A stretch of 64,000 nucleotides of DNA from Adineta vaga (taxonomy: Eukaryota > Animalia > Rotifera), in assembly GCA_021613535.1 (NCBI GenBank), contig CP075496.1, forward strand, positions 12,028,001-12,092,000, written 5' to 3'. This document shows, piece after piece, positions 1 through 64,000 of the stretch; within the stretch, counting starts at the first letter, position 1; each line of letters starts with the position of its first letter. The position numbers and the translations under genes were made by a program. The notes under the pieces were generated by a model that worked only from the letters and a program-made list of their open reading frames with translations, was not told where the DNA came from and made no database searches.

Positions 1-207
1 TTTTGTTTTCCTTTTTATAATCAACAAAATAAATAAAGGATATAGTTTAAATAACGAATAACAAAGCTTTAAACAATCGAAAACAAAAGGACAGAGAGAA
101 AGAGAGAGAGAGACAGACAGAAAGAGAGAAAACACCAATTACATAGTCACACACGGAGATAAAAACAAACGAACAAAATTTCTTTTTTTTCGGCAAGAAC
201 ATAATGT

Positions 208-3200
208 TTATTTCACTGTTGTTCTTACGATAACATCGTCTAATAAATCATCTAAGCATAATCGAATATCACTTTCAGTCAAATCAGCAGTCGATGGACA
301 TGAACATCTACTCATTGGTTCTATAAGTGAAGATTCAAGAAACAAGTCAGGATCTTGACAGGCTTCTTGTAAGTTTTGTATATCATGTGTAACTTCCCTA
401 AAACAAATAAACATTTTAATAATGAAATTCTATCGAAATTATCCTTTACCATTGACTATCACATGATGAACATTCAAAACCGACTTTATATTTCCATTTT
501 GATGAACGACGAGCATGATTTTCAATGAGATTATGATGTAAATCTTTCATTTGATTTTCTAATAAACCAAGACAATCACGGATTGCACCGAGTGAACTAA
601 TATACGAACGAATATAAATTGAAGAAGAACTCAATTTTGTATATTTCACTTACTTTGTTACTTTTTCTTCTGCTTCTGTATCCGTGATTAATCGTTGTAT
701 TTCATCGATATCAATTATTGAATTCTATCAGAACAGAATCGATTAATTTTATGCAAAAAAAAAGTCAAATAAATTCCTTACTTGTTTGAATAAATGTTGA
801 TTATCAATTAATGGTCGAATCATTTTACAGAATTTACCCAATCGTGTTTCCAATTCTTTTCGTTTTTCTTGACTTTGTTGATCCAATTGTTCATAACGTT
901 GAACATTATCAAGTGAAAACTAAAAAGAAAATCAATGCATACTGTTTTCTCTTAACAATTCAATAAAAGAATTTAAAAATAAAAAAGAACAAGACAAGTT
1001 AATATGCAAAACGTGCAGATAGGCATTTTAAAAAACAAACAAACAAATAGATCATATTTTATTATATGTTAGGTTTTTTGTTCAATTTTACTAAAATCAA
1101 TCATATTAAAAACAGCATACAAGAAAGAAACACATAAATATATCACCGAATCAAACGAAGAATAGTTTAGATTTAGCTAATTGTCATAATGAAAATATAA
1201 ATAAAAAGAATAAGAGAGAGAGAGAGAGCCGTGAGTTTGTCTATTGTTCAAGCAATGTACGTGCATGAAGATTTTCATAAACATCCCATGTAAAGCACGG
1301 AATTGATGATATGTTAGTAAAATGTAGTAGTAGAGGAAGAAGAAGAAGAAGAAGAAGCATGATCATTGCAACTGTCCATTGAGCCTACCTGATTGGCTTT
1401 GATTGCTTCTTGTAATTCAAGTTGATGAGCTTTAGTTGTATAATCAAGTTTTTCTTTTAATGCATTTAATTCACGTTCCTTCAATTCAAGTAATTCACGA
1501 AGATTCTATAAAGAAAAAGATATTATTCATCTTTTTCTTCGAGAGAAAGCATTTCTTTTACATTAGTTGAACTATTATCTGTTCGGTTAGTCTCACGTTT
1601 GAGATCAACTATTTCACGTTCCAATTGTTGTATTCTCACTTGATCACATTGAAGATCTGCTTTAAGACGATCAACTTCCAAACGATATTGTGTTTCACTT
1701 ATACGTAATCTGAATAAGAAATTAACAGATATTTACTCCTTATTTCATCATCTCAATTTCATTACCTGTCTGTTTCAGCTTTAAGTATTGTGAACTCTTG
1801 ATTTTTAACATTCATTTCATGTTGAATATGTTTAAATTGAATTGTATATGTTTCTAATTGTTTCTTCAATTTTTGATTTTGTATACGAATACTCTTTAAC
1901 TAAATAAAATCACAACGACACATTTCTGTGCGAATAATATTCTTTAAATCAATCGAAATATCTTACTTTTCGTTCAGTATCCATCAATCTTTGTTTTATA
2001 TAGGGATCATTACTATCTATGATAAACGATGATGGTTCACTACCATCAAATGTTCTCTCTGCAACTTCATAAGTTAACCATTTTAATGTTAAATAACAAA
2101 TGTCTGTATCAGAAGATGCATTTTCATCAGTTGTTTTTACGGAAGAATAAGATAATAATGATAGATGTTGATTTTCTTGTTTAAGTCGTTCATTTTCTTG
2201 TGTATAATCATGTGTTAAACGTTCAAATTTTAATATAATTTCTTTGAGTTTTTTATTTTCGACTTGAATTTGTTTAACAAATTGTTTCAATTGTTCACTT
2301 TCTTTTGACCAAGCTAACATTTCTTGTTCAAATACTCGACGTGAAATACGTTGATCCGAAGGTGTTGATCTATTTCATTAAAACAAAAAAGAAATGCATG
2401 CATCTTTTTTTTGGGGGAAATCTATTTACGGTTGTTGCTCATTTTCTGTTTGAATTTCTACATGTTGTTTCAATGGTTGATGAGCTAATTGTTTGATTTG
2501 TTCCATAAGAGAAACTCGTTCACGAAGTAGAACATCAATTTGACATTGACAATCACTTAATCGAGTTTCAATCAAACTACTAATAAAAGAAAAATAAATG
2601 AATTGATTATTGTTTGTTTTGTATTTGAGAAAGAAGGAAAAAGAAAAAAGAAATATACTTTTCATTATTAAAATCAGTTTGTGATTCGATTTCATTTGAT
2701 GATTTAGTTGTAAATTGCTCTCTAGCTACGTTTTGTTCTTCAATTAAACGATCAATTTCTCGTTGATAAGTCAATCCATTCTCATAAAGTCGTTCTCTTA
2801 ATCCATCGATTTCTTTCTGATGTTCTTCAATCATTGATAAACTAAACAACAAAATATTTCAATAATTACGAATAAATTCTGAAAATCTTGTACCTCAATG
2901 TTTGATTATGATTGATATTGGAATTCATATCTTCTGCAGTCATTGAACGAACATTTTCAGTATTTAGTTGACGTGTATCAAATGAACTAAAAAGACAACG
3001 AAACGAAGGAGTTCAACATTCTTTTCTTATCTAGCTTTTTCTTCTTATCGTTCACTCGTCATAAGTATAAATGATAATAAGGATTACATCATTCTATAAG
3101 TTACCTTTGCAAATCATTGATTTCTTTCTGGAAACTTTTTATAATAATTATAAGTTGATTCAAATCTTCGGCTATATCACCAGTTGATTGAGGAAAGAGA

Positions 3201-6200
3201 TGTGGATTTTCAGTCACAATTTGATGAAGATCATGTGCAATATGATGTATTAAACTATCAGTTGATGTCGGAGACATAGCAGATTGTTGAACGGCATGTT
3301 CATCTGTAGATAGTTGAATGATAGAATTTTGATCATCCCAATCATTTCCTGATGGTTCTTCTGATAGTGATGAAGCGATATTTCTTAGAGCACCAAATAA
3401 ACGACTAGTCACTGATGCTGGTCGATGTTCTGATGCATCGGATACGTCTTGAACAGATGGTGGTCTATCCAGAAGTAATTCACATTGAACTTCAACATCA
3501 TGAAAGTGAACTCGTTCATCAGCACAATGAATAGATTCTGTAGACCAATCATTCCAATGTTCTTCATTAGATGTTTGTTTTGAATGAATCTCTTGTGTAC
3601 GTTCACTATATTCCGATTGAGTCTTACGAGCAATGACTGTTGGAGATGAAACTGATTCTTGAGGTGTTATTTGACGATCATTTTCAGCCTGTTGTCGATA
3701 AAGTTCAAATGAATTTTCTAATTGTTGAACAACATGCTGTAAATGTTCTTCGGACTCATGAAGTTCAGTTTGTAATAAACCAATTTGTGTTGCTTGACTT
3801 TCGACGGTATGAATTAAATGATCAAGACGTTCATTTGTTTCCTCACCGATATTAATAAAAAGATCAGGTCGTTCAAGAGCAATTCGTTGAATTTTTTCTT
3901 TTATTGTTTGTAGAGCACGTTTTAATTTATTGTTTAGTTTAACAAGTTTCTCATTTTGATGATCACCGGTTTGTTTGTCATTATCAGTTGTTACAGGAGT
4001 TGATGAAGTATTCTTACGTTTCTCTTCTAAGAGAATTTCACGTTCACGAACAAGATTTTCAATTTGCTTCTCATAATTCATTAATTGTTGTTCTGTTTCT
4101 CGTCTGAAATAAATAATTGATTCATAATGAATCATATGTATCGAATATTTTTACCCTAATTTATCAAGTTCTGCTTGTAAATATATATTTGAATCTAATT
4201 GTGACAAGAGATTCATATATTTTTCACTAACATCTTGTCGTCTCTTGGTTTGTTGTTGAAGAACTTCTTTTCGTGTTGATGTACTATATGAATAGAACAT
4301 TCCATGTGAGTATGATAAGGCAAGTATACTTTGAACTTACTCAGTATTTGGATCGGTATAAATTTGTTGTTGTTTCAATGTAACTAATTCATTTTGCACT
4401 TTTACCATTTCAAGTTGGCTAAAATAATCATTTTTCAAAATATTTTTTCAGAATAATAGATAAAATTTTTACTTTTCTTCACATTGAACTTCATGTTGTT
4501 TAATTAATCCATCTCTTTCTTGCATAAGCGATTGTATTTGTTGTTCATAGATGGACAATGTTGATGCACATTCATCTAATGTTTTTCGAAATTCACGTTC
4601 AACATCAGTTAATCGATTGCGTATGAGAGTTCGTTCATCTTCATTCGCAGAAAGTTTCTCACGAAGATGATTGATTTGTTGTTGTTGTTGATGTTGCTGC
4701 TGGTGTTGTTCACTTTCGAAAACAGATGAACTACAATATTGAAATGATCACGAGATAATATTAATGATAGAATGAAATCATTTTTCAAACCTAATATATG
4801 TTGAAATTTCAGATGGAGAAGTATCGGTCATTTGCTCTTCTATTTTATCCGATGGATGATTAGTTGCAATTTGATGTTGAAATACTTCCAATGCACTAGC
4901 AGATAAAGAACACATGTTTTTTTTAAGATCGACTCGTTTTTGTTTTTTGCAATGTCTTTCATACTTTTGTAATTCTCGTATTTCATCACGAAATTGTTCT
5001 TGTGATTGATCAAGTTCCAGTTGTAATGAATTAATCTGTGATGTTTGATGATCAACAAAGGAAATCAAATGATCAAGACGATCATTCGTATCTTCACCAA
5101 TATTTGCAAATAATTCAGGTTTTTCAATTGCTACACGATGAACTTTATCTTTGATTGTTTGTAAAGCACGTTTCAATTTATGATTGACTTTTGAAAGTTT
5201 CTCATGATGTTGATCATTGGATCGTTTCTCATCATCGATTTGTGCTAATAAAATAGCATTCTTTTCGGCTTCATCTACAAGAATTGAACGTTCCTGAAGG
5301 AGATTTTCAATTTGACTTTGATAATCAGCTAATCGTTCGTCAGCTTCTTTCCTGTAATTGAAACAGAAGTTGATTAATAACTTCAATGAACAATTAATAC
5401 CAACTAATTACCTTTGTCTTTCAAATTCTTCACGTGATTCTATGAAGGCGGAAAGAGCCATGTAACGATCAGTAAGTTCTCGTAATTCCTTGGACTGTTG
5501 TTGAACAACATCTTCTAATGATTTTACACTGATAATAAAGAGAGAGAAAATGAATACACAAACGTTGTATTATTGATAAGTTACTTGGTATGAGAAGTAG
5601 AATCTTTACGGACTGTTGCTGGAGATTGTTTTAATTCGTCTTGTAAATGTGCAATCTCGTGTTGACTAAATAGAATATATTGAGAAAAGAAAACAATAGA
5701 AAAATCAATGAAAACTTTAGTTTTACCTTTCTGCTGCTCGAATTGCATGTAATTCAATAACTGCATTTCTTTCTTTTATCAGTGATTTTAATTGTTCTTC
5801 ATATTTAAAAATGGCTGATGTATGTTCATCAGATCTTGTTTTCAATTCGTGTTCAACTTCCGTCAAACGTTGACGGAGTTGATTTTGTTCATCTTCATTT
5901 GCTGTGAGTTTTTGTCGTAATCTTTTCATCTGTTTATGCTGATCTCTCGTAGGTGATGAACTAGAATAATTAATGATGTTTACATGAGATAGTTGTTTTT
6001 TTCGTCTACCTTGTAGTAGTTATATGGTCTATTGTTGGAGCTTCAAAAACGAGATGATCCGATACTATCGGTTCGTTAGAGTCTGCCTGATTTTGATATC
6101 TTTCCAATGAGCTATAGAATATACAGATAAAAGAAGCTTTGATCATAATTGTATGTCCTACTTTTGTAACTGTCGAATTCGTTCATCATAATGTTCTTCA

Positions 6201-9200
6201 GATTCAGTCAATTCTGCTTGTAACAAATCAAGCTTGTTGCTTGATGTTCGACTGTATAAAGTAAATGATCAAAACGTTCTGTGGTCTCTTCACCGATATT
6301 AACAAATAGATCAGGTCTTGCAATAACCAATCGACAGATTTTATCTTTGAATGCTTGCAATGCACGTTTGAGTTTGCTGTTTAATTTAACAAGTTTATCA
6401 TGTTGTTGATCGCCAGTTTGTTTTTCATTTTCAATCGGTAATGTGTTATTCTTTTGTTTTTCTTCTAACAGTTGTAAACGTTCACGAGTAAGAAATTCGA
6501 CCTGATCTTTATAGCTCGTTAATTGTTCTTCAATTTCTTTCCTATATCAACAAATAGATGTTGAGTATTTTTGTAAGAAATGATGCTCAAATAATTACTT
6601 TTGTTTTTCAAGATCGTTTTGTGTATCGACTTGAGATGAAAGGACAAAATATCGATCACTAAGATCTCGCAGTTCATCTGATTGTTGTCGGATTACTTCT
6701 TGTAATGATTTTATACTAAAATAACATCGGACAAAATTTTCACTATATTCTTCAAATGATGGATAACTCACTCTTCTTGTGATGAATCATTCATTTGAGT
6801 TGTATTGGAAGATTGTTTGAGTTTATTCAATTGTTCTTGTAATTGTTCTATCTCATGTAATCTAGATGAAACCAATTAATGAACTAGGAAAATAATATCT
6901 ATGAAGAAGCTGTTTCTTACTTTTCTGATAAGTGCAGTGCATGTTCTTCGACAACAGCATTTCTTTCTTTTACAAGTGATTCAAATTGTTCTTCATACAT
7001 ATGAATAGTTGATGCATGATTATCCGTTGATTTTTTCAGTTCAAGTTCAACTTCATTCAAACGTTCACGAAACAAACTTCGTTCATCTTCATTTGATGCA
7101 AGTTTTTGTTGAAGTTGATTGATTTGTTTTTGACAATCTTCGATTATTGATAAACTAAAATAAATTTCTCGATATATTAAATTACAAAGAGAATCTCTAT
7201 AACTTTTTATCATCGGATGTTGAAGTATGTGGTTGTGTTTGTGTTGAACGTTCATGATCAAGTTCATCTTGATTTGTTTTTAACAAACTACAAAAAAAAG
7301 TCAATCTGTTGCCAATCATGTTTTCTTTTATTTACCTTCGCAATTCATCGATCTCTCGTTGCGCTCGATCATATTCAGCTTGTAAATTATCAATATAAGT
7401 TGCTTGATTTCCAATAGTACTAATCAAACATTCAAGTCGTTCAATCGTATCATCATTTGTTTCGAAAAATAGATCGGGCCGTTCAACAACTGCTTGATAG
7501 ATTTTATCTTTAATTGTTTGTAAAGCACGTTTTAATTTCGTATTGACTTGTGTCACTTTATCGTAAGGTAATTCATCAGTTTGGGCTTCATTATCAATAG
7601 TATGGCTTGTTTGTGGCGTAGGAATATAGCCGAATACACGATCTGTGAAAGTGAGTGGTTCACGATCTTTAACTGTTACATTTTCTCTTTGCTGCTCTTG
7701 TTGTTGTTGTTGTTCGGGAGCAATAGCAGTTTGTGTAGAGTTATCGGATGAAGTTCGATGTTCTGACGATGCCCTATTTTATCGAAAGAAAGATGAAAGG
7801 TTTGTTCAAATGTAATTCACTAAACATACATATCAGAATTGGATTGTATTTCTTGAATATCATCTTCTAATTGTTTATTACGTTCAAGAAGACTATCACG
7901 TTGGGATGAAAGTGCTCGAATTAGATTTTCATATTCATTGATATCAACATTTCGTTCACTAAAATAAAATTCAAATAGAAATCATATTCAATTCTTTGAA
8001 AATAATCAAACCTGTGTTTCAATTTCATTTCTGTCTCTTCAAGTTTATTCAATAATTCTTCACGTTCATTTTGAAATTCTTCAATTTGTATTGCTTGATT
8101 TCCAATTGTAACAATCAAATGATCAAGACGTTCAATGGTATCTTCACTCACTTCCGAGAATAATTCTGGTTGTTCTTCAACTGCCTGATGTATTTTTTCT
8201 TTGATTGATTGTAAAGCACGTTTAAGTTTCGTATTTACTTGCATTAATTTCTCTTGTACTTGTTCATCTGTTTGTGTTTCAGCGTCCATGGTTGGTTTGA
8301 ATGCATGTTCACTTGTTACCGTAGTCATATTATCATCTTCGGATGCAATTTCAAACGTTGACATTTGACTATTCCAATCATTCTCTTCAGATTCGGCTAG
8401 ATCAGTCTGAATTGTACTATCAACTTCATGTTCCATGCCTGCTTGACCTGAACTATAGATTGTTGGTGATTGAAGTGAACAATGAATACCAATATCATGA
8501 GTTGATGAATCTAAAAGAAAGAATTCTTTATCTAAATATTTTTAAAAGATAATTACAATACCAGAATCGTTTTGGTGTAAACTACTCTGATGTTTTTGTG
8601 AATGTACACTGCTATCATGCTCCATTTGCGAAATAATAGTTTTTAATCTTTTGATTTCATCATCTTTAGATAATTTTTCTAAATTCGATTCATTTGTTGA
8701 TGGATGTCGAAGTGTATTTTCTTCTTCCCAATCGTTATTCCAAGATGAACTTTCAGTATGCGTTGGTCGATGTTCATCCGACAAATGACATTGAATCTCA
8801 ACATCATGTACTTCTTTCGCTGTTGTAGGTTCTAAATAAAATCATTTGTACATAAGGTACAAATTTCAATGAATTTTCTTACCATCATCTTGTAATTTTC
8901 GTTGATACATTTGTGAATTATATTCTTTTAGTAATTCATTTTCGTTAATAAGCTCATCATAATCTTGTTTTAATTGTTCATAATCATCAACGGAAACTTT
9001 CTCTTGAATTTCTGCTAATTGATGTAAATTTGTTTTTAATTTGTCATTTTCTTGATGTAAATTAAATAGATTAAATTCGAATTGTTTTTCACGTAGTGAA
9101 TACTGTTCAGCTAAATCAGCAACTGATTTTTTCGAATCGAATCGTTCAAGTTCACTTTGTTCAAGTAATTCATCATATTTATTTTGTAATTTATCATAGA

Positions 9201-12200
9201 TCTTCTTATTTGAATTCAATTCTTCACGACATTTTTCTTCTAATGAATGATATTTTTCCATGTGATCAAGTTTTTCATTATTAATTAATTCATATTCTTG
9301 TTTTAAAGCACGAATTAATGTTTCATTATAGAGATGTTTTGCATCATCAGTTAAATGTTGATTGTAAAGTAGATGAACAGTAAGTAGAGCAAGATGATTT
9401 AATTCAAGATCAGCATAGGATAATGTTGATAAGTTTTGTTTCGATAAAATCTGTTGACATTCTTTTGCAAGACGATCAGAAAAAGCGTCAGATGGAAGAG
9501 TAGAAAGTTCATCCATATAATCTCTCAAACGTTCATCATCATCCTCAACATTATAAAGATTTCTTTCTTCCGACTAAATAAAGACAAGTATTCAACAACT
9601 TTGTTAAAATTGAAAGAACTTACTTCAGCTAATATTTGTTCGAAAGATTCAGTTTGACTTGTTTGATCAATCATTTCGATACGATCAATTTGTGTTTGAT
9701 GATTAGCAAAGGTTAATCGATTCGTTTCTACAGCAATGTGAACATTTTCTGAGACGACAGTTGTTTGTGTTGCCATGTCTCTTCGTTGAGAAAATTTCTC
9801 TTGTTGTTCTTCAAAATGATTATGGATTTGATGAGCAACTTCGGTCAATGTGCTAGTTGGAGTAAGAGCAATCCAAGTTTGTAATTTACTGACGAATGAT
9901 TCGAGTTCATCTTGATTTGTTTGCGTTATTTCAACAAGTTGTGAATTAATCGAATCAAAATCAGCTCGAATCTGACACATTTCTTCGTTTTCGACAGGAA
10001 TGTTTAATGAATGATTCTCAGTCTAAACAACAAAAAGAATAATTTGAGAACAAACAGTCAAACAACAAAATTAACTTACCACTTCATCGATAGTACTCAA
10101 TTCTGCAACGGAATGATGACCCAAAACTATGGAACGATCATCTAGTTGATTATTTATTTCTTCCTTTTCTGAAGCAAGTTGTTTATTAGTTTTTTCAAGT
10201 TCGTCGTATTGACTTTTAAGTGTGGCTAATTCTTGATTTAGATCAGTATTACTCTCTGACATAGATCGTTCATCTGATTGTGTACCAACTGTTTCTTCTA
10301 GAAATCAAATCGAATAAAATGAATAACAAAAGAAGAATCAATAATCGAAATTCAGTTACCTGATCGGAATATATCACTAGCCTCTTCTAATTCAGTATAC
10401 TTTTTATTGAATTCATCACGTTCTTTTAGAATAGAATCAATAATTACTTGTGCCATCTCGTCCAATGATTTATTCTCATCTATCGGTACATAATCAACAA
10501 GTTTTACTCGAAAACTATCTATTTGATTTTGTTGATATGATTGCCATGCACGATTTGCTTCTTCAAGTTGAGCACATTGACTAGCCAACAATTGAAAACT
10601 TTCTCTTAGTTCACGAAGCTCTTCTGATTCTCTGTCATTACCAATACCATTACGTTCAGTTGACATCTAAATAAGAGAAATGACTTATAGTTCACCCTCA
10701 ATCGACAAACAAACCTGTGAGAATGGTTGTTTCATTGATTCTGATGAACCTGTTTCTATAACAATAATGCAACGTGTATTTCATCGTCTTTGTCTAAACA
10801 ATCAGTAATCTTACCCATCGATTGCTTTTCAGCATCGAGTTGATCATATGCTTCTTTCATTGCTAATAACTCGCGATTCAGTTCATCCACTGTGTTCACA
10901 TATGATTCACGGATCGTTTCAACATTTCTACTATTTTCTATATTTAAAACAAATGAGAGACAGATGACATATTGCGTAGTGGTGCTAGTCGAAGAATTAC
11001 CTGATCGAAGTTCTTCGTTCGTTCTTTCGAGTTGTGCATATCTATGATGAAAGTCTTCTGTTTGTTTTCTGAGTTGTTCGACTATCTGTTGAATAAGGTC
11101 ATCAAGTGAACTACTGGAATCAGTAGATAGATATGAAGCAAGTTGATTTCGAAGATTATCGATTTGTATCTGTTGGGATTGTTTTGTTTGTTCGAGTTCA
11201 TCAGTGAGTGAAGCAATTGTTGTTTGCGCATCTTCGGATACTGCAGAATCTAGAAGAAGGAGATATACACTGAATATAGTAAATCTCAAGTAAAATAGCT
11301 TACCATGCATTTGCTGAGTTCTATCTCTGAGACTATGAAGTTCTTCGTTCAACGTATTGATAGTATTCACATATGCTTCTTTCATGTTCTCTAAATTAGT
11401 TCTTGATTCTATACAAAACAAAGTTTACAAACACATCATTGCAAAATCAGAAATACTTGATCGAATACCTGTATGAAGAGTATCATTTTGTTGTTGAAGT
11501 TCATGATATCGTTGATTGAAATCATCTCTTTCTTTGCCAACATATCCAATGATTTGTTGTGCAGCTTGATCTAGAGATGAAGTTTCGTCGATGGGTAGAA
11601 TATCGTGCATGAGATTGGCAAATGTTTGAAATTGAGCTTGATGATATTGTTGCCATGCTCGATTGGCTTCATCAAGTTGTGCGCATCGTGATGTGAGAAG
11701 ATCAAGATCATCACGTAGTTGCTGAAGTTCATGTTGAGAAACAGGAGAAGGTGCAGCTTGATTCAATGACACATTATGAACTTGTGCCTGGAACGAGTAG
11801 AAGTTTACAATGCGCAAAAAGTTAGAGAAAAAAATACAAACTTCTCGAATATTTCTATCGTAGGATCGTCGTTGTTGCATTCGTTTTTCACTTTCTGTCG
11901 ATCCAGGACGTTCTAAATTTCAAGAAAACATTCGCAGTTAAATGTAATACATCGAAAATATAGAATTACCTAGTTGTTGTTTTTGTAATTGAATTTCATC
12001 TTTCAATAGATCGTTGTGTCGCATAAGATTATCTCGTTGATCATTCAATTGACTGAAATAACTCATGATGTGTTGACCAATAAAATCTAACGAAGTATTT
12101 TCCATCGATTGCAATGATGGAATTTGTTCTTGTAATTTTTGTTTCAATGTTTCAATTTGGTCAAATTGATATTTTTGCCAAGCACGATTTGCTTCTTCTA

Positions 12201-15200
12201 ATGTTGCACAATGTGCTGAAGAAGCTAATAAATCAGCTCGTAATTGACGTATTTCTTGATCACGATCATGATCAATATTATGAATACCAACATTCTACAA
12301 TATATAAAACAAGATGTCAAAATTTCCTATACAAAATTAAACTACAAACTTCTCTCGGTGATTCAATACGTTGAACGAATGGACTAACTGCTATTTGATT
12401 TACTCGTTGTTCCATATCGTTTATTTTCATTTGTAATTGTTGATTTTCTAACATCAGAGAATCATTATGTTGTTGTAAATGAGATAATTGTTCTGGATTA
12501 GTATTCGATAAATGAAAATTATTGATTTGTTGTAACTGTTCTTCAACTTGTTTCTCAAGTTGTTCTTTCGATAATAATAATTGAGCATTATTAGCACGAT
12601 AATCTTCGCATTGTTTATAAACATCGACTAGTTTTTGATTTAATTGATCGACATGTTCATTGTGTTTCTGCATAGTATCAGCTGTTGTACTTGAATCTAA
12701 ATCAAAATTAAGATATTCGAGTGAGTTTACCGAAGAAAAAAAAACATCTGAAATTTAAAGTTTGTGATAGATACCTAATTGACTCTCGGTTTTTACATCG
12801 TCTATAACGTTAATGATTGTTTGTGCTATTTGTTCCAAGTCGGAATCGCTTTCCAATGGAATAAAGTCTTGTAGTTTATTGCGAAACATATCGAGTTGAT
12901 TTTGATGATATTGTAACCAAGCATGATTAGCTTCATCTAATTGCGAACATCGAGCTGTAACAACTGATAAATTCGTGCGTAATTGTTGTATTTCTTCTTC
13001 TAGATCAGTAGAAGTTGTTGATTGAACCGGAGTAATGTGATGTATTTGTGCCTGAAGAAAATCAGAAAAATACAATACTAAAAATGAACTGGATATTGAA
13101 CTAACTTCTGAAATCGGTGTATGACGAACTTGTCTTGACATATCCGAAGGACTCGATGATCGTTCTCGATCAGTTAAACTTTGAGTACTACTAATAAGTA
13201 AATCATTCTTTCGTTGATATTCTTCGTTTTGTTGTTTAATGTGTTCATTTTCATCCGTTAGATTTTGTAAACGATTATTTAATGATTCGATGAAATGTTG
13301 ATTATCTTTTAATTGTTTTTTAAGAGAATCAAAGTTATTAACAATTGACTCTAAAATATTCAAAGAAAATTCATCCATAGATTTTTTCGAATAAAATTTT
13401 TTTTACCTGTTTGACTATTGTCAGTAAATTGACTTATTTGTTCAAATTCATCGACGATAATTTGAATTATTTCATCGAATGTTGAATTATCATTAAAACT
13501 AATATAATCTTTCAATTTATTTTTGACGACATCAATTTGTTGATTATAAAATAATTGCCAAGCACGATTAGCACTATCTAATTCTCCACATTGATTTTGT
13601 AATAAAACTAAATCTTCTTTCATTTTAATATCTGAAAAGAAAAAAAAATGATTTCACAATAATAGAAATATGAAATCGAATGTTGAGAGGAATTTTCTTA
13701 CCTTCCATTTGACTTTCTTCTCGTAATTGTACATAACGATGATTTAGTTCACGCTCATTTTCTTTACTAGAATCAAGTTCTTTAGTTAATTGATTTACAT
13801 GTGCAATAATTTCTTGAATAGTATCTTCAAGAGATGTTTTATTGGAAAATGGTAAAAGATTTTTAAGTAATTCAAGTTGTTTCTGTTCAAATTGTTGCCA
13901 TGAACGAATAGTTTCATCCAATTGATTCGTGAGAGAAGTTAGATTTTCACGAAGTTCAGACTAAAACAAAATCATATTTTAATTAATCTTTAAATAAGCT
14001 ACAAACCATTTCAGCTTGTTGTTGTTGTTGTTGAGCAGCATCGACATTTTCAGAATCTAAAAAGTGCACATATGTGAAAAGTAAAATCGGATATAAAATA
14101 GAAATATTTTTACCAGCAGTTTGAGTATTTTGATGTTGATTATTAGCTGCAGTTTGCTTTTCTAATTGATGAAGTAACGTTTCTTTTTCATGAAGTAATT
14201 TTTGATATTGTTCTTGTATAGCATTTAATTCCATGTTCTCTTTGATAGATTCTAAATTCAATCGATAGAAATCGTAAGTAATAAGAAAATGATCTACCTG
14301 ATTGAAGATCAGTATTTGTTTTTTCAAAAATTAGATATTGTTTATTGTAATCATTTCGTTCTTTAGTTATTTGATCAACAATTTGTTGTGCGATATCATC
14401 ATATGAAGCATCGTTGTCAATATGTATACAATCCTGTACTTTTACACGGAAATCAGTAAGTTGACTTTGATGATATTCTTGCCAAGCACGATTGGCTTCA
14501 TTCAATAAGGCATATTGTGAGGTAAGATCTTCAAACTTTTTTCGTAATTCTCGAAATTCATCTGATTCTTGTTCGACGTCTGCCGTAGTTGAATGAATTG
14601 GAACCTAAAACAAAAATAAGAGATAAGTATTAAATCTCAGTGCAGAAGAATGCAACAAACATTGTAGAGTGCATTGCTTGGTGGCGATTCTACAATGAAA
14701 ACAAAATATTAGGAGACATAAAATGGTAACAGAAGTATAACATAAATTACTTCTTAAAAGCTTATTTTGTTCTTGACTGAAATCAATAGATTGCTTTTGT
14801 AATTGTTGATTTAAATCTTCTTTTTCAATAGTTAGTTGTTTGCACTGTTCTTTGATACTGAGTAATTCTTTATTCAACTCATCAACAGTATTAACGTAAG
14901 ATTGTTTGATTGTTTCGAGATTAGTTGCTGATTCTATGCAAATATAAAGTATGACATTCATGATATTAGGAAGTCTTATAACACACCTGATCGAACTTCA
15001 TTATTTGCTTGTTCTACTTCAGCGTATCTAAAACTAGAATCCGCACGTTCTTTTAGAATAAAATCAGAAATTGTTTGTGCCATTTGCTCAAACGATCCAT
15101 TCTCATCAATCGGTACATAATCAACAAGTTTCGCTCGAAAACTATCTATTTGATTTTGTTGATATGATTGCCATGCACGATTTGCCTCTTCAAGTTGAAC

Positions 15201-18200
15201 ACATCGATTGGACAATAAATCAAAACTATCTTTCAATTCATGAAGTTCTTCCCGATTCTTTTCATTGTTTTCGGTTTCCATCTAGAATTTGCAAAGTAAA
15301 CATAGATTAAAATACACAATGAACTTTCAACAAACCTCAGAAATTGGTTGTTGTTTCATTGACTCAGATGATACTTTTTCTATAACAATAATGCAACATG
15401 TATTTCATCGTCTTTGTCTAAACAATCAGTAATCTTACCCATCGATTGCTTTTCAGCATCGAGTTGATCATACGCTTCTTTCATTGCTAATAACTCACGA
15501 TTCAGTTCATCCACTGTGTTCACATATGATTCACGGATCGCAACATTTCTACTATTTTCTATATTGAAACAGATGAGAGACAGATGACATATTGCGTAGT
15601 GGTGCTAGTCGAAGAATTACCTGATCGAAGTTCTTCGTTCGTTCTTTCGAGTTGTGCATATCTATGATGAAAGTCTTCTGTTTGTTTTCTGAGTTGTTCG
15701 ACTATCTGTTGAATAAGATCATCAAGTGAACTACTGGAATCAGTAGATAGATATGAAGCAAGTTGATTTCGCAGATTATCGATTTGTGCTTCTTGAGTTC
15801 TATCTTTGAGAAATAGTTCTTCGTTCAACGTATTGATAGTATTCACATATGCTTCTTTCATGTTCTCTAAATTAGTTGTTGATTCTATACAAAACAAAGT
15901 TTACAAACACATCATAGCAAAATCAGAAATACTTGATCGAATACCTGTATGAAGAGTATCATTCTGTTGTTGAAGTTCATGATATCGTTGATTGAAATCA
16001 TCTCTTTCTTTGCTAATATGTCCAATGATTTGTTGTGCAGCTTGATCTAGTGATGAAGTTTCGTCGATGGGTAGAATATCATGCATGAGATTGGCAAATG
16101 TTTGAAATTGAGCTTGATGATATTGTTGCCATGCTCGATTGGCTTCATCAAGTTGTGCGCATCGTGATGTGAGAAGATCGAGATCATCACGCAGTTGCTG
16201 AAGTTCATGTTGAGAAGCAGGAGAAGGTGCAGCTTGATTCAATGACACGTTATGAATTTGTGCCTTTTGAAAACAAAAATAGAGATGAACAATACAATGA
16301 AAATTTTGACAAACCTCTGGAATCGGTGATGGATATTTCTGCTGTCTACTGTGTTGTGAATCAGCTATTGTTGAATCTACAAAGTATTTTTCATAAATAT
16401 TTCTGATCTTTCGAAATGGATATCATACCAGGTGTGGGTGTATTTCGTTCCTGTTGTGCACTACGTATGGATAAACTTTCAAGTTCTTGACTTAACGTAT
16501 ATTTTTCGATTTCAAGTTGATCATTTTGTTGTTTCATCAAGATTACTTGTTGAGTAAGATCATTGATGGTATTGGCATAGGTTTCCTTTATCGTTTGCAT
16601 TTCATTCGTGGTTTCTAAAGGTGACCGAGAAAAAGAAGTTCAATATTTGATTGCAAAATCTATTTATTACCAGTTCGAAGATCTTCATTGAGTTTTTCTG
16701 CTGTTTGCAACTGTTGCATTAGAACTTCTCGTTTATTTTTCAATTGATCGACATATGCAAGAACTTGTTGTGCAATATCATCAAATGTGACAATATCGTC
16801 CAGACGACAACTCTTCCGAAGTTTATCTCGAAAGCTATCCAATTGAATTTGATGAAATTGTGACCATGCTCGATTAGCTTCATCCAATTGTGTATTTCGT
16901 GCTGCGAGAGTAGCAAGATTTTCTTGAAGTTCACGAATTTCTTCTTCATATTTGGTAACATTCGGAGAAGGGCTATGATTTGAAACCTACAAAAACAAAT
17001 AAATACATGATATACATCCGATAAAAAATATAAAAACAGACATTATGAGATTTATCATCTTGAGTTTGATCATGCTCATTGCTTGTGATAGTCTGTGTAT
17101 CTTGAGATCGATGGGTATTGCTTGTTGTAAATTGACCATTATTCGCTTGAAGTAGTTCGTTAGTCACATCTATTTTCATATGAAAAAATTCATGTAATAT
17201 TCATTATCGGAAGAGATAAGAACGTACTTTTCATATCATGAAGTTCACTTATTTGATTATTTAAATCATTAAAACGATTTTCAATCTGTTGTACAATATC
17301 ATTGAATGATAAATGATTAATATCATTCAATTTCAATCTTTCTTGTAATAGAGCTATTTGATTCTGTTGATATTGTTCCCAAGCTTGATTTGCTTCATTG
17401 AGTTGTTTTAATCTAATATTCATTGAAGCGAGTTCTTCACGAAGTAGTTGAGTGTCTTCCATTTCATGTTGAATATTGCTATCGGATGTTGACTGTACAA
17501 GAGGAATATTATGAATACGAGCCTGAAATAAGACATATGCATAGACATAAACATTACAATAAGAAAATCAACAAACTTGTGCAACTTGTTCCGTACGATA
17601 TCGATCTTCTATCATAGGTAATAATTGATCAATTGATTGAATAGAATCAAATGGTAATTTAAAATGTGTATACAAACGTTTTGTTGCTGATTTATATGAA
17701 TTTAATTCGGATTCTAATTGTATTTTATTATCATCCATATTTTCAATGGTTCTTAATAATTGTAAACGATCTTGTTCAAGTTCATTTAATTTTTGTTTAT
17801 CTTGATTGATTTTCGTGTTTAATTGCTCTATTTCATGTCGATCTTGTTGATGATTTAATTGTAATTTTTCGAAATCTTTGCGTAGAATTAATTCACGTTG
17901 TTTTATTTGCTCATTTTCAACAAGATCACTTTCAATTTGACGTAAATAATCCATAACTTGCTGTTTTTCTTGTAGCATCCGACGCTGTGTAGTAGATAAT
18001 TGTGAACGAACTTGAATATTGTCAGAACGAAGCATTTCAATTGTTGAACCTAAAGAATATATTCGAATAAATCTAGTAAATGTTGATGAAACTCTTCAAG
18101 GGTAATCTTTCATGAAAGTTAATGAATGTTCGAACAATAGAATAACAAAAAATATGTTTTTTCAAATTAGAACTATCATGAAATTTGTTTTTTTATTATG

Positions 18201-19938
18201 GAAAATTTCAGTGTCTCATCAACTCAACTATGTTCTCAAGGACAATGTTATCGCTTGATTGAATCTAAAGTTCTATGACTTTGAAGAACAAATAACAACA
18301 TAGTTAGTCTGATAAATTAGACTCTATTGTTATTTTCTGCATAGAAACAGACGATGATGATTCATTTGAAATGAATTAATAAACTTTTCGATTTGTTTTA
18401 CTCGATTGATTCGTAAGAATATGTAGATTACCTTGTTCAGCTATTTGTACATTAGCATGTTGTAATAGTTTTTCTAAATCTTGTCTACTTGATTGTGCTT
18501 CTCTAATATCATTAGTTAAACGTATTCGTTCGGCATCAATTAATTTACAATCACTTTCTAAATTCATCATTGAAACTTCTAAACGACGTTTAACAAGGAT
18601 ATGATTTTGTATATCAACAGTTAATTCAGCTATTTTTTCTTTTAATTCATCGATAACACCAAGTTGAGATTTACCATCACAACGTAAAACGGAAATTTTT
18701 CGAGTTAGATTCGTATTTTTTTCTTTCATATTTTCATATTCTTTTTGTAATTGTTCAAGAACAAAATTTTTTTCTTCTAATGATTTTTGTAGCAATTCTA
18801 ATTTGCTTTGATCATTATTCATATGTGTTAAATTCAAACGTTTATGTTCACTTAAATTATTATTCACTGTTTCCATTTGTTTTTGATATTCAGAACGTTC
18901 TTGTAGAAGTACACGAATTTCTGTTCGTAGTGAATTGATATAATCTTGAAATAAACTACGTTCTTTATCCCATTCAACAAATATCAAATCATCCGATGCT
19001 CCACTATAAGTTGTACCATGTTCAGATTGAGTATCGGCACCTTGTTTACTAACACTACGATGTAAGGAAGAAATTAAATCAGTTTCTGATGTTGATATAT
19101 CACGATTTAATGAATTAACTGATTGACGAATAGCTATACCAGGCATCGATGTTGGTTTTGTATGAAATGTTTCAAAGACTTCTCGATCTTCTATAGATGG
19201 TGATTCAACTGAATTGATTGGAATGAAATGTATTTCATTTGTAGCTGATGAGATGGATGCTGGTACAATAGATTCAGGTATAGATGTAATATAAGTTGAT
19301 GAAAATGGAAGATGATTAATTTGATTGGATTGTTCATTGAAATGAACTGGATGTGTTATTGATGAAATATCAATATTGGTTGTTGTTGATCCATTGAATG
19401 GATTTGTTGTTAATCGTGAACATAGAGATGATGTGGGAGATGAATATGTTCGACCATATTTCATTTGTTTAACACGATCAACTTCTTTTTGAATTTCAGC
19501 AAGTGATGTTGTATGTGTTGAACTTGCTTTCATATCATCTTCATTCAAATTTGATATATGATGATTGGTACCAACAGCTATTTGCTGCAATGTCAATGCA
19601 TCGAATTGATGTAAATTATTCTCATTCAAAACTGAAGTTTGCGTCGATATTAAAGAAGGAGGTGCTGATGCGGGAGGGTCTTGAGTAATTTCTTGTTGTT
19701 GTTGTTGTTGTTGTTGTTGTTGCTGGTTCTGTTGTTGTTGACTAGTCATGGTTATTGATGAGAGTTCGTCTAATGAATGTGAATGTCTAATTGATGTTGA
19801 CTGTTGTTCAGTTTTTTGAAAATCTGTGGAATAATGAACGAGAGAATGATTAAGTATAGAATTTAGTCGATCACTATTTGCAAACTGATTGAATTCTTCG
19901 TCATCAGCTGAAAATGTAACTCTTTCCGGCTTTAACAT
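208..19938 (-). CDS. Giant multi-exon coiled-coil protein (about 5,000 aa, rough estimate) with EABR-like repeats, LC8-type TQT motifs, KLKRALQ repeats and a Cys-containing C-terminus
   Basis: Chain of minus-strand E/Q/L/K-rich exons from MLKPERVTF (19938) to ...VIVRTTVK* (208). GT-AG junctions checked by hand near 18430/18050, 12350/12294, 10080/10023, 9623/9574 and 1389/919/783/725 are phase-compatible. Not every junction was checked. There is one apparent frameshift near 6234. Confidence 0.75.
3110..8260 (-). repeat. Coding repeat family 'K(L/V)NxKLKRALQxIK(D/E)KI...RP(D/E)LF...E(D/E)TxERLDHLI': 5 clear copies and 1 degenerate copy
   Basis: Copies near 8100-8260, 7400-7556, 6240-6400, 5040-5200 and 3800-3950; degenerate copy HQIVTENPHLF near 3150-3240. 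Confidence 0.85.
10756..11788 (-). repeat. Near-identical intragenic duplication, copy A (exons and introns)
   Basis: Matches 15379-16263 almost base for base, including intron text such as 'tcatcgtctttgtctaaacaatcagtaatcttacc'. Confidence 0.95.
15379..16263 (-). repeat. Near-identical intragenic duplication, copy B (lacks about 140 bp present in copy A)
   Basis: Direct comparison with 10756-11788; the segment 11168-11310 has no counterpart at 15787-15793. Confidence 0.95.
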
Positions 19939-20607
19939 TGAGCAAACGAATCTTGTCTAATGGTGTTAAAAATGCCTCAACTATAACAAGATTGATGAGA
20001 CACATTCAGGAAAGAGAGACAGAGAGAGAAAAATATAGACGATACGTATAAGTATGAAGACAAGGACAATTGGAGTGTATCTATAACCAACCACAGAACG
20101 AAAAAGTAAAACGGTCTAGAAAAATAATTATATATTAATTTAATATTAACAAGAAAATTGACATAGAAAAACACAATAAATAACTCAATCAAGCGGAACC
20201 TAATATTTCCTTTTTTGTTTCGTTGTTCTTGATGATAACTCAACGACGCGCTTTTTTCGTTCGTTCTTGTAATCATCAGTATCTGTACACGCGTCGGAAA
20301 AGAATATTTCTGATTGGTTAAAAGCAACCATTTTCCTACAATAGAGTCCTCAATCCAAAAGCAACGAATAATAAATGAAATTGATTTCTAGAGCTTATTT
20401 CTATCTATTTTATCATGCAATAATTTTTGTGAGAAAAAAAATTTCCATTGAACTTCTTTATAGAAAACGAATGTCATGTAAAATTGAATTGTTATTCTAT
20501 TCTGTCGCATCAAATGTACTTATTTCTTTACATCATTTAGTTCTTAAAACGCCTATTATATAGATAAATTGTATTTTTATTCATTGACATTTTAGCGTCT
20601 CAAAAGA
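19939..20607. promoter_or_regulatory. Probable bidirectional promoter between the giant coiled-coil gene and HARS
   Basis: Start codons are head-to-head, about 670 bp apart. There is a CpG-containing patch (acgcgc, acgcgt near 20245-20295) and an inverted CCAAT box (ctgattgg near 20310). Confidence 0.45.
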
Positions 20608-22718
20608 ATGGCAACGAATTCAGATTCTTTGGCGAATTTATCTTCAACCATGGCAACAACTATGTCAATAACTGATACAGATCTTTCTGATTTAATTAAA
20701 ATACAAGGTGATCTTGTTAAAAAATTGAAAGCAGAAAAAGCTTCTAAGGAACAGGTTTGTGATCTTATAAACGATTTCTTACAAAGCGGAAAATGATTTT
20801 GAATAGATTGACGAAGCTGTTAAAAAACTGCTTGCTTTAAAACAAGAACTTGCTGATCATCAAGCAGCAAATGGTGAAGAAGCAAGTACCGCTGCTGACA
20901 AACTTCTTAAAACACCTCGAGTAAGCTGTTTTGTTTTCTAACTATGTAACAAAATTATCGTTTAATTAGGGTACACGCGATTATCATCCAGGTCAGATGA
21001 AAGTTCGTGAGCAAGTCTTCAAAACAATAACCGATTGTTTTAAACAACACGGTGCGGAAACAATCGATACACCAGTTATCGAAATAGCGGTAGAAGAAAA
21101 TTACATCTTTTTCTGATTATTTTAATGCTAGTTTTTCTAGACATTGCTCACAGAGAAATATGGTGAAGATTCGAAACTTATTTATGAATTAAAAGATCAA
21201 GGTGGCGCCGAACCTTTGGCATTACGTTATGATTTAACAGTTCCATTTGCACGTTATATTGCGCAAAATAAAATTGCAAACATGAAACGATATCATATCG
21301 GCAAAGTTTATCGACGTGATAATCCAAAAATGTTACGAGGTCGTTATAGAGAATTTTATCAATGTGATTTTGATATTGCCGGTGAATTTGATGCAATGGT
21401 ACCTGATGCAGAATGTATTAAAATTATTGTAGAAATTCTCGATAAACTTGATCTCGGAGACTTTAAAGTCCATGTAAGTAAACAGAAAATTTAATATTTT
21501 ATTGATACGATATTTTCTAGGTTAATCATCGTAAATTACTTGATGCTATCTTTGCTGTATGTGGTGTTCCGGATTCACACTTTCGTCCGATAAGTTCAGC
21601 AGTTGATAAACTTGACAAAGTATTGACTTGTATTCTTAGTATAAATTTATTAGTTTATGTTATTTTAGACACCATGGAATGATGTTCGAAATGAAATGAT
21701 TCATCAAAAAGGCTTATCACCAGAAGTTGCCGATAAGATTTGGGGTTATGTTCAAATGCATGGTAAATCATTTCTTATATCCGTTTCGATAATAAATCAT
21801 CTTTTCCTTGTGTGATGTTGTAGGAAGTACAGAACTGGTTACTAAGCTTCAAGCAGATGCTCAGTTAGCTGGTCAACAATCTGCAATTGATGCATTGAAA
21901 GATTTGGAAGTACTCTTTCGTTATTTAACATTATATGAAGTGATGGATAAAGTAAGAGAAAATTAAATAAAAACTTCTAAAAATTGATTATATCTATTTA
22001 TTTAGATCGTATTCGATTTGAAATTAGCGCGTGGTTTAGATTACTATACTGGTGTTATTTTTGAAGCTGTTTTAGTTAAATATCAATATGATGCACAATT
22101 AGGTGATGATCAAGTCGCTGTTGGTAGTGTTGCTGGTGGTGGAAGATATGATGAATTAGTTAAAAAACTCGATCCAAGACAACGATCAGTGCCATGTATT
22201 GGAGCCAGTATTGGTGTTGAAAGAATTTTTGCAATTAAAGAACATCAAATGGCTGAATCAAAGATTCAAACGAAAACAGTTGAAACAGAAGTTTATGTTG
22301 CCTCTGCTCAAAAAAATTTAATTGAAGAACGTATGAAATTATGTAATTATTTATGGGCAAATGGATTCAAAGTTTGTCATTTATTTATTAGTATTACTGA
22401 CTAATTAGTTGAATTGATTTTCTAGGCAGAAATGGCATTTAAACGTAATCCAAAAATGCTTGATCAATTACAATATTGTGAAAAAAATCAAATTGAATTA
22501 TGTGTAATTATCGGTGATTCAGAATTAAAAGATGGTAAAGTGAAAATTCGCAATGTTATTACACGAGAAGAAGTAAGAGAGATTCATTTTTTTTGTCTAT
22601 ATTAATTACAAATTACATCCTATTTTAGTGTGATGTTCCCCGTGAACAACTTGCTGAGCAATTAACCGTTCATCTTGCAACCGTTCGAGAACAATCTAAG
22701 GATTTATCATCAAAATAG
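20608..22718 (+). CDS. HARS1: Histidyl-tRNA synthetase with N-terminal WHEP domain (multi-exon)
   Basis: WHEP ([13 protein letters not shown]), LKTPR|[61 protein letters not shown]; stop TAG at 22716-22718. Confidence 0.96.
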
Positions 22719-23253
22719 ACAACAACTGATTAATTTCTATATTTTGTTTGTTTTGTTGTTGTAGCCTATCCTTTGAAGAACAGTATATTTTCTTTTAGCC
22801 ATAAACACAAGATCCTATCGTTGAGTCATTTCAAAATCTATGAGAAATAATAGAAAAAGAAGAATGAAAAATCTTCATTTTATTCTTACACAAACAAATG
22901 GATGAATAAAAAACAAAAGAACTTTCCGTAAACTGAATCATATTTCTCATTGCTTGACGAACGATGAATCAGTTGATCTTGCTAGACTTTAATACGATTG
23001 ATCTTTCATGAAATATAGAATAATATTCTATATTTCTGACTTGCTTTATCGTGCTCTTGCTTTTGTGAACATTATCAGTTATTTACATCTTTTTTTTGTC
23101 ATGATTCTTCATAGAAGAAAAAAAACATATAGATTATCGATATCTGCATTCAGAAAACCTACATTGTCACTTTTTTCTCAACATAAACATGACCTTTTTT
23201 CCGTTTGCAATCATCGACGATAAATCAAATCTGTATTTGCTTATAATTTTCAG

Positions 23254-23604
23254 ATGAGCACTTCACTGAAAGTTTTTGACAATGTTCCTGATTGTGTTGG
23301 ATATTTAGTAATGAATGCAGATGGTTCAGTTGAACATAGTCATGGTGATTTACAAAATAATGAAACTGTAGCAAATTTGATATATAAAATGGTTCTATGT
23401 GCTATTAAAGTTAGTGTACATCCAACTAAGCAAATTCTATTCAACCGATTTACAGGTTTGAAAGAAAAACATACGTTCATTTTGTAAATTTAATTGTCAA
23501 ACATTTTTCTAGTTTCCAATGATCAATATGTCTATTGTGTTTCATCTGCAAATAATCGAATTTATGCAGTTAAACGTCGACAAGAATCATCGGCAATGGC
23601 TTGA
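23254..23604 (+). CDS. LAMTOR4: Ragulator subunit LAMTOR4 (2 exons; intron 23456-23511)
   Basis: VPDCVGYLVM...SHGDLQNNE...FNRFTV...RIYAVKR resembles human IPDQLGYLVL...SSGDLENDE...FKRLSV...RVFVVKR. Confidence 0.9.
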
Positions 23605-24472
23605 AATCGATATATTCTATATATTATTTTTCCTAGTGATTATTTTTTCGAAATACGAATAAAATTCATGATTTTCTTATTTGTCATATCATTCAATCGA
23701 CTTCCGTTGATGTCTCTATGTGATATTCACATGATAATTAATGAAAAAATGATTGTCTATCAGTCGAATATTTTGGATAGCTGTGTAATATATTAATTAA
23801 AGTGTGACTGTATAAGATATGCAAAATAATATGTGTCATTTTTATAAATGATTTCATCATTCCTTATGCACGAATATTACTAACTTTTTATTTGTCATTA
23901 CTGAAAATGGGATCTTTCTCATAACAAATCCGACAATAACAATGTGTGAAATGACAGGTGATGCTGAAAACTCCGTGTTATGTTGAAGAAATCCCATTGT
24001 AATACGATATGGCATTGAAAATGCTTTCATTCCTACATGATGCGCTTCCTATTCTATTTTCAACTAAAAAATGAATGGGTCGTAACTGACGGATTCGACA
24101 TTTTTCGTGCTACTATTTTTAACTACGTCTAACCAATTATTCTAAAACGTAATTATCTTAATAAATGCTGACGTATTTTCTACCTCCAACTCATTTGCTG
24201 TCAATAATCCCAAAGTGATTACATCATAAGAGGGAAGAAGAGAAACGAAAACGTAGGTGATCGACTACGAGCAACTATGTTTGCTTATTTTTATTAATGA
24301 ATCATTCTAAAATTATTTGAATAAATGATTCATTCGTAGATTTGATGAAAGGAAAAATTCGCAACGTATTCATACACACGCATTTTATACACCTGGAATG
24401 AGTCATAAAGCATACATTTGATCAACGTCTGCTTTTACTCATTTCTGCATAACGTTTCTCAATAACAACCCT

Positions 24473-25667
24473 ATGTCGCAACGATCATCGAAAGACCAAT
24501 GTCTTTCAACACTATCCCAGATCTTCCCATTTTTGTACGTTGGTTCTCAAGAAGATGCTTTGTCCATAGAAATCATACAGGCATGATTCTTTTCTTTGAT
24601 TCTGTTCGATTTCATTATGATATGTCATTTTATTTTGTAGAAAAATCAGATAACCCATGTGATTAATGTAAGTACAACAGGTGATAGACCATCCTTTCTT
24701 AATGAAGATGATAACGAACATTTTTTACGAATACCAATTAATGATTCTTTGGATGCACAACTATTACCTTATTTCGATCAAGCTTATGCGTTTATTGGTG
24801 AATATATGTTTTTTTTCCATGAAAAATTCATCTGGGTTTTTTTAAACATCTTTAGAAAAAGCACGATCAAATAAAGGACATGTTCTTATCCATTGTTTAG
24901 GTATGTTTATCTGTTTTTTTACGATGATTAACCGTCTTGTTGTATTTCTAGCGGGTATTAGTCGTTCGCCAGCTCTTGCAATTGCATATGTTATACGTTA
25001 TTTACATTTATCTGCAGATGATGCATATAAACATGTCAAAGAACGTCGACGACAAATCTCACCGAATTTTAATTTTTTAGGTCAGTTACGTCAATATGAA
25101 AGTAATCTTACGTCCATATCTACAAACAATTCAATACCGAAATGTATTAAAGTTGAATCACCTGTTAATGAACGTCGTTATTGTATACAAGTAGAAAGTT
25201 GTAGTCATATAGATAATTCAATAAAACATCGAACAAATGTTTTGAAACGTCCTACATGTTTTAATTTTGATTCAATGAATGCTCGAAGATCTCAAACAAT
25301 AACTCCATCTCTATCTTGTTTTGCACAGTTAACACTTCAATCGATTCCTCAACAACAACAACAACAATTTTCATTTCAACCGTCAGAATCCTCACAATCA
25401 AATGATGTATCAATGTTAGACGACGAGTTCCCAGGAGTGAAGTTGATAAATAGTAGTTATGATGAAATAAGAAGTAAAAAACGAATTGAAGTCACACCGA
25501 AAACTCCTTTATTGGAACAATCAGATTTAATCAATAGCTATTTTCAAGGATCAGAAATGCTATCAAAATCATTAGAACAATGGAAATCTTCGCAAACATT
25601 TGATACAAATACAGAAACCATAACGAATGGAGTTTTGACTTCAAGTCTCGAAGTCTTTGTTTTGTAA
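24473..25667 (+). CDS. Dual-specificity MAPK phosphatase, DUSP8/DUSP16-like catalytic domain (4 exons)
   Basis: IFPFLYVGSQEDA, ITHVINVS, RIPINDS, spliced active site HCL|AGISRS, ISPNFNFLGQL. The first intron (24581-24640) is GC-AG. Confidence 0.88.
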
Positions 25668-26357
25668 TTTAATGTTTTCTCTTTACTTCATTTTAACAAA
25701 CAAATTTCGGTGTTTTTTTGTTATTGTTGTTGCTGTTGTTGTTATTGTTGCTTTCATCATTTTAAATGAGATGTTTTCTTTCAAGGTAAATTTGATAAGA
25801 AGCTTTAGAAGCGCTACTGTTAAATTTATCATTCACGCTGAGATATGGTGCTATAAATGTTGACTAATCGAATACTATTTTATTTCAATAAAATTTTCCT
25901 AGGAACTTTTAATAAATCTATAAATAATAGGTCAAGATAAAAAGCTTATCTTTCTTGGATTATATTATTTATAAAACGTTATTGTAGAAAAGAGAAAAGC
26001 AATTGTAATGAAGTTCGTCTGAAAATCTCTTGACTATTAAAACATTATCAAACATGGTCGTTTTTTTATTGTTTGATTGACGGAATCGTTGTTTCCATTT
26101 AGTATACATCATCATTCAAAATCGAAGTAAATACAAATGTTTGTTACGATCTATTAGGAAAGTTCCGTTTTGCTAGATTAATATTGATTCTAACAGATCT
26201 CTCATTGTCCAATAATATTCATAAATCTGCTTTCCATTCGAGTTTTTCTCGTCTCGTGTTTTGTATACCAAAGAGAAAAAAAGGACGTTCTCAATTAACT
26301 TTAATTTACTTTCATTCAATAATAATACAAAAAAAGAAAGTCATATACAAATAGTGA

Positions 26358-27315
26358 TCATTTCGAAACAAGTTTTAATGCCAATTGACATGCATCGATA
26401 TACTGTTGGATGTAATTATTAATCTGTTTTCGTTTATATTGCATGATGTATCGTGGATGTGAAACTTTAAGAATTTTTTCAAAAAAATGATATTGGTCGT
26501 TTAGTTTATTTAAGATTGAATAATTAAGTCCTTCACCAAGACAAATGGCAACTTTTTTCGAACAACCAAGATTAATTTGTTTATCAATATAATCCGGAAT
26601 GAAATATTCAAGTAAATGTTTCATAAAAACTTTATTATCATAATAATTCATATTGCGTCCATTATATTCCAAACCAAGTGGACATACAGCACCAATAAAA
26701 AACTTCTGGTAAAAATCTTTCATAGAATATTGTTCAAAGAAATAATCATAGATAAATTGTGCAGATAATTCAGGTTTTGAAGGAAAATTTGAATCAATAC
26801 CGCAAACATTTTTTAAACGTATCGGATCCGTGAATGGCACACCTATTAATAAACAGAAGAAACGAGCGAAGATTAGTACCCATGAACTTTGTGAAATCAT
26901 CAGAATTGTATAAATAATAAATGTAGACAATTAGGAAAAGTAATTTTCCGGAAGAGAAGAGAGGCTATCAATGTTTTTGTTATTGCAATTTCTTCTCACT
27001 ATATCTATTCATGTTTGTTGAATAATCACGATAGATATATCTATATGTTTTTTATATACCTGTAGTTCCACCCCCAAATCGACCTGGATTAATTCCAAGA
27101 ATAAGAATACGTGCGTGTGTATCGGAATAATACTTCGAATAAAATGTTTCAACACATTGCCATGTTTCAGAATTTTGAAATGGATATAACCATTTGATTT
27201 TCTTGTCGGGTAATTCGATATCAATAGGCGGTTCTAATTGTCTTAAATAAGCTAAAATACGTTTATCCATCGGTTCAGTATTGGATTGAAAATATTTTGA
27301 TTTCCTTTCCGTCAT
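26358..27315 (-). CDS. Uracil-DNA glycosylase superfamily protein of bacterial SMUG2/DUF4918 type (2 exons, 246 aa); probable horizontal acquisition
   Basis: Motifs FYSKYY, ILGINPGRFGGGTTG^VPFTD, ELSAQFIY, VCPLG, NYYD, CLGEG.N, HPRYIMQY. Phase-1 GT-AG intron 26843-27059; exons of 256 and 485 nt. Confidence 0.9.
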
Positions 27316-27675
27316 ATATCTTTATGTATGTGTGAAAAAAAAAGTAAGTTTCGTCTGTTTAGATGTCGCACATGTGCAAAAATTTTGTAAATTGAAAAGT
27401 TTTTCAAGTAGATAATTATCTATTTTGAATATTGAAAGAAATCAAGTGTGTTTTATAAGAAAATCAAGAGAGAATCATCGAAGATATTAACACGAATTTT
27501 ATTGGTGAAGTGTGAAAACAAAGGCAAAATGTAATGGGAAAGAGATTTTCTTTTCTTTTCCTCAAGTCAATTGTTTGATGAGTCATTGTTTCACCACTGT
27601 CAAAAGGAAAGAAGAAGCAAGCAGAAATATTATTAATAAAAAGAGAAGTCCTTTATTTTTCTAGATATTTATCAA

Positions 27676-36063
<8,388 letters not shown>

Positions 36064-37458
36064 TTAGTCTGATATATTTACATAAATCAGCAAATAAAAA
36101 AATCGAAAGAAACCAAAAACAAACGCAAACGTCTATAGAAATATCTGTGTGTGTTTTTACAGTACGTTTTAGAACTGTTGTATATTAAATGATGTGGATT
36201 TCGTTTTGTTTTTTTGTGAACATGCTCAAATTCTTATTTTTCCTTTCTTTCTTTCTCTCTCTTGTCTTTTGCTATTCACGAATTTCGTCACTAGTCTCTT
36301 TGTTTTGACAAAGTTCTTCTTATCCTGCTTGATTTTTCTTTCTCTGCGTGTGTATATAATAATGCTTCTAATTGTCTCTTTTGTTTTTTTTTCGCTAATT
36401 CCCGGTGGTAGTTGGGGAGAATAGCTCTCATGTTTTCATTCATATAAAATAGAACAAAATTGCCAGTTGATGATGCTTGCAGGCATCGAATAGATAAATA
36501 CTTGTATGTTGATAAAATCTTCTTTTAAAAGAGAAAAAATTTGTTATTGATCTTATTCATTAGAGAATTGAATCATTGTTGTAAATGTTTGTATTAGATT
36601 GAGAAATAATTCTCTCTCTCTCTCTCAGGATCAAAGGCAAGAAATATTGATCGATGTACTCTTGTCAAATAAATCGAAAAGAAATTGATCGATCAATATT
36701 GAGAAGAAAACAACTAGAGATGGAATCTATTATTCGAATGCTAATCATTATTGTATGTTCTAGTGAAGAGATGATCTTTTAAAGAAAAGGTTAGACAAGC
36801 ATTTTATACTGCAGGAAATCGTAGAAGATCAGTTATATAATTAACATGGAAATCCTTTTCTTTTCTAAAGAAACAAAATTTTAGATCACAGTCATTATTA
36901 AGATATCAAATTAATATAGAAAATATTTTGTAACTTGATCTGAAATTGTTGTTTTACTAAAAAATCTCTACAATATTATTATACAATCAGATTGTTGAAA
37001 TTCAACGAATGTACTTCACTATTATTTATCTAATTTGTCTGGACATAGTTCTATGCTCTAGAGTTAACACGTAAATCCAATAGATAATTGATTATAGAAG
37101 AAAACAAACTGATTTCCTACATGATAATTATCTCAATTAGATTTTCTCTCCTGAGATTCTTCTTTTATTATCAATGAACAAATAAACACGTTCATTTCTA
37201 GGTTACTTTCTCAAACAACGAATAACTAAACTTAGAGAACATTTTGACTTCATATATATTCGAAAAATGATCTATTTACATTGAATTCTATGAGATGACT
37301 CAAAATTAACTACATTATTTTGTCTTTCTCTTTTGTTATCAGAGAGATGAATATGTTATCAATTGGAAGATAAGAACTAGAATGTTTGACTTCTTATTTT
37401 ATACTTTCGTTTTTTCTTCTTCTCTCGTAACCTGAACAAAAATAGAATAAACTAGACA

Positions 37459-39150
37459 ATGTCTTTATTAATATTTCCTGATGAAATTCTTCTTGATCTA
37501 TTTGATTATTTCTATTTCTCGGAATTAATCTATTCATTCTATGATATAATGCGTTTAAATCGTCGATTTGAAGAATTAATCAATACACGTCTTCATTCAA
37601 TAAATTTATCCAAAGTTGATTTACGTTCAATGACAAAATCACAATTTTTATTTCTTTGCCATTACTTAAAATCTCATAATGATTCTCTTGAACAAATTCA
37701 ATATTTAATTCTTTCAAATCAATATACATTTGGACAAATACGTTCATTTTTAAGTCAAATATCATTCGATCAATTAATTCATTTGAAAACTTTACATTTA
37801 ATACAACCCGCATTAGATGAATATCATATTTTATTTCCAACGAAATCCACACAATTAACACAATTAATTGTTGAAAATCCGGAATGTGATGATAATGGAC
37901 GTATTATTCTTATTGATGAAATGGATGAATTAATTCAATTAACTATACAATCGGAATATTTCATACAATTTCGTTCGCAATATAATCGTGTCGAAAAATT
38001 AATTCTTAAGCAATTGAATTTTCTTGATTTAATTGGTTTTTCAACATTTTTTCCCAATTTACATTATCTTGATATAACATTAACAAGTACTGATATAGAT
38101 TTAACTCAAATTCATCTTCCATTATTGACAATTTTAAAACTACGTAGTTCAAATGTTCCACATGATTCATGTGAAGATTTCTTAGCTAATCTTTTACAAC
38201 TTCGAGAATTATATTATTCAAATGAAATTGATTGTCGATATTTATCCATTATTGATGGTTATCGTTGTCAAACATTGATTGAACGTTTACCCTTATTAGA
38301 ACTATTCGAATTAGATTTATATTTATATAATACACATTCAACAGATATTTGTGAAATAACAGCATCATTTCAAAATTCATTTTATCTTTCAAAAAATTGG
38401 AATATTGTTTGTGAATCACGACCAAATTCTAATAATTTCCATATCTATTCGATTCCATTCGAACCATGTTTTGAATTAGATATTGCAACAGATAATCTTG
38501 TTTCATCACCGGTTTTACCCATTGATGATCCATATGGAAATGTTAGAAATTTAAAATTAAATATGACATCGAATTGGCCATTAGTAACACGATTTTTTCC
38601 CAATATTACTTCACTTGAATTATCTCAATTGAATCATTCTCGAATGATTCCAACCGTGTCCGTTATATCGTATTTAAATAAATCGATGTTTTTATCAAAA
38701 ATTCACAAATTAATTTTACCATCACCCTGTCATTTTGATGATACACTTCTTTGCTATCTTTTACAACAAAGTGCACCTAATATAATCAATCTGGATATCT
38801 CATGCCATTATCTATTACGTTTAATTAAAGAAAAAAAATTACAACCACCATTACCTATACGTATGTTAACATTACGTGATGATTATCTTCCATTAAAAGA
38901 TCAAAATATTTTCATGGAATTTTTCAAATCATCTCTTCAATGTTTAACTGTATATTTACAAAATAATCAATCATTATCGGAGGCAATACGAATATTTTTA
39001 GATGAATTTCAAATCTTATTCAGTATTGATATTCTATTATATGATCCCGTTTCGATGTTAATTCATGTACAACTTTGTCAAATGTTACAACAACGACCTG
39101 AAGTGAGTGCAGAACTTCGACCAATGAATATTCGAATTTGGCAAAAATAA
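37459..39150 (+). CDS. Intronless F-box/LRR-like protein (563 aa)
   Basis: N-terminal F-box-like LLIFPDEILLDLFDYF...LNRRF, followed by degenerate LxxLxL repeats (FPNLHYLDI, LPLLTILKL, FPNITSLEL). Confidence 0.82.
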   Translation: MSLLIFPDEILLDLFDYFYFSELIYSFYDIMRLNRRFEELINTRLHSINLSKVDLRSMTKSQFLFLCHYLKSHNDSLEQIQYLILSNQYTFGQIRSFLSQISFDQLIHLKTLHLIQPALDEYHILFPTKSTQLTQLIVENPECDDNGRIILIDEMDELIQLTIQSEYFIQFRSQYNRVEKLILKQLNFLDLIGFSTFFPNLHYLDITLTSTDIDLTQIHLPLLTILKLRSSNVPHDSCEDFLANLLQLRELYYSNEIDCRYLSIIDGYRCQTLIERLPLLELFELDLYLYNTHSTDICEITASFQNSFYLSKNWNIVCESRPNSNNFHIYSIPFEPCFELDIATDNLVSSPVLPIDDPYGNVRNLKLNMTSNWPLVTRFFPNITSLELSQLNHSRMIPTVSVISYLNKSMFLSKIHKLILPSPCHFDDTLLCYLLQQSAPNIINLDISCHYLLRLIKEKKLQPPLPIRMLTLRDDYLPLKDQNIFMEFFKSSLQCLTVYLQNNQSLSEAIRIFLDEFQILFSIDILLYDPVSMLIHVQLCQMLQQRPEVSAELRPMNIRIWQK

Positions 39151-39430
39151 ATTTCATTTGATACTTAGGTAAATAGTTTATGAGAGAAATTGTGATGTGA
39201 ACGTTTTTCTTTTTATTTCTTTTGTTTTACAACATAAAATACAATAACAACAAAACTCACTGTCTTTTTTGATACCTCTGAAGAATAATTTATAATAAAT
39301 AAAAACACATAATAACATCAATAATGAGAGAAATAAATAAAAATATTAAATTCTTTTCTCCTTCACTTTGTTTTCTTTTTGATTCGATCATTGAGTAGAT
39401 ATATTGCACATTGATTAGACTAATTCTCAA

Positions 39431-42090
39431 TTAAAGATCCCAACTAAATAAATGATGTTTTATTAACATATCTCGAACACTTGATAACACATCTAATTGT
39501 CTATAAGCAGCTGGTAATTCATAATCTTGTTGAAGAGTAAATGAAAATTGTTGTAAAACTCTTAAATCACATTTAATTTGTACCTAAATTCAATTCAGAT
39601 AAAAAAACTAACGAACACTCTTCTCTCTCAACTTACCCAACACGGTGATCGTAGAAATGACCATGGTAAATACCATTTATTAATTATTTCTGTACATGAA
39701 CATAGAGTTTCTAACCATAAATGTAAAACTTGTTCATTGAGACCGACACATATGAATGATCGTAATTTGACATCCATTTGTGCATGAGCAAGATTATGTG
39801 TATAATTAATTGAACGTATACAACGACATAAAAGTTCTTCAGGTGTTAAAATTCGTCCGTCTTCATCTAAACGATACGTTTTACAAAGTATTAATCGAGC
39901 ATAAACACTATCAAAATCTTTGTTTATTGCATGTAATGCCGCTTCTTCGATAAACAACCACGGATGACAAACACCACCTGAAAACGTAGATGAAAAAACA
40001 ATAATCATCATTAAATTTCTCACATCTGATAAAGTATATTCTTACCAAGTACAATTGGTGTTTTTCGTAATCCATGTTCAAGTATTGATTTGATACATGT
40101 TGCTAATTTTCCTCGAACAAGATTCGATATATTTTCGTCAACACTATCATCACCAGCTAAGGAATATAATTTCGATCGTTCATCAACTAATTGAACAAAT
40201 TTCGCTGGAAACCATCCATGTTTACCATTTAATTCTCCAATCCAACAATGTTCATCTGACATTGATAAAATTTTCAAAATATCATTCTTTTTAAAACCAA
40301 GTTCATTCGAATCTTGACATTCAAAATCGACTAGAGCTTTTGCACGTTTATATTTCTGTAAAGATATATTCGCATAATGTTCATGATCTTTCACATGTGA
40401 TTCAATGGAATAATCAACATTTAGATCAAGATTTTCTTGATTATATTCGTCCGGATCGTTATCTTTGAAATGTTTGGCGATTTTTAGTATTCCTTCACGA
40501 AGATTAACTAACATTTCAGTTTGAGTAATATTACGTTCCATTAATGCTTGATTATGATTGGATTTCTTTCCAAAAAACAATCGATTTGTTGAAGATGATT
40601 GTTGATTTTGACGACGATGAAGAATATCTTTTGGTAAATTGATTAGATTCATTTTTGGATTAATGGTAAAACCTTCTTGTGACATTAATTCAGCAAGATA
40701 TTTCTTTCGATAAGATTCGATTATTGCCGAAGTTAAATTAAATAATTTTGGTAAATCGTGAAAGATTTGTTCATTAGTTCCATGTTCTTCTTCAAATAAT
40801 TGAGGTAATTCACAAAGAAAATTAAAGATTTGTGCACTATTATTTGATTCAATCAAAAGATTTTCATATTGTTTTAACATAATTAAACCAATTTGAAATA
40901 ATATAATTGAACCATGAAGAAAAAAATAATCCCATAAACGACAAAGAAATTTCGTATGAAATACATTGGAATAAAGTGTTAAAAACCATTGAAAACAAAT
41001 TAAAGTTAAATCAATGTCATGTTCATTAAATAATTCATGAATATTAGGAAGATATTGTTGAATTAAATAACGAAATACACGTATATCGACTTGAACACCA
41101 AATAATGATGCAGAATAATATTGACCTGGTAAAAGATCTTCAACAATAGAACACATCATCCAAAAAGCATCTTCTTCTTCGAAAAATAATAATAATGTTG
41201 CACAACTAACACCCATACCCTAAAGATTTAAAAGATGAATACATTGTCTTTTTATATTGAGAAATGATTTTACCGGACAATATCCAATATCTAAAAGAAG
41301 AAATTAAGAAATTGAGTTTGAAGATATATCAATGAATTTTACCTGGAAAAAGCCATGCAATTGTTCGTAAGATTCGTCTTAATCTTGATATTCCTGATGC
41401 ATTTATTGTCATAAAACATGCATTCGTTGGTAATGTTCTCAGAAGATCTTTTTCAATGTGTTTAGAATAAAGTTGATTATCATTATTACATTGTTTCAAC
41501 ATGTCAGTATATGACATTTTTGCTTGATGTTTCTTATGTACAGAACCACTGAGACACATCCAAATTTGTGGCCGTAGAGATGCTGGTATACCGAATGATT
41601 GTTGGAATAGAAGAGAAAATTTTGTATCTTGTCGTAATTGTTTTGGATCGATTTTGTCGATAATTTCTTGTTCTTTTAATGGTAAATGAACAACATCGAG
41701 TTTATATGTCGAATCAAGATGTGTAAGCCATTTTAATTTTACTTGTTCATTTTCTTTTATAGGTATAATTTCGTATTGTTGTTCATTTGCATTAATATCA
41801 ATACGAAAAGCATATTCATCATAGATTGTTTGATCGTCAGTATCGTTTAATAACAATTGAGGTGAGGGTACAAGTGAATGAATCAATGCAGAAAATGGTT
41901 CACCGATAATGATTGTGGATGATATTTTAGGATGAATATGCATTTCTTTTCCATTGATTTGTGAGGATGATGAAGATGTTAATGGTGGCAAATATTTTGA
42001 AGCATAAGATTCATTGTCATTCTCACAATAGTGTGAAAAGACATGATGAGATGAAGATAATTCTTCGTGATTATTAAAAGAATTTAACAT
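39431..42090 (-). CDS. SGSM3: Small G protein signalling modulator 3 (TBC-SH3-RUN), 5 exons including a 17-nt microexon
   Basis: [28 protein letters not shown]3 ([10 protein letters not shown]...[19 protein letters not shown]), RUN ([12 protein letters not shown]), C-terminus [15 protein letters not shown]. Confidence 0.95.
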
Positions 42091-42732
42091 TGATGTTATT
42101 TAATGTGAAGGAGAAAAAATTCGATGTTTTTCGAAGAAACTATTGCACAGCTGGTTTATCTTCCTCTTTAGCAAAACATAGACTAACTAACTATTAAAAT
42201 AGAATAGTGATTGGTGCAATGAATACAAGTCAAAGGAAAACTTCACTAGATCTGTTTTTCTGCACTCTACTGACATCTAGAAAAATCTAGAGTTTCTTCT
42301 ATTAGACACTATTTCAATGTGATGGATAAAAATGATCGTAATCTTTTTTGGTTTGTACTTACTATGTTTGAAGATGTCATGATTATATCATTAAAAAAAT
42401 ACGATATACTATCTTTTAATTCTTGTTTTGCGAACAATTTTATGAATAAAATAAGAAAAATTTTACTGTCAAGATAATTATTCAATTACATCTGTTAACT
42501 TCGATAACTTGTTATTTCTTCTTTAGAATAAAATGATTGATCATCTCGTCCAAGAAAGTGAATATAAAACAAGAAGTTTATCATTCGAAAAAAGTCTTTG
42601 TTTTTTTCATTGCACAAATGTTTAAATGAATAAAAAGTAGAATGACAATAGACAATAACAATAGCAACAACAAAACTAAGGTTAGTTGATTTCTTTTTCC
42701 GTAAGACTAAGAAGAGAAAACAATTGATCTTT

Positions 42733-43005
<273 letters not shown>

Positions 43006-43543
43006 AATATGTATGCAATGGAAAGAAATAAACGGATAAGAGATGATTTTTTTTCGAATGAAAGTCAATCAGTGATATTCGCTTGTTGTATTGTATACAA
43101 CGTTGTTGATGATGATGATGAAGCGTCGAACAATTTGAGTTAACCAATCAAAAACTAGGTGTCGTCAATTGATGACGTTACTCTGCATTAATGCATTGAT
43201 CATATTTTATAGAAAATTACATCTATGATGTTTCTCATTTGAAATGAAACTTAGTTCATAGAATATTCTAATGATTTTTATGAAATTTCGTTCGTCGTCG
43301 TATGGTAACCATGACAGTTTTACATATACGAAGTGAAAATGGCGGTACACTATGACATGATCGACATATGGATACTATCATTTGATATCTAAATAAGAGT
43401 TTGAATGAACGAATAATATATTATATTAAATCATTGTTAGAGTATTCCCAGTGAGTTCTATTTAACTGAACACCTTAATCTGATTTAGACATCAGAAATA
43501 CAAAAGAACATTTCTATCTTACTTCTAATACTAAAATATATCA
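43006..43543. promoter_or_regulatory. Divergent promoter between SEC61G and the SVBP-like gene, with CCAAT, X-box-like and YY1-like motifs
   Basis: CCAAT near 43144; GTCGTATGGTAAC at 43297-43309; AAAATGGCGG at 43336-43345. Confidence 0.4.
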
Positions 43544-44153
43544 ATGGCTAGTGAGGAAATAACTGCAAGTCCAGTGATATTACGAAAACGTACTGCCTTA
43601 CAAAAACATCGCGTTCAGAGTCAATCAATCGATGCTACTATTATTGATGATCTTCATCAACGAAGTAAAACACCAACAGGAAGAAATCGATCAGTGCCTA
43701 GACCAACCAAAGTTATTCCAAAAGCCGGTATGTATCTCTTTTTCTTTGAAAATTCAATTAATGATTGAATCATCGTTCTCTTATTCGAAGAAGCAATACC
43801 ATTCAAACGATGTCAATCTCAACAAAAAGATGCTCATCGTTCATCACCAACTAAACTCGAACGACAGTTAACGACGATTACTTATCAAACTCGTTTACCT
43901 ACATTTCCAACATCAACGGATAATAATGAACAAAAACAAACATCTCAGTTTCGTCGACGACAAGTTTGTTTTTCACAAAAAAAAACTATCGTTTTAGTAA
44001 CTTTGATTTTATTTTTCTCTATAGATTTATGCATTAAATCATCTAATGCGTGATTTTGAACAAGAAAAATTTCGTGAATTTTGTAAATTGCATAATATAG
44101 GAACTGATAATGATAAACAAACAAACAATACAAATAACGAATCTTCAACATGA
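43544..44153 (+). CDS. SVBP: Small vasohibin-binding protein (SVBP/CCDC23)-like, 161 aa, 3 exons
   Basis: Exons 43544-43727, 43791-43963 and 44025-44153 give RRRQIYALNHLMRDFEQEKFREFCK, matching human SVBP [25 protein letters not shown]. Confidence 0.82.
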
Positions 44154-44606
44154 TAATTGTATGCATATCAATTCGACTGTAGTGTAAAAAGCAAGAAAAA
44201 TGTTTGCGATATTACTAGTCAAGATTTTCTTTTCTTTTAAATTTTATATATTTTTCTACTTGTTAACGAAATATTTAATTTATTTGTTTGAAAATATAAA
44301 TGCATTTGAATGAAACGATTCAATATTTTACACAGAAAATAGATAGTAAATAACAATCATGATTTTATTGAATAATGTCATCATTCATAACAGATAAATA
44401 TTTTCTCAAGCTGATAAATAGTCATTGCCTCCTACTCTAATTGCTATGATGATGATGTGTCTATTGTTAGTCATATGTAACCATTTTATAGACTGATGAA
44501 TCATTTATTTGCCATCTTATATATATATATAAGCTTTCTTTCATTCATATGCCACGTAGTATTTTTCTTAGGAATTGATTTATTTGTTACAAAACTAGAT
44601 ATACCA

Positions 44607-44983
44607 ATGTATTCACGTTGGTTCACTGTGATACTTTTATTCATGATATTTTTGACTGTTCAATGGAATGTAAACCATAGATCAATCTCATCAATTGGTT
44701 TTGCCAATGCTCAATCGTCAGATATTTCCGCTCGACAAAAACGTATTATTGAAGTTCTACTAAAATCTAGTAAAAATACTGAAGTAATAAAATGTGGAGC
44801 ACGTGCTTTCGAAATTGTATATATGTCAAATACAGCATCAATGGGTAAGATGCCTACTTTTTTTTGATTCTATCCAAATAATTTATCATTATCATATATT
44901 TAGTTTCTTCACAATTTGCAATTATTATAACATTCTTTACCAGTATATGGATTGTAATGCAGTCGATTTCTAGTTCTCCGTGA
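44607..44983 (+). CDS. Small (105 aa) secreted or possibly GPI-anchored orphan protein, 2 exons
   Basis: Signal-like MYSRWFTVILLFMIFLTV, RQKR site, phase-1 intron 44845-44903, hydrophobic C-terminus FAIIITFFTSIWIVM. Confidence 0.6.
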
Positions 44984-46433
44984 ATATGCGATGTGTTTGA
45001 TGTATAATTTATTTTTGATATGTATGTCCTTTAAATTATTAAAGTGTTTGTAATTGATGACTTTCTGTTCATACTTTACATTTGACGGTGATCGTAGGAG
45101 CGAGAAAGTTCGTATCCGGTATCGAATACATTTGTTTATCGTTCACTTGTTACTGTAATTTGATTGTCTCTCAAAAAAGTACGAATAGGTTTCATCTTGT
45201 AAAAAAGTATCTTTTGACATAATTAGGTAACAGAATGTTTATAAGACTTCTTCATATATTTGATATATAAGTGACAGAAATCGAAACATTCATTGTCACA
45301 TCTCTTTATTATAGATTAAAAAAATATCTTTGTTTTCATATCATTACACTCTCTATTAAGATCATATCAAAGAGTTTGTTAAACTATCAAGATGACAAAC
45401 AGGTCCTGAATAGATATATCATTTCAAATTCTTTTAAATCAGTTTTCTATATGAATGTATGGAAACAAATATTTCCTTTTGATTTAACCAATCAAAATAG
45501 ACTGATATTGAACATAACAAAGCGTTAGTTACTATCAAGAAATATATTTTTAATGAGTTCACTAGTGTATCGAACGTCTTCAATATATAATTGCCTTTGA
45601 AACCTTGAAGTCAATCGATCATTTCAATCTTCAATTAACAAATAAAGTATATATATATATATGCATAAATAACTAATTTTGTTTGAAAATTTTACATGAT
45701 TAAACAATACAATACAAAAAATGATTATTCATTGAAACAAACTAATCTCTCTGGTTAAAAGTTTATAGTTACAAAAGTTTGAAATAGATCTATTCAAAAG
45801 AGAAAAAGAAAGAAAAACTATTTATTCATCTTATCCTACACATCAATTAATCAATTTTGCATTAGGATTTCTTCCTTTTGCATTTCAATGACATTTTTTT
45901 TTGTTGCGATAAAGCCTAGGAAAAGAAGGTCTTTAGTTCATACAATTCATTCGTATAGAAAAGCATTGACCTTTGATCGAATCGAAACGTTGTTAAAGCA
46001 TCTTTTGGTCATCGTTATCGATTAACAGTTTTACTATTCGAATGAATGTTTGTGACAACTGAATTAAAACTCTTCTTTTTTTTTCTCTGTTCTTATCGGT
46101 GTTATATACGATCGTGCAGTTCTAGCAAGTTTAGTCCTTTGTATGTATGTGAGAAAGTGAAAAATGAGATGTGGGTATAAAGAAGAGAAGGGCAACATCA
46201 GTAGCATATGCAACAAGATTTTTCTTTTTCATTCTCTGTCCTTTCTTCTTCTTCTTCTTCCTCTTCCCAACTTCGTAACATACGTTCGTTCAAGTCACAA
46301 CCACTACTATATATCATCAGAGATTTTTCTGTTCTCTTCTTTCATTTTTTTTTGCTTGCCTCGATTTTTTTTCACTCGTCATTTATTCATTTCAATCGGT
46401 AACAGACATCAATGGAATTTATGCGGTTTTACT

Positions 46434-47312
46434 ATGGTAAGTCAATGAAAGTATAAACAGAAATAAACAAAACCTACTTAATCAATCAGAGTTATTCTTT
46501 ATCAGCAGAACTTTTCCATCATGTCACAAGTTACTCTTGATATAAAATAAACACATCAATATACTCAGACATATATGAAATTTTATTTTAGATTGATTAT
46601 GCTATAGTATATTGATCAAAAGTGGTCTCCGCGTGTGACCATGAATTTTCCGTGTGGACCGTTAGATACGATCCAATTGATCGCTCTTATCCTATTTGGA
46701 ATTCTTACTCTACAATGTCTATTAGGCATCGGTCTTGGTATTGGATTTCTTCTTGAAACACCTTTGTACAATATTGTCACCAAACTTAACTCCGATTTTA
46801 ATACTCAAGCTTATTTTTCCATTTATGCACGTTAGTATATATATATATATATATATAAGTTTTCAAATTTCCTAATATGTTATGAGAATAAAAATGTTCT
46901 TTTAGCTCATCTTCTCTTAATTATTGGTAGTGGTCTTGTAGCAATTCCAATAATATTAGGTATATTTGGTATTTTACGACGTCGTTGGCGTTATTTAATG
47001 ATTTCTCTTGCTTTACTCTCCCTTTATATGGCATTATTATCTGGTGCTGTTGCGTCAGGTTTTGCTTATTTCGATCAACTTAAAGTGAACCTTCAAAATC
47101 ATTGTGGTCAATATACAACAAATACGACTTGTAATTCAATTTCAACAATATATGGATGTCCAAGAAATGATTGTATTGGACGATTAGATGAAATCATGCA
47201 TGCTAGTAAACAACGTATAGGAATTATTTCATCCGTTTTCTTATTAGTACCATTATTAACAAGTATTCTTATAATATTTCATATGCGTCAAGATATTCTT
47301 TATTTTAAATAA
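46434..47312 (+). CDS. Four-transmembrane tetraspanin-like protein
   Basis: Four hydrophobic segments, a short basic loop (LRRRWRY) between TM2 and TM3, and a four-Cys loop between TM3 and TM4. The start is either ATG 46434 (a one-codon exon) or ATG 46641. Confidence 0.7.
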
Positions 47313-48261
47313 TCAAATACATATACTTATACAAAAAGTACATAGACTTCGTCAAGGCCATGAACTTATTCTATCCCACCTTTATCCTTTCTTTTTCTCC
47401 TCAGGTTTTTCTTTTCTCATTATAAATGGTGCTCTTGCTCACTCGTTTTTCTTTCGCTTTATCGATCTAGTATGGTGCTAGTTTAGTATACGTATGTAAG
47501 TGTTTGCTATTGACACGATAAAAAGGTATGTGTAACAATTAAAATTCAATAAAAGACAAACGAAGAGTAAAAGAGAGAAAGATGTAATGCCTTATTCTCA
47601 ATCGTTATCATTCATTGAACTAGTAATTGACCGTGATATTAAGTTTTCTTTTTTCTTTTTATTTCTTCTACACTTGATTATATAATCATAGATATCAAAC
47701 ATGATATGTAACACCAATAACTGTAAAAAAAATTAAAATGAACTTCCGCTTGAGAAGTTTACTTCTATACGTCAATTGGACGTTTTCACCTTGTTTCATT
47801 TAATATTCAATGAACGGAAATAAATGTGAATAAGACCTGTTACAATGAATATTTTATCAAAATCTACATATTTTATTTAAATCTATCTATGCAATTCATC
47901 TGATCAACTTTCTTTTCAACACATTTAAATCGATACAACAAGAAAAACTATATGAAAACATGATATCTTACGTGATATTATTTAACATCTACTGTTTAGA
48001 TGAATTCATTGAAGTCTTACAAATTATTTGTCAAATATAAATGATCATCATAAAATGACCTAACTTGAATGTTATGCTTATTTATTCACACTCAATTGGT
48101 GGAATAAGAGACATAGATATTCTTAAAATGATACACTTAACTGTATGTTTCTTGGCACTTTAGACGAATAAAGTTCAATCGCGAAAAAAAGAAGATATTT
48201 TATTTCATAAACTATTCATATAAAGCGATAAAAAAATTACAGATTAATTTGTTCTAATAAA

Positions 48262-48528
48262 CTATTTTGGTCGATTGACACTCTCTTGACTGACAGCACT
48301 TTCGTTTGTTGACGATTGTTGTTGTACAGTTTGAGAATTGGGTGCATCATTTGAAGCATTGCTTTCTGCAGATGTTTTTTGTGTTGCGACACTAGTAACG
48401 TCGCCTGGAGCAGCATATACATCTTTATTAACTTCTTCTTCTCTTTTATGATGAGCAGGTACATCTGAATGATCCTTAATTTGATTTTCATCGAGCTTAG
48501 GAGGCCATACTGCCGAATTCTCTGTCAT
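48262..48528 (-). CDS. Small hydrophilic, probably disordered orphan protein (88 aa)
   Basis: ATG at 48528; higher GC than flanks; rich in S/N/Q/E/A/V, with no Cys and one Trp. Confidence 0.55.
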   Translation of the reverse strand: MTENSAVWPPKLDENQIKDHSDVPAHHKREEEVNKDVYAAPGDVTSVATQKTSAESNASNDAPNSQTVQQQSSTNESAVSQESVNRPK

Positions 48529-48864
48529 TTTCAAGTAAAGTAATGTAGAAATAGGTGAAGGAAAGAAATTGGAAGTATGTGCGTATGATTGTTGTCAAGA
48601 CAAAAATGATTTTTTTTGTTAAGAGAATAAAAATAGTGTCTGATAAAGTTAACCGGCTTTTTTTTCTTTCGTTCTATAAGAATGTTAACTATAGAATAAA
48701 ACGTCGGTCTATTTGCAGTTATCGCTAGACTAGACCAGAAGAATTGAAAAACTATTTCTTTGACATTCGCATTTTTAGTAACAGAGATCAATTCTGTATC
48801 AACATAAAACAAAGTAAAATAGCTGATTTTACAACATACAAATGCATTATTTAATGTAAATATA

Positions 48865-50254
48865 TTATGAATATTGATTAATCCAACCTTGTCGAGGTAA
48901 ATTAAGTTGTCGTTGAAGTCGCATAGCATCACGTCGTTCACGTTCATTCATGTTTGTGAGTTTTGCGGACGATATTCTTGTTGCATTTTCACTATTTCTT
49001 GATTGAGTACCATATCGGTGTGTGGAAGATTGTTGCATCGTTTTAGCGGTTTGTGGACGTGTAATGACTATAAAATCAAATAACAATAAATCTTTAAAAC
49101 AATAGATAGAGATTATGTAAGAAACCTTGTTCTTCAGTTGGTGATGGAATAGATTCTAAGTCATCGGAAGATTCTGAATATTCTGAATGTCGCGATCCAT
49201 TCTATTTAGAAGAAAAAAAACAAAAATCTAATCCGTGGAACGGTTGTTTTCAATTAGAAACTCTACCGAAGTTATAAATCCTTTGTCATATACTGGTGCA
49301 TGATTAGTTGTTTGTTGAAAAAGTTCTTTTCCTGCGAAGACAAAATATGGTTTTGTACGACTTGATGGATTACCAAGATGACGAACAGCATTGTCAGGTG
49401 AAGCAAATCGATAGAGATGTTTTGTTGCACGGCGTGGTCGGCCATTTGCCGATGAGATTCGACTCGGAATACTTGGTGGATTACGTATTTCAGTCTAGAA
49501 TATATATGTAGTGAAAAAAAGTTTCTTATTCATTACTTGTTTAGAATGATCGTACTTGTCGATAGCGCATCATATTAACTAAGAGTTGTCGAGAATTTTG
49601 TTCTCGAACGGGATCAATATGATTTTGTTTAAGAAAAGGTTGTAAATATGAATTTCTATATCAGAAAGAAGATACTTGATTTTTCAATAAAGATAAATGG
49701 TTCTTCAATACCGAGCTGCAGCTAATGTATGCGCGGATTTATGTTGTGGTTGTTGCTGTCGTTGTTTGCGTTCATGTCGATCATCATGACTGAATGAACT
49801 TGCAACACTGGCTGTTTGCTATGGAGAAAAACAATCAAAAACTGGAACACTAGTCAAGAAATATATTTACTTTCGAAAGAATCTCTTCATTATCGGCAAT
49901 AGTTACTGTTTTCTTTGTTGATGAAGCTGAGATGATTTTCTTTTCACTGAAAGCATTTTGTTCAATTTCAGGATCAATACCTTCAAAGAATAAAATCACT
50001 TGGATACAAAACAGAACATTCAAATCAGAACTAACCAATCAATTCAGCTAAATGAACAATAGCTGCTTGATCACCACGCCAAGCACTAAAACATATCTGA
50101 GAATAATTGATATTACCGTTGAAAAATTTATCTACTTTTTTGTTAAATCAAGAAGACATTTAAGTTGTTGTTGTAAACTATGAATTTCTTCTTTTGCTAG
50201 ATTCAATTGATCTTGTAAATCTTCTTTTGGTTCCTTTACTTCATGCATATTCAT
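48865..50254 (-). CDS. Uncharacterised multi-exon protein: short N-terminal coiled coil, then S/R/T-rich low-complexity sequence
   Basis: MNMHEVKEPKEDLQDQLNLAKEEIHSLQQQLKCLLDLTK|NAWRGDQAAIVHLAELI|GIDPEIEQ...; last exon ...ERERRDAMRLQRQLNLPRQGWINQYS*; regular short GT-AG introns. Confidence 0.7.
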
Positions 50255-51446
50255 ATATTGAAGCCAATTTCTAACAAGTTATAATGACAATAATTACCAT
50301 ACAAACATGTACAAGATACTCAGACGTAAAGACAATTTACACAGAACACTTGTTGTCAATAAAAGAGAAAAAAAAAGAAATAACTACGTTTTTTTAAAGT
50401 TTTTTTTTATATAGGAGTATGTATGTGTACACGTCACTATGTTGCCAACGGTGGTAGCAGTGATGGTGTTTCGTAGTATTCTCTCGTCGCTCTTCCTTTT
50501 ATTATTATGATTGTTGTTTATTTTTTAAAGGCAATACTATTCGTATCGACCGCATTACAAATCACTTTTGTTTGCTCATTATTTTTTGATTTTTATTCAA
50601 AAGAATTTGTGTGAAAAAAGAAACTTGCTCTCCTTTTTTTAAATAACAAAAAATCAAGTGATAAGATTTTCTTCTAATAATCCAAAGTATAAAACCATTG
50701 AAGTTCATTTTCTTCTTAAAGTTATACTGTACATCAAAACGAATCATTCAATATTGACAAAAGCCAATAATGATTAATAAATCTCTCAATCAATAACGAC
50801 CATACTCGAAACTTGATTAACTACTTGCAAGTTTTTTTTCCTTTTTAAACAAAACATCATCATATTTATAAAATGAATGAATGCCAAAAATAACCTAGCA
50901 AAAAAAATTTCATACATCGATTATAATCAAAAAACGGCTATTGCTTTTCATGTTATAGTCTTGTACAGTTTATAATTGAAGAACAAACTTAACCGATTTA
51001 TACATAGTTTTCTTCTGGCGACACTTCTTATTTAAAAAAAATGTTACATTATCGAACACCTTTACAAAAATATTCTCTTATTCCTTTCAATTTCATCATC
51101 ATCACCTTCATCATCATCGGAATACGAGTCTCGTTGTCAAAGATCGACATGCAAACATGGTAACTGAAACGAGCATCGACGCGAATTGGTTGATTGCTAG
51201 TGGCAATCATGCTGATGAAAAAGCAGACAGAAGAAAGGAAAGAAAAGAAATTGACACTGCTTCTTTGTTATTTTTCATTTTTCTCTACTTTTCCAGTATA
51301 TATTATTGTTCTCTAGACACACTTTTTAATCATCTGATTTTATTTTTTGAACAATAGATAATGCCTATGATGACTTTATTCTTATCCTATTATTACATAC
51401 ACAACCAATATATTTGATTTTTCCGATATTTTCTTCTTAGATATTG

Positions 51447-54400
51447 ATGTCTCATTCGCCAACCGATGTCGATTCGACACCAGCTGAAAATATCGTGGAT
51501 AAATCGATCAATTTCCCTGATATTAATCAAGGTAAGTCTTTCATGCGTTTCTTATTCTTTACAATTCTGCTGTAACTAAGCAAACTATTTCGATTTGAAA
51601 ATGAAGAATAGAGATTGAAAGACACGTCCGAGATAATTGAGCAATTTCTCAAGAAAAATTGACTTTTTACTTACTCTATTCGAATTGAATTATTGTTAAA
51701 AAATGAAACATTTTCTTCTTTCTTTAATAAGTTTTGTAAGCACAACCTTTTTTGTCTTCTTTCATATATATGTATATATATATTATATTTGATCTTGACA
51801 AAATAGTAACATTACTTTTGATATTAGAAGAAACCTTTGAATATTCATGATCATTTTGATTCTTCTTCTCGAAAGAAAAACACAAGAATAAAGAAAAAAG
51901 TTCCGACATTTTCGTTTGTCTGTAATCACTTTAATAGTGAAGTATTTGATGAAGTGTATGGAAAGAAAACATTTCTTTTCCTTCGATAAAATTGCAGATT
52001 TTTCTCTAAAACGAATCAAATGCAATAAACTTTATTAAAAATCTTGAAATAATTTACAATATTATAAAATACAGACGATAATAGAATATGCAAAGACTTT
52101 TTTCTTTCGTCTTATTGTTAATCTTCAAGTCGAATATGATAGACAACTGGCTCTTGAACTGGTGGTGGCGGTTGTGGACTTACCGCAAAGCTTCGAGATG
52201 ATAACGAATCATATTTACCTGGTGGTAACTTTTTGTAGACTCTTCTGATAACAGTTGCTTGAGGTTGAGGTTGAGGTTGAACTAGAGCTCTTCGTTCCAA
52301 AGGTTCGAGTCTCTGCTGTCTTCTATTTCCTTCAATTTGATAAACACGGGGAACCTGAACAGAAGATTGTAATGAATTATGACGATTTAAGTTAGGTACG
52401 ACTTTGACATATTGTGGTCCTAGGTTGTTTGGTACACCTGGTTGATAATAAACCGCTTCACGTCCTATTCGTGGTTGTTGTTGGAGAACTGGAACACCAG
52501 AATTTATTTTTCGTCGTGGTCCTGTATACACAATTTGACTAGTCGGTGGAGGTGGTGTTTGAGCATATTGATGTACAACACGTACCGGTCTTCCTGGCAT
52601 CGGCGAACTATATTGGGGAAATACTTGACTATCATAAACGAACGATGAACGAGGTGATGGTTGATAATAAACGTCTCTATTTGGTGTTGATCCATGTCGC
52701 ATTATTCGTCTTTGAACAACAGGTGCATCATTGTTATTTTCGTAGACCACCCGACGAGGTTGCATAGGTGGTGGTGGTGGTGGTACTTGAGCATTGGCAG
52801 ATTTTCGAATATAAGATCCTAAAGCTGAACCAGTATTAGAATATGGATTTGGATTCTTGAAAAAAAATTCAAAAAGTATTGAAAAGACATTAGAAAGAAA
52901 CTTAATTTACTTGTTGATCTAATCGTTTTCCTTGTCGAAAGTCTTGAATAGCATTTTGATCACATATCTCACATAGACCAGTCTCGGGATCAATCGGATG
53001 TTTACCATAATGACCCATTTGTCTTCCTTAGTTTCTCTTCGCAGAGAATATTATGTATGTATCTCTTTAATCTGATCGGTTTGTTTTTTTTCCTCTCAAT
53101 AATAGAATACTACAGTAGTCATACGCTTCGATGTGTCGTATTAATATTTTCGTCGGCTATTTCGTTGTCTTGAGAATGCTTCAACAGCTTAACAGTTTAC
53201 TCACTTGATTAAATGCATCGATTAAGAAGCAAAATAAACGCCATCATAGTTCATTTTTTTTGTATGTTTTTTTTTGCAATTTCTTTTATAAAGTTTATGT
53301 AACCATGTTTATTCTTTTCTATTCTTCCCGTCCGCCTTTTCTTTTCACTATTCGAAAAAGTATGACATATGAAACGTACTTTCAAACTAAATCTCCCAAC
53401 GTTTCTTCTGCACATCTATGAAAAAAAAGAATAACAAAATATCTACTGACAAGACTTTTATTTACATTTAGCCAATCAATCAGATGAGGGCAAGACCACC
53501 GAAAGATCATCTCCATTGCCATCGCAACAACAGCATGATATTGGTTTGCTTTTGAATATAATAGAAAGAAAATATCTTGTTTGTTATGTTTTATGAAAAG
53601 CAGGTCTTCAATCGAATGTGATAATTGATAAAGAAAATCAAGTTTTTGCTCTTACAGCAACAACAGATAATGTGTCAGTGGTATCTAAAAAACAAGAAAC
53701 TCAAACTACTACACGATCACGTCAGAAAAAGATTCCAAAAAATTCAGCTTCGTATGAGAATAATAGATGATCGTGATTGAATATCAGTACTAAATTCTAT
53801 TTATTACTTCAGAATTAGTGTACAGACAGAATGGACATGGAAAGATATGGAAATGCTTGAAAAATATCGAGGTATATTGTATTTGTTTTTGTCTACGAAC
53901 ATAAATGTTTACTTTTGATCATTTGATAATTAGTTAAAGAACCTGAACCTGAAGAATCAGATAGTGATACTGAATCGATAGAACCAGTTTCAAAAGTTGA
54001 GGAAGTAAATAAAAATGATCAATTTATGAAATTGTAGAAAAGATCTATTTATTTTTTTAAGACACCTGAACAAGTTGAATCTACATCCACATCATTACCT
54101 GAATTGCCAATTGTAACATCTGTTGGTCCACCACCGATTTTACAGGTTATTTCTATTCTATTTAGCATATTTAAGTGAACGAATTTGTTTCTATTAGTAT
54201 AATCCCGAATCGAAACAAAAATTTGATGATTATCCGCGAACAGATGAGGAAATTAATGAAGAAGAACTACGTGATTTAGGTGTACATGTTCATGGACATG
54301 TTCCATGCGAATTTTGCGGAAAAGAATTACTTGAATGGCCAACAATTGTAGATCAGGAAAAGTTTCCACCGAGTGAAGTATGACTATATACTCCAAATGT

Positions 54401-56836
54401 TATTAAATTCGATGATTTTCTTTGGATTTTTAGTTATTTTGTTGCACTGATTATCGTGAATTTGTTGAAGCTGTACTTGAAATGCAGAAAGAAGAAAATC
54501 TTAAACTTGATTCCAAATTGATTGATATTCAACCACATGCAAAAGTTCGTAGTCGACGTGCTCGACAATTAGCTGAAGAACGAGCGATGGCAAGGTATGA
54601 TTAGACAAAAAGATAAGCATTTTGAAAATTATTCATACATTATCTAGACTTTCGGAACGGCAGGCAGCCGAACAAAAACGACTCGAAGAACAAATACAAG
54701 AATTTGCTAATAGTGCACATCCAAAAGCGACTGGTATGTATATACGTATAAATCAATCATTCACATGTTTTCTTTTTATTTACGTGATCAGTAAGAATGT
54801 CGTTGAAATCAATTGTAAACACTGATTGTAGATTATCACACTTGAATGTGATCAAAAAATGTACAAAAACAAAAATGACATCACTAGATATATTTAAATT
54901 TGATTAGAATAGTTTTCCTGTTTTTCCAATAGTTGTTTCATGATCCCTTTTTACACATTTCATTATATGTATTTACACTTGTGTAGGACGTCAAACACGA
55001 AGACATCATGGAATGACAGCTAGAAGCACTCAGAATAATGCAGGAAATGCCAGTGCAGCTGAATGTATTTAAAAAAATATATCTATTAATATTGAGTTGT
55101 TTCTAATGTTTGTGTTTGTAAAACTTATAATTGATCTTTCTTTTCGAAATCCATGTTTTATAAAACATAATCTGAAAGAAAAGATCTCAATTTTTTTGTT
55201 TTGTAATATGTATACAGGAAATTCTCAACAAACAAATTCATATCGTGGTGTATCATCAATGCATACTAGCTCACAACTACCGAGTGCCAAATCGGACTCG
55301 GGTAGTAAGTGTGCGTAATTGTCATACTAATCGCTTCTTAATAAATCTCTTATGTATCTATATATGACGTGATGTACTTCTTCTTCTTCTTCTTCTTCTT
55401 TTGAAATTTAATTGAATCATTGTTTTTATAATTCTTAACAATTAAAATGTTCATTTGGTTCTATTTAGTGGCAGCAAGAATGAAGACTTTTACATATCAA
55501 TTATCAAATTTAAAATATGTTGAAGAAGGCTGGACATTAAAAGGACCAGTTGATTTCGAAATTAGTTCTGATGAAGAATCTGATATGGAAGAACATATTT
55601 TAATACCAAGAGATCTTTCAATAACTGCAATTAAAGTAATTAACATAATGATGAAGATATTTATTATTCGAAATTATTTGATTATTTCAATAGAAAAGTG
55701 AACGACCATTAGTTCAACGTTTTTATAAAGATGGAACGACAGCCGCTATTCTCTTTTCGACTGGTACAGGTTCTATTTAGTAAGTCGCATTTTTACACAT
55801 ATTCAAAAAAGTATTTGTGCTCATTTCTCGTTTTTTTTCCTCATAGCTATCCATCCGGTAATTTAGCAATTAGTATATCTGAAGTTGCTCGAGCTATGCT
55901 GCTTTATACGGCATTTACTGATGAACCACCATACACATCAAGACAAATTGCACAATTCGATCCGTTTGGAAATGGTTACTGTAATTTTACAAATGGCAAG
56001 TTAAGGTAGGTGGTGTAATTTCTTCTCAATTAAGAATAATGGTCTGGTTTTTTTCCTTAGACAATGATAAGAAAAAATGTTTATTTAGGCATTTTCTATC
56101 CTATTGTTTATGAATGCTTATCAAAACGTTTCTCTTTCTTTAGATTACAACTGACGGCACTTGAAGGAATCGAATTAAATTTTGATGGTAGTCGACGACG
56201 TCGTTGGCATTGGTGGGCAAAAGTAAATACAACTTCGGAACCACATGTTCATGCACCACCATGTCAACCGATACTCTTTCGTATCAATGAGGAAATTGCC
56301 ATTAAAGTATGTTCACAAGAAAAAATTTATATGAGATTTTCCAGTGAACTTGTTGACCTTAAATTTAAAGTTGGTGCAAGATTGAAAGTAAGAATATTCC
56401 TTGTATTTTATATAGTTGTGATAAACTTCTTTTTCTATAGGTAAATAATATCAACAATTTACCATCAACACAAAAAAGTGATCCATATGATAGTTATTTG
56501 AAAAAGAAAAATACAGTTTTAACGTAAGTCGATCAGATTTGTCTGATATATTTGTTGAAATTGTCTCGAATATCGTATAGACGTTTGTTGAAAAATATTA
56601 ACATAGAAGCACAACAATATATTAAAACTCAAGAACCTATTCGATCATCACAAGAACCTACACGAACTAGTCAAGAACAATCAGTACGAACTGTTCAAAA
56701 AACAACTGTTGTTAGTCTTTCACAACAGAATCGAAGTAAAACTCCTATGAAAGAAAGTTTATTTCCACCGATTCGACAAAACGAAGAGAAAGTTCAAAAC
56801 AATCGCAAAATTTATCGAAGCGTCATTGTCACATAG
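51447..56836 (+). CDS. ERICH6: Glutamate-rich protein 6 / FAM194 family
   Basis: PCEFCG...LFCC...LIDIQPHA, TFTYQLSN, and FAM194-type RFYKDG...GTG..YPSGNLAI...FDPFGNGYC. First coding exon 51447-51531 splices in phase 1 to 53472. Confidence 0.8.
52118..53018 (-). CDS. Pro/Val/Tyr/Arg/Gln-rich orphan protein (281 aa, 2 exons) nested antisense in ERICH6 intron 1
   Basis: MGHYGKHPIDPETGLCEICDQ...LDQQ (53018-52911) splices in phase 0 to NPNPYS...VPPPPPPMQPRRVVY... (52855-52118). Confidence 0.8.
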
Positions 56837-57073
56837 ATCGTCCAGTTTCGTTTTTACCTTTTTCAAATGACGGACTGATAAAATAAGATTCATTTGTGTG
56901 TCTTTGTCTTTATCTTGTTTTATCCTCTCTTTCTCTCTCTCTCTTTCTTTCGTCTTTTTTTCTTTTTCTCTCACTTCTTTTAAAATAAACTAAAGATATT
57001 TAATCTCATACACATTTCATTTTTACCTAACATTTTGCTATTCACTTATATTCATATCACATCGAACGAATCA

Positions 57074-57494
57074 ATGCGTTTACTTTGGATTTATACTCTT
57101 GCCTTGACAATCGTCCTTGCTCTCGTTTTTCGTAGGATTTCTTCAATTCATCATTTAACTAACATATGTATCTATCGATTATTTTTCTATAGAAAGTGCC
57201 AATGGAGATGCAATGCATAAGAAAGGTCAGGAAAACAGAGGTATAATCCATGGAAAGAATGATCAACCACGTCGGAAACATCCAGATATTGGTCGAAATG
57301 ATCGTCATTCATCTACCGGTGATCGATCATCTTCACATTCTCGTAATCGTGGTCATAGTTCATCATCTGATCGTCTTAACGATCGTTCATCTCATCATGA
57401 TCGAAAGAATAAAGATAAAAAACAACACAAAAATAAACACAATAAACATCGTGATGAAAAAAAACATCGTGGTGGTAAAATGCCTCATCATTAA
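57074..57494 (+). CDS. Secreted His/Arg/Lys/Ser-rich cationic protein (119 aa, 2 exons)
   Basis: Signal peptide MRLLWIYTLALTIVLALVF, phase-1 intron 57132-57192, then QSANGDAMHKKG...HRGGKMPHH*. Confidence 0.8.
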
Positions 57495-57600
57495 CTTTAT
57501 TCAATCATGTTTTTCCCCTCTATTAGACTTTCGTAGTTCATACACAAAGAAAAAACGAAAAGAAAAACATTTCATTTGTTGTATTTTTTTTTCAATCCTT

Positions 57601-58740
57601 CTAATTTGAAATACAATCACCAAAACTATCTTCATAATATCCATTTAAACATTTACAACGTGAAAATGTATGATTAACACGTTGACATGCCGAATGTTTC
57701 GATGCACACTGAAAATAACCTCTATTACAACATATTGGTGCATTATGAACCATCAATGGTTCTTCACCTAATCGAATATCTCCACAATAAGCAATAATAT
57801 CCAATTTATAGAATTGTCTAAACGAAAGATAAAGGAGAAAATGTTTCAAAAACAAAACAAAAAGAGTGACTTACGATGTTTTTGTAATCAAGTGAAAATT
57901 TTTATTTGTAAATTGTTCTGCTGTTCGATTAGCCCAACCATAAAGCATAAGAGTTTTAACAATTGTTTTAAACCAATCAGTTTTACATGATTGACATGTT
58001 ATATTCTCAGAATATAAACTAACATCAGTCAATTGATAACCATTCAAATGAAATAATTCTCGAGGAAAAATATCAAGTGTTCGACTACCAAAATGAATGA
58101 TTTGTATATGTGCTAAATTATTTAAATCTTCAATATAATTTAATGGAAAAAAATTTAAACTTGTAAATATATGAAAATAACGTAGATTAATTAGATCTTC
58201 AATAGCTGGATAGGCAATTAATGAATGCATATCATCGAGAATTAATTCAGTGAGATTTGATAAACCTTCTAATGATGTTGGTAAACGTTCGATATTAACA
58301 TTGACAAGACGAATTGTTTGTAATTGAAAAGCATCAAGAAAAATATCATCAGGTAAAATTGGTGAAGAAAATTGTGTTTGACTTATTGAAAGTACACGTA
58401 ATGTACGACAAGAAAAAGCTCGTGATTTTATCGAACGAATATGTGATGATTCAATTAATAAACCTAATAAATATTGTTGTTGTTGTGGACCACATATTTC
58501 TCGTTGAATATGAAGATTTAAACTTGAAGTAATTTTTAATGGTAATTTCTTTTCAGCTATATCTTTTGTTTGTAAAAGATCATTAGAAAGTGATGCTAAA
58601 TTTGTACAATGATATGTTAATGAATAACCATAACTTTGTTTATATCGATCATATTCAATACTACAATTTTCTATTGATTGAGTATGTACAATAAATTGAG
58701 AAAAAACAACAAGAAGAAGAAAAAACCATTGGACGAACAT
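57601..58740 (-). CDS. Secreted leucine-rich-repeat protein with a C-terminal EGF/EB-like Cys module (2 exons)
   Basis: Signal MFVQWFFLLLVVFSQF; LRRs (LRVLSI, LQTIRL, LEGLSNLTELIL); LRRCT-like ENITCQSC; C-terminal C..KHSAC...CKCLNGYY...GDC. Confidence 0.8.
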
Positions 58741-59201
58741 TTTATAAAGATAGTAATGAATGTATGTAATAGTTCGATATTTCTTTTTCAATACGATGAA
58801 AGATCACAGAGAAATGTATTTCGTTTCGGTCATTGATTAAAAGAATGATAGTTAAAATGTTATGTCTTTAAAGTTCATTGATATTTCTCTATTCAGAACA
58901 ATGCTTTAGTTTGTGTTACTATAAATAAAAGTTTATTGATAAATTTTGATAGTCATAATTGAAATGATTAGAGATTATTTTACATACAAAATGAAGTTGA
59001 ATACTGCGATAAAATAACATCGATACTCTCTAAGGACAAAGAGAATTGACATAGATATTGTAGAGAAAAATAAATTTTTGATTAATCAATGGAATGTATA
59101 TAAATATTTATTAATAGAATGAATAAAAACAAATCAGAATCAAGTATATAAAAAAAAAGAAAAGTTAAGCAGTGAAATATACATCACACTATCAAGAAAT
59201 G

Positions 59202-61918
59202 TTAATTAAGTTGATTGATAATTTCCGTTATTTCATGAAGAATACCTTGATTAACACGTGGCATATTGGCAAGAGCAGCATCAGCTTTATCTTTTGCTTC
59301 TTGTTTAGTTAAATCACCACGTAATGATAAAACTTGAATGACTTGTTCCATTGTTAAACTTGGATATTTTTTCGCTAATGTTGCTATTTCAAGAACAATG
59401 GAATCTAAATCGGTTTGTTCGAGAACATCGGCTATATTACTTAAAATATTAAAATGATATTCCGTAGCATTTTCAGCTGATGTTCCATCCCAAGATTTGA
59501 ATTCTTTATCAAGTAAGGCTGCTTCTGAACGTAATTGTTCAGCACATCGACGTCGTTCATCAGGACGTTCGAATTTAATTGTTATATTACGTGAAAATAG
59601 ATTTCGTAAATAATGAGCTAAAATACGTTTATGCCATGCATAGAACAAGAAAGCTAAGAGTGGTTTTTTCAAATGCGTTAATTCCGAACTCCAATAATCA
59701 CGTGTTGTTTCAATGATTGTACCACAACATGGTTTCGCTGTTGGACCAAACCATTCTCGTGTAAAAAGACCTTTCAAAAATTTAGATGTATCCGTTTCCA
59801 TTTCTTGTAGAACAATGTCACAACAAAATTCTGCTGTACGTTCGAATAATTTTCCTATACTTTCATATCGATTAAGTTGTTTTTGAGATGAACGTGAAAG
59901 ATCATCTAAATCATCGCGATCATATTTTTTTCGAACGACTTCCATAAAATTTGGTACGGATTCACAATTATTTGCATTAGCAACCATTTGTTTTGTAAAA
60001 CATTCGCGGAATGATTGTCGATCAGCGAAATATTTTTTCGCATAATTATTGATTTCATTAACATATAAATCACGAAATTCAGTAACTTTTTGTAAAATCA
60101 TTCCAAGAATTAATTGACACGTTTCATCGGACATTTGTTTGGCCATATCAAGTGTTTCAATTATCATATTATATAACATACGTGGCATTGTTGTTGCATA
60201 ATAATGTTCTGATGTTAATTCAACTTCTTTCAATGCATTCCAATCCTAAATATTAATAAAACAATTCAAAAGAGATGACATCCTTCTTTTCAAATATCAA
60301 CAAACCTTGACTTCGGATGATATAATGTTCGGTATCCATTCATTAAATTTCTGTTTTCTTTCATTAATAAATACATCTGTTACTGCAATTAATATATCCT
60401 TTTCTAGCAATGGAGATAATTGACTAACATCTAATCCTAATTCTGGTTTTCCCAAACATTCCGGACCTCTAGAAAATTCAAGATAGAGACGAAATTTATA
60501 CGAATATATCTTACAAATAATCACGAACAAATATGACAATAGTATAAACTTCTGCCGTTGTTAATGTATCGCTTTCAGTTCGTCGTTTTGGATCACATAT
60601 TTCTGTTAGATGTTCTTTAAGACAATTATGATAATAATCAAGAAAACGATTAACAATATCATATTGTTTTGGAAAACAACGACGACATGTTTTCTAGAAC
60701 AGAAGAAAGTTTTTCTTCTTCTCATCTTCGTATATTACCATCTTACTGTTATGATTAGAAAATCTCGTAAAAGGATTTGTCGACACATTTCTAAATGTCG
60801 TGCTAGCCAATATTTATGTTCTTCTCTTGTTTCTAATTGATTTCCTTCAATTCTAAAGAGAAAATTTTTAATATAGATTAGAAAAAATATGGAATTTGTA
60901 TTATACCGATCTTTCACACTTTTTCTTAATAATTCAAAACAAAGTTTTTTCCATTGTCTTGGTCGATCAGGTGGACTAAATCCCGATATTTCTTTTTTCT
61001 CCATCCAAAATCGATCCACTCTTAAAATAAAATCATTCTATTATTCAAAAATGTATCTTATTAACTTCGCTACATACTGTTCTTCTCGTTCGATAAGTCG
61101 TAAAGCTGTAACTAATTTTTCAGGTGCACTTATAGCACAATCGTACCATCGAGATACTCGAAATGCTATTAATTGTCTTAAATGTGCAACAAGTCTTTCA
61201 TAATCAGCAAAATAATTAGTTACTAATTGAATATCATCAGGTTGAGAATCTTTTTCTTGCGCTTTATGTAATTCAAATAGAAGGTAATTACGAGAATTTT
61301 CAATTTCCATAATCAATTGATGAGCTTGAAGAAGTTTTTCTTGAGCCATTAAATCATCTGCTTTCTTCACATTTTCAGGTGTTTTTATAATGTAATCGAG
61401 ATTAGCTTGAGCAAGTGATAATTGTCTAGAATATCCATATGATTCAATTTTAAACTCAATGAAAAAACAAAATCAATCTATTACCGATAAGTATTTGCTT
61501 CATGACGTAAATCTTCAAGTTTCGATTGTAATGGAGCTATTTTTTGTAATTTTTCATCTGTTTCACGCATTGTTCGTTCAACTGTTTTCATATTATCGAG
61601 TGAGATTTGTAACTGAGCAATACCAGTCTTAATACTTTCCAATTGTGATTGAACTGCTGTACGTAATTGTTCATCAAGAGTACGCTAGAAGCAATTAAAT
61701 AAAACAATATTCTCTCTATATTAAAGATAAAAAGGTAATACCTTTCGTTGAGCAGCTGCTGTACGTAATTGATCAAGTTTTTCGAGATTTTCTGGTTTTT
61801 CTAATTTAGCTTGAATAATTCGTAGTGCATTTGTTTCAGCTTCACGACGCATATCATCGAGAAGATTACTTTCAGCATTTTGTGTACTAGGTGATGTGAC
61901 ACCAACAAGTAATTCCAT
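59202..61918 (-). CDS. EXOC3: Exocyst complex component 3 (Sec6)
   Basis: LEKPENLEKLDQLR, LLQAHQLIMEIENSRNYLLFELH, PEKLVTALRLIEREE, PPDRPRQWK, WLARHLE, MVANANNC, LEIATLAKKYP...LSLRGD. Confidence 0.93.
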
Positions 61919-62497
61919 GATTAATAATTAATCTAAACTTAATCTGTTCATTAAGTAAATAGTATGAAAAGAACAATTCACATGCAATGTCACTTCCCAA
62001 TTCGATTCAAAATTAATATAATAGATGATTACTTCTGTACTGTAATGTAAATATAAGAAAAGAAAGGTATATAGCTGGGTTGGGTTGATCTTAATAGAAT
62101 GAATCATTGATTGAAATGAATGGTTGCATACATGACCGAATAGTGTTCTTTTGACTATATTTTTGGTTGAGAATTGAATAGTATTGGTTTAGATTTTATC
62201 CAGCTACTGACTCCCTCTTTCCTCTTGTCTGACAGGAGAATAAATATATATATATATATAGACTATAACTTAAAATAAACGCAACCAATGCACGATGATA
62301 AAAACTGGATCAAATGGGTACTTCGAACTCATAATTAATCGGAACTAAAAGTTAGTGTAGTTTTTAAAATTGAAAGTTCTTTGTAATCCAAACGTGAATT
62401 AAAACAATACATCATTTGTAATTATTTTAACACAATAGAAGTTATACGAATCTTATTATATTTATTTATTTATCATATGAACAGTAGCAATTGAACC

Positions 62498-64000
62498 ATG
62501 ACTCAAAAAATGATGAAAAATGTATCTGACTTAAATATATCAACATTAAATTGTAAAAACAATAAATCTAAAGAAGAAGAAGATGACGATGAACTTATCT
62601 TCGGAGCATTAGATGATGAAAATACATTACAAGACAAAATTGATGAAAAATCTCCATCATCAGATGAAGGTATTCAATTGCGTTCATCGATGGAACGAGG
62701 TAATAAACGTGAACGTACACATTCATCAATGAGTACAGTAGACGATGATTGGGAAAATATGTTACCAATTACTGAAAGTGATGGTCCTCTAACTACAACA
62801 CATAATCTTCGAGTAATTAATGAAAAAACTTCAAAAGAAGAGATTATTGGTATGTCAAATTTCCGTGCTAAACATCGTTTACGACGTCGTTCAAAAACAA
62901 ATATTCTTGTTCGTTGGAAAGAAGCAGTAAAAAAAGCTGTTCTATTAAAAGATCCTTGGTAAATAATTTTTCTTTATTCAAGTAGTTTTTTTCAATATAT
63001 ATTTGTAACGCTAATTAGGCATGATTTTATCATTGATCAATATCCAGAAGAAAACGTTACACGACATGAATTTGATCCAGTTAAACGGACATGGAATATT
63101 AATCAAATTAAAATCAAAATCGAATCGAAACCATTTGCACATGGTAGTATGAGAGAATGTTTTCGATTGTAAGTTAACCTTCCGATGATTGTATTGAGAA
63201 ATAACTATTCTATGCTATTGTTTAGAAAGAAACTTTCAATTTTCTCGGCACATCATGATTGGGATCATTCAAGTAATTACATTGCAAAACGATATATTGA
63301 AGATGTACCAATGGCACGTTATTTCGATGATGTTATGATGCAAATGACAACAAAACTATGGGCTACACATTACAATAAACATAATCCACCAAAAAAAGTA
63401 AAGAAGTTATTCTGTTCGTGCATAAGAATTCTCTTTTTTTCAAAAAGGTTGATATTGTTCAAATGAGTGTTCTGGAATTTCAAGATCGTCCCGGTCGACC
63501 TTATTATCATTTAGAACGATATATTGTAAGATTAAGAAATATGACGAATTGAAGTATTTCTATGAGACATTTTAGGATGGAAATTATATTAAATATAATT
63601 CAAATAGTGGTTTTGTTTGTGATGATACTTTACGACATACACCACAGGTTGGATATCTGTGTTAAATTGATTAGAAAAATCGAAAAGTGCTTTTTTTTTT
63701 GTTTGTTTTCTGTTCAATAGGCATTTAGTCATTTTACATTTGAAGCATCATGTCATGAACAGATTGTTGTTGATATTCAAGGTGTTGGTGATTTATATAC
63801 CGATCCACAAATTCATACGAGTCTAGGTTTTGAATATGGCGGTAAGAATCGATTAAATAAAATTTATTATTTTTAATGGATTATTTTTCTAGAAGGTAAT
63901 TTGGGTATTCGTGGTATGGCATTATTTTTTTCTACCCATGAATGTAATCCTATTTGTTCTCGTCTTGATCTAACACCATTTGATCTATCATCTGCGGAAC
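62498..64000 (+). CDS. EEF2K: Eukaryotic elongation factor 2 kinase (alpha-kinase), 3' end cut by the window
   Basis: Calmodulin-binding WKEAVKKA...DPW, PFAHGSMRECFRL, NYIAKRY, YIKYNSNSGFV, TPQAFSHFTFE, VVDIQGVGDLYTDPQIH, GNLGIRGMALFFSTHECNPIC. Confidence 0.95.

Follow-up and report, generated by a model that had tools for sequence, protein, structure and literature searches.

Among animals, bdelloid rotifers are the standard example of gene capture on a large scale. The SMUG-type uracil-DNA glycosylase (UDG) usually found in animals is SMUG1; in enzymes of this type the Asn of motif 1 positions the catalytic water, and the second motif, to which the sequence HPRYIMQY described below corresponds, contains a conserved His. 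The foreign repair enzymes FPG, AlkD, UVDE, and Ligase E have been proposed to explain part of the DNA-damage tolerance of bdelloids (PMC6264785, PMC10809525). According to a review, SMUG2 accepts a broad set of substrates, among which may be uracil derivatives, hypoxanthine, and xanthine (PMC8307549, with reference to Pang et al. 2017, Biochem J 474:923). Here we describe a gene of Adineta vaga that, judged by its sequence, is a SMUG2-type (DUF4918) member of the UDG superfamily. We propose, with a probability of about 0.8, that this expressed and spliced gene represents an ancient, domesticated transfer into the ancestors of bdelloids from Bacteroidota-like bacteria. All positions refer to the window, that is, the whole stretch of 64,000 nucleotides that was analysed.

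The glycosylase gene encodes 246 amino acids on the minus strand (27315-26358), with 85 + 1 + 160 residues distributed over two exons, and its features are as follows.

27324-27322, minus strand: in-frame TAA, 9 nt upstream of the ATG (from the sequence)
27315-27313, minus strand: start codon ATG (from the sequence)
27060-27315, minus strand: exon 1, with the ATG, 85 codons, and base 1 of the split Gly codon, carrying the N-terminal tail and motif 1 (match to residues 26-72 of PDB entry 5h0j; RNA-like contigs)
27289-27303, minus strand: K-S-K-Y-F, residues 5-9, in the bdelloid-specific N-terminal tail (present in bdelloid orthologs)
27073-27096, minus strand: motif 1, GINPGRFG, residues 74-81 (identical to 5h0j; invariant or near-invariant columns across 66 sequences)
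26843-27059, minus strand: spliceosomal intron of 217 nt, GT..AG, phase 1, inside a Gly codon invariant in the family (contig joint)
26358-26842, minus strand: exon 2, starting with bases 2 and 3 of the split Gly codon and continuing with 160 codons and TGA (PF03167; match to residues 74-229 of 5h0j)
26436-26459, minus strand: motif 2, HPRYIMQY (H, R, Q, and Y invariant in the 66-sequence alignment)
26360-26358, minus strand: stop codon TGA (from the sequence)
26291-27323, minus strand: minimal transcript extent, given by one spliced 816-nt contig (X4) with the whole coding sequence and short untranslated regions; a contig of X1 extends to 27437

Because of the in-frame TAA, 27315 is the first possible ATG. 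The intron starts with GTATAT and ends with AATAG, the interrupted codon being G/GT (Gly), and the protein across the exon junction reads GINPGRFGGGTTG/VPFTD, the slash marking the junction. The initial annotation had described an intact 246-residue reading frame containing CPLG, NYYD, CLGEG, and HPRYIMQY and interrupted by a 217-nt GT-AG intron in a Gly codon; every quoted motif is present, and the intron is confirmed both by the sequence and by assembled contigs of three sequencing runs.

For the latter, four public runs were compared over positions 25900-27900; the RNA label of three of them (X1, X4, and X6) is a guess, and the fourth (X10) is DNA-like. Contigs of X1, X4, and X6, which come from three studies, contain a joint at 26840/27058 at which exactly 217 nt are skipped, GT..AG on the minus strand, and this corresponds to the predicted 27060/26842 junction. 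The joint was not found in X10, a larger run that carries the glycosylase intron. Since X1, X4, and X6 are small runs with exon-only coverage, and since the single genomic locus has no intronless copy, a spliced transcript is the sole sensible reading of these contigs. Besides, X10 contains two haplotypes of the glycosylase intron (26850-27015); over about 165 nt, 7 substitutions and a deletion of 2 nt separate them. One low-depth contig of X1 (26832-27006) runs from exon 2 into the intron, as unspliced RNA or DNA carry-over would. A synonymous plus-strand change at 27133 (C>T; Lys61 AAG>AAA) was seen in X1, X4, and X6, from all three studies, and was absent from X10; an allele of the strain is more likely here than editing.

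We searched the two exons separately, and the full-length work (structure, exhaustive search, and tree backbone) was performed on database orthologs. Exon 1 alone matched residues 26-72 of 5h0j, the SMUG2 of Pedobacter heparinus, at an E value of 5e-11, and exon 2 alone matched residues 74-229 at 3e-29; in both cases only 5h0j and its companion entry 5h0k were matched. Matches of this strength that abut each other argue that the gene is not a chance reading frame, and the splice is independently confirmed, because the split Gly codon corresponds to residue 73 of 5h0j, between the abutting matches. With Pfam, exon 2 matched only the broad UDG family PF03167 (E value of 3.5e-5), neither exon matched a DUF4918 model in the Pfam copy searched, and NCBIfam gave nothing meaningful for either exon. 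Thus, the DUF4918 label rests on the names that NCBI gives to the bacterial relatives, which are called either "DUF4918 family protein" or "uracil-DNA glycosylase family protein." An exon-by-exon six-frame search of the A. vaga genome with PF03167 returned three other UDG-type loci, and the glycosylase exons themselves were below detection in it; since known glycosylase exons fall below its pick-up level, this search cannot be used to count the UDG family in A. vaga.

For modelling, the ortholog of Adineta steineri, which is 80% identical to A. vaga exon 2, stands in for the A. vaga protein. An AlphaFold model of this ortholog, built with a 66-row alignment, had a pLDDT of 94.7 and a pTM of 0.91, and it superposed on 5h0j and 5h0k with TM scores of 0.88 and 0.92, respectively, at an rmsd of 1.7 Å and 43% identity. 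One might suppose that the gene is a divergent, vertically inherited animal SMUG1, given that SMUG1 is the next-best solved relative; however, the A. steineri ortholog matches 5h0j at 1.5e-52 and SMUG1 at only 8.5e-4, its model reaches TM scores of only 0.65-0.72 with SMUG1 structures at 14-18% identity, and motif 1 of the A. vaga gene has GINPG, as in 5h0j. With the SMUG2 match so far above the SMUG1 match, we rejected this reading, which we hold to be scarcely credible. The initial annotation had taken the motif set to be that of the bacterial SMUG2/DUF4918 branch. The assignment to SMUG2 rather than SMUG1 stands, whereas the family proved not to be purely bacterial, as two amoebozoans also carry members.

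The gene lies 12 Mb into a chromosome-scale contig and forms a single locus in the 100.8-Mb assembly of 6 contigs. The genes around it are as follows.

21144-22404: split exons of a histidyl-tRNA synthetase (HisRS) gene
24903-25667, plus strand: exon of a dual-specificity phosphatase (DSPc), a syntenic flank (the same neighbour in A. steineri and Rotaria sordida)
32161-35456, plus strand: Sec7 and PH exons of an ARF-GEF-like gene, a syntenic flank arranged head-to-head with the glycosylase gene (neighbour and orientation shared with A. steineri and R. sordida)

The gene order Sec7/PH, glycosylase, DSPc, and HisRS is kept in A. steineri and R. sordida, with the same neighbours and the same orientation, and the multi-exon HisRS, phosphatase, and Sec7/PH genes are eukaryotic, in line with the ordinary metazoan neighbourhood claimed at first. 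Given the head-to-head layout, which is found in the other two species as well, the glycosylase and Sec7/PH genes may share a promoter region. A spliced contig on the plus strand at 27642-27900, with a 67-nt GT..AG intron at 27711-27777, begins about 200-320 nt from the 5' end of the glycosylase gene, and it probably derives from the initial exons of the Sec7/PH gene.

The closest relatives outside the bdelloids are bacterial, as would be expected if the locus were bacterial contamination or an artefact of assembly. This possibility is contradicted by the removal of a spliceosomal intron from transcripts, by the linkage to eukaryotic genes on both sides in a chromosome-scale contig, by synteny in the assemblies of two other species, by a GC3 of 0.20-0.22 with an overall GC content matching that of the flanks (0.31), and by the two intron haplotypes in X10. 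We consider its probability negligible, and it was rejected on the grounds of splicing, linkage, synteny, and GC3.

All close relatives of the gene, at 60-86% identity, are bdelloid. Orthologs were found in R. sordida, Rotaria socialis, Rotaria magnacalcarata, two Silwood Rotaria, A. steineri, and both assemblies of Didymodactylos carnosus, and unnamed metagenome fragments in the same identity range carry the same intron read-through. D. carnosus has been placed as sister to the other sampled bdelloids (PMC7943196); the orthologs span the deepest known bdelloid split, that between Adineta and Rotaria on one side and Didymodactylos on the other. When 1.84 billion cluster representatives were searched exhaustively, the full-length matches that followed the bdelloid ones reached no more than 44% identity, and no group lay between. 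A word-indexed profile search gave at least 7569 family clusters, of which the named ones were almost all from Bacteroidota or Chlorobiota, and the best 80 species genomes were nearly all Bacteroidota. The nearest non-bdelloid protein is encoded on a compact contig with overlapping genes, in bacterial style. Among the matches listed, through which animal genomes were covered indirectly, there were none from non-bdelloid animals such as monogononts. Two amoebozoan transcriptomes, those of Physarum polycephalum (P0058) and Phalansterium solitarium (P0066), encode SMUG2-family proteins in which both motifs are conserved; that of Physarum is extended at its N terminus by a long stretch of low complexity, rich in Lys and Glu.

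Phylogenetic analysis was performed with a quick tree of 107 rows and a careful tree of 71 rows (LG+C20+F+G4), and the two agree; the 36 rows dropped from the latter were long branches, near-duplicates, and a 110-residue D. carnosus fragment (P0031). A. vaga enters the tree as exon 2 alone. In the careful tree, the bdelloids formed one clade (100/97), with a Roseivirgaceae metagenome-assembled genome (MAG) as sister at weak support (75/45), inside a clade of 46 rows (93/99) whose named members are Bacteroidota and one Chlorobiota MAG. The amoebozoans formed a clade of their own (97/96) beside Chlorobiales (96/91), and three metagenome proteins (P0315-P0317) are counted together with P0058 and P0066 in this connection. 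Because the tree is rooted at its midpoint, the direction of transfer rests on taxonomic distribution, namely, thousands of bacterial lineages against one animal class. The horizontal transfer put forward in the initial annotation thus finds its counterpart in the nesting of the bdelloids within a Bacteroidota-dominated clade.

The amoebozoan members bring up a different origin, in which the bdelloid gene came from another eukaryote or belongs to an old eukaryotic SMUG2 lineage common to Amoebozoa and lost almost everywhere else. Besides the existence of these carriers, the extension of the Physarum protein looks eukaryotic, and a joint clade of bdelloids and amoebozoans, a group named after the first tree had been seen, was not rejected by the AU test (p 0.074). 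On the other hand, such a clade costs 36 lnL units relative to the free tree, in which the two groups are placed in different parts; in sequence identity, the amoebozoan proteins (34-39%) come no nearer to those of bdelloids than bacterial members do (up to about 50%); and no other animal sequence is among the matches listed. We therefore regard separate transfers as favoured, not proven, by the likelihood cost together with this p value, and an origin from or through other eukaryotes as unlikely. The tree suggests that the amoebozoan members represent a second, separate entry of the SMUG2 family into eukaryotes.

Under the preferred reading of an ancient bacterial transfer, ancestral bdelloids would have acquired an intronless gene of a Bacteroidota-like bacterium before the deepest known split of the group. 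This gene would then have settled between the Sec7/PH and phosphatase genes and taken on the base composition of the host, acquired a short N-terminal tail as well as spliceosomal introns whose sites vary with the lineage, and been inherited vertically under purifying selection ever since. The dN/dS ratio was 0.15-0.31 over 235 codons (computed per exon with the counts pooled). An intron of about 100 nt in A. steineri and one of about 410 nt in R. sordida interrupt the same Gly codon (TG/VP) in the same phase. In D. carnosus, one version of the gene (L084) has an uninterrupted TG/VP Gly site, and the other (L085) has instead an intron of phase 1 that splits the CPLG Gly codon; an intronless ancestor fits such introns at different sites in different bdelloid lineages. 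A pseudogene reading was also considered and rejected.

The two versions in D. carnosus (L084 and L085:5560-6404) are 90% identical over 31 residues and lie in fragmentary assemblies. In L085, no N-terminal half can be recognised upstream of position 5926, and the end of the contig (7505-7573) repeats a piece of the gene. At synonymous sites, the glycosylase genes of A. steineri and R. sordida (L087:8001-8841 and L088:8001-9150) have diverged by 0.24, and that of A. vaga differs from either by 0.61-0.68, whereas the neighbouring phosphatase gene is about equally diverged in each of the three pairs (0.60-0.77). This unevenness could stem from differences in rate, from hidden paralogy following tetraploidy, or from exchange between bdelloids.

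With respect to function, we infer the glycosylase activity, the substrates, and the physiological role of the A. vaga protein by analogy with its relatives. As in P. heparinus SMUG2, the protein would flip a base that has been deaminated or oxidised out of the DNA, motif 1 (GINPGRFG) and motif 2 (HPRYIMQY) together making up the pocket that receives it. The substrates would include uracil and probably xanthine, hypoxanthine, and uracil derivatives, and cleavage of the N-glycosidic bond would leave an abasic site for base-excision repair. In the 66-sequence family alignment, 16 columns are invariant and 26 near-invariant, and the A. vaga exons keep every one of them. A domesticated homolog could nevertheless have ceased to be a glycosylase, serving in binding or regulation, or could act on substrates unrelated to deaminated bases: the bdelloid tail and the shortened loop after CPLG are changes since the transfer, and GINPG is replaced by GINCG in one copy from D. 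carnosus. Given that none of the conserved columns, those of both catalytic motifs included, has been lost, together with the low dN/dS ratio and the close fit of the ortholog model to SMUG2, we consider such a loss or change of activity improbable, and we prefer to regard the protein as a putative glycosylase for deaminated bases.

The N-terminal tail is absent from the bacterial and amoebozoan homologs compared. In D. carnosus it contains T-S-K-Y-F, and in the model of the A. steineri ortholog the first 10 residues have a mean pLDDT of 56. The K-S-K-Y-F of the tail resembles a Mlh1-interacting (MIP) box, for which, by sequence resemblance, it is a candidate only. Proteins known to carry MIP boxes include Exo1, Sgs1, the glycosylase Ntg2, and Rad5, in which the box is close to the N terminus (PMC9243396).

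In the available part of a published repair survey, SMUG1 is given 0 copies in A. vaga and the SMUG2 gene does not appear in the repair-gene list (PMC6264785). It is plausible on these two entries that the SMUG2-type protein has a backup role in place of SMUG1, and it may fill that place in A. vaga. That the bacterial SMUG2 replaced a lost SMUG1 across the whole animal class and that S-K-Y-F, as a conserved and disordered peptide gained after the transfer, is in addition a working MIP box wiring the enzyme into eukaryotic mismatch and base-excision repair is a doubtful combination. In the available supplements of a study of radiation and desiccation in A. vaga, models of UNG and TDG are present, and there is no recognisable entry for the SMUG2 gene (PMC10809525), nor was any sign found there that desiccation or radiation induces it. 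The SMUG2 gene is kept in R. socialis and R. magnacalcarata, which do not tolerate desiccation (PMC7943196), and any specific link of the gene to extreme tolerance would be speculation. In supplementary files 7 and 12 of the radiation study (PMC10809525), as far as these are available, a radiation-induced A. vaga "UNG1" (FUN_026377) combines glycosyltransferase and ricin-lectin domains with PF03167, and its best matches are GalNAc-transferases; it may be two genes merged.

The locus adds a clean, old, and well-conserved case to the already known foreign repair genes of bdelloids, and it leaves the general understanding of bdelloid biology unchanged. Among the matches listed, it is the only family member in animals, and it occurs in a genome reported to be without SMUG1 in the available part of the survey (PMC6264785). 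It is thus a concrete candidate for non-orthologous replacement in base-excision repair, and its lineage-specific introns would make up a dated record of how a transferred gene acquired introns.

Compared with P. heparinus SMUG2 (5h0j and 5h0k), the rotifer protein is of the same length class and colinear over residues 26-229, with an identical motif 1 and a motif 2 of HPRYIMQY rather than the HPRFIMQY of Pedobacter. It differs in that the gene resides in an animal genome, is interrupted by a spliceosomal intron, and encodes an N-terminal tail of about 14 residues with S-K-Y-F; besides, its loop after CPLG is 5 residues shorter than that of most Bacteroidota members. SMUG1 (UDG family 3; 1oe4 of Xenopus, 9ggs of human, and 5h93 of Geobacter) shares the fold and the two-motif active site and is the next-best structural match, although it is only distantly related at the sequence level (E value of about 1e-3). 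The amoebozoan SMUG2-like proteins likewise have a eukaryotic carrier and keep both motifs; however, they group with Chlorobiales, unlike those of bdelloids, and their N-terminal extensions differ. Finally, FPG, AlkD, and UVDE (PMC6264785) and Ligase E (PMC10809525) differ from the SMUG2 gene in that the latter is missing from the repair-gene tables of these two reports, as far as available, but, like all four, it would be a repair enzyme of non-metazoan origin that is integrated, expressed, and retained across bdelloids.

Follow-up and report, generated by a model that had tools for sequence, protein, structure and literature searches.

The window analysed here, a stretch of 64,000 nucleotides from the bdelloid rotifer Adineta vaga, carries on its minus strand the gene for a DNA-repair glycosylase of bacterial ancestry, whose catalytic domain is preceded by a short N-terminal tail containing an S-x-Y-F motif. 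This tail is very probably a real, translated and selected linear motif that was gained after the transfer of the gene. Its sequence resembles the MLH1-interacting (MIP) box of eukaryotic repair proteins, and from comparisons of sequence we lean towards the S2 site of host MLH1 as its partner, in which case a MIP box would couple the foreign glycosylase to MutL-alpha. The motif is a new candidate within the known MIP class; what is unusual is its carrier, a horizontally acquired bacterial enzyme.

Both exons of the gene matched PF03167, the UDG superfamily (E 1e-5 for exon 2), and NCBIfam returned no family for exon 1 or exon 2. The window gene and the host MLH1 gene were searched exon by exon, and the full-length orthologues P0002 and P0010 stood in for the PDB comparison and for folding. 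Unnamed products of Rotaria and Adineta species and of many metagenomic contigs come closest (70-86% identity), followed by proteins named DUF4918 or 'uracil-DNA glycosylase family' from Bacteroidota and Chlorobi (41-52% identity, E 1e-46 to 1e-32). The nearest solved structures are 5h0j and 5h0k, with an E value of 4e-52 for 5h0j against P0002; we take 5h0j to be the Pedobacter heparinus SMUG2 entry, the chain itself being titled 'uncharacterized protein'. Across 50 rotifer and bacterial sequences the columns G-I-N-P-G-R...T-G-x-P-F-T-D-P and H-P-R-Y do not vary, and the window gene has both motifs too. Judged by its sequence, the window gene is a SMUG2/DUF4918-type glycosylase of the UDG superfamily, with its activity predicted. 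The bacterial DUF4918 proteins and SMUG2 of Pedobacter heparinus (Pang et al. 2017, as cited in PMC8307549) share their fold and catalytic motifs with the rotifer enzyme but, unlike the rotifer copies, have neither the intron nor the S-x-Y-F tail. When the exon-2 region was put through a quick maximum-likelihood analysis, the 17 rotifer copies came out as one clade (SH-aLRT 100), borne on a long stem and set among the 54 bacterial sequences of the tree. This single rotifer clade, taken with the intron position that the copies share, indicates one acquisition, with an intron gain that predates the split of the sampled rotifer lineages.

The features of the gene are collected in Table 1. Assembled contigs of four public runs from three studies skip exactly the intron, and these contigs are therefore RNA-derived and the glycosylase gene is expressed and spliced. 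Their 5' ends lie at 27441, 27437 and 27323; as they extend to 27441, the mRNA holds the first ATG (ATG1) and a leader of ~125 nt. Three database models (P0006, P0013 and P0014) read through the intron, which gives them an insert between G-T-T-G and V-P-F-T-D. Exon 1 of the glycosylase is single copy in the six-contig assembly (~100.8 Mb), and a search with this exon detected no second (ohnologous) copy there; several bdelloid mismatch-repair genes are reported to have ohnologous copies (PMC6264785).

Table 1. Features of the glycosylase gene, its N-terminal tail and its leader, in coordinates of the window.
Feature	Position	Strand	Remarks
5' UTR, to the reach of RNA-derived contigs	27316..27441	-	4-codon upstream ORF (ATG at 27373)
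Conserved word T-G-C-G-A-C-A-T-C-T-A-A	27370-27359	-	in the 5' UTR
Exon 1, coding part (85 codons + 1 nt)	27060..27315	-	ends G-I-N-P-G-R-F-G-G-G-T-T (UDG motif 1); splice joint in RNA-derived contigs
N-terminal extension, codons 1-15	27271..27315	-	from translation; present in 23 rotifer-type orthologues, absent from bacterial rows
K-S-K-Y-F, fitting the MIP-box consensus (R/K)-S-K-(Y/F)-F	27289..27303	-	S-x-Y-F core at 27300-27289
Intron, 217 nt, GT..AG, phase 1	26843..27059	-	same position in other rotifer copies
Exon 2, coding part including stop codon	26358..26842	-	rest of UDG-superfamily domain, H-P-R-Y motif
3' UTR, to the reach of RNA-derived contigs	26291..26357	-	contig ends 26291, 26299

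Translation of the minus strand (27315-27052) gives a 15-residue extension, M-T-E-R-K-S-K-Y-F-Q-S-N-T-E-P, followed by a second Met (M-D-K-R-I-L...), with ATG1 at 27315-27313 and the second Met (Met16) at 27270-27268. The initial annotation of this DNA had placed both the extension ahead of the second Met and the K-S-K-Y-F within it exactly where translation puts them. With the composition of the open frames in the window, the chance of finding the full pattern [RK]S[KRH][YF]F in 15 residues is ~7e-5, and that of finding the S-x-[YF]-F core is ~5e-3.

Whether this extension is made as protein depends on the start codon that is used, and here the supposition of the initial annotation that translation begins at the first ATG has gained ground. 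The frame is closed by a TAA 9 nt ahead of ATG1, which is thus the most upstream start possible in the frame. In four orthologues (P0132, P0135, P0136 and P0137) the second Met is replaced by I or V, so that the upstream Met must start their proteins and the tail is translated. One could suppose instead that translation starts at the second Met and that the conservation upstream of it belongs to a regulatory RNA or DNA element, as the context of ATG1 is weak (T at -3), a small upstream ORF of four codons precedes it, and the database models P0007 (Rotaria socialis), P0129, P0133 and P0134 begin at the second Met. We consider this very improbable. The four orthologues which have no second Met exclude a second-Met-only reading for those lineages, ATG1 lies inside the mRNA with an in-frame stop just upstream, and the motif stands in frame just ahead of models that begin at the second Met: the upstream DNA reads M-E-I-K-S-K-Y-F... 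for P0007, M-A-E-K-K-S-R-Y-F... for P0134 and M-E-R-Q-S-R-Y-F... for P0133, such in-frame reading having recovered the motif at the loci L004 (Rotaria socialis, 1459-1500), L006 and L009. Furthermore, the frame is open and conservation is at the level of amino acids, with synonymous codon differences between species inside the motif itself (Ser TCA/TCG, Tyr TAT/TAC). Some leaky scanning to the second Met may nevertheless occur in Adineta vaga.

The pattern of constraint within the translated tail is narrow. In an alignment of 23 rotifer-type N-termini (A1), for which column entropies were computed, S, Y and F are each present in 23/23 rows and are the sole invariant tail columns (entropy 0), the other tail columns having a mean entropy of 1.6 bits and the folded part one of 0.81 bits. 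The x position between Ser and Tyr is K in 19 rows, R in three and T in one, and the position before Ser is K in 17/23 and Q, T, E or I in 6/23. A motif conserved in the animal copies amid variable flanks had been foreseen as S-K-Y-F, and it is indeed found, with x as K, R or T. Its predicted absence from bacteria was likewise upheld: in none of 112 bacterial homologues is the domain preceded by an extension or a MIP match. In these 112 proteins the distance from the N-terminus to G-I-N-P-G is typically 57-60 residues, as against 72-77 in the rotifer copies; counted from the second Met, the rotifer copy has 58 residues, in agreement with the initial annotation, which had bacterial homologues starting near this position. 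The bacterial DUF4918 proteins start 2-6 residues ahead of the rotifer second-Met position. The tail is missing in one rotifer-type lineage (protein P0138; locus L008:1351-1560, contig logan:SRR24388909_74506), in which in-frame stops lie directly upstream of the Met, and P0014, which shares an N-terminal signature with P0138, has I-S-T-Y-F. These two proteins may mean that in one clade the motif was lost or came under weaker constraint.

The MIP box has the consensus (R/K)-S-K-(Y/F)-F, with S-x-(Y/F)-F as its core (PMC13473659). Mutagenesis of the box followed by ITC found S, Y and F each to be essential and x to be free, the Ser forming an ST-turn, and in FAN1 the substitutions S>A, Y>A and F>A each abolish binding to the human MLH1 C-terminal domain (PMC13473659). 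On the side of MLH1, alanine mutants of M621, Y625 and F673 in the S2 pocket each abolish binding, and the pocket further uses E669 and D624, with a side-chain contact by T504 and a main-chain contact by N502 (PMC13473659). Known clients include yeast Exo1, Ntg2, Sgs1 and Rad5, the MIP box of Rad5 being residues 7-13 of an unstructured N-terminus (PMC9243396). The K-S-K-Y-F of the window gene fits the MIP sequence pattern of ELM (LIG_MLH1_MIPbox_1), and the orthologues conserve the binding-critical residues while the flanks drift. As S, Y and F are invariant and x is free, the constraint on the tail falls exactly on the residues that binding requires. An AlphaFold2 model of the orthologue P0010 (mean pLDDT 89.5) has no secondary structure over residues 1-14 and a mean pLDDT of 59 over the first ten residues, and helix 1 starts at residue 15, the second Met. 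The tail is thus predicted from this model to be an unstructured and accessible region, as are the regions that hold the boxes of Ntg2, FAN1 and Rad5.

Two of these clients invite closer comparison. Yeast Ntg2, whose MIP box occupies the Mlh1 S2 site in PDB 4FMN, is a base-excision glycosylase with a motif of the (R/K)-S-K-Y-F type in an unstructured N-terminal region, as is the case for the rotifer enzyme, and its critical residues S, Y and F match the invariant rotifer columns. Ntg2 is, however, a native eukaryotic member of the endonuclease-III family, whereas the rotifer enzyme, a member of the UDG superfamily, came from bacteria and would have gained its motif after transfer; and while binding to Mlh1 has been shown for Ntg2, the rotifer tail is a candidate MIP box. 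FAN1 (S-P-Y-F, 124-131), like Rad5 (7-13), has a motif of the S-x-Y-F or x-x-F-F kind in a disordered N-terminal part that docks on MLH1 S2 and is tolerant at x. FAN1 also binds site S3, through a further motif (MIM), whereas the 15 residues of the rotifer tail hold no evident L-x-x-x-L.

The host retains the corresponding site. The two C-terminal exons of MLH1 (G000:C2:1544519-1545269; best match of the exon query against protein representatives, 49% identity) were compared with human MLH1 chains, and human T504, M621, D624, Y625, E669 and F673 are identical in the host, which therefore keeps all S2 side-chain contact residues; N502, the main-chain contact, is replaced by K. A complex prediction gave a score of 0.00, which weighs neither for nor against binding given the atypical input, with the host MLH1 C-terminal domain split into two exon chains, the first 40 glycosylase residues, no alignments and controls not run. 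Against the MLH1 reading, the sequences show a position before Ser that is not always basic and one lineage that has no tail. The suggestion of the initial annotation that a foreign enzyme gained a host docking motif therefore stands as regards conservation, absence from bacteria, translation and an intact host S2 site, and we infer the binding to MLH1 and the wiring into repair.

The host EXO1 gene (L027; G000:C2:12699800-12705600, minus strand) was found via XPG_I; an XPG_N search returned FEN1 twice, XPG and a GEN1-like gene, with EXO1 not among its matches. The C-terminal exon of EXO1, which is long and low in complexity (open frame at locus 3112-3771), contains K-S-S-R-F-F, with an S-x-F-F core. 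One core match in 220 EXO1 residues has a chance of ~0.09, and this candidate native MIP box weakly suggests that the MIP/S2 system is in use in the host.

Short motifs built on aromatic residues are degenerate, and in several PIP-like classes a motif can bind more than one hub. It is conceivable that the tail docks another genome-maintenance hub, such as PCNA, the REV1 C-terminal domain, RPA, XRCC1 or a rotifer protein yet unknown, and glycosylases do commonly carry N-terminal hub-binding tails. Nuclear UNG2, with its N-terminal PIP box, is the precedent: there too a short aromatic motif at the very start of the protein links a uracil glycosylase to a hub of replication and repair, although its motif class and presumed hub differ from those considered here. 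The PIP, RIR and MIP motifs have moreover been treated as one related 'PIP-like' group arranged around two aromatics (ELM 2020, PMC7145657). The details of the tail nonetheless make this alternative unlikely. The PIP pattern is Q-x-x-[ILM]-x-x-[FY]-[FY], as also described by ELM (PMC7145657). In the 23 rows the tail does not fit it, the position three before the aromatic pair being K (17), Q, T, E or I with no conserved hydrophobic residue, and the Q not being conserved; canonical C-terminal PIP boxes are found in the same genome in FEN1 (L023 on C5, L024 on C2) and an XPG-like gene (L025), as Q-G-R-L-D-[TS]-F-F and Q-S-R-I-D-S-F-F. The RIR, which has two neighbouring Phe at its centre (PMC7145657), is rejected over the same 23 rows, the first aromatic being Tyr in 23/23. 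Finally, the invariant Ser two residues before the Tyr is the ST-turn residue specific to the MIP box.

A further possibility is that the tail works for the enzyme itself or in how the protein is handled, as a DNA contact or wedge, an autoinhibitory lid, a Ser phospho-switch or a signal for stability or localisation, and that its likeness to a MIP box is coincidental. Lys and aromatic residues could certainly contact DNA, the motif is just 4-5 residues long, and one lineage manages without it. Yet ~110 bacterial members of the family work without such a segment, the tail is modelled as standing free of the folded part, and it would be an unlikely coincidence, given the chances stated above for core and full pattern, for constraint to fall exactly on S, Y and F while x is left free. 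We regard such a role as rather improbable, and docking to MLH1 is the reading pursued below.

According to the mechanism we propose, a bdelloid ancestor would have acquired a SMUG2/DUF4918-type glycosylase once from a Bacteroidota-like bacterium, and the intron and a tail of ~15 residues, translated from the first ATG, would have been gained after the transfer. The Tyr-Phe pair and the Ser turn of this flexible tail would then insert into S2, the pocket on the C-terminal domain of host MLH1, in a manner analogous to yeast Ntg2, Exo1 and Rad5 and human FAN1, and the docking would recruit the deaminated-base glycosylase to, or coordinate it with, MutL-alpha at mismatches such as U:G. The published inventory of DNA-repair genes in Adineta vaga records MLH1, PMS2 and EXO1 as present and SMUG1, MBD4, MSH3 and MLH3 as absent, and neither the SMUG2-type gene nor its motif appears in it (PMC6264785). 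It is tempting, if still tentative, to postulate a hybrid route in which a foreign SMUG2-type glycosylase, plugged into MutL-alpha by a de novo MIP box, may take over from SMUG1 and MBD4, both recorded as absent, and distribute U:G or Hx:T lesions between the base-excision and mismatch-repair pathways as the animal recovers from desiccation; we would put the likelihood of this route at somewhat short of even. Our literature search found no mention of DUF4918, and no link between rotifers, MLH1 and a linear motif beyond the repair inventory (PMC6264785). The available portion of the supplements to PMC10809525, which concern a radiation-induced 'glycosylase', has no DUF4918 or SMUG entry.

How horizontally acquired genes join the networks of animals is largely unknown, the known steps being adaptation of promoter, introns and codons. 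The present gene adds a docking-type motif that all its bacterial relatives lack, that was gained soon after transfer and that many rotifer lineages have kept without change. Ligase E of Adineta vaga is likewise a horizontally acquired DNA-repair enzyme that bdelloids have kept and used (PMC10665377); no host docking motif is known to have been described for it, whereas the rotifer glycosylase would be integrated via a gained linear motif. If the tail does bind MLH1, it would show in a simple and testable way how the gain of a motif can wire a network, a UDG-superfamily enzyme would join the short list of MIP-box clients, and cross-talk between base-excision and mismatch repair would be indicated in animals with extreme tolerance of DNA damage. 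The hybrid route, if true, would offer a clear example from nature of how gaining a short linear motif can join a foreign enzyme to a host network.

The leader of the gene holds a conserved word as well (Table 1). In every orthologue locus examined (L004/L005, L006, L008 and L009/L010), the word (T)GCGACATCT(A/G)A is found 45-110 nt upstream of the glycosylase start, in DNA that is otherwise unalignable between these loci. It occurs once in the 64-kb window; over the whole genome GCGACATCT occurs 877 times, against 133 for a reversed control, and the 12-mer 13 times against one. We considered this word as the mark of a DNA-repair regulon and rejected that reading because it precedes unrelated genes, e.g. 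that of ribosomal protein S6, by 16-175 nt and has some 880 copies genome-wide. The word resembles a general element, of the leader or promoter-proximal, that bdelloids have conserved, and to our knowledge it has not been described in the literature.

Beyond the leader, TATAAAA is present at 27456-27450 on the minus strand, and a divergent neighbour gene lies at 27665-28169 on the plus strand, its start ~360 nt from the glycosylase ATG. Three short GT..AG introns are spliced from this neighbour (27711-27777, 27941-27993 and 28061-28115), and one of its exons holds a PDZ-like G-D-I-I-x-E-L-N-G stretch. The glycosylase and this neighbour may share one bidirectional promoter.
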